A DNA stretch of 63,806 nucleotides, the filler included, from Dicyema japonicum (lineage: Eukaryota > Animalia > Dicyemida), in assembly GCA_011109175.1 (NCBI GenBank). It is 5 parts of 5 records of this genome, joined end to end, with 100 filler letters (N's around TTAATTAATTAA, not from the genome) between each part and the next. Parts side by side here need not be neighbours in the genome. Positions count along the whole stretch, not along the records: positions 32,514 to 59,435 come from RDEW01000034.1; 4 more parts are not named here. One strand, written 5' to 3'. How positions within the stretch are numbered: the stretch's first letter is position 1; each line of letters starts with the position of its first letter. The notes under the pieces are model-generated. The model was not told the origin of the DNA. It did not search any database and saw nothing but the letters and a program-made list of their open reading frames with translations. A program made the position numbers and the translations under genes. Below are positions 1-63,806 of this stretch, one piece after another.

Positions 1-359
1 TTAATACTCCCCATGATTTTGTCAATAGCTGAGAGTTCAACTGTCATACATTCACTTTATCTTTCCAATGCTATGTCGATTCTGGTCGGTGATTTGAGTT
101 TATCTCTACCAGAGGCAAATCCTTAATTCTCTCAATACTATTCTTCTTAAAAACCTCTCCAGAGGTGGCCTTTTTGGTTGTATTAATCCTCTATGCAGGA
201 GCTTTTTAACAACAGGCACAACCACACCACAACAACGGTTTTTTTTATTTCTTTTATTGGCAACTATGGCAGGACTTGTGATAAAAAACCAATTAATACC
301 CTCTTTACTTTTCTTTGTTAATAAAGTCTGTTAAAAGTTAAAGTTAAAAAGGTTTCTCA

Positions 360-720
360 CCACTACTCCTTCCATAGCTCGGACTTTCATCTACGTTCTA
401 AGATCCTTCTTAAGGTTTATTCTGTGCTGCAACATCTCTCAACAATAGCATCTTATTAGGAAATTTTCCGTCCTTGTCTCAAACACATTTTTTATCGACA
501 GTACTATAAAATTTCATCTTCATCTAACTTCTGGTCGATCCTTGCTCTCATCGATTTTTAAAGAAGCTAGATAAAACGCTCCTTGTATGCAGTGTAATAC
601 CATCCATGGAGTGTTAGTATGATCGTACGTAAAATAAATAAATATATCCCCGTTTCCAGTCTCATTTTCCTCACACACAATAACGCATGCTGGGTGACCT
701 CGGAGACGGGAAAACCTCCA
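360..720 (-). mobile_element. Possible Tx1/L1-like LINE C-terminal remnant
   Basis: Stop-riddled frame with a C..C.E.ET pattern; a similar stretch lies at ~24980-25150. Weak. Confidence 0.3.
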
Positions 721-1044
721 TTAAATATTAAATAATAGAGGACTCAAAATTGATCCTTGTGAAACTCCTCTCTTTAATAATATTATATTTGAAAAATAGA
801 CTTTTTAAACTTTCCTTGTTAATAAAGTTTGTCAAAGTTGTTAAAGTTTCGAATTGGTAACATAACATCAATTTTTATTATAAACTGAACTAGGAGTTAG
901 ATAGATGATTTTATCATTGTCCTGCTATTATGGCCTGGACACTTCTCACGTCCCCCATCTTGTCAATTACTAGCGTTCTCTCACGAAAGCAGCGAATCCT
1001 GTTCAACACTATATTTCTTATTAGGAAGAGTATNGTATGAGGCC

Positions 1045-1200
1045 ACCACACAATATCAGAAAAACTTTAGTTTTGCAAGCATCAATTGATATGGTTGAAG
1101 CAATGTTTGGCGAATCTTATGCAAAACAATTACGGCAAATATCACTTTCTAATAACAAAGTCGCCATAGAATTGATGACATATCTGAAGATCTTGTGATC
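1045..1200 (+). mobile_element. hAT (Charlie/ZBED5-like) transposase fragment
   Basis: ASIDMVEAMFGESYAKQLRQISLSNN...IDDISEDL. Confidence 0.65.
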
Positions 1201-1292
1201 AGATTAATTTAATAAATAAAAAAATAAAATAAAAAATACCAAAGATCACAATAACAACAAATAATAATAACTTGTTCCTATTATGCTCTAGC

Positions 1293-1613
1293 CGCGTGGC
1301 GCCATGTGGTGGTTAATTGGTTGAAGTTTTTTGCTTGCTTGTCTGTTCCTCCTCTCTTTTCCTATTAGAGTGGCGTCATGTCATCCACCTGTCTAGGTGA
1401 CGCCCAGTGCCAGGCCGGCACGAAAAAGGATTATTTGCTCTTCTCCACTCCACTGGAGGGGTTTTCACAACTTCATGTAATGGACGTCTTACCTTTTATG
1501 CTGATTCCGGATGGAGTCTGTTTCTGTAGAAGTGGAAACTGGATACACTTAATTAGTTGTTTACTTTAACTTCTTTCTCGGTGTATCCGGGGTTAATAAA
1601 TAAAAATAAATAA
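1293..1613 (+). mobile_element. SINE-like retroposon family A, full copy with 13-bp TSD
   Basis: ATTATGCTCTAGC at 1280-1292 and 1614-1626. Degenerate tRNA-like head (GCCGCGTGGCGCCATGTGG...GGTTGAAGT; GGTTCAAGT in copy 2) and (TAAA)n tail. Other copies at 7949-8276, 19630-19934 and 59100-59264 (-), fragment at 54380-54432 (-). Confidence 0.85.
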
Positions 1614-1980
1614 ATTATGCTCTAGCAAAGAGCTCAACTTGGCCCGATGCTCCTCCATCGACCCCACGCAACTGGAACTTCGTAGTCATAAAAATAATTA
1701 TTATCATTAGTCATAATCGATAAACTGATAGGAAAATATTAATTATCAATTTATTTTTTTCATTATTTTTAGATAATTATTCAAAAAAATAAAAATGGAG
1801 GGGAAAATATTTTGATATATTGTGGGTTAAAGAATTTAGTGATGGACAACTCTCTAAATATCACTCAATACGACGCAANCTTGAACTTCGTAGTCATAAA
1901 AATTATTATTATTATTATTCATAATCGATAAACTGATAGGAAAATATAAATTATCAATTTATTTTTTTCATTATTTTTAG

Positions 1981-2864
1981 ATAATTATTCAAAAAAATAA
2001 AAATGGAGGGGAAAATATTTTGATATATTGTGGATTAAAGAATTTAGTGATGGACAACTCTTTAAATATTACTCAATACGACGCAACAGAATTAAACAGT
2101 CACGATATTGCCATAATTAACTCGTCTACTCTGACTGCCCTTGATATATTCTCAAATGGTTTTATTAATTTTAATATTGCAGGAGAATCAAGATGTCTTT
2201 TCTCCTTATTAAATCATTGCAGAACAGCTCAGGGGGAGAAATTGCTTGCCACATGGTTGAGGAATCCTCTCATGGATGCTGCTGCTATTCGTACTTAATT
2301 TTATTTATTCGAGAATCAAGACTATCCGTTGTTAATGACTTTGTTCAATGTCACTCCCTTAGAAAATATTTTTCGGATGATTTCTTAAAGCGCTTTCCTG
2401 ATTGTGATTTAATTTCTCACAAAATTGCACGTGGAACTGCAAACTTAGAAGTAAACAATTTTTGAGATTGTAGGACTGTTATAAACTGTATTCATGTCTC
2501 GAAAGGTGTCCAGAGGCAATAAAAAGACTGGAAGAATTCGATTCTCAGTATTTGCATTCCATAGCAGAAAATCTTCAACAGTTAGTGGACGATTTTAGCG
2601 GATTTATTAAAATGGTGGAAGAAGTCGTTGATTTGGAGGCGGTGGAGACTAAAAACGAGTTCCTGGTGAGAGAATCCTATGATCCGTCTCTCCCAAGTAA
2701 TCTAGCTTGTTGACTCAGAAATCGGACGAAAAATCGCAGAACTGGAAGTAGAAATAGAACGTGAAGGTGAAAGAATGGCATTTAAGCTTGACTTGGATAA
2801 CAAAAAAACAGTAAAAGTTGAAAACACACAACACCACGGAATGATATTCAGAATTCCTCGAAAA
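1981..2864 (+). CDS. MSH2: MutS homolog 2, internal part only (5' exons not identified; 3' end cut by the linker at 2880)
   Basis: Removing GT-AG introns 2159-2182 (24 nt), 2291-2313 (23), 2451-2473 (23) and 2697-2718 (22) gives ...LFSLLNHCRTAQGEKLLATWLRNPLMDAAAIQSRL...FLKRFPDC...ANLEDCYKLY...MVEEVVDLEAVETKNEFLVRESYDPSL..., collinear with the MSH2 lever region as I recall it (SLFGLLNKCRT.QG.RLL..W..QPL.D; ANLQDCYRLY; EFLVKPSFDP). Confidence 0.9.
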
Positions 2865-2879
2865 GTGCTGTTTATTAGT

Positions 2880-2979
2880 NNNNNNNNNNNNNNNNNNNNN
2901 NNNNNNNNNNNNNNNNNNNNNNNTTAATTAATTAANNNNNNNNNNNNNNNNNNNNNNNNNNNNNNNNNNNNNNNNNNNN
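2880..2979. other. Artificial scaffold linker (N44-TTAATTAATTAA-N44); also at 9242-9341, 32414-32513 and 59436-59535
   Basis: Four identical 100-bp blocks; the 12-mer places a stop in all six frames. Confidence 0.97.
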
Positions 2980-3289
2980 GACCATACACAATGAATACAA
3001 ACCCACTTAATTAGTTTTGGTTCAGTTTTGGGGTTTGTTAGAAAATAAAATTTGTCTTGTCTTGTCGGATTTGCTACAAAGTAACCTTATATCTCGGTTC
3101 TTTTCCTTGGGGATTTAACATCTCTACTTTACTCCTGGATTTTACTTTTCTATTTTCCTTGGGGATTTAACTTATCTCTATTTTGTTTCTCTTGAGACAA
3201 AACTTTGTGGTTGTTAATGTTTTCAAGTGATAAATTTGTCTCTTCAACCCGGACGGTATCAACGCCCCGGGTTCTTATGACATACGACA

Positions 3290-3740
3290 ATAATTAATTA
3301 AAAATTCAAAAGTGCGAGAAGAGGATCAATGTATTAAAATGTTTATCTTGAATATGGTACCCAATCGGTCTTGATGAACATTTACAAGCAATACATCGAA
3401 CCATGCTTCTCGTACGCGTGTGCTTCGTGGGGACCTTCATTATCATGGACGAAAACTAAGAAAATCGAGGACGTTCAAAAGAAGGCTTTCAGAATGACGG
3501 AGCGGTGGTCTTGTGGGAGACACAGAACCGGACCGACTACTCTGGAGGCCCTCATTAAACAAAACTCCGGCATGCGGGAAGGTGACCCTGCAAATACAGT
3601 CAGCCGCCCTGTACGAGCTTGTGTGGGTACGAGGGATGAGCATCGGGAAAGAATGAGGATTTTGGCGGAGCGCATCGGGATCACGTGATAGTTAGTTGGT
3701 TTTACCGTGGTCTTGGGTGTTAAATAAATAAAAATAAATA
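3290..3740 (+). mobile_element. Jockey/I-like LINE 3' end with (TAAA)n tail
   Basis: YKQYIEPCFSYACASW...IEDVQKKAFRM...RPVRACVGT...ERIGIT*, then ACCGTGGTCTTGGGTGTTAAATAAATAAAAATAA. Related tails at 8276-8325, 33400-33620, 49775-49990 and 51700-51890. Confidence 0.75.
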
Positions 3741-6124
3741 AAATTTTATTCTGAAATCTGCCAATTCTCAAATTTGCCACAATTTCGCTGGAACCAAAAA
3801 TGGCAAATTTGAGAGAGTTTATTTATCATCTCCTAGAGGTATTAATAATTTATATACTCAAAGAGCTTTCAGGAGATTCAAAAATAATTAAAATATGACG
3901 TGCAAGATAATCTTAAATATAATAAAGTGAGTATCATTGATAATGACAGGCAAAATGACAGGTGATAGTAACCAATCCAGCATGTCACATATGTTCGGAA
4001 GGCAGAGAAACTCACAGAGGAATCACCTTCTTACAGACAGGTATTAATCCTATGGGCAGTTTCAAGAATTCTCTAAAGCAGTATTTCTCAACAAAGGGCG
4101 ATTCGAACCTCAGGGGGGAAATTTTACAAAACGCAAGCATCCTCGATCACTAGGAAAATATATTAAATTTTTTTAAAATTCAAATGCAAAACTATAAAAA
4201 ATAAAAATAACTTTATTAGTACCTACAAATCCTCAAAATATTAAGGGTTTGTGTATTCATATAAAGTTGGAGAAATTGTTATTTTAAAAGTCATTGAAAA
4301 TCGACACAACAAGATTTCCTTCTTTCAACGAATTTGAATCATACCTCAATACTCATATGGTCATGATCGGAAAATATCGTGATTTATGTATTTTTAAAAA
4401 TTTAAAAGTTTGCGCTAAATGTCTGTAGTAAAAAGTATATTGGTTTTAAAGCAGAAAATTGTTGAAAATTTTTTAATTTTAATATTATCGTCGTATGTAC
4501 TCACATTCCGGAATTTGCTCCCATATTCCTCGAAAACCCAATATGAAGTGTGAAAAATTATATTTATTACATGTTATTTCTAGGCCCTGTTCCTCGCGGG
4601 GCATTTTACGTGCTTATGGCAACGCGGGAGTGCTATTAACTTATTTCTAGGTGAGTTGTCTCTCACCGAATTATTATGAGGGGAAATAATTATCTACATG
4701 GTNNNNNNNNNNNNNNNNNNNNNNNNNNNNNNNNNNNNNNNNNNNNNNNNNNNNNNNNNNNNNNNNNNNNNNNNNNNNNNNNNNNNNNNNNNNNNNNNNN
4801 NNNNNNNNNNNNNNNNNNNNNNNNNNNNNNNNNNNNNNNNNNNNNNNNNNNNNNNNNNNNNNNNNNNNNNNNNNNNNNNNNNNNNNNNNNNNNNNNNNNN
4901 NNNNNNNNNNNNNNNNNNNNNNNNNNNNNNNNNNNNNNNNNNNNNNNNNNNNNNNNNNNNNNNNNNNNNNNNNNNNNNNNNNNNNNNNNNNNNNNNNNNN
5001 NNNNNNNNNNNNNNNNNNNNNNNNNNNNNNNNNNNNNNNNNNNNNNNNNNNNNNNNNNNNNNNNNNNNNNNNNNNAAATAGTTAAATGTCCATAGTCAGG
5101 TTTGGAAGGATCCCTAGTGGAAGTTGACAATTGATCTCTGACTCCTTCAATTCCATCTTCTTCACTGATAAAGGCATATCCAATATCAAGAAAGGCATCG
5201 AAGTGAGGGATAAATGTAAAAGATGGGCAGTCCACTAAATTTTCCGAAAAGCTCAGTGAATGAATCTCTAAATATGGAAAGTGTTGAGGCTTTGAATGCC
5301 CAAATCAAGGAGGTACGCTCCATATCACGGAATGCTAGGGTTCCTACTCGAAAGATCCAGTTCAAATTGGTTAAAGCTTAATGGATTTGGACGCTTCGAT
5401 AGCCAATTATACTGCCTTGCATACCAATTCTGATCTTAAACAGACAACGACATAGTTAATGCAAGACTGCTGGCAGATGACCTAACATGGAGGGCCACAA
5501 AGCAAACTTGTGGAAAGAATGTAAAATAAAAGGAGAAAGGTCTAAAATCTCTTCTAAAAGAAGAAAGGTCTAAAATCTATTAGTAATTTTGATTTAATTG
5601 TGTTTTTCGTAAAAATAAAACTCGGTCTTAGTAAGATTATCATTAACAACAAAAACGAAAAATTAAATAAGAGCATGGTTATTTCCTCTCTGATTGAGAA
5701 GAAAATACTAATGAATATCCAGTAGCGTTCGCAAAGGTTCTCTGACCGGGATGAGATAATGTTTTCTAGTCTTTTGAAAATGTTGCAAGACAAGTGTCCG
5801 AGGCTTCACAGGGAGATGAACAAGCGTCACTAAGGAGGTCAGCATATTTCTAACATTTCAATGTTTCAGCTGAACACGCATTGGCATCTCTATGAAAGAG
5901 ATTGTTCTAAGCGAAAGTGTTCCTACACGTGACACCCAAGATCAGGGTCATCACAGCCACGAAAGGAAAGATACTTATTCCACCCAGATGTTTACAGTCG
6001 TATTTACACATACCGACGGGTTCGAGCACAGAAAAGTCATCCTTGTGATCCCGACTTGATATCAGAATATCCCTTCAACTTAATTTTTAGCTGAAACATA
6101 AAAATCCATAGTTATAGTTAAGAG

Positions 6125-6530
6125 TTAGTCGGCAAGATCAGCATCTTCGAATCTCTTGAAAAAATTCCCAAATATATGAGATAACTGCTGTTTGTGCATT
6201 CGATAGTCGAAAGTACTTGCATTTTTCGTGTTTTGTATCCACGCCTTTTTCTCAGAACACGCATTTTGGCATGTTAACTATGAGATTCCACCACAATTAA
6301 CCTTCTCATCCTTCGCTAGCAGTTTGACTTTGTCTGGTTGAGACAAATATCCGGCCATTCGAGTTATTATCGCCTCCAGGTCGAGTTTTGATTCTAACCA
6401 TAAGTCTCTGCTTACCCTGCCAGTCTAAAAAGTCCACACATTCCTCGTGGCCGTACCTTTTGGCAATTTCACGTGGTCTTTCGTTGTTGAACGTCTTGAA
6501 AATATCCCCTCCCATCTCGACTATTTTTAT
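6125..6530 (-). CDS. ANKRD45: Ankyrin repeat domain protein 45-like, 3' exons only
   Basis: Minus strand with introns 6394-6415 (22 nt) and 6278-6301 (24 nt) removed reads IVEMGGDIFKTFNNERPREIAKRYGHEECVDFLDWQESKLDLEAIITRMAGYLSQPDKVKLLAKDEKLTCQNACSEKKAWIQNTKNASTFDYRMHKQQLSHIFGNFFKRFEDADLAD*. This matches the recalled ANKRD45 C-terminus (ERARDVAARYSQTECVEFLDW...SACRAKNEWLE...QQLEDI). Confidence 0.75.
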
Positions 6531-6559
6531 TCTGGACAAATCGAACCCTCATTGTTACG

Positions 6560-7550
6560 CCTATCGGAGAGTCGGAAAGGTAGACGGATTCCGGTAGACG
6601 GATTCCACTGAGGATACCAAAGGCCGCTCGAATTTCCGCTGCTGATGCCTCACGTCATTAATTTATAAAGCCATCAGTACCAGCGACCAGGCTTTTTGGA
6701 TACGTCTACTGAGCTTTGCACCTATGACGCTAGGAATTTTTGCCTCAGAGCAAGCTGGCAACTGATCACTGGCTTCAAAAATCAAGAATACTTCTGCCTT
6801 TTGGCCACTTCAACGCAGCAAGACTCAGGAATCAAGCCTGAGCAAGTTCTTCGGCGTAAACAGTTGTCTACCGAAGCTGGGTGTAAACAGGAAGATTTTA
6901 AAACATTTCAAGAGAGAATGAACCGAAAACTGATAGAAGGGGACATTCGCGCAGCTGTAAGAGTAGTGTCTTGTGACGAATAACTTTTGAAGCCGTGAAG
7001 TTTTGGAATTACTGAGAAGGAAGCACCTTGCTCCACCACCGAAACTTGACAATGCCTGAAGACCTCCAGGCATTTACTCCCATGGAATTTGAAGTAGTGC
7101 GTGGAATAAAGTCTTTTGCTCCCAGTAGCTGTGGAGGTCTGGACGGACTGCGCCCAAGCCATGTAAAGGACTTAACTTCCGAAGCTACTGCTGAAGCCGG
7201 CCGTGCCTTGTTAACGTCTATCACTTTGCGCTCACTCGAATAGTTAATGGAGATATTCCAAAATTTGCTAGAGATCTTCTTTTTTTGTAGACATCTATTG
7301 GCATTTCGAAAAGGAGATGGAGGTCCGCCCAATTGCGATCGGTACATACATTCGAAGGCTTGCTGCTAAAATCGCTGCCCGGAGAGTATACCACAATATT
7401 GCTGAAGAGCTGTTCCCGACTCAACTTGGGGTGGGAGTGACCGGTGGTTGCGAGGCAGCAGTTCACGCCGTGAGGAGTTACTTCAACAACAATAATTCCC
7501 AGATCCAAAGGCTAAGCCTGAATCTTGATATATCAAATGCCTTCAACTCG
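6560..7550 (+). mobile_element. Degenerate CRE-like retrotransposon: pre-RT region and RT N-terminal half
   Basis: Frameshifted motifs RIPKAARISAADA, WIRLLSFA, KLIEGDIRAAVR, SSCGGLDGLRPSH, FRKGDGEVRPIAIGTYIRRLAAK, PTQLGVGVTGGCEAAVHAVR and LDISNAFNS, typical of CRE-clade RT. Confidence 0.8.
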
Positions 7551-7900
7551 CGAAGCTTTTTCAAAATGCCGTCCGAAATCTTATACAAGAGAACCGGAAC
7601 TAAGCCAATATCATGTGATATTACTGATTCAAGGTGGAGGCTCTCTGGACACATACTCCGCCACGATATGGGGACCCCTGCCAACATAGCAATCGAAAAG
7701 TATTTTGTCTTAGAAGCTTTTCGTTTCCGCGGCCGGTTATTCTAGATGAAGATTTCAAGAAAATTGGAAAGTGCCTTAAAGATGGGGACAATCTAGATAT
7801 GCTACGGAACATGGCATCGGATCGAAAAAGATGGGCGACGTTAATTAGATTGTTAACTTTTCGTGTTGCACATACTTTGTCATGATCTTGGCATCGCGTA
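7550..7900 (+). mobile_element. RTE-clade LINE 3' end fragment
   Basis: LYKRTGTKPIS...RWRLSGHILRH...PANIA...RGR...LDMLRNMASDRKRW. Homologous to the minus-strand copy near 41640-42020. Confidence 0.75.
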
Positions 7901-7948
7901 CGTGCCTATAATAATAATCATCTACCACATTCATCACGTAACTTTCAT

Positions 7949-8276
7949 GCGTGGCGCCATGTGATGCTACGTTGCTAATTGGTTCAAGTTTCTGTTTGAT
8001 CGTCTGTTACTCCTCTCTCTTCCTATTAGAGTGCCGTCATGTGATCCACCTGTCTAAGTGACGCCCAGTGCCTGGCCGGCACGAAAAAGGATAATTTGCT
8101 CTTTCCCACTCCATTGGAGGGGTTTCCACAACTGCAACTATGGACGTCTTTCACCCTTTATGCTGATTCCAGATGGACTCTGTTTCTGTGGAAGTGGTAA
8201 CTGGATACACTTAATTAGTTGTTTACTTTAACTTCTTTCTCGGTGTATCCGGGGTTAATAAATAAATTAAATAAAT
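7949..8276 (+). mobile_element. SINE-like family A, copy 2
   Basis: Same 5' start and TAAA tail as 1293-1613. Confidence 0.85.
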
Positions 8277-8825
8277 CACGTGATTAGTTAGTTTGTGTAA
8301 CCGTGGTCTCTGGTGTTATTATTATTATACCTCCTTCCAAGGTAGCATAGTGGTTTGTAATGTTGCGCGAATCGCGATTAAGTAGGAGTTCTATTTTCAT
8401 ACCATCTGCACCTGGTTGAAGAATTCCGTTATGCTCTGTGTTTTTTTAAATCTTATAGGTGTTTTCTACCTTTCTCAGGATACGCCAAATAAGGCATCAT
8501 AAATCCAGAATTCCGAATATGGATGGATGTGATGTTTGGAAGGGCTGTGTTTTACTTCGATCGTGGGAAAGTTTATAAACTTTACTAAAAATCTTGATTT
8601 ATTGCTAAAATTGGAAATTAATCTAATTCACCCTTTTTCATTTGTATTTCCTTCCATTCCTAGTAAAGATTTACATCAATTCCTTTTCATGGATCTCTTA
8701 CAGAGATGGTTACATGAGATGCTTAGCTACGTACGTCGAGAGACAGACTTTTGGGTTTTTACATTCACTTGCATGTGAATATTCATATCCACGTAAATCT
8801 ATTTCAAGTAATCCTTGTGAATTAC

Positions 8826-9241
8826 GTTAAAGTTTGAATAATTCCATAATATCGTAAACAGGAACGGCCCAAATAGTCTCCATCGGGTCTTGTAATAATT
8901 GTATTTAAGTGCTCCGATTTGCAAGCAGTGGATAGGTCTTGGAGCTTGATCACCATCGGATAGTGTATTCCTAGTAGAGTCCTTAGTTGTTTTTTGTGAA
9001 AAGAATTCAAGCTATCAACACGTATCTGAGTTAGTCCCTACGTTCCCGAGTTGTAGAGCAGTATGGGTAAGACGAAAGAATTGTATAGTCGCACTTTTAC
9101 TGGACGTGAGACATGTACGTATCTAAGCCATGTCGATTTTAGTCTCTTCAATGCTATTGGTGACAACGTCTTCCGGTCGCCTAGCAAGACCCGACTTTTT
9201 TCTCTTCTCCATATCTTATTGGTAAGTTTGTTTCCTCGTTT
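8826..9241 (-). mobile_element. RTE-clade LINE fragment (post-RT region)
   Basis: Minus strand: DVTNSIEETKIDMA*I...VRLYNSF...NSFHKKQLRTLLGIHYPMVI. Same family as 21030 and 41640. Confidence 0.7.
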
Positions 9242-9341
9242 NNNNNNNNNNNNNNNNNNNNNNNNNNNNNNNNNNNNNNNNNNNNTTAATTAATTAANNN
9301 NNNNNNNNNNNNNNNNNNNNNNNNNNNNNNNNNNNNNNNNN

Positions 9342-9480
9342 GGGACATAACAGAGTTAATTTATGCGGATGATGTAGACTTTGTGTCTACTGACCAAGAA
9401 ATACTTGATCAAATTTTACTTCAAGCCGAACGTATTTTTAAGAATTGGGATTTACGCATAAACATTAAAAAAACTTATTA
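9342..9480 (+). mobile_element. RTE RT fragment containing the YADD motif
   Basis: ELIYADDVDFVSTDQEIL...WDLRINIKKT. Confidence 0.75.
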
Positions 9481-9499
9481 AAGGTTAGTTGTAGCTGTT

Positions 9500-9760
9500 G
9501 AGAGTTCTTCGGCTATCAAATGTGTCACATGGCGTGGATGTAAGAATTGGCGGGGGTTATGGATGAAAAGAGAGATGTGGGCGGTTTGGTTGTATTTTAG
9601 ATGTTGGAATCCGTGGAGACCTTTGATTGATCAGTTAATGTTCAGGAAGTGGAGGAAGAATATAATGAGTTGATGAAGGAGGAGCTATTGATGCCTTCTG
9701 TTGAGGATCTGCCTGCACCAACGTGCGACTTGGAGAAGGAACTTGTGGCTCAGATGGAAT
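9500..9760 (+). pseudogene. Possible Snf7/ESCRT-III (CHMP) C-terminal gene fragment
   Basis: ELAGVMDEKRD [24-nt GT-AG intron] MLESVETFD*SVNVQEVEEEYNELMKEELLMPSVEDLPAPTCDL resembles the acidic Snf7 tail. Contains an in-frame stop and an upstream frameshift. Confidence 0.4.
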
Positions 9761-9825
9761 AAAATTTAATATTGCAGATATTTTTGTATCTAAATGACTT
9801 GTGATTGTGTTGTTCTACTTAGTCC

Positions 9826-10555
9826 GCGTGGTTGTTTGTGTGTGTAACCCAGACATTGATGCGTGTGATGATACTTTGTGCCAAACATTGGGTTTATAAT
9901 GTCTCATAAGTCCATTAATAAGGAACGGTAAGTTAGGTGCCACCACAAGAAGATGAAGACGTGAAGTTCAGTAAAAATACGCATAGTGGTACTAAGTTAG
10001 TAACCACCTCAACCTTCAGATCACTAAGCTCGTATTTTGATAGAACCCTTGTGTAATTTAGAGTATTAATAGGAATGAATATTCCCAGATACACCACACA
10101 CCTCACTGTTATACTTTATTAGTACATTTACTTTGAAATAAAATTCCTGACACTTTTTTGTGTAAAATAATGAGAACAATTAGAAAGTAATTGTTTTATT
10201 CCGGTTGACTTTATTGATGAGGCGTTTCCTCTATGGACTGTTATGGAGACCAACTGGATGAGCCATTCCGTTTCACGGTCATCGTGTCTTCTAAGCGAGG
10301 CCATACGTCCGAATTTCTTTAGGAAGATCAGGGATTTGAAACTTATTGCTGCGGTTGATTTGACAAAAATCGCATAGGAAGGTTATCGATCGAGGAGTCC
10401 TTTGTACTTGTTTTCTCGGCTTTCTCTGAGGCAAAAATGCCTTTATCACATTCTCGATGATGTTGGTGGAGGGGAGAGAGTCGACACATTTGAAACCATT
10501 TAACGGTTTCCACTTTTCGAACGAAAAATTCTTATTCCCACTAGTCTCTTTCCGC
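9826..10555. repeat. Composite module, copy A
   Basis: Aligns by eye with 23770-24500 and 31050-31790. Confidence 0.8.
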
Positions 10556-10729
10556 CTTCTGAGTACCGAAACGCTCTTAGCCCTGAAAACGATCTCAGAA
10601 TTGCACTAAAGAAAAAAAACCACGTTTCAAAGAATTAATTAAAACTAAAAAGCATGTAAAGTCTCAAGGAATCTAACTATTTTTTGAATATAATACGAAT
10701 ACTGTTAGATTTAATGTCGGGGGTGCGAG

Positions 10730-10792
10730 GTTGGTTTTTAAAATTTTTGGGGGTGCGAACTTAAAACGAATCGGGAAGCGCTGACATAGTGC
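10730..10792 (-). mobile_element. hAT-like terminal fragment (also at ~31925-32012)
   Basis: Reverse complement starts CAGCGCTTCCCGATTCG...TTCGCACCCCC, resembling Charlie-type TIR ends. Confidence 0.5.
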
Positions 10793-11463
10793 CACTGAAT
10801 ATAAAAAAGAGCAAGTCTTTCCTTTATATTAGTCATAAAAATTCATGGGGTTGCTCCCTTTCTTTCATGATCTTTGACGCTGCTCTGTATTGATTAAAAC
10901 AAAAATTCTAATCTTATTCGTCCCTGATAATAATGCAACTGAAAGTGATAATAAGGAAAGCGTTGGAACTGCATGACCTATGGATGAGCTACAAGGTAGA
11001 CATAGCACTAATCGGGAATTACCTGGAATATCGTGTTTTAATTGTCCTGAGTTCGATTCCCTCGTTTACTATATAATCAAAAATTTCTCCTCTCTGCTCC
11101 CTTTCTTTCCCTGTTCGTGTACTTCAACTGTATATCATTACAATGCTAGGAAGAACTTTGGAACAAGAGTTGGTTCAGTAGAGACTATATATTTTTGATT
11201 TCCTACGTTCCAGCTAACTATCTATCTTCTACGCATAAAAACTGGAGAAATAAAAAAAATATTAATAGAAGATATATTCAACTACAGAGATAATTTGAAT
11301 TGGAGACAGTTTTGCTGCACTATAGAGATATAGAAAATTAGACCATTTTTTTAATTTTAAAGAGCAACCCATGCGCACATTATTCAGTTTGAGTTTTTGA
11401 ATATGGATTTGATTTCAAAAAGATCTAATTATAATCTTATTTATGTCTACTTGAAAAGTTTCC

Positions 11464-11623
11464 GGCTGGCGCAGTGTGAGTTGTCGGGAAAGAGGTCTGA
11501 ATGTCGCTAGTTCGAATCCCGATACTGCACATTTCGGTTGAAGGTTCCATGCATCAATATGCTTTGGCTTGACGAGTGTTACCGTCATTTGTGAACTTCA
11601 CTGCGAACCGGATAGTCTATAAA
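11464..11623 (+). mobile_element. tRNA-derived SINE family B
   Basis: A-box-like TGGCGCAGTGTG and B-box-like GTTCGAATCC; 3' tail ...GTGAACTTCACTGCGAACCGGATAGTCTA-TAAA. Other copies or tails at 21716-21775 (-), 29080-29140 (-), 32001-32092 (+), 49371-49420 (-) and 56555-56725 (-). Confidence 0.75.
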
Positions 11624-11678
11624 GAACATGCACCCAAGAAAAAGAAAGCTATGAAAACTGTTCTTTGCTTAAAATAAA

Positions 11679-13330
11679 GTGTGTGTTCTGCCTACGAGGA
11701 GCGATAACAGATATGGCTCCTCGGAAAGTCCGAAATTCATTGTCATTAATGGTCGATTATACCTGAAAGACGAAAAATTTAAAAAACACATACTAGTTGT
11801 TTGCATGGATAACGAGTCTGAAATGCGAACTGTTGTGGAGTCTATCCATAGAAATAGTCATTCGGTGATTCGTAAACTGCAGCAAGAATGTTTGCACTTT
11901 TATTTTTCAATAAAACGAAAATTATTGAAATTGTCAAAGAGTACACAATTTGCAAGTTTTCTACTCCACTTAAAGTAGAAAATTAATTTATATAATAGAT
12001 TTCCGATTCTAAATACCATGTGACTGCCAATAGACCTAATGAACGATTCTAGGCAGACCTCATAGATGTTAAGCAATTTAATGATTCAAATGATGGCTAT
12101 AAATGGATTTTTACTGTCATTGATGTTTACAGCAAATATGCTATTTGTAAAGAANNNNNNNNNNNNNNNNNNNNNNNNNNNNNNNNNNNNNNNNNNNNNN
12201 NNNNNNNNNNNNNNNNNNNNNNNNNNNNNNNNNNNNNNNNNNNNNNNNNNNNNNNNNNNNNNNNNNNNNNNNNNNNNNNNNNNNNNNNNNNNNNNNNNNN
12301 NNNNNNNNNNNNNNNNNNNNNNNNNNNNNNNNNNNNNNNNNNNNNNNNNNNNNNNNNNNNNNNNNNNNNNNNNNNNNNNNNNNNNNNNNNNNNNNNNNNN
12401 NNNNNNNNNNNNNNNNNNNNNNNNNNNNNNNNNNNNNNNNNNNNNNNNNNNNNNNNNNNNNNNNNNNNNNNNNNNNNNNNNNNNNNNNNNNNNNNNNNNN
12501 NNNNNNNNNNNNNNNNNNNNNNNNNNNNNNNNNNNNNNNNNNNNNNNNNNNNNNNNNNNNNNNNNNNNNNNNNNNNNNNNNNNNNNNNNNNNNNNNNNNN
12601 NNNNNNNNNNNNNNNNNNNNNNNNNNNNNNNNNNNNNNNNNNNNNNNNNNNNNNNNNNNNNNNNNNNNNNNNNNNNNNNGAATGGAAGCATGTGATGGTA
12701 ACTAGCCTCAGTCAGGCATGATTACCCGCTGAACTTAAGCATATCATTAAGCGGAGGAAAAGAAACCAACAGGGATTCCCGTAGTAATGGCGAATGAATT
12801 GGGAATAGTCCATCGCTGAATCGTGTTTTCACGAAATGTGGCGTTTGCGATACTATTGAGTGGGTATACTGGGTGGCAAGTACTGTCGAACAGCTGTCAA
12901 AAACAATGTTGTTTGCAAATGAGGGAAAATATATTAAAGTCATCAGTCACATAAAATCGCTCAAGGTCAACCTATAACCAAAAAATTTTCCTAATCTTTT
13001 ATGTTCTTTAAATTTACGGATAAATTTGCTTTTTAGTAACGTGGAGTTAAAAAATAAATATCTAGACTCTTTCTGCACGAAACATGAAATCATGCATTTT
13101 TATGGAACACCAAATCATCCTCAAATCACAAGTAATGAAATAATATTTTATTTGTTTCATGGATCATAGAAAAATTTAACCAAACTTTGATAAGAAATCT
13201 TGCAAAGTTAATGGATGATGAATTAACTAAAAATTGGAAAAAATTAATTAAACGAAACACTTTTATATATAACACCACGATCCATTCCTAACAAATGAAA
13301 GGAGAATTGAAAATAGTCAACATGAATCGA
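11679..13330 (+). pseudogene. Degenerate retroviral-type (rve) integrase gene, interrupted by an N gap and an rDNA-containing insert
   Basis: ERF*ADLIDVKQFNDSNDGYKWIFTVIDVYSKYA at ~12040-12150; KNKYLDSFCTKHEIMHFYGTPNHPQ at ~13045-13125. Confidence 0.75.
12704..12894 (+). rRNA. Isolated 5' fragment of 28S (LSU) rRNA, ~190 nt, preceded by a few nt of probable ITS2; non-functional copy
   Basis: GATTACCCGCTGAACTTAAGCATATCATTAAGCGGAGGAAAAGAAACCAACAGGGATTCCC-TAGTAATGGCGAATGAA is the conserved eukaryotic LSU 5' end. Similarity stops at ~12894. Confidence 0.9.
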
Positions 13331-14851
13331 GTGAAGAAAATAAAGACTTAAAAACTACATTTTTTGATTTTTGATTAGAAACCAATTAGTGTTGATTTGA
13401 TGATACGTGAATTTTGTAAATTCTTTGATTTTTGATAAGAAATGACAAGTGACATGTGATTAGAAGGTGAAATGTAACCAGCAGTGGATGGGTAACCCGT
13501 GCGGGACGCGAAAAAAATATAATAAGCTGCCCGTTTCCTTTTATGGAAGTAACCATTCGAAAAACCAACTTAGATACATAATTATAATCTCATTTATGTC
13601 TACTTATGAAAATTACGTTAAGAAATATATTAAACAGACTGACATAAAATGAGATACACAAACTTACAAATTTATAATATAGAACAGGGGGTCCGCAGGA
13701 CTTTTGGCTTCGCGGTCCAAAATTGTATTGTTCATGAGATGTGGGACAAACTAGAAAAATTATTAACTTTTCAAAGAAATGAAATTATTTTATTAATAAA
13801 CTACCAACGTCTAAGTTAATCTAACTAGATACAAAAAGTATTATATCGTTAATATGCAAATCAGTCATCAACGTTCTTAGACAATTTTTTTAGATTATTC
13901 ATTTTAAAGAATAACTGTTCACATAAAATCTACTTCCAAATAGATAAGTCATTTACGATTAGATGTGGATATTTTTGACACATATAAAATTTTTGTAGAA
14001 CTCAAAATATCCAATCCAGAAAAATATTTTGATTTAGTGTCGAATTGAATTTCAAGTAATTCCTAGTTATAATAGTCTTATGCTGTCTAAGTTTCAAAAT
14101 AAATGGGATTGAAAAAATGTTGAAAAATTTGAATAAACATGAAAAATTAATGTATAATCATTTTACTTTTAAATCCATGAAACGTGATGAAAATTCTAAT
14201 CTCAATTCCACAACTATGTTTGCATATTCATGAACATTGGTAGGATTCCTAGAAAGAAAATTCACAAAATGCGTCATATTTCTTTTTTGTAACTGTAATT
14301 ATACAACTTCAATTTCTTTTCAAAAAGAGTGATTTTGGTATACGTATGGTGTATAAATTATCTCATTTAGATGCCAAGTTATATCCACGAAAAATGCCTA
14401 TTTGGAAATGTTAGCAGTATTTTGTAAACAAGAAGAATCATAGTAATTTTTCTCAGAAAAAGTATAACATCATCCCGTATATTAATAGCGTGATTTTCCT
14501 GTAAACTTTTTGAAATTTTAGCAATGCAGAATTTCATAATGTCGGTTGATGTTATAAAGTTTTTGGACAGCAATTGTATTGAAGCATATCAGGCATATAG
14601 ATTTTCCATTATCCTCAATAAAGAAATTGTCATGAGTCAAATCTTCATTAATGTACGAGTTTAAAAATCTATCATTCTTTCAGAACAAAATTATAAAATT
14701 TAATCGCGGAGCATTATTAATTCCTCACATGCCGCCATTTGCCTATCTTTGGTATAGGAAATAAATTTAATGTAAAATAATTCGATTAGTTTTTTTTAAA
14801 TTATATTATTAAAATTATTGTTTTAATATAAAATCTGTAATTTTTAACCAA

Positions 14852-17663
14852 ATGCAAATTCCTTCTTTGTATGCACTTTGCATTAATGATTTTCGAAAAA
14901 ACATTAATATGAATAAATATGGTGGATTAAGCTCAAAATCGAAGACGATGATTTGCAAAAGAATACATAATGAAATTGAATATTTGAAAGAACACAATTC
15001 ACTGAAGATATTATCAGTGTTCAATGATTTCTCAACACTAAGTAAACTCACAGAAGTATATTATAACATTTTCCGACTTGATTTGTCGACTAATCAAATC
15101 GACATTAAAGATTTAGCAAATTTGTGCCAAAATCTACCAAATTTAACGAATATCAAATTAGCTAAAATAGCATCTTCTGAGAATTCGCCATATCTTCAGT
15201 ATTATCCAAATAATATCAATTCTTTTACACTTTTGGAATATGATGACCCAGTTTTACTTCATTTGCTATTTAAAAGTGGATTTAGCGAAATTAGGTCACT
15301 TGAACTTTTATCAGATTCTCTTCAATTCGCCATATCTTCAGTATTCTCCAAATAATATCAATTCTTTTACACTTTTGGAATATGATGACCCAGTTTTACT
15401 TCATTTGCTATTTAAAAGTGGATTTAGCGAAATTAGGTCACTCGAACTTTTATCAGAATCTCTTCTTGAAAGAAGTACTCCAACTAAAATTTATTGTTGC
15501 ACAGTCAAGCTTATCAAAGAACTCGAAAGTATTAATTTTGACAATGTTCTGATATCCAATTTCGAAGAATTTTCCAAAAGTCTTGCCAGTCCCAGATCTC
15601 TAAAGTTTCTATTTTGTTAGATTAAGATATTTTTCGTACACAAACAGTAAAAATGTGCATAAATTAAGGTGTGATTGTAGACCGTTGTTAAAATTATCCA
15701 AGAATTTAAAATTCTTGGATTTGTCTGGATTCTCGATTGATTTTGAATTATTAAAACCGTATTTTACTGTTAGATTTTTAGAGAACTGTCCTTAAAAAAG
15801 ATTAACGAATTTTGCTTTCAAAAAATATCGCAATTTTTCAAAACTAATGTCAATGTTATATTATTAATTGCAGATTGAATCAAACTTACTGGTAGATAAT
15901 TTGGTTAATGCAATTTTTCACTTTGAGTATAAAGACGGGCTGCTTTCTTCTACTTTACTTTACATTAATGATTGCGACTCTGAAATTCGGCCTTCGCTTT
16001 ATAAACGATTTTTGAGGGTATTTGAAATTATAATATTTAAGTTTATCTGGCGCTTGTTGAAAACATCACGTAATATTAAGCTTATTCAACAGATTATGTA
16101 ATCGTGTGCGTTGATTTGATAGGTATTGCTTAAAACCCATGAATGGAGTNTTAATGATTGCGAGTCTGAAATTCGGCCTTCGCTTTATAAACGATTTTTG
16201 AGGGTATTTGAAATTATAATATTTAAGTTTATCTGCCGCTTGTTGAAAACTTCACGTAATATTAAGCTTATTCAACAGATTATGTAATCGTGTGCGTTGA
16301 TTTGATAGGTGTTGCTTAAAACCCATGAATTGAGTGCCCATATCTGAATCTTATCGATGGTTTGAGTTCATGTTAACTTAGCCTTATTTATGAAGCTGTC
16401 CTTGCTATTTTAGAAGCTTATCGTTCTCATAATGAGGTAGTGTCATTTTTTTTATTTGTTTCAGTTCCGAAAATTATTATACACCGTTATGGACTGGATT
16501 AAACCATGGGAGTTATCAAATTTTGTATTTTGTTTGTTCATTTTAGTTATTTTCTTTTTCGTTTATTAATCAAACATTCATGAAAGATGTGTACTCATAC
16601 TTTGACGTATATTCGGATAATGATGTCATGTACCCATCAATGAAGAGTCAAAGTATAGAAGTTTTGTCTTATTTCGGATTTTACGGAATAATAGAGGTAA
16701 TTGGTTAATTTAGATTTAGTCAATTGTGAATTATTTTGAAAAATACAAGGAACTAGAATATCTTCCTTATTTTAATATCTCATGGAGAATTTTGTGGTAT
16801 CTTGTAGGTGATTTTTTATTCCATTTTTTAGATTCAAACGAAAAAAATGCAACTTTGTTTGTTAATTTGGGAGGGATTGATATTATTAGCGATTCCTTTG
16901 ATAAATTTCAAGAAAATGTTGGTATTTCAGATGATAACTTTATATATCCAGTTGTTAATGTTTTTGAAAATCTAACTAAATTCGTAAAAATTCGGCCTCT
17001 GGTTAGGAAGAGTAGACTAATTAATTGTGTATTGTATGTTTTGTGTAATTTTGATAGGGCAAATGTCTAGTTGTTAATGTTTTTGAAAATCTAACTAAAT
17101 TCGTAAAAATTCGACCTCTGGTTAGGAAGAGTAGAATAATTAATTGTGTATTGTATGTTTTGTGTAATTTTGATAGGGCAAATGTCTATTACGAACATTG
17201 CCCGGAGATATATGCTGCCATCTGCAATGGTCTATCAAACATAATGAGTGACTTCACTATTGACATGGAGATTTGCGATATTTTTGATACTGAAAATAAA
17301 AACATGTCTGAAAATATTCTTAATGCAATTGCTTTCTGTTCAAATGATAATATCGAATATGAACTCTATGACGGATATTATCGGTTAGATATCATTAATT
17401 CAAAAGATCGATTGATTCACTTGTAAACTTATTAAATAAGGATTTGGACCAAAGACTATGGCTTTGGGCCATTTGGGAATTTTCTCAAATGATTTACTAC
17501 AAGCGTAATATTTGTTGATTCAGTAGCACAAATATTTATCCCAATGATGATTCCTAAAAATGTCTTCAGGAAAATCGAGACTCTGTCTTCACTCTCTAAT
17601 ATCAAGGATCTACGAGAATGCGGCATAAGTTTTGAAGAATCTTATAATGTATTTTTTGTATGA
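14852..17663 (+). CDS. ZYG11: ZYG11/ZER1-family protein (BC/VHL-box-like N-terminus, LRR region, ARM-like C-terminus). Multi-exon; frame broken by three local tandem duplications
   Basis: N-terminal MQIPSLYALC (BC-box-like) and LRR-like RLDLSTNQID/LDLSGF segments. C-terminal segments WRILWYLV...NATLFVNLGGIDII and LWAIWEFSQ resemble ZYG11B LSALWNLTD...FIENQGLELF and QLWAVWAMQHVC. Stop TGA at 17661-17663. Confidence 0.75.
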
Positions 17664-17780
17664 TTTTAGAATTATCTTTCGAATCATTAATATTAATGAT
17701 ATTTTCTTTATTTTATATTTTTGTTTTAATAACTTAAAACTTTTTGATTATTATTTTTTCAACTTATTTTTATTATATTA

Positions 17781-17899
17781 TGTGACAGGGTCTACCGATT
17801 ACCGACCGCTTAGGTTTACCTAATGCTCGAATTTATATTTTTGATTTTTTAAGTCTACTCGGGTAACGAGTAGCTCAGTAATCGGTTTTACCTGTGACA
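17781..17899. mobile_element. 119-bp MITE-like element flanked by TA
   Basis: Imperfect ~25-bp TIRs TGTGACAGGGTCTACCGATTACCGA / TCAGTAATCGGTTTTACCTGTGACA, with TA on both sides. Confidence 0.6.
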
Positions 17900-18339
17900 T
17901 ATAATCATCAAAAAATAAACAAAAATTAATCAAATCAAGAGTTATTAAATAAATGAATTTTGACAAGAGATTTATAAGCGTGTTTTGCAGCCACTCTGTT
18001 GAATTAGAATTACTAACTTTTATGACCAGATTCAGTCAAAATGCTGTTTCTTCTCCTGGTTACTAACATCCAATGATTTAAGTTTGAAATTAATTGTTTG
18101 AGATGATAAGGTTGGAATTCAACTACTACGTTGACACTGATTGTAACTAAATTTCACTATTTTTTGCAAAAATAAATTCACATGTTGTTTATTAAACTAA
18201 AAATATAAAAAACGCTTGAAACAGAATTTACAATATAAGTTAAAAGTCTTGAAAAATTATTAGAACTATTTTACTTTTTTAATTAAGTTCTATTCATTTT
18301 TAGCATTTTCAGTATATCAACAGCTTAAATAATTAATAA

Positions 18340-18860
18340 TTGATATACGCATGGAAGACGTGCGAATTACTATACAACAAAATCAAATCAAGATCTCGCT
18401 ACCTTCCAAATGGAGTCCCTCAAGGCCCTCCGCTGCCATCCCAACTCTTTAACCTTTACATAAACGACATGCCACCAAGCTGTAATGAGAANTTTTAATT
18501 AAGTTCTATTCATTTTTAGCATTTTCAGTATATCAACAGCTTAAATAATTAATAATTGATATACGCATGGAAGACGTGCGAATTACTCTACAACAAAATC
18601 AAATCAAGATCTCGCTACCTTCCAAATGGAGTCCCTCAAGGCCCTCCGCTGCCACCCCAACTCTTTAACTTCTACATAAACGACATGGCACCAAGCTGAA
18701 ATGAGAACTGTCTAATCCACTCCTACGTCGACGATATCATTCTTGCTACTAAAACAGAAGCATTCAACCATCGACTAAGTTCCCTCAACAAATGCATGAC
18801 AAGCTAGAACTCTCGAAACGGAAGCTCGACACATCAGCACCAAAATCCTCTGTAAACCTG
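18340..18860 (+). mobile_element. Jockey-like RT fragment (duplicated around n18492)
   Basis: LPNGVPQGPPLPSQLFNLYINDMP...SYVDDIILATK. Confidence 0.75.
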
Positions 18861-19629
18861 TTCAACACTTACAAAAGAGAGTTCTGTGTCGAACCAAATA
18901 TCCTTATAAAAAAGGGAGATTCCTGTATAGTATAATAAATCCCTTAAATTTTATATTTTTAAATACTAGATTTATGCTTTAAGACTATTTTTCATATAAG
19001 TTCTAGATTTAGTAATTTTAGCGCAAATATATTTTTTAAGTGGTGGAAACAACTTAAAAGTTTGGGCAAACGTTGTCAAATCCAGAAAATTTGGTCCTCA
19101 AATGCACACTGAAACAGTTCTTGTTTTAATTTCACCTTGTTTTGATAACGAGCGTACAACTTCAGCAAATAATTCCCTGAGATAGTCGACGGAGTGAATA
19201 CTAAACGTCAAGTTCGATTAACTGGAATGGAAAATAACAAAAAGACCGTCTTCGATCAGGAAGTTTAACAAATACAATGACGAGGCAACCTGGAAAAAAC
19301 ATCTCTTCAGTACCTTAATATCGAAAAACAATTGTTGTAGAGTTATAATTTTCATCCTCCACATATTTTGACTATCTTTTGAATATTTTATACTTTATAA
19401 TTCTCAATATAGAACAAATCAGGCTAATCTGTCTGAAACTCATGAGATCCCTCTTAGGTTCTCCTGGATCAGGATCATTCACACAATACAATCTATCCAT
19501 AATCGATAAACATGTCAAATTTAAGACACGTGTCATAAAGATGAAATAAAAACTTTTTTTCATAGGATTTTNATTGCCCCAAGATCACTGGATATTTTTT
19601 TAAATAATAACTTATTAAGGAATAAAAGT

Positions 19630-19934
19630 AGCCGCGTGGCGCCATGTGGTGCTGCGTGGTTAATTGGTTGAAGTTTTCTGCTTGCTTGTCTGTTCCTCCT
19701 CTCTTCCTATTAGAGTGGCGTCATGTGATCCACCTGTTTAGGTGACGTCCAGTGCCAGGCCGGCACGAAAAAGGATCATTTGCTCTTCCCTACTCCACTG
19801 GAGGGGTTTCCACAACTGCATGTAATGGACGTCTTACCCTTTATGCTGATTCCGGATGGACTCTGTTTCTGTAGAAGTGGAAACTGGATACACTTTATTA
19901 ATTGTTTACTTAAATTTCTTTTCTCGGTGTATCC
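19630..19934 (+). mobile_element. SINE-like family A, copy 3 (3' tail missing)
   Basis: Same 5' start; ends at GGTGTATCCG, abutting a hAT fragment. Confidence 0.85.
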
Positions 19935-20150
19935 GTAGAACGCAATGTATATGAAACACACTTGGACATATTTTTTTCAAATATGCCGCAAATCCTATAT
20001 ATTTTCCAACCAGAGACATTGCACCATCTGTGGCACAAGGAAACCATTTTTCATATGGAATCTTCTTGTCATCCAAAAATAATTTGACTACGGAAAAAAT
20101 AGAAAATCCAGTCGTATCAGTTTCCAAATATTGACGAATAATAAATCTTC
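19935..20150 (-). mobile_element. hAT (Charlie-like) transposase fragment
   Basis: IFSVVKLFLDDKKIPYEKW..CATDGAMSLVGKYIGFAAYLKKICPSVFHIHCV. Confidence 0.8.
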
Positions 20151-21029
20151 TGTAAGAAGAGAATGATCGTCAAAAAATCTTAAAGGGTAAGCTTCTAATA
20201 AGATTAACCTGACATATCCCATTAGAATTGATTGGTTGTCACATGTATGACTTTCGTCAATTTGAAGGGAAAAAATAATATTTTTAAGCCTTGTTTTGAT
20301 AACGAGCGTACAACTATCAGCTAATAATTCCCTGAGATACTAAACGTCAAGTTCGATTAACTGGAATGGAAAATATACACAAAGACCGTCTTCGATCAGG
20401 AAGTTTAACAAAAACAATGACGACGCAACCTGGAAGAAACATCTCTACAGGACCTCAATATCGAAAACCCATTGTTGTAGGGTCATAATTTTCATCCTCC
20501 ACATATTCTGACGATCTTTTGAATATTATAAACTTTATAATTTTCAATATAGAACAATTCAAGCTAATCTGCGAAACTCATGAGATCCCTCGTAGGTTCT
20601 CCTGGATCAGGATCATTCACACAATACAATCTATCCATAATCGAGAAACATGTCAAATTTAAGACACGTGTCATAAAGATGAGATAAAAACTTTTTTTCA
20701 CAGGATTTAAACTTCTTCATCTGACACGAAATATTAGCTCTTCTATTTTTGATATATTTAGCGTCAAATCCCCTGGACCAACTGCATAAAATATTCGATA
20801 TGAACAACAGGTAATGGGCCTAATTCTCATTTCTGATTTCTACATTCCTGATGTTCCTTGCATTTCCGACTGTTTTTAATAACTCACTGATATGGTGCAT
20901 TCCATTGATCGATAGGATCTTTTTAATGATGAAGTTCCGGAAGTTTTATCATATGACAACAGCATCCTTAACCATTTGCAATGAATAATGTTTCGTCGTA
21001 TAAAGTCCCATGCTGAATGGTCCCTACAG

Positions 21030-21450
21030 TAAATCCGGACAAACTGATGTAACTTAACTCAAGAAAAAAGAAACAAGGACGGAGGAGCACTGCCGTAAGT
21101 GCAAAAAGCTTGGCTCGCTTGTAGGAGACCATGAAAACATTACAAGAAGGAAAACCTTAGCACAAACTACTCTCTCCATACTGAAGAATACCTGGATCCA
21201 CAAAAAGGGCCATGAAATTATAACAAAAACTCGATTATACAACTCCATAGTGAAACCCATACTACTGTATAACGCTGGTACCTGGGCCTGCTCAAGAAAT
21301 GAACTGAAGAGGCTTAATTTCATATAGACAAAATACGACATGTGATGTTCGAAAGAAGTGATACGACGATGTCATCTAATCTTCTCTATAAAACGACGAG
21401 GACCTCTGAACTTTCAAATGAAATTCTGGATACACGATGACGTATATCAA
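21030..21450 (+). mobile_element. RTE-clade LINE fragment, degenerate
   Basis: IWIHKKGHEIITKTRLYNSIVKPILLYNAGTWACSRNELKRLNF. Confidence 0.7.
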
Positions 21451-21944
21451 AGGCTGATAGGGGAAAATTCGCTGTGATGACTTGTCGAGATATAATATAT
21501 TATATGATGGACTGGTTACCATCACTTGTTATTTGTAACCTGACAACTGTCATATTTTTTTTAAAGCCTTTTCACGAGAGCCATAGTATTTTATAGCTCC
21601 GCATAGGCAGGACACACACTTTATTTAAGTAAATAACAGTTAATTTTAACTAATCGTAGAACCAAGGAATGATCTTCACTTCTTTTTTTTCTTTTTCTTG
21701 TGTGAGTGTCCTTTCTAGACAATCCAGTTCCGCAGTGAGTATTCACTGATGACGGCGTCACTAGTCAAACCATTTAACAACTATCATATTTAACCTAAAT
21801 TTCGTACGACAAAGAATATTTAAGTTATTTTCCCGTATTTTTTATAATTTCATTATTGGAAAAAATGCGTGCTAAAGATATTAGTGCCTTTCTTTTAATT
21901 AATGGGTTAAAAATACTTTGAATACGAAACAATAATGAATGTTC

Positions 21945-22950
21945 TAACCCAACCGTAATCTCTAACACTATCCCCTAATTCTTATCCGAAATGCACATAA
22001 TATGTCACATGGGCGGCGCGTAACGCATGGGCAGCCTGTTACATTTTTTCGACCTTGAAAAGGTCTTTTGATTATCCGACATTATTATTATTAATGTCGG
22101 ATCACTGGGTCAAAAGAAAGAAATAAAAGTTCTCATCTAACTAAGTGATCCCAGACCGACAAAGATGAGGATGAGTCCCTCATTGGATTATCCGACATTT
22201 AATTTTATATATCCGATTTATATCTTGATTTAATCCTGTTAAATTAGTTTTTTATTTATAAATGTTATGATTATAAAGATTTTATTTTTTNATTTTAAAA
22301 TTTCGTCGGGATTTAAACCCATCAGATCTCATAGAATCACTGATATAGATGGTTTGATGAGATTTTCACCAGAAACATGGGAACTCTCATTTTTGGCAAT
22401 AATCATTGCAATTTTATAGGATACAATTAGTCCTCCTAAATATAATTAAAATAACAACAACTATTGTTTCTTTCACTACTATTTGTAGAAACAGTGTCAA
22501 TCGTTTTTTGATACGAAAAGAATCCTTTGATTCTTCAAAATACTCAATGGTTTATTTTTTTTATCCGAATGTTTTCTCCTAAGATGATCCAACTATTTGG
22601 ACGGTTTCATTGCATCATTTGTTAATGATTTGTTACACATTAGGCAATATTGTTTATTATCAAAAGAATTTTTTTATAAATTTAAATGCCAAATATTCAT
22701 TTTTATATTGACGAATTTTTAATGTAGAAAGACGACTCATACACAAACAAAAACAAGCATGGTAATTTTAAAAATTTAAAAGAACAAAGGTTTACTACTT
22801 TAAAAATAAACTAACATAATTTAAATTGAAAAAAATTAAATATATTAAATTTATTTTCGACCACAAAATATTTCATTTTCGTCCCCCTTAATGTTCTAAC
22901 CAAACCGTAATCTCTAACACTATCCCCTAATTCTCATCCGAAATGCGCAT
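21945..22950. repeat. Two ~60-bp direct repeats (21945-22005 and 22890-22952)
   Basis: AATGTTCTAACC.AACCGTAATCTCTAACACTATCCCCTAATTCT.ATCCGAAATGC.CATAATA occurs twice. Confidence 0.8.
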
Positions 22951-23631
22951 AATAGCTTTTGCCTGCATAAATAATCATTCCTGAATCAACAAGTTAACCA
23001 AAGAGTGTTCACACTCATAAGTGGTAATTAAAGAATGTTATTGAAACAGTTGTAAAGATCGTTCAGTATGCAGGTTTTCCATTCCTCTTAAAGTATGAAA
23101 TTAACAAAGATCATAGATTTTTGATTTAAACATCATGTGATTGCTAGGCCAAATGGACGATTTCAAGTCGACTCTATCGATGTCATAAAATTTGAGTACT
23201 TCAAAGGAAGACTACAAATAAATGTTAACTGTAATTGATATATCTGTCAAGTCGGATTTTGCAGATTTCTTCAAACGGATAATGGAACAGAATTCAAAAA
23301 ATTGGAATTTTTGTTTAAAGAATATAATTAGACATATTTTAGTGAGACCACGTCATCTAGTCACAAGTATTCATACATTGTTTTTGCTTGGAAATTCTAG
23401 AAAGATTTAATTAAACTTTGACGAGAAATCTATCTAAATTATGACAGAAAATGCTACTAAGAATTGGAAACAATTATTAAATAAAATAACTTTTACGTAC
23501 AACACAACAACGTATGCTTTGACCAATTAAACGTCATTTAAGAAATGCGAGGATTTTCAGTGATAAATACATTAATCCCAACAAATACAAAGTTTTTATT
23601 TTATTTTAAATAAAGTAAGTTTGATGTTTCT

Positions 23632-24731
23632 TTTCAATCAGTCGAAGAGATGGACGACGAAGATAATTCCCTTTTGAAGCTGGGAAATTTCAAGTCTGGA
23701 ACGTCACTAGCACCGACACGTTTGCCACTTGCAACATACTCCAGAGTGCCTCTGGAGCCTGTTCTGTTGTCCACGTGGTTGTTTGTGTATGTATCCCAGA
23801 CATTGATGCGTGTTATGATACTTAGTGCCAAACATCGAATTTGTAATGTCTCATAAATTTATTAATTAGGAACGGGAAGTCAGGGCCATCACAAGAAGAT
23901 GAAGACGTGAGGTTCAGTAAAAATACGCATATTGGTACTAAGTTAGTCACCACCTCTACCTTCCGATCACTACACTCGTATTTTATAGAACCCTTCTGTA
24001 ATTTAGAGTATAAATAGGGATGAATATTCCCAGATACTCCACACACCTCACTGTTATACTTTATTAGTACATTTACTTTGAAATATAATCCCTGACACTT
24101 TTTTGTGTAAAAATAATGAGAACAATTAGAAAGTAATTGTTTTATTCCGGTTGAATTTATTGATGAGGTGTTTCCCCTATGGACTGTTATGGAGACAAAC
24201 TGGATGACTCATTCCGTTTCACAGTCATCGTGTCTTCTAAGCGAGGCCATACGTCCGAATTTCTTTAGGAAGATCAGGGATTTGAAACTTATTGCTGCGG
24301 TTGATTTAACAAAAATCGCATAGGAAGGTTATCGATCGAGGAGTCTTTTGTACTTGTTTTTTCGGCTTTCTCTGATACAAAAATGCCTTTATCACATTTT
24401 CGATGATGTTGATGGAGGGGAGAGAGTCGACACATTTGCATCATATTCTAACGGTTTCCACTTTTCGAACGAAAAATTCTTATTCCCTTTAGTCGCTTTC
24501 CGTTTTCTCTGTCCAGGGCTGTTAGTTTCAATATGGATGGGCAACCAGCAGACTCCAAAGATCGCATCACAATTCCGTTAATCGTCCACCGCTTCTTCTG
24601 TAAGAAAGGAATATTCAGGGATCAGACTTTCTTTAAAGCTGTCAAAAATCCGCCAGTAAAACAATGTTGTTTGCAATTGAGGGAGAATATATTAAAGTCA
24701 TCAGTTACATAAAATCGCTCAAGGTCAACCT
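23632..24731. repeat. Composite module, copy B: antisense CRE-RLE piece (+, ~23640-23770), host-like exon (-), CRE-RLE C-terminus (-, ~24160-24640)
   Basis: Plus strand F.AGKFQVWNVTSTDTFA. Minus strand GIVMRSLESAG...LDRENGKR..GIRIFSFEKWKP...CVD... and a RRHDD.ETE..IQ.VSITVHRG motif. Other copies at 9826-10555 and 30915-31790. Confidence 0.8.
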
Positions 24732-25429
24732 AAGGTAACTTTGATGCACATACGTACTTCCTTGACGACCCAGGCAGTCCAATGGATAGATTCAAAAGTT
24801 GGTGCCCCATGACTAAAGGACGTGAAAAGTAAGATCAACCTACTCTTTGTAGACCAAGGGAGTATAGTGCTCGGGAAATGAAGGACATAATCTCTCTAAG
24901 AAACACCCATGAAAACTTTGTATTCTACAACGACAAAAGGGAGATGTTCCTTATCACAGATGACAATTGGAGATTTTAAGACCATCTATGGACTTGCTTG
25001 CTAATTTTGTTTTTGACGTTTAACAACGTGTTTTTAAGTTTATTAAACAACTTGGCTCTTAATATTATCTGGTAGATTTGGTGGACATTTTCCATCCTTG
25101 TCTCACCTTCCTTGTCTTGACTTTTTCCCAAATCAAATAATTACTTACGTATTCCCATAGATTCTCGAATAAATCTGTTGCTGATAAGGTCATATTTGTA
25201 AGTTCTTTTTTCAGTGATACCTATGAAACAACCAATAACTGCTGACACAGGACACTCATAACCAGAGCTTTTCAAAAAATAATTCTCACGGCACACTAAT
25301 CGTAAAAAAAATAATCCACGTCACACATTAAAAAATAAAAAATTAATTTTTAAAGATGTGTAAAACTAAGTACAAAAATTGGTAATTTAATGCCAAAATT
25401 TTTATTAATAAAAAAATGAATTTTTAATT

Positions 25430-26353
25430 ATTATTGTTTTTGCATATATTATCAATATCAGGTCGAATGGTTAACAAAGGCACTCGCATTTCAGCACAAA
25501 TCCGACGAAAAACAGTGTTAACTGACAAAGGTATCTTCATTATTTATTATTGTTTTTGCATATATTATCAATATCAGGTCGAATGGTTAACAAAGGCACT
25601 CGCATTTCAGCACAAATCCGACGAAAAACAGTGTTAACTGACAAAGGTATCTTCATTATTTTTTGTTCATATTTATGACCAAACATAGTCCGAGCAATAA
25701 TACGACAAGCAGGGATTATCAAGTTTTCGCCAATATTGTGAGGTTTTAGTTGTTTTGCTATCACTTCTGAGATCAGGTATGAACATTTCAATGATTCCTT
25801 TGTGTATAAAAAAGTTTCACTGAACATCATTTGACTAGATCTACGATTCATAGTAAAAACCAAATAATACTTAAGTTGTTTTTTTCAAATGGATAAAATA
25901 ATCCACAGATCTTTCGGAATAGTCCGGATGCTTGGAAGTAAAATGTCTCTTTAGTTTGCTAGGAACCATAGCATCACTTGCCAAAAATCCATGCAAATTA
26001 GACATTGAGGTAGTTTATTTTTATCTTTGCATATACATCCAAATGACAAATAAGAATCTTTATAAGAACGACAAACTGACATTAAAATTAATAAATAATG
26101 GTTAACCAATGTAAATGTCATTTTATTAAAAATTAATAAATAATGGTTAACCAATGTAAATGTCAATTTATTAAAAATTAATAAATAATGGTTAACCAAT
26201 GTAAATGTCATTTAATGTATAATAAAAAAATGATTATTTTAATTTTAGTAATTATTTTAATTCGTTTATCTATTTAAATTAATTAGGTCAAAAATGTATA
26301 TAAATTTATTCAAATTTGTATTTGGCAGGCGGCACACCGTTTAACAACCTCTG
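25430..26353 (-). mobile_element. 5' part of a hAT (Charlie/ZBED5-like) element with TIR
   Basis: TIR-like CAGAGGTTGTTAAACGGTGTGCCGC at 26353 (minus strand). Transposase LPQCLIC...SYLISEVIAKQLKPHNIGENLIIPAC...MFG...KIPLSVNTVFRRI. Confidence 0.8.
26081..26214. repeat. Three tandem ~45-bp units in the hAT 5' region
   Basis: AAATTAATAAATAATGGTTAACCAATGTAAATGTCA occurs three times. Confidence 0.9.
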
Positions 26354-27989
26354 CTCATAACGAACTGATCTCAATCGCTGTTACCATAAACAACATTCCT
26401 TACACAATCGACAATTTTTATACTCCTCCCAGGCAAACTACCAAAAGGCTACCTCCCCTAACTATCCGGCGTCTCCATCCCGTTAATCGATTTCAATGCT
26501 AAGATAAAACTCTTACATTCTTGTGGTGTTACTATAATAAAAGAGGAAAATGATTGACGACTTCCATGGACATTTTAATTGTGACTTTTACAAAACAACA
26601 CTACAGGCCGTCCCACAAGATCGACTGGGTTCAAAAGATGTATGTCAAACAGAAAATTTTAATTTTTAAAGTAAAAATTTTTTTTAATTTTTATAATTAG
26701 TTGAATTTTATTAAATATTGAGTTTGAATGTCAATATAATAGCCTATCCTCTTGATATAAGAGGATAGTATTAAACACCAGGCTTAGGATACACTAAGTT
26801 TTTGTTTTCTCAGTACTAACCTACAACTCTGGAAATTAGGGAATCCCTAAACGGGAAATGGATCGTCTTGACTCTTTCCACAGAGCTCAGCTCAAATCGG
26901 TAATCAAGGTAAATTATCCAGTGAAGATCTCTAATGCAAACCTTTATAATAAATGAAAATCCGAAGTGCTGTCAGATGATTTTTCAAAACAAGATGGAGC
27001 CTATTTGGCCACTTGTTACGTCTAAATACCAGGTCCCCGAAAATGTCGCAATCGACAACTACTTTCCATACACAAAAGCCGGATTCCTTGAAAGGCCAAG
27101 ATCGACACTTCCGACAATCTTGAATGAAGACCAATCGGCGAAACTAACTTCGGCCTGAACGACTAAGGAGAACGCGCAACAGAAGATCATTGTCGAGGCT
27201 GAGGATAATTGGGAATATGGGACAAGGGAAACTTAACTAATTGTATGTTTTCTTGGGAATGTTTTTTAATAATAATCTCTTGATCTATATTGAAACTCAA
27301 AGACATTGCTTCTTTTTTATCATTCTTTTAAGCTGAGTCGCACAATGACCGCCATCGGGAGCAACAATTTTGAAGGGCTGATCTCAAAAGTTTTCGTTCC
27401 AGTATTTTGTTGTCTTCAAGGGCGTACCTGCAAAAACACAGTATTGACGATACAGTAAGACTCCTCTTAACCGCTAATTTTGAAAATTTAAAAAACCTGT
27501 TGTTAGAAGGAGTGATAAAAAAACCAATTATCGTGTGTGTTGTTAACCAATTTCTTTTCTTCAAAGCTTTTGAAATTTGATTTAACCCTTGCATTCCATT
27601 TAAATTATTCAGGCTATTTAAAATATTTTTTTCAATACTACAAGAGCCGAATCACATTCTTTCTTAATTACCACATTAGTATCATCTTTCTCTTCGACCT
27701 CCCCTATATTTACAAGGTTTAAAAAATTATCAAGTTTTTCATGGCACATATTAGTTGCCTTAATTTGACAATTCAGCCGTTTCTATTTTAATTTTTTCTA
27801 AGAATATCTTCCTCCCCAAATTCGATTTTCAAAAAATCATCTTCTACCATGAGATCTGATAAATTGGAGCATAAAGCAAAATCATTATAATTCTCTACGT
27901 TGTTGATTATTAGAGAGTCCATATTGCATTTGGCATTATTAGAACATTTAAAATGGCTTCTCCATAAGATTCCATGTCAGCCCGCTGTT

Positions 27990-29066
27990 GTCGTTAAGAC
28001 TCCAAAACAAGACAGTGTCTATGATGTTGGACGGGTGGAGTAATATTCATAATGATCCTGTTATTTATCTGTCAGTAGTAACATCGTATTGAGAAAGATA
28101 TCTATTTGACACTGTAGACACTTCTGGATATAGCCACACAGCGGAGTATCTTCAATCTATTGCTTTAGCTTCTGCAAAGTCCGCCGAGCAACGGTTTGGA
28201 TGTAAAATCGGGAGTCTTGTAAGGGACAATGCTGCCAACATGACTAAAATGAGGCGGATAATGATGCAGATGACGATGAAATTATTACATATGGTTGCTA
28301 GGCACATTATCTTAATTTTCTCTCAAAGAATGTCGAAGTAGCTGGCGTTAAAGAAACCAATTGCTGTCGCTTTATACAAAATTCAAAATGATTCTACGAC
28401 GATTAGTCATGCTGTAGAAATTTGGAAAGAACTTGAACAGACTTATATTGACTATAAATTACGACTATTTTAGAAAAAGTGAAAACTCGAGCATATCAAA
28501 CATTAACATTTTTCCACTTACTTGCGAATCTAATGGACACACACGTTGTGGGCGATCTCTTTCAACTGCTGAGATTGACCTCGCCTTGGAGTAATGTGTT
28601 GAACATTATGAATAAGCTTTTCCGACTCTGATTAATTTCAGAGCAAAAGCTGATCCATTCAAACTATACATGATCGCACCGAAATTATTGAGCAAAGTAT
28701 CATATATAGCTTGGAGGGAGTCGAACTCTTACCAGTTACCTTCTGAAGTAATTTCACTCTGCAAAAAAATTCTTTGAACAGTTGCTTCTACAGGTGGAAT
28801 AGAACGAATTTTTTCGACTTTTGGATTCTTACATTCAAATGTTCGAAATAGGCTGGGAATCGAAAAAGCTGACAAACTTGTCTTTGTTTACAAGATTTTA
28901 AATAAATACAATTTCCATTGTTTTTATTTTTATTTTACTTTGTTTCCAAATAAAAATCATTTAATTCAAAAAAATCTTATTTAAATCAAAAAATCCTTTT
29001 TAAATCAAAAAAATAAGATTTGTTTCGAATTTTTTACATTAAAATCATGATTTTTAACAATTCCGG
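27990..29066 (+). mobile_element. Degenerate hAT transposase with 3' subterminal repeats and probable TIR remnant
   Basis: DGWSNIHNDPV, DTSG.SHTAEYL, LVRDNAANM, YGC.AH and ASTGGIERIFSTFGFLHSNVRNRLGIEKADKLVF, followed by TTAAATCAAAAAA repeats and AAATCATGATTTTT. Confidence 0.8.
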
Positions 29067-29179
29067 TGTGACTTCTTTTGTAGACGATCCGTTTCCGCAG
29101 TGAAATGTTCACCGATGAAGGCGTCACTCGTCAAGCCGCGAGCGAAAAAGGTTGTCCACCCCTGCCGTAAGGTATTGAG

Positions 29180-30100
29180 GTTTAGTGTTCTCCGCAGTAA
29201 CTAAGTGGACGTCTTTTTCGACGATATCAAAAGAATCCTGAGACATCGATTTTGTAAAACCTCCAGCTTGCTCTGTGCCGATATTAATAAGGGGGCAATC
29301 CATGAAGAACAGGCGTACTCGAAACTAGGCAGAACAAATTGTTTGCATAGAAGCTCTCGCAATATGCGGGACGATACTGGAAAGTGAGTGAAAGCCTTGA
29401 GAATTCCAATTTTCTTTTGGATCCTCGCGTTTACTAGGTACACTTGATGGGTAAGTGTGAGTAGGGAATCCAAGATGACTCCAAAGATTGAAAANATAAG
29501 GGGGTAATCCATGAAGAACAGGCGTACTCGATACTAAGCAGAACAAATTGTTTGCATAGAAGCTCTCGCGATATGCGGGACGATACTGGAAAGTGAGTGA
29601 AAGCCTTGAGAATTCCAATTTTCTTTTGGATCCTCGCGTTTACTAGGTCCACTTGATGGGTAAGTGTGAGTAGGGGATCCAAGATGACTCCAAGGATTGA
29701 AAACGTCATCTTAGTGGGAGGCGGGGAGTCGAAAAATGTTATTCGTCGTGTTGTCCGTAATTCTTTTCGTGCTGAAAAAAACGTCATTACATGTGACTTT
29801 CCAGGTGATATATTCAGAAGGTTCTCAGGAACCAAAGACCCATCGGGTTTAATATATCTTGCTTAGACTGTTCGCCTCCGCGATTCTTTGATGTTTCACT
29901 GCAACCACTAGGTCATCCGCAAACAATAAAAGAATTGTGTTTTTGGTGGTTGAGGAAGGGAGGTCACTGAGGAACATGTTGTTGAGCAATGGTGATAACG
30001 GTGATCCTTGTGGAACTCCATTCGGAAAAAATCGCTGTTTTGATTTTTGGCTGTTTGCCATCTCTTGGTCCATTCGACCGTAGATGAAGTTAGCCAACCA
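29180..30100 (-). mobile_element. Jockey/I-like LINE RT and C-terminal region, degenerate, with an internal duplication at n29495
   Basis: NGVPQGSPLSPLL.NMFLSD...LLFADD...LGVILDPLLT...FVLPSFEYACSSW...LEVLQNRCLR. Confidence 0.85.
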
Positions 30101-30914
30101 TGATTTGAATTTAGAGTGGATCGACGTCTTAAAAATTTTAGCAGTAAGGATCTTCCGGGATCTGATTCAAAAGCCTAATCTACATCCACTGAGACCAGCA
30201 CGATTTTCTCCGGCCGTCCGAGATGAATTGAACCAGTTTTGTGCGAGAAATAATTTTAAAAATCATATCGGTCTTAAAGGAGGACGGAAACCCGCTTAAC
30301 CTGTCCTTTTCCAAGGAAAAAGAAAGTCGATTAGTTAATAATTTATCCTCCCCAATCTTATTCCTCTGAGGGATGTTCTTTCTCGTACGGTAGTGGGACC
30401 AATGGGAGACCACAGAAGTTGGATGGCTCTTATGATTTCGGGAACTGGGATACTTAACTGTCTGACGACAAGGAGGCCGCTGTATGACTATTGACTTACT
30501 TTTATTCCTTAATAAGTAATTATTTAAAAAAAATATCCCGTAATCTAGGGGCAATAAATAAATTTTATTAATATAACAAATCGTTTAATATAAAATAAAT
30601 TTATTTTTTTAAATAGACTCAAATTTAACTTAGGTTAGGTAGGTTGAATTCTATCATCTAGAATGAACGATCCATAATTATTCAACTTATATTAACCATA
30701 TGCAATGTAAACCCACAAGACGTCATTTCAAAAGTCAAATATTGGTCTGAGAAGATACATCAGCGACTTGTAGATCAAAGACAGGCTAAATTTACTGTCT
30801 CTTCCATCTCAAGTCAATTCACGGCAAACGGACGTACCCCAGCATGCATTGACTATATCATTTCTGAATTGTAAAAGTACTATTTGGTAATCCGCGTGGT
30901 TCGGGTACTATTTT

Positions 30915-32413
30915 TTTTCAATCTGTCGAAGAGATGGGCGAGGAAGATAATTCCCATTTGAAGCTGGGAAATTTCTAGTCTGGAACGTCACTAGCACCGA
31001 CACGTTTGCCCCTTGCAACATACAACAGAGTGCCTCTGGATCCTGTTCTGTTGTCCACGTGGTTGTTTGTGTATGTAACCCAGACATTGATGCGTGTGAT
31101 GATACTTAGTGCCAAACATCGAATTTGTAATGTCTCATAAGTCTATTAATAAGGAACGGTAAGTCAGGGCCATCACAAGAAGATAAAGACGTGAAGTTCA
31201 GTAAATGTAGGCATAGTGGTATTAAGTTAGTCACCACCTCAACCTTCCGATCACTAAGCATGTATTTTGATCGAACCTTTCTGTAATTTAGAGTATAAAT
31301 AGGGATGAATATTCCCAGATACAAAACACCTCACTGTTATACTTTATTAGTACATTTACTTTGAAATATAATCCATGACACTTTGTGTGTAAAAATAATG
31401 AGAACAAGTAGAAATTAATTGTTTTATTCAGGTTGACTTTATTGATGAGGCGTTTCCCCTATGGACTGTTATGGAGACCAACTGGATGAGCCATTCCGTT
31501 TCACGGTCATCGTGTCTTCTGAGCGAGGCCATACGTCCGAATTTCTTTAGGAAGATCAGGGATTTGTAACTTATGGCTGCGGTTGGTTCGACAAAAATCG
31601 CTTAGGAAGGTTATCGATCGAGGAGTCCTTTGTACTTGTTTTCTCGGCTTTCTCTGAGGCAAAAATGCATTTATCACATTCTCGATGATGTTGGTGGAGG
31701 GGAGAGAGTCGACACATTTGAAACCATTTAACGGCTTCCACTTTTCGAACGAAAAATTCTTATTCCCACTAGTCTCTTTCCGCCTTCTGAGTACCGAAAC
31801 GCTCTTAGCCCTGAAAACGATCTCAGAATTGCACTAAAGAAAAAAAACCACGTTTCAAAGAATTAATTAAAACTAAAAAGCAGGTAAAGTCTCAAGGAAT
31901 CTAACTATTTTTTGAATATAATACGAATTCTGGTAGATTTAATATCGGGGGTGCGAGGTTGGTTTTTAAAATTTTTGGGAATGCGAACTCAAAACGAATC
32001 GGGAAGCGCTGACATAGTGCATGCATCAATATGCTTTGGCTTGACGAGTGTTACCGTCATTTGTGAACTTCACTGCGAACCGGATAGTCTATAAAGAACA
32101 TGCACCCAAGAAAAAGAAAGCTATGATAACTGTTCTTTGCTTAAAATAAAGTGTGTGTTCTGCCTACGAGGAGCGATAACAGATATGGCTCCTCGGAAAG
32201 TGCGAAATTCATTGTCATTGATGGTCGATTATACCTGAAAGACGAAAAATTTAAAAAACACATACTAGTTGTTTGCATGGATAACGAGTCTGAAATGCGA
32301 ACTGTTGTGGAGTCTATCCATAGAAATAGTCATTCGGTGATTCGTAAACTGCAACAAGAATGTTTGCACTTTTATTTTTCAATAAAACGAAAATTATTGA
32401 AATTGTCAAAGAG
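30915..32413. repeat. Composite module copy C plus duplicated flank (hAT end, SINE-B tail, integrase 5' part). Duplicates ~9826-11945 with ~740 bp deleted
   Basis: 31050-32000 matches ~9826-10800; 32001-32413 matches ~11538-11942. Deletion junction GCTGACATAGTGC|ATGCATCAATATGC. Confidence 0.85.
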
Positions 32414-32513
32414 NNNNNNNNNNNNNNNNNNNNNNNNNNNNNNNNNNNNNNNNNNNNTTAATTAATTAANNNNNNNNNNNNNNNNNNNNNNNNNNNNNNN
32501 NNNNNNNNNNNNN

Positions 32514-33185
32514 TTTTGTATAGGTATCAATGTCCCTTTCCCCAGTGGTAGGACAGAGTTGGATGTAAACATTCCATTTAACAATGTCGCAATGGTTTCG
32601 AACAGACGCATAGGTCCATATTTCAGCAGTTCGGGAGGGATGTTGTCTGGTCCAGCGCTCCTGTGATTCTTTAGCTTACTGCACGCACTCTGAACTTCNN
32701 NNNNNNNNNNNNNNNNNNNNNNNNNNNNNNNNNNNNNNNNNNNNNNNNNNNNNNNNNNNNNNNNNNNNNNNNNNNNNNNNNNNNNNNNNNNNNNNNNNNN
32801 NNNNNNNNNNNNNNNNNNNNNNNNNNNNNNNNNNNNNNNNNNNTTCGAATAGACGCATAGGTCCATATTTCAGCAGTTCGGGAGGGATGTTGTCTGGTCC
32901 AGCGCTCCTGTGATTCTTTAGCTTACTGCACGCACTCTGAACTTCCTTAGATGTGATAATTGTTTCCAGCATCCGCGGTTCTCCGATGAAAGGGGCCAGT
33001 TCTTGGCCGTTCGCATTGAATAGTTTTTCAAAATGGGCAGCAATCAATTCGATCTGTTCGTCTGGTTTTAAGATAAGTTTCCCCTTCCCATCCATAACAT
33101 GTACTGTCGCTTTTTTCTTTCCTCGCATTAGTCGGACTGCAGCGAACATTTGTGCATTGTCCTTTAGTTGCTCCAGCTCTCTAAG
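32514..33185 (-). mobile_element. RTE-clade LINE fragment (linker and RT N-terminus), with a duplicated segment across an N gap
   Basis: MFAAVRLMRGKKK...IAAHFEKLFN...ITSKEVQSACSKLKNHRSAGPDNIPPELLKYG...LGKGTLIPIQ. Confidence 0.85.
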
Positions 33186-35899
33186 ATGAACATACTCTCT
33201 ATCACAATTGTGTCAATATAAATCAACGTAAGTTGGGTTCCATTTTCAACTTTCAGTTCAGAATAATTTCCGTAAAACTCTTTTATATTAATTCTCCATG
33301 TTCTCATATAAAATGGGATGCTAACATGTAGTTCTGTCTTATTGTATTTAGTTTGTAGCACTTGGATGAGTATATCGCTTAATTATTATTAATATTATTA
33401 TCGCATTCCTTTAATTCTGTAGTCACAAAGTGCTGTCATATGCAGGCAGAGAATTAACAACGACCAAGATGAGGACTTTGATAGAGCGAATCGGAATCAT
33501 TAATATTATTATCGCATTCCTTTAATTCTGTAGTCACAAAGTGCTGTCATATGCAGGCAGAGAATTAACAACGACCAAGATGAGGACTTTGATAGAGCGA
33601 ATTGGAATCATGAAATAGTTCGTGCTTGGACATTAATTAATAACATTTTCCATGTCTTGGTACTTTGGTTAAAGATTTATTTTCCATCATATAGGTGATA
33701 GTATTGACCCTTCGCCCACTTACAAAAACAAAAATCGATTCAGCAGGATTTACTGGATAACAACAAATGGATTTAACACCTAAATTAACTACTGGATTAC
33801 ATGGATGAGAGGTAAGTAACATACTTCTGGAAGATGATTACATCGGGTAGGGTTGATCAAATTTAATTATTAAGCTAATATTGTTAAACATAAAATATTG
33901 CCAACTCTCAGAAAAGCCGCTAAAACTAGGGTCAACGATTTTCACGTCAAATCATGATAGTTCAAAGAAAGCAGCAGAGATCCTGAACAACTATTAATTT
34001 AAATTAATTTTAATTTATTCAACCAAAACCACCGTCAAATCTAAAATAACCAAATTTCAGGTGATCTCAGCTTCCCTCAACAATCTCCGCATCTTTTATC
34101 GTTGTTCTGACTCTGTCCCTGCGCATTCTTTTGACATGACGAGTCTCCACCGAAATTGTGCCCGGATGTGTAGAAAGAGCCGTCCAGGGGAACTTCTCTG
34201 GATGATCGTTGACAAATGGTTTTTTGGATACATTTTGACTTGTATCTTACGTTACCAGACATGGCAACCACATGACGAACGTTAATTAATGGAATTAGGA
34301 ACAGACGAAAAAAACAGAAACTTTAAACAGATAGAACGAAGCATCACATGGCGTTACGTGGCTTTTTTAATCTATTCCAAAAAAGGAAGATTCGATGATG
34401 TGAACAACAATTCCTATCAAAAATAAAGAGGAGGTCCGAGTTCAACTTTCTTGGAAAAAATTATTATATTTTTACTAACATTGATGAGTAAATTTAATAA
34501 AATATTTATTTAAAAATATAAATTAAAATTTTTTTTAACTGGTCGACCATCATTAATTTATTATACACGTTGTCATTGGTTCTCGTGGGCTTTGTGGTTG
34601 TGTTTTGTATTTTCCTGTACGTTTCTTCAACATTGAAAGTAACAGTTTTATCAAATTTTTATTGGATAAATATTTGATTCATCAATAAATTGTCATTATG
34701 TTTTTTTTAATTCTGAAGAAATGATGTGGATGTACAATTCCCTCTCTAAATGGTCTAGGCGGTGTTCACAAAAACATTATGATTCCTTGTTAATTTTATA
34801 TTTATTAAAAATCAATTGCTGCATCGATGATAAAAATACTATGATTTGACTTAATGATGTATTCCAATATTTACTACATTTCCCAACCATTTGAGCCGAT
34901 ACATGAATTCAATGGACGAATACTCCATTTTTTAACATTCATAAATCCTTTCTATTTTCCTACCCAAGATCACTGGACTTCCGATGCTTAAGAAAGACAT
35001 TATAAAGATAGGTTGAAAATAGAAAATTTCTAAGACTCTAAAAGCTACAATTTCTCAGTCAAAATTACAGTTATTCTCAAAATATTATTATTTCAAGTTG
35101 TATTAGAATGATGTTTTGTGAGTGAAATAAGGACTGTTCGAGATTTTCAGACAAATCAATTCTTCCTGCATTGTGTCGTTACTTAATGGAATATTGCTTA
35201 GTAATTCAGTAGATTTCCAACCAGAATATTTTTATTAACAATTTGCGCGAAAAAGTACAGATCTCTCAGTAATCAGGATTACCTATATAAATTAAAATAA
35301 AGAAAATCCGGTGGTGGCCATGATTTCTGCAACTTTTTTTTTCCTGAAGAGTTTCAGGATTTGTCGCTATTAGTTGAGTTATTTTTGTAGTTTTTCCTTT
35401 GGCTTTCAGAAAATTTCAATATCTTTTCCTATTGAGGATACTTGCTTTTTGGGTGTTCTAATAAGCGAGATGGCTTCATTGTTCCTTCATAGACCCACGT
35501 AAATTAAGTGGATCCTTTGAATTTTGAGTAAAACCATACGATAAATATTTCTTCTTCAACATTCAATTTGAAGTATTGTTCATTATGCAATTTATCCTTG
35601 GCTATCAACTTGTATTCCGTCATTGCTCCATCAAGTAATCTTCCAGTGAAACTGCTTCTATTTGGACTTATGTTCATTTTCCAATGTATCATGGGATTAT
35701 GCCAACTTGAATCTGATCATTTCTCAAGTTCTCTTCAAATAAACTGTTTTGTTGCTTTGAGGAAAATTATTAATGGCACTTTCATTAGATATTCAATGAA
35801 GGACCGAGGAGTTACTATTTGTTCTACAGCATCTATTTAACGCAAGTATCAAGTGTGGGTATGTTCCGGATTGGTGGAAGAATTCTATAGTTAAGATAG

Positions 35900-36707
35900 T
35901 CGGTCTTTAAACCTGCTTTACCCAGGAGGGACCTTGAATGCCACCCTGGGCGGTGTACTTGAAGAATACATGCGGACTAACTTCCGGTTACGTCCGCATG
36001 GTGAAGACTTCGCACGGATTCCAGGCTTGATTTTGAGAAAAATAACACTTAGAAAGAGGTACTTGCGATTCCGTGCGAAATGCACCTACGAGGAGAACAG
36101 GATCTTCTATCAGAGGAAGGTGAAAACGTTGAGAAGGGAAATCAGGAAGGCGCTCGTTGACTTCCAGAGCGACAAATGGAGGAAATCTTGCGAGAAGGTG
36201 AACCCGGCATGGCCGGACTTCTGTAGTCAACTGAATCGCCTGTCGGGGAAAGGGGAATAGTCGTCTGCGCGTACCTTGTGTCGTGCGATGGTTCTAAAAC
36301 CTCGGACCCGGCTGAAATAGCGAGCATTTTGCAGGTACCTTTGGAGAAGTCACTGCAGTTCGACCGGAGAAATTCGTCGAAATGTCTGCTCGACAAAGTA
36401 TTGAGGATGTCATCTCTACGGAGAGGCGCAAGCGAAGCTACTCTCGGGGGAATCCGAACATGACATTTATAACTGAGGAGGAGGTCCGGAACGCGATAAT
36501 AAAATCGAAGAACAACGCACCGGGCCAGGAAAATATATCCATGGCCCTTTTCAAGATAGGACCTACAAGTCTTCTGGCGACTTTGGTAAGGTTGTACAAC
36601 GGTAGCTTCAGGTTGGGTTACGTTCCTAGGCGTTGGAAGGAAGCGGAACTGGTTTTTGTAAGGAAACCAGGAAAACCTCCTGAAGACCCTAATAGCTACC
36701 GCCCTAN
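35900..36707 (+). mobile_element. Jockey/R1-like LINE linker and RT N-terminus
   Basis: ITEEEVRNAIIKSKNNAPGQENI...LYNGSFRLGYVPRRWKEAELVFVRKPGKPPEDPNSYRP. Confidence 0.85.
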
Positions 36708-36709
36708 AA

Positions 36710-36981
36710 TAAGCATGTCCATCATGGAAGTTTGCGATATACTCATCCAAACGCAACAAACTAAATACAATAAGACAGAGCTACATGTTAGCATCCCACA
36801 TTATATGAGAACATGGAGAATTAATATAAAAGAGTTTTATGGAAATTATTCTGAACTGAAAGTTAAATATGGAACCCAACTTACGTTGATTTATATTGAC
36901 AAAATTGTGATAGAGAGTATGTTCATGAGATATTACACAGACCAACCTCCATCGATAAAGATTCTTCATTTATTTAAATAA
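36710..36981 (+). other. Unassigned coding-like segment present twice (second copy at 33185-33365, minus strand)
   Basis: TKYNKTELHVSIP.YMRTWRINIKEFYGNYSELKV..GTQLTLIYID.IVIESMF is open and conserved in both copies. Confidence 0.5.
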
Positions 36982-37168
36982 TTTATATATAATATAGATC
37001 CTAACAAATTTGGTCGCAAAAAGAATAAGATTTGAAAGCCATGTTGAACCGATTACCAGGTATAAGATCCTTAAATTGAAAAGATTATTTATTCATTATA
37101 AATAATATAATACAAATTTATAAATTCAAATAAAAAATTAAATTAAATTTATATTAAGGTCATCAATT

Positions 37169-38091
37169 ATGGAAGCACCTTCATTATATGCATTATGCAT
37201 CAATAATATTCGAACGAACGTTAAAGAACAAAAATATATAAAATTAAGCGATAAATCTAAGAAAATGATTTCCAAACACCTTCATTATATGCATTATGCA
37301 TCAAAAATATTCGAACGAACGTTAAAGAACAAAAATATATAAAATTAAGCGATAAATCTAAGAAAATGATTTGCAAAAGAACTCTTAACGAATTGAAATA
37401 TTTGATTCCTCACTCTAAGAGAAATCTACTTTTTAAAGATTCATTTTTAAATAAAATTTCAGATGTAGTGCAGAAGATATGTATTCGTATTGGAATCGCA
37501 CAACGCCTGGGAGGTGATGTTTGCGTCGAACACCAATGTCGCTGTGGAGGGATCGTCGATGCCAAAGGGCTGCACCCGCTCTCGTGCAAAAGGAGTGCGG
37601 GCAGAGCACCTCGCCATGCTGCTATGAACAACATTGTCTTGCAAGCTCTTGAAGCGGCAGGCTTCCCGGCAGTATTGGAACCTGTGGGATTGGACCGAGA
37701 AGATGGGAAAAGACCGGATGGGTTAACTATCTTTCCGTTCACTGAGGGAAAATCGCTCGTATGGGACTGCACTGTTGTGGATTCTTTCCCGAACTCGATG
37801 ATGCTCAGCTCGGCGCAGTCTGCTGGATCGGCAGCCGATCTGGCCGAAAAAATCAAGATTAAAAAATATGGCGAAATTGGAGACCGCTACCGTTTTGTAC
37901 CGGTAGCAATCGAGACGTCTGGTGCGGCTGGAAGTATTACAGCCTCTTTCCTAAAGGAAATCGGGGGAAAATTGGCCCACCGCAAGAAAGACGTGCGGGA
38001 AGCGGTCTGGCTGAGGCAAAGAATTGGTATCGCAGTTATTCGCGGAAACGCTTACTCCGTGATGTCAGCAGCCGCTCTCCCCCATAGTTAA
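37169..38091 (+). CDS. Chimeric ORF: ZYG11-like N-terminus (~71 aa) fused in frame to a CRE-clade restriction-like endonuclease domain (~202 aa). A 101-bp tandem duplication separates the first ATG from the rest
   Basis: MEAPSLYALCINNIRTNV...SKKMICKRTLNELKYL parallels MQIPSLYALCINDFRKNI...SKTMICKRIHNEIEYL at 14852. From 37483 it reads IRIGIAQRLGG..HQCRCGGIVDAKGLHPLSC..RH..N...KRPDGLTIFPF..GKSLVWD.T..D...KIKKY...VPVAIET.G...WLRQRIGIAVIRGNA. Base composition shifts sharply from AT-rich to about half GC at the junction. Confidence 0.75.
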
Positions 38092-38143
38092 TAAATAATA
38101 TTTTATTGTTAATAAATTTTTGTTTAAAAAAAAAAGAAAAAAA
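37483..38143 (+). mobile_element. 5'-truncated CRE-like non-LTR retrotransposon 3' end (CCHC + RLE, short 3' UTR, poly(A))
   Basis: Stop-free RLE frame to TAA at 38089-38091, then ~35 nt of UTR and an A-tract (AAAAAAAAAAGAAAAAAAA) ending near 38143. No TSD seen. Confidence 0.85.
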
Positions 38144-41100
38144 AGTTAATTGCTCCACTTTAGACGATTGCCATTTTGTTTGATTGGCTGTTTAAATCGG
38201 ACATTTAAAATCGATATTTAACGGCTCGTATTCAACCGTATTTTATTCTGAACCGGTCACAGTTATTAACTATGAGATGGTTAATTTCGTAATGTCTTTT
38301 TAAGATGTACTCTTTTTTATTGTTATTTCGAAATAACGGTGTATCTTTCTACTAACCATCGTACAAAAGTACTATCGTTCACATTTCTCTTAAAATACCC
38401 GTTTTTTAGGTATTTCAAGAATTAACGCCATTGACAGTTCCACAGTCTTCTCAGGTGGTCTCATTTTTATTACGAGAGGATAAGTGTCCACGATTAATTA
38501 TAAGAAAATATTTACCAGAACATAATTGTCACTAAAGAAAAATAAAATAATTGAGGTTAATTACAAAATTCATAAAAAGCAAGAAAATATAATAAAAACG
38601 AAATAAACTAATTTATCAACAAATCACACCCATTTGAATGATTTCAGATTTAATGCTTTAAGTAAAGTTAATATCGCCGAGCAAATAAGAAAAATGTCAG
38701 ACTTTTCGAGAAAAGGTTTTTTAACTTGTCACTCAAGTTTAGATGAATTATCGCCAGAATATAATAAGACATGACTCTTGTATTTTGTTATCACCTAAAA
38801 TAACAAACAATGTTAAATACATTAAAAATATTTTAATAATGAAAAGTTCATTTTTTACAAAATGTTATTAGTTCAAATAATTGTTGATGTCTGTAACATG
38901 TGTTAAAGTCTTGATATTATCTAAGCATCACCAATCTTTTGGAATATTTAGAACTCCTAGAAAAAGTAAATGATACTTCTTCCTTGTTTAAAATCGAATA
39001 CCGGATATTACAGCGAATACCGATTTATTTAAGAATGTTCGTGTGGCAGCTTCTAGAGGACGCTGAAAAGTATCAACAGTGTTATCAACGAAGATGGCAG
39101 CGGAGTGAAAGCTGTTACCTCTAGTGCTTCAAAACTTAACGGAAACTTGCAAACAATCTTATAAAATATTGTGTGTAATCGTATATGTGAAGCTTCTGTC
39201 ATGATCAAAATCATGTCCAAGTTCATGGCAGAATGAAAAAAACTGATGACATTGATAAACTACAAAAAAACGTGCAAGAGAAAAACTGCATATAAAAAAC
39301 TGGTAGAACAGATAGAAAAGCAGGGTATACGTCGAACCCTAAGTATTCATGTGCTCATGGATCACACGGAAGTGCCTCCAACTAATGTGCGTCTTCTGAC
39401 ATTGGATTCTCCACACTTTCAATTTTGATTGGAAGATTGGTTACGAATGAAACAGATCGAGTGCGATTGAACTTAACAGATTTTCTTGTCTTGGAAGACA
39501 CGAAGATGCTGACATGAGGTAAATTCTAAGTGTGTTTAATTTGAAAAAAATAGAATAAATCTGACGCACTAGAATATCCGAGAATAGTTGAGATCTGAAA
39601 ATTTCTAAGTTTATAATATAACTAATAAGCACTAATGAGTTAAAATGTCAATTTGATCTTTCATCCATAAAAATTTAACATATCAACTTACTCCGGTAGA
39701 ATGTGATGCGTTTTGGTCAGGTTTGACAGCAGCACAATTCATCTCGAACGAGGTTTGACTGTACAGAGAAATTGCGTGGGATCCGGTGAAGATTTTGTTT
39801 GTTATGTGATTTCTTTAAATCCTCAGAGGGGTGGAAACTGAAAGAATATTTGTTGCTTGGAGGATGTTTTTTCTTATCTCAATGCGGTTAGGATAATGGG
39901 TAAAGGTGACATCAATGAGGTCAGAAATCCAATTGAGACACAGAGACCCTCACAAGGGGATATGATTTTCAAATTGCCTGTTATGGCCATCCTTCGCCGC
40001 AATGGCCAGTCTCTCTTAGCATTTTGAACACGAATTGTTTGTAATGTCCTCTTTTTCCAAATAATTACCTCCAATAAATTGATAAAAATTAAAAATTTCC
40101 TTTTTGATTATCTGTTTGAAGACTTCAACTCATGGTAGATCTTGGGTATTCGGAACTAAGATCTTGGATAGTGGATATAAAAGGAAGTGAACTCTAGATT
40201 CTTTTCTGACAGATTTTTTGGAGGCGTTTAGAGTGCTTGCTCCCAAAATTATCGAGTTCGTCGAGACTTTCAGTAGGCTTGTACGAACACGAAAGAATGA
40301 ATCCAGATTCTTCAAAACATCAATTTCGCGGGGGTAATTCTAATTAAGCTTTGATGTCTAATCTCCCATTAACATCTCGTTTAATTATCATAACTCAACA
40401 ATTTCGCTTAGTCTCTCATAACTCATACAAAATAGGTTGTATCATCCATTCAAATTCAATAATATGCTATAACCAATAATTGAATCATTCTGGCACACTT
40501 GTGAATTTCCAATAGAATGAAATAATTTATTAAACAAAACAGTTAACATAGATAACACTAATTATAACGGCCGTTTTGCTGCTTTTTACAATTTTCCATG
40601 TATTTTTCATAGTTAATCCATCGAGGAATAGGGTTCTTTTTGATTTTCTCATCCTTATCAATTTCGTGATAAATGAAAAGACACGATGTTCCATATTCAC
40701 ATAAAAAACTTTTGTGTTAGTTCCTGCAGAGATTTGTCTTGTATCCTGCTTTACGTGCTTTGTTTATTAACTCAGTTTCCTGATGAGAAAAGTAGCAGTT
40801 TTCCCCATGTATACACGTTCCACTATCTTAAAAGTTCTTGCAAACCTTATTCTTTCCTTATTCAAATTAAGTCTCAGAAGGGTTGTCAACAGTTTCTTTT
40901 AAAGACATGTAGCTGATTCATAAATATCGCGAACAAAGCTTTAAATATCGTCAACTTTACGTGTTTTATGAAATTCTTTCAAAATAATTATGAAATGCTC
41001 AATTGATCTTTTAAAATAAATGAGACGTGTCATATTCTTCCAAGACTATATTTGAAATATATGAAGGCCTTACTTCTCTTTAGGTATTCCAAAATCCTCC

Positions 41101-41639
41101 TCCCATTGATTTCTCAAATCGACATTAGTAACAATCTTCAGCACCCTTATGGGGATCATCCAGTCGTTTTCGGAGACCAAAAATCTCTTCGACTATTCGA
41201 AAAGTGCGACAATCTACCGACAAGGTGGGTCCAATGGCTGCCATGATAGACGATTAAAAGGTCATAGTCAGGCATTACTCTAAGGTGATAATCTATCGAC
41301 TCTCTCTGGAGATAGTTTGCATTATATCTCTCCCAAACTAACAAAAAGTAATCAAATTCATCGAATGGTCCCAGACGGTGAACGTAGGGAGGCAATTTTA
41401 TGCTTTTCAGGAGAAATGTATTTTAGTTATGGTGGAGAATGAGAAAATAATTCACACGTGCACTGATAGATTTCCGATTGCAGGATTTATACTCTGGTTG
41501 GATTATGAATACAAAAGATGAGCCAAAGTGGTCTCCAAAAACATAACCCTCTCTCACGATAAATATCCCTTTTTTACTGTTTGAATTTTAATAGTTTCTT
41601 CATTATTATTGTTAATATCACTTTTGAAGAACAAAAAAT

Positions 41640-42436
41640 GTAATTTATTTAATTAAGGTTCCGCTTTTGCCGTATTTTTCTACAGGTAATTCTTTCTCCC
41701 ACGATTCTCTTAACTAACTTCCTCCATGATCCACGGTTACTGGCAATTATTCTGAGGGTATCTAAATCATCTCCTGTTTTCAACTTTCTTCCTACATTGG
41801 TCAGCTCTTTGTGTAGAACCTCTGGCAAAGTTATGCAAGGTCTTCCACGGAACGAGGTATTCACTTCTGGGCAGAAATAGTTCCCATTGCTATTTTAGAA
41901 GGCGTCATCTGGCTCATTCGAAAGATGTGACCAAAAAAACGCCATCTTGATTCAATGATATCCTGACTCAATGGTCTTGTATTACATACTTCGTATAGAT
42001 TATTGATTGTAATTTTTTTGGCCAGTTGATACCAAGCAACAGTCGGAGATGTTTAGTCTTTTACGTATTGATTTTGATGAACCATTTTTCTAAGACATCG
42101 GGCATCTTTGTCCGTATATAGTTTAATGTTTTCTCGTCGCTGGATATATAGTCGAATCATCTGCATAAATCACTTCAATTTGAGGTAAATCGCCAATTTA
42201 TAGTCTGAAGTCTCTGAGTGCTGCCTCCAGATAAGTCACAAAAATTACCGGTGACAAGGAATCTCCCTGCGCTACCCCGAACGTATTCTCGAATGGGACA
42301 GACTCCGAATTTCCAAAACGTACACTTAGCTGAGCTGTTCCAAATAATAGACGGATCATTCTGACACTTTCCTCGACAACCAACTTCTCGACAACCTTCG
42401 TTCTTTTCTTTATTTTATACAGGGTTCCGCATGTCT
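41640..42436 (-). mobile_element. RTE-clade LINE RT and 3' end, degenerate
   Basis: FGVAQGDSLSPVIFVTYLEAALRD, then ...YADDST..., RWRFFGHIFR, RGRPCITLPEVLHKEL...LRIIASNRGSW. Confidence 0.85.
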
Positions 42437-45419
42437 NNNNNNNNNNNNNNNNNNNNNNNNNNNNNNNNNNNNNNNNNNNNNNNNNNNNNNNNNNNNNNNN
42501 NNNNNNNNNNNNNNNNNNNNNNNNNNNNNNNNNNNNNNNNNNNNNNNNNNNNNNNNNNNNNNNNNNNNNNNNNNNNNNNNNNNNNNNNNNNNNNNNNNNN
42601 NNNNNNNNNNNNNNNNNNNNNNNNNNNNNNNNNNNNNNNNNNNNNNNNNNNNNNNNNNNNNNNNNNNNNNNNNNNNNNNNNNNNNNNNNNNNNNNNNNNN
42701 NNNNNAAGCCTTCAATGATAAATTGTTCATCCTCTTCGAGCCCTCACTGACATCTGAATGTGAGATTAAATTAATCGGCTGTGTTCTCTTCGGTCTTATA
42801 AATTTTCCTGAAAGGTTTGTTGCTTATAATGGCTAATGTTTAATGAGCTTGTTAAGATGTGGTGATCCGTCTGTTGTCTTTTAAAATTCCTATTGGAAAT
42901 TTTATGTTTTCTCGAGAGTGCTTTAATAACAATAATATCGTACGAACATAGGTTAAATATGATAGCTCTCAGATTTCAAATGAAAAGTGATGGTAACCAG
43001 TACAGCATGTCATAGTGTATCCTGTTAAAGTGTATGGAAACATTCCCGGATATTTTTGAATTTTTAAATATGTACTATAATCTATCTTCAACCTTACTCA
43101 TGAGAAATACCTAATCCAGAATGCAACAAGGAAATCCCATCGTCTCCTGAAAAATTAAAATACACTCAAAAATGTTAATTTTTTAATTTGCCACAATTTT
43201 TAATTTTTACATTAAATTTTATCTTATATCAGTGGAACTTTTTCATTCTGGATATGACGGTGTTTTTTGGTTCAATAAATTTAAAATTGAAGAAGCTTAC
43301 ACATTTGAAAAACAAATATATAAATATTTCGTTCTAATTTTCCACATTTGGTGTTTTCTTACTAGAAAATTCATTATTACTTTTAAGATGATAAAATCTC
43401 GACAAACAAAGGTTTTCATGGAGTTTGGGTTTTCTCGAAACGTGGTGGAATGTGTAAATATAATGCAGTCTATACTCCAGTACTAGTACTCTTCAGGTTT
43501 GGGGATAATTATGTCAATAGTAAAGTACATTAAGTAGAGAATCAAATATTAGTGGAATAAAGGAACAAATAGATCCAAGAAGTGTCTATATTATGATTAG
43601 CTAATAAGACATCCATCCTGTACAATGAAATTATTACGGTTTATTATTACTTGATATTTATGTTTCATAACTTATATTCTTCCAACAATTATATTTTCCA
43701 CAAAAAGTGATGTAATGTCAATATTATAGTTGAAAAGTAATAAATCACTGGCGGATATTAATCTATGATTAATACTATAATTACTAGTCAGCAGTTCATA
43801 TAACCAATTCGGAGTATCCTTAAGAGCCTGAGTGTCCACTATTTTGGCTATTAAAGAAAATTCTTTAGCGGTAATAGCACGAAAATATCCATCTAAACTT
43901 GTCAGAAATGATTTTAAATTGGGAAATCTTGAGGAGTGTACATTCAATATTTTGCTTTAAAATACAAATACAGTGTGTTTAAATTAATAAATAAGGTATT
44001 TTGGCAATCCGATGTGTAAGTAATAATTTAAGTTAAAAAAATAATTTTTTCGATTAAAAATCCCAATTTTTTTCAAATCTAATTTTTTTGAAACGCACTT
44101 TACATGTAAATGTCCTAAAAAAATTAATCAGCGAGGGAATATTAAAGAAACTACTTTTGGTGGTTAGATCTCAGAATCCCTGTTGAATCACCGGATATTG
44201 AGGAGAGTCTATTAAATTCACAAATTTAAGATGAGGTAGTGATTCAGTATTCACTATGGCGTGGATTATTTCTAATAATGATAATTATAGAAAACTTATA
44301 ATTTCTTGATTTTAATAACAGATCCAATTCTGTTGTGGCGAATATGGATGTTATTAATCTACAATTGGGAGATTATATTTGAAGTTCCTGTGAAAATACT
44401 CTCGTGGAACTGTGGGATATTCAACCGACAATATCAATGGAACCTATAATAATTAGTAACAATCAAGTAAATTTCTATCTATCTAACATATATATTTGGT
44501 TTCCAATCAAATTCAGTGAAACAGGAAAGAATGCGAGAATTTACAACTCAGATGATTTTACAACTCCATATAATTTAGAGGTTCAAGGATCTTACTCTTT
44601 ATTCCAATTACATTTAGTTGAACTATTCTAGTTGGTACATGGTTAGGTTCAGTATCTCCAATTTCATTTCAAAAAAACACGATGAGGGGGTGAATCGAAT
44701 TTGTTAGATGTAATTAAAGAACAGACAGTTTTCCTCAGATTTTTGCTGAATGACATAATCATTATCACAATTCATCATATAGAACTTAAACCTTAAGCTA
44801 TGCGCACACACGCACAAGAGAAATATGTTCAAACAGTTGAGATCGCATGAAGTAGAGATCGCATATTTACTCTATAAGGAACATATTTAATTCACCGCGA
44901 ATACTACAATATAAACCAAAATGTACACACATAATAAGATGCTTGATTAAATCAGCCACAACTGATGTCAGCATTGGATGATCATCTGGCTGAACAGAGG
45001 GGGCTTGTAATTCCAGATATAAACGAAATAATACTAAAAAACACGTTTTAAATTAAATCAAAAATTATAGTTGGTATTTTGGTCACTGGTGGAATCCTCC
45101 GATAGATTTTGTAAGATATTGATCCTTGAGCACATAATTAGTTTATTAACCTTTTTTGATGATGGTCTTGGGGTTTTATAAATAACTATATCTGTGTAAC
45201 AATGACACGTGGTTCATCTACGTAGAGGAATTTTTCACTTGAATTGTTAGAATAGAGTTTCAACCTTCTATCCAGCATCATGGAAACGGATATTGTTTTA
45301 TCCTGCTTTTATACTGGAGGGACGTCGACGAAAATCCTTGACAAGATCTCATTATAATGCAAATTAACTATAAAAAAATCAGGACGAATATTACCGAACT
45401 ATAACGCTTTAACTTCAGA

Positions 45420-46160
45420 CATTCTGTAGATATCGCTATTTTCCGTGAGCCAAACTCATATTGCCCCCGCAGCTATTGAATCACCGATAGAGAGGTAATC
45501 TAATTTTTGATGTGGAGATCTCAACGCCATATGTCTTCAATGACAGACTACCCAATTAACCGACAAGAGAGGTAATCTAATTTTTGACTCTTTATAAAGC
45601 CAATGATTCTAAATCTCCCGAACATACAACATTGCAAAGAAATCATAATCAACTTCACAAGGCTTGTCCATTTCTTCCTCAAAGATTGCCCACTAATTTC
45701 CTGGAACGTCTCTCACGACTTCCAAAGTGATCATAATCCAATTATACTAAGTTACGCCATTTCAAAACCTCAGAGCAACATTGAAGAATTACAAGAAAAC
45801 AGAGTAGCGAAATTTCAAGATATTCACTGACCGTAACGTGATTGAATTTTCATATTTAATTCTCTCGACATATGAGTGAACCATCTAAATAGTCTTATTC
45901 CAGACCAAAAAAAATATTATCTTTCGAGTAGTGCATAAATGCTATAATAATACGGAGGACGTGAGATCAAAATCAAGTCTACTCTAAATTGTTTCCGTCA
46001 AGGATCGCTTTACAATTTATTCTTAATCGAAGTATCTTGCCCAAGAGGGCTTGATTCAACGCTTCTAAAATATGTTGACAATTTAATTATTACAAGCCGA
46101 GACAGTTATGCGGATCTACAAAATCAAAACATCATTCACACCAAATCGCTATGTGGTATG
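45420..46160 (+). mobile_element. Highly decayed LINE (APE C-terminal SDH motif and RT remnant)
   Basis: WNVSHDFQSDHNPII at ~45700-45750; RQGSL...LKYVDNLII at ~45990-46095. Confidence 0.5.
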
Positions 46161-48156
46161 CTGAATTCGATTCATATTGTGATTCTTACAACTACTATCC
46201 ATAATTGCTCATATAAATGTTAGTTAAGCCATGTCTCAATTTTAAATAATTTTTTGGATAAATTATACACACGTTGTCATTGTAATTGTTGTTTTATGAA
46301 ACGTAACTGTACACGATTAAAAAACAAACAAAAAATTGACATTTTAAAGTTTATTGAATTACCAATAAAATATCAGAAATTTATTTCCAAAAAATATAAT
46401 GATTTCTCGTAGATCTATTGATGATATGAGAAGTAGAAGAGGATCTGAATATATGCTGAAAAACTTACGATCCTACATTTCTCGCAAAGAATATTTAAAG
46501 TTTAGTTTCAGTCATGTTATGTACAAATGTGGACAGATAAACGAACACTTTTACTAATTGGGATTTTACTAATTGGGCATGAACAAAATGTGTATAGAAA
46601 GGCATGAAACCTACCAGTTCTCTACTATATCTACGAATAGTACGTCGAACCATGCATCTCATAGGCATGTGACTTCTGGGGATGTTAATCTCTTCAAGAC
46701 ATTCCACGAAGTTCGAGGATAACAAAAAATGGCTTCTAGTATTACGGAGCGTTTTACTTGTCGAAAGTCCCAGTTTTTAATACCTCTGTAATCATTAGAC
46801 ATTAAAACCGAAAATGTGCAGTTGCGGCTACGACGAACGATTTATACGCCGTTATGTGCTTGGTTGGCTCGTGGGAGGAAGATCATCCCTGTCAAAAGTC
46901 TCAATTCGAGCTTGTCACGATTACTTGAGAAGTTATCTGGAGTTATCGTAGTATTTTGAATTTTTCATATTATTTATTTGGACGAATATGAGGAGGATTG
47001 AGGAAATGTCAAAGAGGAAGTTCAGATTTTATGGAGTGCTGAGAATGTATTGAATATCGGTCCGGATAGTAGACAGGATGAAGATAAGGACTCTGATGGA
47101 ACCCATCTGTAGCACGTGTTTTATGTNCTTGTCACGATTACTTGAGAAGTTATTTTGAGTCATCGTGGTATTTTGAATTTTTCATATTATTTATTTGGAC
47201 GAATTTGAGGAGGATTGAGGAAATGTCAAAGAGGAAGTTCAGATTTTATGGAGTGCTGAGAATGTATTGAATATCGGTCCGGATAGTAGACAGGATGAAG
47301 ATAAGGACTCTGATGGAACCCATCTGTAGCACGTGTTTTATGTCAAATTGAATGAAATATTGAATATATGTAATAAATTCCCATATAGAAATACTCAATA
47401 TTGAACACATTGATAAATCTTGAATATATTGATTAATCATAATAGTGTAGTAGATAAGCTGTCGCGAGCCAAATCAATTACCGAGCCACAGACGTTACCT
47501 TTGACAGAAGAAACCAATGTCAATCATTGTCAGAAAATAAAATAATCAATTATTTCAAAGCATACATTAACTAAATTACCGAGCCACAGACGTTACCTTT
47601 GACAGAAGAAACCAATGTCAATCATTGTCAGAAAATAAAATAATCAATTATTTCAAAGCATACATTAACTAATTGTTGATAATTATCTTTTTAAGGCGTT
47701 TAGAATGCACCTTCTTCGCAATTCCCTCGATATCTTTAACGTTGACAAAATTGTTAGACAATTTTTTCCAACAAGTTTTCAATTTTACGAAATATTATCT
47801 TCGTCTTTTTTGTTCTTAATAAAAATCAGATTCGACGCCATATTTTTTCTCGGCAAACCTCCAGAATAAATAAATGAAATAAATAATAATAGAAATTAGC
47901 GAGAATCATTAGGTTCGCCGTTCCTGGTGCCGCCAACTGTGGAATTAGTCACTCAGTAAAAAGTATCATTTGCTCACCATATTCCAAGAAAAATTTGTTT
48001 CTTGGACGGCTCTTTGCATTATTCGTCTGACCTGTTAAGAACGCTCTGACCTGAATTTTTATACCGAGTTATAGTGCTGGATAGATAAATAAACAGACAG
48101 ATCAAGCTGAATCATTTCATTAATAGCTCGGGAAATTTGGACGTTCCTAATTCTGG

Positions 48157-48631
48157 GATCTCGTAGAACGCTAAAAACTCGTAGAACGCTTGTATTTTGT
48201 CATACATGATTCACATAAATTGTAGTTTCAATAATTCATCTTAGTTATCAACATAATTACTATAAATACTCAAATTCCTCGTTATTACTTTTCATTTAAA
48301 TACCGTACTAAGCCAGCACCAACCTGGATCATCTATAACCAAGAAACAACACACGTGGCTATCAGTGGGAATATCACTGTTTTCTGGAAGGAGGATGATA
48401 AAGTAAATAATTTATAAAATCAGCTCCAATCGCATTTATTCAAAAACGTGAGAATTAAAACAGAATATATTAATTCGAATCCCCTTCAAATCATCATGGA
48501 TAGCGGACTAGTCGATTTTGGGGTCACCGCCAAATCCGATGGAAGAAAGTTTGAAATTTATCAGCTTGAGATAACAATATGTACTATAAATGCATATTTA
48601 GTCTGACAAAATACAAGCGTTCTACGAGATC
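48157..48631. mobile_element. MITE-like element with ~25-bp inverted repeats
   Basis: CTCGTAGAACGCTTGTATTTTGTCA (48178-48202; partial copy at 48157-48172) pairs with TGACAAAATACAAGCGTTCTACGAGATC (48604-48631). Confidence 0.6.
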
Positions 48632-49774
48632 AAACAATTTATTCAGAACTATCACGTGTATTGGCAATGTTTTATGGCTTGTCTGGAATACAGGAAATGT
48701 GTTGTTATTATTAGGCAATAGGGACTGTTTGTACCCTTAATGGAGGCTATTCTTAAAAGAACTGTTAAAAACGAATGAAGGAATAAGTTATAAGATCTCG
48801 AGAGTTCTTGATGATAATATAATTAAGCCCTTTGTGGAGGATTAGAATGTTTCCATAACTCATCTCANACAAGCGTTCTACGAGATCAAACAATTTATTC
48901 AGAACTATCACGTGTATTGGCAATGTTTTATGGCTTGTCTGGAATACAGGAAATGTGTTGTTATTATTAGGCAATAGGGACTGTTTGTACCCTTAATGGA
49001 GGCTATTCTTAAAAGAACTGTTAAAAACGAATGAAGGAATAAGTTATAAGATCTCGAGAGTTCTTGATGATAATATAATTAAGCCCTTTGTGGAGGATTA
49101 GAATGTTTCCATAACTCATCTCAGTTTAGGCAGAACTCACTTTATTTGAGAAGTAAATCATCATGTCAATTAATCAAAGACATCGAAGGTAGTATTCGCT
49201 TCTTGTTCTTTGCAGTTTGTTTTTTTGAGTATTTGAGACAATTCGGATTCGCGGTGATTAAAAATTAAAATTATTCCAAAGACCAAGGATAACAAAACTA
49301 AATAACTCCTTGACCATGACTCGTTCCAGCATTTTAGAACTTGTCTCCAGGTAACGACATTGTCCCCAAGAAAAATAGTTCGCAGTGATGAATCACTAAT
49401 GACGACGTTACTCATCAATCCTTATTTAATTATGAAATTAATAGTAAATATCAAATTTCATATCAATTAATTAAAAAAGTAAATTTTATTCAATTAATTA
49501 AAAAAATAAAATTTCAAAATTGTACGTGATGTAATGTTGTCAATAAACTTAATCATTAAAACGAGGTTAAATAATGAATATAATCAATTTAGTATATTAA
49601 ATGTGACATAAAGACAGTATATTAGAGATATCTGGTGATCTCTAACAAAAAAATTTTAGTTCTTGAAGAAGTTGCAAAAGATCGACATCCCAGTAAATCG
49701 AGCCATGTTTCTCATTTGCATGAGCCTCATGGGATGATATGTTGGACAACTATGAGGAAAATCTAGGAAATGGA

Positions 49775-49990
49775 AGAGGGCTTTCAGAGTTACGGAGCGG
49801 TGGATGTGTGGGGAACGTCAAACCGTGTCAACCCCGGTCCCGTAAATTCAGTCAGTCGTCCTGTACGATCATGCGCTGGCACGTGGAAGGAACACCTGTC
49901 GAAAGTGAGGTTACTGTCGGAATGCATCACGATTACGGAATTTACTGTCATGAATTTTCCTACAACATCCCACAATAGTGGATGTGAATA
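49775..49990 (+). mobile_element. Diverged copy of the same LINE 3' region
   Basis: GGCTTTCAGAGTTACGGAGCGGTGG matches 3483-3510; translates as NSVSRPVRSCAGTWKEH. Confidence 0.6.
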
Positions 49991-51699
49991 AACATGATGT
50001 TTGGAAGGAAGAGTCCCAATTCGACAGTGGTAACTAGATTTTTTTTATTCAGTGGTGACTAGATATACCCTGTAACGAATTTCCCTATATTTCTATTATA
50101 TTGGACTAATTAATATTGAACTTCATGAATTTGATGATCTTGAGCGTCAAATACGGCAACTGCCTACGACTCTCAAACCTGCAAATTAAGAGAGGTTATA
50201 TTCATGCAGGAAGACTTTTAGGAGAGGACTTGCCTCAGTCACTTTCAATAGTGAACTGATGCTCTTCTAGTTCCATAAAAATCTGGAAAGGCAGTCGGCT
50301 AAATATATTCCAAGGTAGGGGATTCTACGAGCAATTAAATCAAGGATATGGCATTTGGCTACAATCCCAGGATTTCTCGTCTCAAATATGCAATAACCGA
50401 CAAGGACACATAGATATTCAGTTTCTCAGACCACTCTGACTCAATAATTGCTTGATAAAATTAATTGTAAAAAATGCATGGAGGAACCCAATGTTGACTC
50501 TCAAAACCATGCTATTTGAACACAAATACGGGATGAAGGGTTCTGATGAAGACTGCACCTCTGCTACCTCTCAACTTGTGGAACTGGTATGCCGTGAGGA
50601 CATCCAATTGGACTCTAACGGAGATATTTCAGCTGCTGTGGAGATGGGGAATAACAAGGAGTTGACGGCACAATTTTCTTTTAAGAGAAAGAGAGGGATT
50701 ACCAGCAATCTGGATNAACACAAATACGGGATGAAGGGTTCTGATGAAGACTGCACCTCTGCTACCTCTCAACTTGTGGAACTGGTATGCCGTGAGGACA
50801 TCCCATTGGACTCTAACGGAGATATTTCAGCTGCTGTGGAGATGGGGAATAACAAGGAGTTGACGGCACAATTTTCTTTTAAGAGAAAGAGAGGGATTAC
50901 CAGCAATCTGGATCAAAATCTGCTTAATTAGACAATTTACTCGTTTACTTTGTTAATCTTCATTATTGAGTTTATTAGTTTTTTAATTTAATGATGTGGT
51001 AGTTTATAAAGATATATTTTTAATTTATATTTTCTAAACAATTGAAATCTATACTTTAATACTTTTTGTTTTTTTATAAATTAATTAAAAAAGAAATTCA
51101 TTTTTTAAATTATAAATAACTATGATTTAATTTATATTTTCTAAACAATTGAAATCTATACTTTAATACTTTTTGTTTTTTTATAAATTAATTAAAAAAG
51201 AAATTCATTTTTTAAATTATAAATAACTATGACGACAGAATGGCGAAGGCGTCTGATAATTGTCAATTCGAGTTTCTGCCTCAACCAGAGCCTTTCCTGT
51301 GGCGAGATGCTTCCAATCCTGGAGAGATGTGGTCAAATGGTGTTGGCATTGCTGACAGCAGTGTGTCTCCACAGCAATGAGGGTGAAATGGGATTGGCAT
51401 AGATGACAGATGGCTCAATGAATTGTTTGAGGAAATAAGGATTAAACAATAAAAAACATATTTTACTTTAATATTCTGAACTTCGCTGAAATCTTTATTT
51501 CATAGATTTGTTGTCCCAATCTGTTCAGCTATACTATACAATTTGTTTTGTATATTGATTAATTTATGATTTTTACTGATAGGATAAGATGTATTACAAG
51601 AATTATTCAGACAGGAGGGCGCTTTCGATAAGTGTGGGTGATGATATATAGTGTTTGATAACACATGGACTATTGAAATAAGAGCTATGGATACGTTTG

Positions 51700-51890
51700 A
51701 TTTATTATTTATTTAACACCCAAGACCACGGTAAGACCAAAACTAATTATTACGTGATCCCGAGGCGTTCCGTCAAAATCTCCATTCTTTCCCGGTGCTC
51801 TTCCATCGTACCCACACAAGCTCGTACTGGGCGGCTGACTGTATTTGCAGGGCCACCTTCCCGCATGCCGGAGTTTTGTTTAATAGGAGA
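51700..51890 (-). mobile_element. Second copy of the LINE 3' end seen at 3540-3740
   Basis: Close reverse complement of 3555-3735, including the TTAAATAAAATAATAAAT tail. Confidence 0.8.
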
Positions 51891-54479
51891 TTTCATGTTA
51901 ATTAGTATTATTAACTCTGACCTCCCTCCCTTGTAGCAGGCCAGTCATACTCAGGAGTTCAGAAGCTAGTGCTGAACGCTTCTATAGGTCTTTGATGTTC
52001 ACCTGAGGCCCCTTTAGGGGAAAGCTTCTTGTTGAATTAATTATAATTTCTCCGGACGTGGAAACCAAAAGCCCAACTCGACTCTGAGTAGAAAGTGTCA
52101 AGAACGTAGTTGTGTAAGGGTCCTCCTTGTTTCTCTGTCAAGGGTATCCTCCGAGCCATTTATCAATGGGGGAGAGCCATCCAACAGATCGTTCCAAAAC
52201 AATCTTGGATTGGCTTTGGTGGAGATGTGGTCATGTATTATCTTTAACTTGGTTTTATCAGGTGGAGACTGAAGAATTTTACCCAGTTCACGTAATCGGA
52301 TATTTTCAGAGATCGAATAGACAAATTAAAAAATAATGAAAACTTTGATTGAATAAGCCATATATCTTGGATTGGCTTCGGTGAAGATGTGGTCATGAAT
52401 TATCTTTAACTTGGTTTTATCAAGTGGAGACTGAAGAATTTTACCCAGTTCACGTAATCGGATATTTTCAGAGATCGAATAGACAAATTAAAAAATAATG
52501 AGAACTTTGATTGAATAAGCCATATTGAAGAAAACTCTTGAGAGTGCTGTCATATGGGATGAAATATTTGATAAGCTCATAATCGAACATAAACAGTTAC
52601 ACAATTATAGAGATAACGTGGATGAAGTCAATATTTTGAAAACAATTAAGAAAGTGGGTACAAATTACATCAACAGCCTTAGATTTTATTTTAACAAAAT
52701 TTCAAATTTCGAGGAGGTGAGTATAAAAATATACAGGAAAGTAAATGTTAGTTAGTAAGTTACAGAATGTGGAGATTCTGACGTGGATTCCAAAACATTG
52801 AAGAGCGATATCTCAAAATTTTGGCAATCTTATAGAAATTTCAGATGCGCGAAAAAAGAAGAGATAAAAATAATTTCATAAAGTAAAAAATCAATGAGCA
52901 ACAAAGGAACTTATGCAATAATTTTATTTGAACTCCACGTAGAAACTGTGTGGGAAACTATGATACTCACATAGGTTTTGAGATGAACGCTGCTTGTATT
53001 AGAAATTTCTAATAATTCAGAAATTTTACTAATAAAGTTAATGGAATACTAACATACTTACAATATCCTTTGAACAGAATTGAAATATCGATAACAGTGC
53101 AAACTTAATCCTATGGGAGAAAAACGACAATTTCAGGATACCACTTTGCCATAACAACAAGGGACTAAATGTATAAAATCCTAAATAGATTAGATTATAA
53201 TAGAAACATGAAGACTATATCAAGTTTTACTTAGTCTTTGAGATGTTCATCAGAGAAGAAAATGCGCTTCCTTTTGACGAGATTAAATTTATAAAAGTCA
53301 TTACTACAATCTCTTGTAGGAGGAGATCGCAAAATTCATCAGATTTGAATCTTCCAAACTACAAGCAGGCAAAAGATACGAGCCTCAAAAGTAAAGAAAT
53401 TGAATGACTTGGGGATCTCGGTAAATTTATACTTTTTGGTTCTAAAGTGAATCCACGTGTAAAATTTAGTCAGATTGTAGTAGAATTCTAGATCATGAGA
53501 AGAAGAGATTCTGAAGTTATACTTAAAAACTCGTTTAAATGAATTTGACTCAGTTCGACATGTGCACACTGAAATCAATTGATTGTAGATGATTACTATT
53601 TCGACCGTAAACATGTGAAAACTGTTGGATTGGATTCGAATCATCCATGAATGGGAGTAGATGACGAATGAGGAGTAAACTTCCTTTATCACGTGGATGA
53701 AAAAGTTGTAGCTGTCATGACTACCAATATTTTTGAATAGCATCCAGCGGTTTTTTTGTATCGGATTTGAAAGCTATTAGACATTTTTTGAAGACCAGCT
53801 TTGCATAGAAGGACACTACTGAAGCAACAGCTCACTCAAGGAGTGTTGGGGATAAATCGAAGTAATTGCTTGAAGATTGACTCCAAGACAACCCAAAATG
53901 ATGTGGACGCATAGATTGAAGGACATGGATCAGACATTGTCGGTGATGTTGTTGAATCATTAGATCACTGGGTTAAAGAAAAAAAAGAAAGTTTCCAACT
54001 GATTCCAGACCGAAAATGAAGTCATAAAGTCCAACTGTGAAGGTCGTCCATTGTAGCCCGCCTCGTTGGATACGGTTTTCGCTTGTAGTTGTATGATAAT
54101 GTTGTGGTCAATGCTGGAGTTGTGATAACCCAAAATGATGGTTTCGCAGATTAATGAATTATTGGATAGGTTATTAGAGAATTATTAAATTTTGTAATAT
54201 TTTGTGTCACCGTCACATCAATGCAGTCGGCATATAAGTGGACAGCATCAAAATGTTATTTATATTAATGAGTCCATATAAAATGTATCTTATTTTTTTT
54301 CTAAGTTCCATTTTAAACCTATTTTTAATGGTTTAATGACTTCTGGAAATCTAAGATAGACAACAAAACCAACCTAACGTCATAATTGTATCCAGTTAAC
54401 ACTACAGAAAGAATCCATCCGGAATCAGTATTGTTTATTACATTTAAAAGTTTTCCATTTTAAAATATTCATTTTTAAT

Positions 54480-54775
54480 TCTAAAAGCTATTCCTTGCCG
54501 AAACCTAGGGACTTTTTTGGACGACGATTCTTTTTGAAGATGGAATCGGACAAAGGCTAGGACTATACGTTTGCCAGGATCACCGATGCCGATGCGGGAG
54601 AATAGTAGATGCGAAGGGATTGCACCCGCTGTCATGCAGAAGAAACGCCGGAAGAAGACCACGTCACGCTGCTCTGAACGATGTGATCGTCAGAGCTCTG
54701 AAGGCTACAGGCTTCCCATCTCAGCTTGAACCAATGGGTCTCGATACAAGTAATGGAAAATTAAAAGGATACGAC
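54480..54775 (+). mobile_element. CRE-like RLE fragment (CCHC region), frameshifted
   Basis: AIPCRNLGTFLDDDS...IGQRLGLYVCQDHRCRCGRIVDAKGLHPLSCRRNAGRRPRHAALNDVIVRALKATGFPSQLEPMGLD; clearly related to 37483-37720. Confidence 0.85.
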
Positions 54776-56554
54776 TGTAGTTTTTTTTCAATTTTTAAAA
54801 AGCCAAGAATCTTATTTGTGTGAATTTATCTGGATATTTTATTAAGGAAAAGTAGTGAAAAAGTTAACAGAGTTTTGAATGTAATAATTCTACACGAATC
54901 TGAAAAAAGGAATTTAAAAAATATTCATCATAAGAAAACTTTACATTTCAGTAAAAATATAAGCGATTCTGTATATTTTATAAAAGAATATAGAATTATC
55001 GTCAATTAATTATAAATAAACTTGTCTTGTCTTTGCAACATTTTGATAATAAAAAAATATTTATCTATGTTATTCGAAGGATAAATTATGTTGATTTTAA
55101 AATTAAAAATAAATAATTAAAACAATTCATTAAATTATTATATAATTTAAATTTAGTTTATTTGTCGATACCGATATTATAATGTATATTTCAGTGAAAC
55201 TCTATACAAAATTGTCAGAAACCATAACGAATTCAAATTGTACTATTTAGTATCACATATCTCATCTATAGCATTATTTTTGAAATTTTTTTTTACCTGA
55301 AGCACACCATCTAATTTCTGACTATTATTTGGGAAGCCAAAGAATGTGTCAACGCGTGAAGAACCAGGCATTACTTAACTATTGCATTAATAAGCAAAAT
55401 TGAAATAATTTGGCTTCTATGTGGATTGATTAGAAGAAGGCTTTTGATCGGTCATGAAATTCTGAATCAAGTTCTCGAAACCTCTGGACTTCCTACCTTA
55501 ATTTTGACCTTTGTAAAGAACTTGGTCACAAAATAGAAAATGAACTTGAATTTCAACTGGATTCTACAGTATTGCTTTCTATGACTCATTCTTTTTGTCC
55601 CTTCTGCTCTTAGTGTTTATTCCTACCTTTTAATTAGTTCCCAGAATAGGATCAATTCCAATTCCATAATAACTTCACATCTGACTTCTTGTTCTCAGAT
55701 CTAAATATTCCCTGAAGTGACAGGAAACAAGCTTGAGTAGGTACAACCTCCGAAAGGTACAATCTCCTGAAAAGAATAGGACCAAAACTCATCGAAGGGG
55801 TTAACAATTAAATCAATTGGTTCCTATTGGACCTCAACCTTGACAACCATCGCTATACATAATCCATGATGCNTTAACAATTAAATCAATTGCTTCCTAT
55901 TGGACCTCAACCTTGACAACCATCGCTATACATAATCCATGATGCGAATAATCAACATTGATGAGGTCTTAACCAGCAGTCTTGTTATTTCAGAGAATAT
56001 AATTGTTAATAAAATTCTAACTGGGGTGAGATTGAAGATCTACGACTGGAGCTTGTAAAGACCTCAGTTCTGAAAGTATTGCCAAGCCAAAATTATTCAA
56101 AATTTTTATTGTATATTGAAGTTTTTCTATATTAGTTTCTATTAATACTGAATTTTATTTTTTTTCATCTGATCCGATGAGAGTTTATCTTACAGCAGCT
56201 TTACATACGATTAATCTATCACTAGCGTCTGAGGGAAATTCATTTCACGGCATTCTTCGATTAATGTTATTAAACCCACCTTCATTGTTATTATTTCTTT
56301 GTGATAATTCAATATTCGAGANATTAATACTGAATTTTATTTTTTTCCATCTGATCCGATGAGAGTTTATCTTTAAGCAGCTTTACATACGATTAATCTA
56401 TCACTAGCGTCTGAGGGAAATTCATTTCACAGCATTCTTCGATTAATGTAATTAAACCCACCTTCATTGTTAATATTTCTTTGTGATAATTCAATATTCG
56501 AGGGAGGATCAAAAAATGCACTTCACTTTTGTGTTTTCATTTCTTGGGTGTATG

Positions 56555-56725
56555 TTTTTTTTATAGACGATCCGGTTCCGCAGTGAAGTTCATTGATGAC
56601 GTTGCCACTCGTCAAGTCAAAGCATATTGATGCGTGGAACTTTCAACCAAAATGTGAAGTATCGTGATCCGAACTAGCGACCTTCAGGTCTCTTAAACAG
56701 CAACCGTCACACAACGCCTCTTTCT
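56555..56725 (-). mobile_element. SINE family B, near-full copy with A-tail
   Basis: Reverse complement ends ...CACTGCGGAACCGGATCGTCTATAAAAAAAA and aligns with 11464-11623. Confidence 0.75.
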
Positions 56726-57550
56726 CGGGAAAAACAAGGCATCATACTTTCATGTGTTAGCTGCTGACCACTACATCTAAATTCAAAGATAACTCTAATG
56801 AGATATCTCAAAAAAATACTTTCCGAGGTAGTGAATCTCTTGAGAGATGAGGATCACAAAGTCTTGAGAGATGAAGATCACTNATTCGAACTAGCGACTT
56901 TCAGGCCTCTTGACCAGCAACCGTCACACAACGCCTCCCTCTCGGGAAAAACAAGGCATCATACTTTCATGTAGTAGCTGCTGACCACTACATCTAAATT
57001 CAAAGATAACTCTAATGAGATATCTCAAAAAATACTTTCCGATGTAGTGAAGCTCTTGAGAGATGAGGATCACAAAGTCTTGAGAGATGAAGATCACTTG
57101 TCTTTATTGTCTTAGTGTAACAGATAATCCAGGCGTGACTTAGTAGCTTACTCGTCTTTCCCAGTGTTTACTTTGATCTCACGCACTTTCTGTACGTTTG
57201 TGCTACATGTAGATCAATAGGATATGTCATTCAAGATTCCTTCCAATGAGGAACCTCAGGTTTTAACAAGACTATCCTTGACACTTATTGAATCAGACAA
57301 CCTAGTCGCGAACAGGTAAAGATTCTTCAGTTACCACTTGATAAATCCAATCCAAATACAATGCAGACCACATCCTCATCAAAGTAATCCGAAGACTCGT
57401 TTGGGACGTACTACTGGATAGCCCTCCTATTATTGTGGATGACTGAGAGACTAGCATCGACAGAAAAACGAGGATTACNNNNNNNNNNNNNNNNNNNNNN
57501 NNNNNNNNNNNNNNNNNNNNNNNNNNNNNNNNNNNNNNNNNNNNNNNNNN

Positions 57551-57885
57551 CTTGCTTTGGCATTCATAAACTTCATTTGTAGAACTCCGATGCGGTCATT
57601 AACTGCCCATAATCTGTAGATATGGGGAAGAAATTCCATTTTGATGGCAAAACCCAGTCCATAGTGCCTGTTGACAGTCGGGAGAAAGATCACTTTGAAT
57701 TTACCACATGTTTCTTCGTGGTTATCTTGAATTTTGGTTTCCTGTAGGCAACCGATTGCGACATCGTATTATGTAGGTCTTGAGAAAGGGAGGTCATTTT
57801 CCAAGAAGAGGTTAGGCCTCGGGCATTGAATGAGAACAGCGAGAATTTGTCCAAAAGATAAGGTTCGTACTTTTCAGACATGTTA
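57551..57885 (-). mobile_element. RTE-type apurinic endonuclease (APE) N-terminal fragment
   Basis: FSFNARGL...DVAIGCLQETK...HYGLGFAI...LWAVNDRIGVLQM. Confidence 0.8.
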
Positions 57886-59099
57886 ATACTTAATTAGAGC
57901 CACGTCACCAGCTCAACCAAAACTTTTGGATTTTATCTTTATCTTTTTGGGATTTGTATTTAAAATAATAGGATCATTAATTATCTTTCTTGGAGGCACT
58001 GTAATATTATTAAAAACACATATTTTCGTCTCTTTCCTTGTACGTAAAAGATCGTCTGGAATTTCAAATGTTTGTTCTACTGATTCATCTTCAGAAAATG
58101 CATTAATTATTCAATTTCATTTTTGCTTCTTGTTCCTGAAGAAATCCCCATGAAGATATTAAGCGGCATATGTCGAGCATTGCATGCATAGAATTGTTAT
58201 AATCGTTTACTAGCTTTAGGAATTTGAATATATCCTCCGAATATACCACTTGAATTTCTAAAGCCGTTATCCACTTCTTTATGGATTGGTTTAACCTAAA
58301 GATGATATATATAACCACTCTAATTGCCATGGTATCCTAGATGCTTTTGGAAGACCAAAACTTGTTTCGTGCCAAATTATTTTTAAACTTCGTCAAGTGT
58401 AGAATTTTGGTATTCTTTTTCCATTTTGGCTNAACCACTCTAATTGCCATGGTATCCTAGATGCTCTTGGACGACCAAAACTTGTTTCGTGCCAAATTCT
58501 TTTTAAACTTCGTCAAATGTAGAATTTTGGTATTCTTTTCCATTTTGGTTATACACTAAGACTGGTGTTCGAATTACGCAGGATATCCCTTTTACTATGT
58601 TCGATATTTCAGGTGCAGATTTTGAGGATCAACGACACTAAATTTGCACAAAGAACATATCAGTACAAGAATCTTTTAATAAAATGAAATTATCCCCAAT
58701 ATTAATCGTCGTTAAGTTCCGATAATTTCATAAACTCAAAAGGATTTCTGTCACGTGGAGCATATGCTATTAATAGTGTAATTGTTGGTTTAGTGGCATC
58801 AAACGCAGAGACTAAATTAATTACAAAGTTAAACCTGACAAAGAGCACACTCCTTTTTATCAAGCGTCACAGGAGTGGTCCTATTAATCTTTAGTGACTC
58901 TCTAACATGATGACTCTGGATGATCCATGGTATCGGATTATTTGTAATTCTCGAGTCAAGACATAAAGTCTTCATTTGTTGAATATAATCTCTTTAAAGA
59001 GTGCTATAGACCAGAATCCGCTATTAAAAAAATTCCAAAGATCAACGGGAACCAAACTAACTAGGTCCTTGATCAAGGATCGTTACAGCGTTCCAGAAA

Positions 59100-59264
59100 T
59101 TGTCTCCATGTAATGACATTTCCCCGGGGAAGAATAGTTGGATCCTCTTGATGCCACACTGGCATTGGAGGTCGACTAAGTTAGGTGGATCCATTGACGC
59201 CATCCCAAGGAAGGAAAATAATTTATGGCCAACCAGCACATAACATCACATGGTGTCACGCGGC
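59100..59264 (-). mobile_element. Diverged SINE family A relative
   Basis: Reverse complement begins GCCGCGTGACACCATGTG and contains GGCGTCAATGGATCCACCT...ATGCCAGTGTGGCAT...GGATCCA. Confidence 0.65.
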
Positions 59265-59958
59265 CAAAAACTAAATTGTATGATATTTAAAAATATTATA
59301 AATTTTATCATCTTTCTTATTTAAATAATGATTTTATTTAATAAGTTTTATAAATGATATATAAATCATATTTTCACAATTAATTTAAGTACTGAAGTTT
59401 ATTGGAAATTTATTTCTAATTTACGAGCAAGTCTCNNNNNNNNNNNNNNNNNNNNNNNNNNNNNNNNNNNNNNNNNNNNTTAATTAATTAANNNNNNNNN
59501 NNNNNNNNNNNNNNNNNNNNNNNNNNNNNNNNNNNTCTGCAAAATAACAAGATATCTAGGAAGAATATTTTGGAATGTGGTGGATCAGTGGATCGGAGAC
59601 ACGCCTCAGCAATTCTTTCAGACAAGAAGATATGACAGAGAGGTCCTCATTGACCAACAGTGAGTTTAATTCCTCAGAAGATAATAATTTTTTCTGCAAT
59701 CTTTGGATATTTTTTGAGGATCTAAAATAAAGAATTGGTGTGTGTATACAATAATAAGTGGGTTTATCTGTATCTACTTTTGTGCCACGTCATCAAAACA
59801 TACAACCACGTGGTACCCCAAACAGATATTTTTGCCGCCTTTTTCCAACGACGGTATTATATTCTTATTGTACTAACTTATAAATTATATTATTTAATTA
59901 ACTTTTAATAATTTAAAAACCTAAATATAAATAAAATTGTTATAAACTAATAAGTGTA

Positions 59959-62900
59959 ATGTTTTCTGCAATTATAGTCCTCTCCTACACCATTTCTGGA
60001 TGGGAAGAGTACATTAATATATTATCAACATACAGGAATATGGACCAGTGGCAGGTCAATTTACAGGCCGGACTACACAGTTTAGCACTATTCTCCACAG
60101 ATTTGGAGCAAGTAATACTCTCTAATTACTTAATCAATCATATTGACTGCTAATTTTAGATTTATCAACAAAAAATCAATCTTTTTAATGTTTCCTTTCA
60201 AAATATCTCTTCTCCAGATATAAAGGCGGCAAATATATTGGAAAATCGATTTCTACAAACTTCAGAAAAACTTAAAGTTCTCGAACGTTCTGGAACATTC
60301 TAGAAAATTGTATCTACAGTGGAGACCCAATTAAGAGAGGGAATTATCGACTCATCCTTAACTGTACAATATATAAAATAGTTAAGAACTATCACTACGT
60401 GGATTCCACAAATGTGACTGATGGTTTGCCTCTGACCTTTGACCCTACGTTGAACAGGGAGGTCAGTTATGGCAGCTCAGTCGTCGAAATCCCCACGGAA
60501 ATATACCCTGGTAGTTCCTGCCTCTATCCTGTCCTCAGATAATCTCATTTTGAATTCAATCATGTGGACCAACGAGACAGATTCCGTTTTTTATCAAAAT
60601 AATATGAATAATTCCTCTTGGTTCCAATTCTTCGCCCTTGATAATTCAGTCTTTCGTATTTTTCCAGGTTATTTATAATTATTTAAATATTATTTAATTT
60701 ATTTAAATTTAATTTATTTAATTAAATAGGATTTAAAAGAGCGCCAAATAAAATAAGTTTATATGATGCAAGACACACGTCGTGGTACTCATCCTCCGCC
60801 ACACTACCAAGAGACATGATAATAACAATAGACAAGTGGCAAGCCTATATGCACGTATAGTAGTGGTAGTACAAATGGACGAACCCTCCTGTTAATGAAG
60901 CTAACAGTCCGCAGTATCCTCCAATCCTCAACCAGAATGACCACATAAACATTGTACGGTATGGAATATCCCCAGCCTGGACAAGCTGCCTCCAATCCCT
61001 CGTCCCAGCTAATTCTCACAACAAGAAAGTCCCATTAAACACAAATTGTTTAGATTTTATACCAAAGTGTGAATAATCTACAATCCAAGGGCGTCGGCAG
61101 TCTAAGTTTAGGCCTGGAATTCTCCTTTATAGAACTATTAAAAGTAAATTGCCCTCGACATGTAGACAGTTCAATAGTGTGAATACTATTCCCCTTATAG
61201 TAGTATTGACAGACGGGGATGCTGACAGTGTGGAGTATGTCTCCAATAAGTATAATTCCCCTCATGTCTACTCCTTTATATATCCCTTAGATTAAAATAT
61301 TCTCATTCGTTGTACAGCAGGGGGATGCGTTTTTTAGTACTCTCTACTCATTGGCCTGTCAGAATGGGGGTTTTATTATACTATTAAAACTATTGGGGCA
61401 ATTGCTACTGTTGTTGATGTATTATTTATATATATTTATATAGATTATAAATAAAAAAACATCGAGGTTAACCACACTAAATAATAAACAAGAACAATCA
61501 ATTTCAAATCCAATTCGGTTCCTTGTGGTACACTATTAAATCACATGTTAGACATCAAAATTATCGTTACTACTAACACAACCAATATTTACTTATACCA
61601 ACCAAACACATAAGGGGGTTGCTGGCATTGAGATCCCCTTGGATTCAATAAGACAAGACATACAGCACAACATACCTTATGGAACATATATTTTTATTCT
61701 CTCAAAAAATGGTTACGTAATATGCACCCCGGACTGGCCTATGACCTCCACTTTGATTGGGATGGTCCTGACCTAAGTCTAGCCTACTTTGAGCATAACA
61801 GCACTCAACTGCTCAATGTAATAAAATGTATTATTCATGGATAGTTAATCGACCAAATTACTACAATATATCACTTAATACTGCCAATATAAACATATTG
61901 AAATACTTACGACATGTTAGTATTCTATTTGATTGAATAGGACAAATACTACTCATACTATGCTGAATATACATATAAATGGACCACAATCCCAACTATG
62001 GCATACATGTTGTGGCTGCTATGCCCTACAACACCTCCTACATGCATATACCCACATCACCAACAAACAACCTCAGTTTATTTATTATTTTATTTTTTAG
62101 CAAATTTAAAAAACAATATAATATTAAAATTAAATAAGTATATTTATTAAGTTAATTAGTAAATTATGTAATTCAATTAACACCCCAACTTTGATCACCG
62201 CACAGACCTTTCTTAGTCAGATTACAACCAATTGTGAGTGTATTGTCCTAACAATGAAGGCTCGGAAATGGCGGTAAAAAATATCCGTTTTGATTACCAC
62301 GTGTTTTCCGAGTTTGACGACGTGGTGCAAAGCAAAAACATATCCAAGTCTAATTAATATATATTAAACCAAATAGAACACAAAATAACACTCTGTTTGT
62401 TATTGGTAGTTCATCCCTGGTTGATTTAGTGTATAATGAAAGGTATTTACTTAGTTTTTACACTACAGCTCGACTGTTAGTGAGGCTGCCAATCGGCTTA
62501 CAGATTTGTTGAATTATAATTCCAGATATCTCCAGGGATTTCTGGATACGGATATTCTAGTTGAGTCTGTTAACTTGAATGGTAGTCTCTTAATTAATGA
62601 AATAAAGGACATGTCAGAATACAGATAACAAAGCCAATTATTGTATCACATCAAACTATGGCAGGTAATATTTTATTTAAAAATATTAATAAATAGTAAT
62701 TGGAGTATTTATAAATATTAATATACTAAATGATTTAATAAATCAAAATTGTGGACAAGCAAGTCAATTGCATTGTGTTCTACTGGATGCTGGAGGTCAC
62801 CTTATATCAACCAACCAGCCTAAAGAACTGTCAAAAATAGGCCTATTTTACGGTACTGTGTCCCCATTGGTCATGAATATACTACTGAGGGGAGGAATAT

Positions 62901-63453
62901 ACACTCAGTGGTGTGTTGGCTATCACTCCTAATAGACATACTGTGGGGAACCCCCAGGCTGCCTGTTCCATTACTCATCCAAATGTGTGTTTGTCTGAAT
63001 TGACTTATTACGTAATGACTTCAAAAACACATTATTCATACGTGATTAATGATAGTATTTGTTCAAAGTAATATTTTATGTTTATTTGTGAATAGGAAAC
63101 TTAGTGGGAGAAGACTTTTGGGATTTAAAGTGTTTTTGTGGCTTTGGAACTCAATGATTGTCCGTGTCTGACCAATTGTAGTGATTTGTTGGAGGTTCCC
63201 CCTTATGGAGAGAAGTTGCCGACAACCCAGGGTGGTCTGGTTGTTTATTGTGTTTAGATGAGGTTACTAGTATTAGTTGTAGACGAGGTATGGGGAGTGT
63301 ATATATGCCGAGTGATAATATTACTTATGTTCAGGTTGTTTTTTGTTTTATTTTTTGGAGAGATTGGATTATGGGTGTGGGAATTGTGTGAGTCGGGGAT
63401 TTTTGTGGTCTCTGTCGATTATTTTACATATATTATTATGTTTTGAATACTAA
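59959..63453 (+). CDS. CACNA2D: Voltage-gated calcium channel alpha2-delta subunit (VWA_N, VWA, Cache domains, hydrophobic C-terminus). Many tiny introns and several 1-nt frameshifts
   Basis: Spliced pieces: signal-like MFSAIIVLSY; SSVVEIPTEIYP..NLILNSIMWTNETDSVF; FQFFALDNSVFRIFP; YDARHTSWYSSSATLPRDMIITIDK-SGS; PANSHNKK-ILYQSVNNL; PLIVVLTDG; LACQNGGFYYTI; GVAGIEIPL; KNGYV..HPGL; HCVLLDAGGHLI...IGLFYGTVSP; final DYGCGNCVSRGFLWSLSIILHILLCFEY*. All are collinear with CACNA2D1 as I recall it. Confidence 0.9.
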
Positions 63454-63806
63454 TCATCTGATTGGGTATGTTTTATCAAAAATTTAATTTTTATTACATT
63501 TTTTTATAATTGGTAATAAATTGCATTACTTACATTAGTAGTAATTAAAGTAATTATATTGCGAATTGTCATGTTTTAACAATTTTAAACAAAAATTGAA
63601 TTTTAAATTCATTTTTTCATAATTTAGACTATTTTATAGAACAATTATTTGGTAATAAATGGCATTATAGTAATTAAAGTATATTATATTGTTAATTGTC
63701 ATGTTTTAACTATTCTAAACAAAATTGTTTTCTTACTTTATTTCTATCGTCATCAACCATCATCTCCACGTCGATTGCCTTCAAATATGCAGAATAACTC
63801 CACTCC

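Follow-up and report, generated by a model that had tools for sequence, protein, structure and literature searches.

The open reading frame that begins at position 37169 of the window (the whole stretch of Dicyema japonicum DNA under study, 63,806 nucleotides long) joins a 71-codon leader to a retrotransposon nuclease, and we consider it quite likely that this fusion is an accident: a young, dead-on-arrival LINE tail that came to lie in phase behind a short coding relic. A first-pass annotation of the same DNA had raised the possibility of a young domesticated nuclease, in which a ZYG11-type N-terminus with a BC box was fused in frame to a CRE-clade endonuclease, and had named a recent 5′-truncated insertion landing in frame by chance as the mundane alternative. 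It is the mundane alternative that emerged as the better-supported reading, given the context rich in transposable elements, the scaffold joins and the truncation of the element. The analysis covered positions 32514-59435 of the window (~27 kb).

The leader opens with an ATG at 37169 and is AT-rich throughout its 71 codons. Its start (37169-37276, plus strand) doubles as copy 1 of a tandemly duplicated block, and the remainder (37277-37482, plus strand) consists of copy 2 and unique sequence. The duplication, at 37176-37377, comprises 2.0 copies of 101 bp that are 98% identical (TRF); the copies differ at two positions (T/A at 37204 and C/G at 37272), both differences change an amino acid, and as 101 leaves a remainder of 2 when divided by 3, the duplication shifts the frame. 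Once one copy is omitted, 37169-38088 is open from end to end, with 71 codons of leader followed by 202 codons of nuclease, 273 in all. The longest real open reading frame in the 27-kb piece, at 37366-38091 (241 amino acids), lies behind the duplication. At position 37483 the base composition also jumps, from 22-29% GC in 37169-37482, as in the surroundings, to 48-56% in 37483-38091. The nuclease ends in what we read directly as a retrotransposed 3′ end (38089-38144, plus strand): a TAA stop codon at 38089-38091, an AT-rich 3′UTR of ~34 nt containing AATAAA, and a run of A residues at 38126-38144 with one interrupting G. Our reading of the locus agrees here with the first-pass annotation, which had described the in-frame passage from leader to nuclease at 37483, the 101-bp duplication as the sole lesion in a 273-codon frame, and a poly(A) tract after the nuclease. 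The annotation had also seen neither a target-site duplication nor any downstream remainder of a ZYG11-type gene, and the same picture was obtained here. No convincing target-site duplication was recognized by eye, and short ones would be undetectable because the flanks are AT-rich. Beyond the A-tail the longest continuing frame is ~12 codons by direct reading, none of the 83 stop-free stretches of at least 55 codons in the piece gave a Pfam match that could represent the rest of a host gene, no such stretch other than the nuclease contained a conserved protein domain, and a tRNA search for downstream or flanking genes returned none.

The block at 37483-38088 (plus strand) is a motif-intact R2-type restriction-like endonuclease (RLE) of the PD-(D/E)xK kind with a CCHC zinc knuckle. 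Its 202 codons have 273 homologues in a collection of 5.8 billion proteins, the best of which is 58% identical and none of which carries a Pfam domain; a profile search with the block retrieved 24,909 cluster representatives. No match to the R2 chains of the PDB was found by profile at the sequence level. An AlphaFold (AF2) model of the nuclease, built on 55 homologues, reached a pLDDT of 93.3, and the top seven Foldseek matches of this model were all R2 retrotransposon proteins. With VIA-align, the nuclease superimposed on the RLE of R2Tg (9dou_A, residues 1183-1388) with a Z score of 13.9 and on that of R2Bm (8ibw_C, residues 903-1107) with a Z score of 12.8; the next match, an unrelated nuclease, scored 8.0. 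The motifs of R2 endonucleases are a CCHC knuckle, an RH in helix 1, a PD...D and, in helix 2, a K..KY with the catalytic lysine (PMC4838377). All have counterparts here: the knuckle reads C19-x-C21...H31-x3-C35 and lies immediately upstream of the nuclease proper, and it is followed by R44-H45, R77-P-D-G80 (with P78-D79), W94-D95 and K125-x-x-K128-Y129, so that the earlier description of a nuclease with its knuckle, RH, RPDG, WD and lysine-tyrosine motifs intact stands. Across the 55 homologues, each of the four knuckle residues (C19, C21, H31 and C35) is either invariant or conserved in at least 90%. Of 56 strongly conserved columns, the copy in the window deviates at only 2, close to the median for members of the family. 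The likeness to R2 (R2Bm, 8gh6 and 8ibw; R2Tg, 9dou) resides in the RH, PD..D and K..KY motifs and the catalytic lysine in helix 2, and the match spans the C-terminal 200 residues. The identity of R2 to the nuclease block is only 18-23%; R2 proteins have ZF/Myb N-termini, whereas the relatives of the block have PHD, RFX or OTU/C2H2 N-termini; and the insertion described here lies outside rDNA.

Full-length relatives of this nuclease are proteins of 900-1150 amino acids with PHD, alone or with RFX, or else OTU and C2H2, at the N-terminus, RVT_1 in the middle and the RLE at the C-terminus. In the window, homology to the retroelement starts abruptly at 37483, give or take ~5 codons, a boundary placed alike by BLASTP and by a profile built from 45 full-length relatives; the position corresponds to residue 760 of a 972-amino-acid relative and to position 157 of 363 in that profile. 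The same profile found no LINE-like sequence upstream of 37483 in any frame. The reverse transcriptase is absent, which is the state expected of a 5′-truncated copy. Because the full-length relatives carry a reverse transcriptase upstream, within a protein of 900-1150 residues, the copy in the window is 5′-truncated, and the block represents the last fifth of a LINE protein. Two candidate traces of a longer element were rejected. A BLASTP extension had suggested that a WLN motif of the family survives at 37441-37467, and this was absent both in the comparison with a second relative and in the profile alignment. A GC-rich fragment at 35895-36706 (plus strand), which spans the start of a reverse transcriptase and the stretch immediately preceding it, could have been the other end of the same element; by blastx it shows no similarity to 269 RLE-family proteins, and the two are separated by a scaffold join and by a dispersed repeat, which also speaks against a single element. 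A free-standing, open RLE is not unusual in itself. Stand-alone RLE frames of 170-350 amino acids are very common in other assemblies, and one cluster at 90% identity has 101 members; among the members listed, the contigs range from 13 kb to 1.5 Mb. Given this abundance, a free-standing open RLE is best seen as the usual residue of truncation, and open RLE-only frames are to be expected as the normal remains of 5′-truncated LINE copies.

The duplication within the leader belongs to a class that recurs in this assembly, as the first-pass annotation had stated of it. TRF found 11 tandem duplications in the 27-kb piece, 73-256 bp in size and each made of exactly two copies that are 94-100% identical; the other ten lie at 33388-33611, 46911-47344, 47476-47672, 48613-49123, 50519-50913, 51019-51232, 52202-52525, 55801-55945, 56141-56502 and 58312-58548. 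In 6 of the 11, a single N stands exactly at the boundary between the copies, as the last base of copy 1. We take such an N to be the signature of a scaffolder that predicted two contig ends to overlap and butted them together unmerged. Its presence in 6 of the 11 marks the class as unmerged contig overlaps, that is, as scaffold-join artefacts that break reading frames; any open reading frame that they cross is broken or padded (for example, 50452-50931). The duplication at 37176-37377 lacks an N and is otherwise of the same kind as the other ten, and it is probably an assembly artefact made of two unmerged contig ends. Since the duplication is probably an artefact, the 273-codon frame is probably real DNA. 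Contig joins fall at 37276/37277 and at the single N at 36707, which parts the upstream LINE fragment from the contig with the ATG, and these two joins place the ATG on a 569-bp contig of its own. That contig is tied to the one bearing the RLE by the 101-bp overlap with its two differences. The right-hand contig, in turn, includes the junction between leader and RLE at 37483, 206 bp in from its edge, together with leader codons 4-71 in phase; the fusion was therefore not made by the join. The attachment of the start codon to the fusion is consequently less certain than the junction between leader and nuclease.

The surroundings are a patchwork of relics of transposable elements, repeats and scaffold joins. 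One dispersed repeat, at least 193 bp long, occupies 36734-36926, and local blastn matched it at 94.8% identity with an inverted copy at 33186-33378; both copies contain a stop-free frame of ~70 codons and both end at assembly joins. Between this repeat and the ATG, unique AT-rich DNA spans ~240 bp at most. Fragments that look like the N-terminal regions of APE-type LINE reverse transcriptases occur at 32676-33149 (minus strand), 35805-35890 (plus strand) and 35895-36706 (plus strand); they show motifs such as ...G.D.I... and ...P..WK... and are unrelated to the RLE family.

How often such an arrangement might arise by chance was estimated from random positions in host DNA. At least 71 open codons upstream in phase were found at 0.7-1.1% of these positions, and an ATG heading at least 71 open in-phase codons at 0.1-0.2%. 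The rarity of the latter makes it likely that the leader is, or once was, genuine coding sequence and not noise. For an insertion into coding sequence, agreement of phase is expected in one case out of three. The 27-kb piece contains at least five LINE fragments (~1 per 5 kb); if this density is typical, there would be thousands of such junctions per genome, and a chance of 0.1-1% per fragment would yield many accidental fusions of this kind in each genome.

These observations can be accommodated in a simple model. We propose that 37483-38144 is the 3′ end of a 5′-truncated, RLE-bearing non-LTR retrotransposon of the R2 supergroup. Target-primed reverse transcription would have begun at the A-tail and, after ~660 nt, would have stopped or switched template, so that, of a protein normally 900-1150 amino acids long, only the zinc knuckle and the nuclease remained. 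The copy is likely to be young, because its GC content is unameliorated, its frame and motifs are intact and its tail has been kept. Its 5′ end would abut, in the same phase, a 71-codon AT-rich frame, which with the duplication discounted gives a 273-codon frame from ATG to stop; the element may have landed in exon 1 of a gene or pseudogene copy; alternatively, its reverse transcript may have switched onto a host mRNA. The missing downstream remainder fits either a deletion at the target or a retro-chimera produced by template switching, in which the reverse transcriptase leaves the LINE RNA and continues on a host mRNA. LINE-mediated chimeric retrocopies formed by template switching are familiar as U6-L1 and mRNA-L1 chimeras. 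To our knowledge, such chimeras have been described for L1 and not for RLE-bearing LINEs. The L1 chimeras resemble the present locus, on this model, in that the 5′ part of a cellular RNA is joined head to tail with a 5′-truncated LINE 3′ end and an A-tail, and in that no remainder of the host gene follows downstream; they differ in that no flanking target-site duplication is recognized here. Under either route the fusion would be a by-product and not a selected gene. The R2-like fold, the abrupt start of homology, the jump in GC content, the commonness of RLE-only frames and the presence of at least four other LINE fragments nearby all argue for an accident. Against it stand the in-phase length of the leader, which is rare at random sites, a BC-box consensus at a position like that in ZYG11B, and the intactness of the nuclease; these counter-points do not separate a young accident from a young gene.

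The origin of the leader is a question in its own right. The BC-box consensus is (S,T,P)LxxxCxxx-phi (PMC4878042), and the leader contains S5-L6-Y-A-L-C10-I-N-N-I14 at 37181-37210, a fit to the consensus by a short motif that was noticed after the fact. The BC box that the first-pass annotation placed at the N-terminus of the leader is accordingly present at the level of the motif, at residues 5-14. A partial Cul2-box-like stretch, I46-P47-H-S-K50-R-N-L-L54, lies at 37405-37431; relative to the consensus used (phi-P-x-x-phi-x-x-x-phi), its middle hydrophobic position is occupied by lysine. In the VHL box of ZYG11B, the BC box is in the first N-terminal helix and precedes a loop of unusual length, after which comes F50-P51..V54..L58. 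The leader resembles the VHL box of ZYG11B and ZER1 in that its motif, at residues 5-14, falls in a predicted first helix; the spacer from C to P is 37 residues in the leader against 29 in ZYG11B, after which the leader reads I-P-x-x-x-x-x-x-L, with K at the middle hydrophobic position where it departs from ZYG11B and ZER1. The ZYG11/ZER1 architecture of VHL box, LRR and ARM is not continued, as there is no LRR or ARM here and the frame runs into the RLE instead, and similarity of the leader to ZYG11B or ZER1 was detectable neither in sequence nor in fold.

On these motifs, a ZYG11 ancestry of the leader is plausible. The contrary reading, in which the leader is an unrelated short open reading frame or a relic of some other repeat and the match to the BC box is a coincidence, strikes us as possible but somewhat unlikely. 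It draws on a consistent series of negative searches: the leader matched nothing in Pfam or among PDB sequences at E values up to 10, hit only unnamed clusters in the ESM Atlas (recognition score 1724, below the mark of 2300), and had no homologues in two word-index searches of the protein collection, which covered candidates of 39-123 and 150-476 amino acids. Exact look-ups of the window's open reading frames in that collection, which does not hold the host's own proteins, likewise gave no match. A single-sequence AF2 model of the leader predicts three helices with low confidence (pLDDT 66.6) and matched only generic three-helix bundles, at E > 1. The imperfect match to the Cul2 box points the same way, as does the fact that stop-free stretches of at least ~80 codons are fairly common in the piece. 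Set against this, the motif occupies the same N-terminal position as in ZYG11B, and the first-pass annotation reported a paralogue of the leader in a ZYG11-like gene elsewhere, outside the piece examined here.

The assembly joins bear on whether the 273-codon frame exists in the genome at all. The contig with the ATG (36708-37276) could derive from a paralogous copy that was joined through the 101-bp overlap, or the repeat boundary at 37483 could have been mis-threaded, in which case the frame would be a chimera of the assembly. The two differences among the 101 overlapping bases, both of which change an amino acid, are what such a chimera might leave; the assembly consists of small contigs, between which unmerged overlaps and joins by a single N are numerous, and the sequencing run that best holds the region contains a fraction of 0.58 of the sampled words of 36750-38650. 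The position of the 37483 junction, 206 bp inside a contig that carries leader codons 4-71 in phase, is however difficult to reconcile with this explanation, and the 98% identity of the two 101-bp copies is nothing unusual, since the other overlaps in the piece span 94-100%. We therefore regard an assembly chimera as improbable.

We give very little credence to the proposal that the frame is a lineage-specific young chimeric gene, in which a host promoter and ATG would express a VHL-box-like leader that recruits Elongin BC/Cul2 together with an intact, RT-free R2-type nuclease, the whole having been domesticated under selection. Its attractions are the 273 codons that are open once the artefact-like duplication is discounted, the complete set of nuclease motifs, the BC-box consensus with a partial Cul2 box, and the rarity at random sites of an in-phase leader of this length. 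An intact frame is nevertheless expected anyway of a young insertion, and many accidental fusions per genome are predicted if the LINE density is typical. Moreover, the leader has no homologue that we could find and its low-confidence model has no fold match; nothing corresponds to the LRR and ARM regions of ZYG11; no more than 240 bp of unique, AT-rich DNA separates the dispersed repeat from the ATG, which is itself on a separate 569-bp contig; and neither an orthologue nor a second chimera was found, the closest protein in the collection being just 58% identical. We know of no recent host domestication of a LINE restriction-like endonuclease, and the domesticated transposon nucleases known to us derive from DNA transposons. 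A chimera that proved to be both expressed and under selection would be rare, and would be the first instance in which a host recently captured the restriction-like endonuclease of a LINE.

The first-pass annotation had given the clade of the LINE as CRE. Elements of the CRE clade target spliced-leader genes. No Rfam family reached its gathering score in 32514-38100 or in 38160-59435, and there was no sign of insertion into spliced-leader RNA genes, in that no Rfam RNA gene flanks either RLE copy in the piece. The names of the source sequences did not yield a clade either, as the RLE clusters lack informative names. Of the five RLE clades, four (CRE, R2, R4 and NeSL) are target-specific for the most part, whereas HERO is largely non-specific and is the sole RLE clade with many families that are not site-specific (PMC4640811). 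The CRE elements (CRE1/2, SLACS and CZAR) are, like the present copy, LINEs of the RLE type whose knuckle and nuclease are C-terminal; they differ in being mostly target-specific (PMC4640811), whereas no RNA gene lies beside the copies here. HERO elements resemble the copies in the window, which occur in unrelated AT-rich contexts with no RNA-gene target; membership of HERO rests on reverse-transcriptase phylogeny, and for a copy that lacks the reverse transcriptase the likeness is one of behaviour only. Because there is no RNA-gene target nearby and the copies are dispersed, we suggest by analogy that the behaviour is HERO-like and non-site-specific, a better fit than CRE. The CRE label is thus unsupported, and the insertion context does not favour it; the family is an R2-fold RLE-bearing LINE and not a demonstrated CRE element.

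A second fragment of the RLE family lies within 54509-54820 (plus strand), with 67% protein identity over 73 codons (54542-54760). It is the sole other RLE copy in the piece. The fragment has no match at the DNA level to the copy at 37483, loses homology just before the PD motif and sits in a different context; it belongs to a different, older subfamily. With 67% protein identity and no DNA-level match, it is too diverged to inform dN/dS of the 37483 copy. One sequencing run from a different organism (run X6, organism B) contained 6% of the sampled words of 36750-38650, and these could stem from the LINE part, shared with a relative.

Many members of the family carry a further domain directly after the RLE, a complete ubiquitin carboxyl-terminal hydrolase (USP/UCH, PF00443), which gives the architecture PHD-RT-RLE-USP. 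A literature search found no description of USP-bearing LINEs. The copy in the window has no USP domain and ends right after the RLE. Among the relatives, the domain is present in P0131, P0132, P0150, P0147, P0157, P0256, P0142 and P0164, and another relative, P0246, has an OTU deubiquitinase at its N-terminus.
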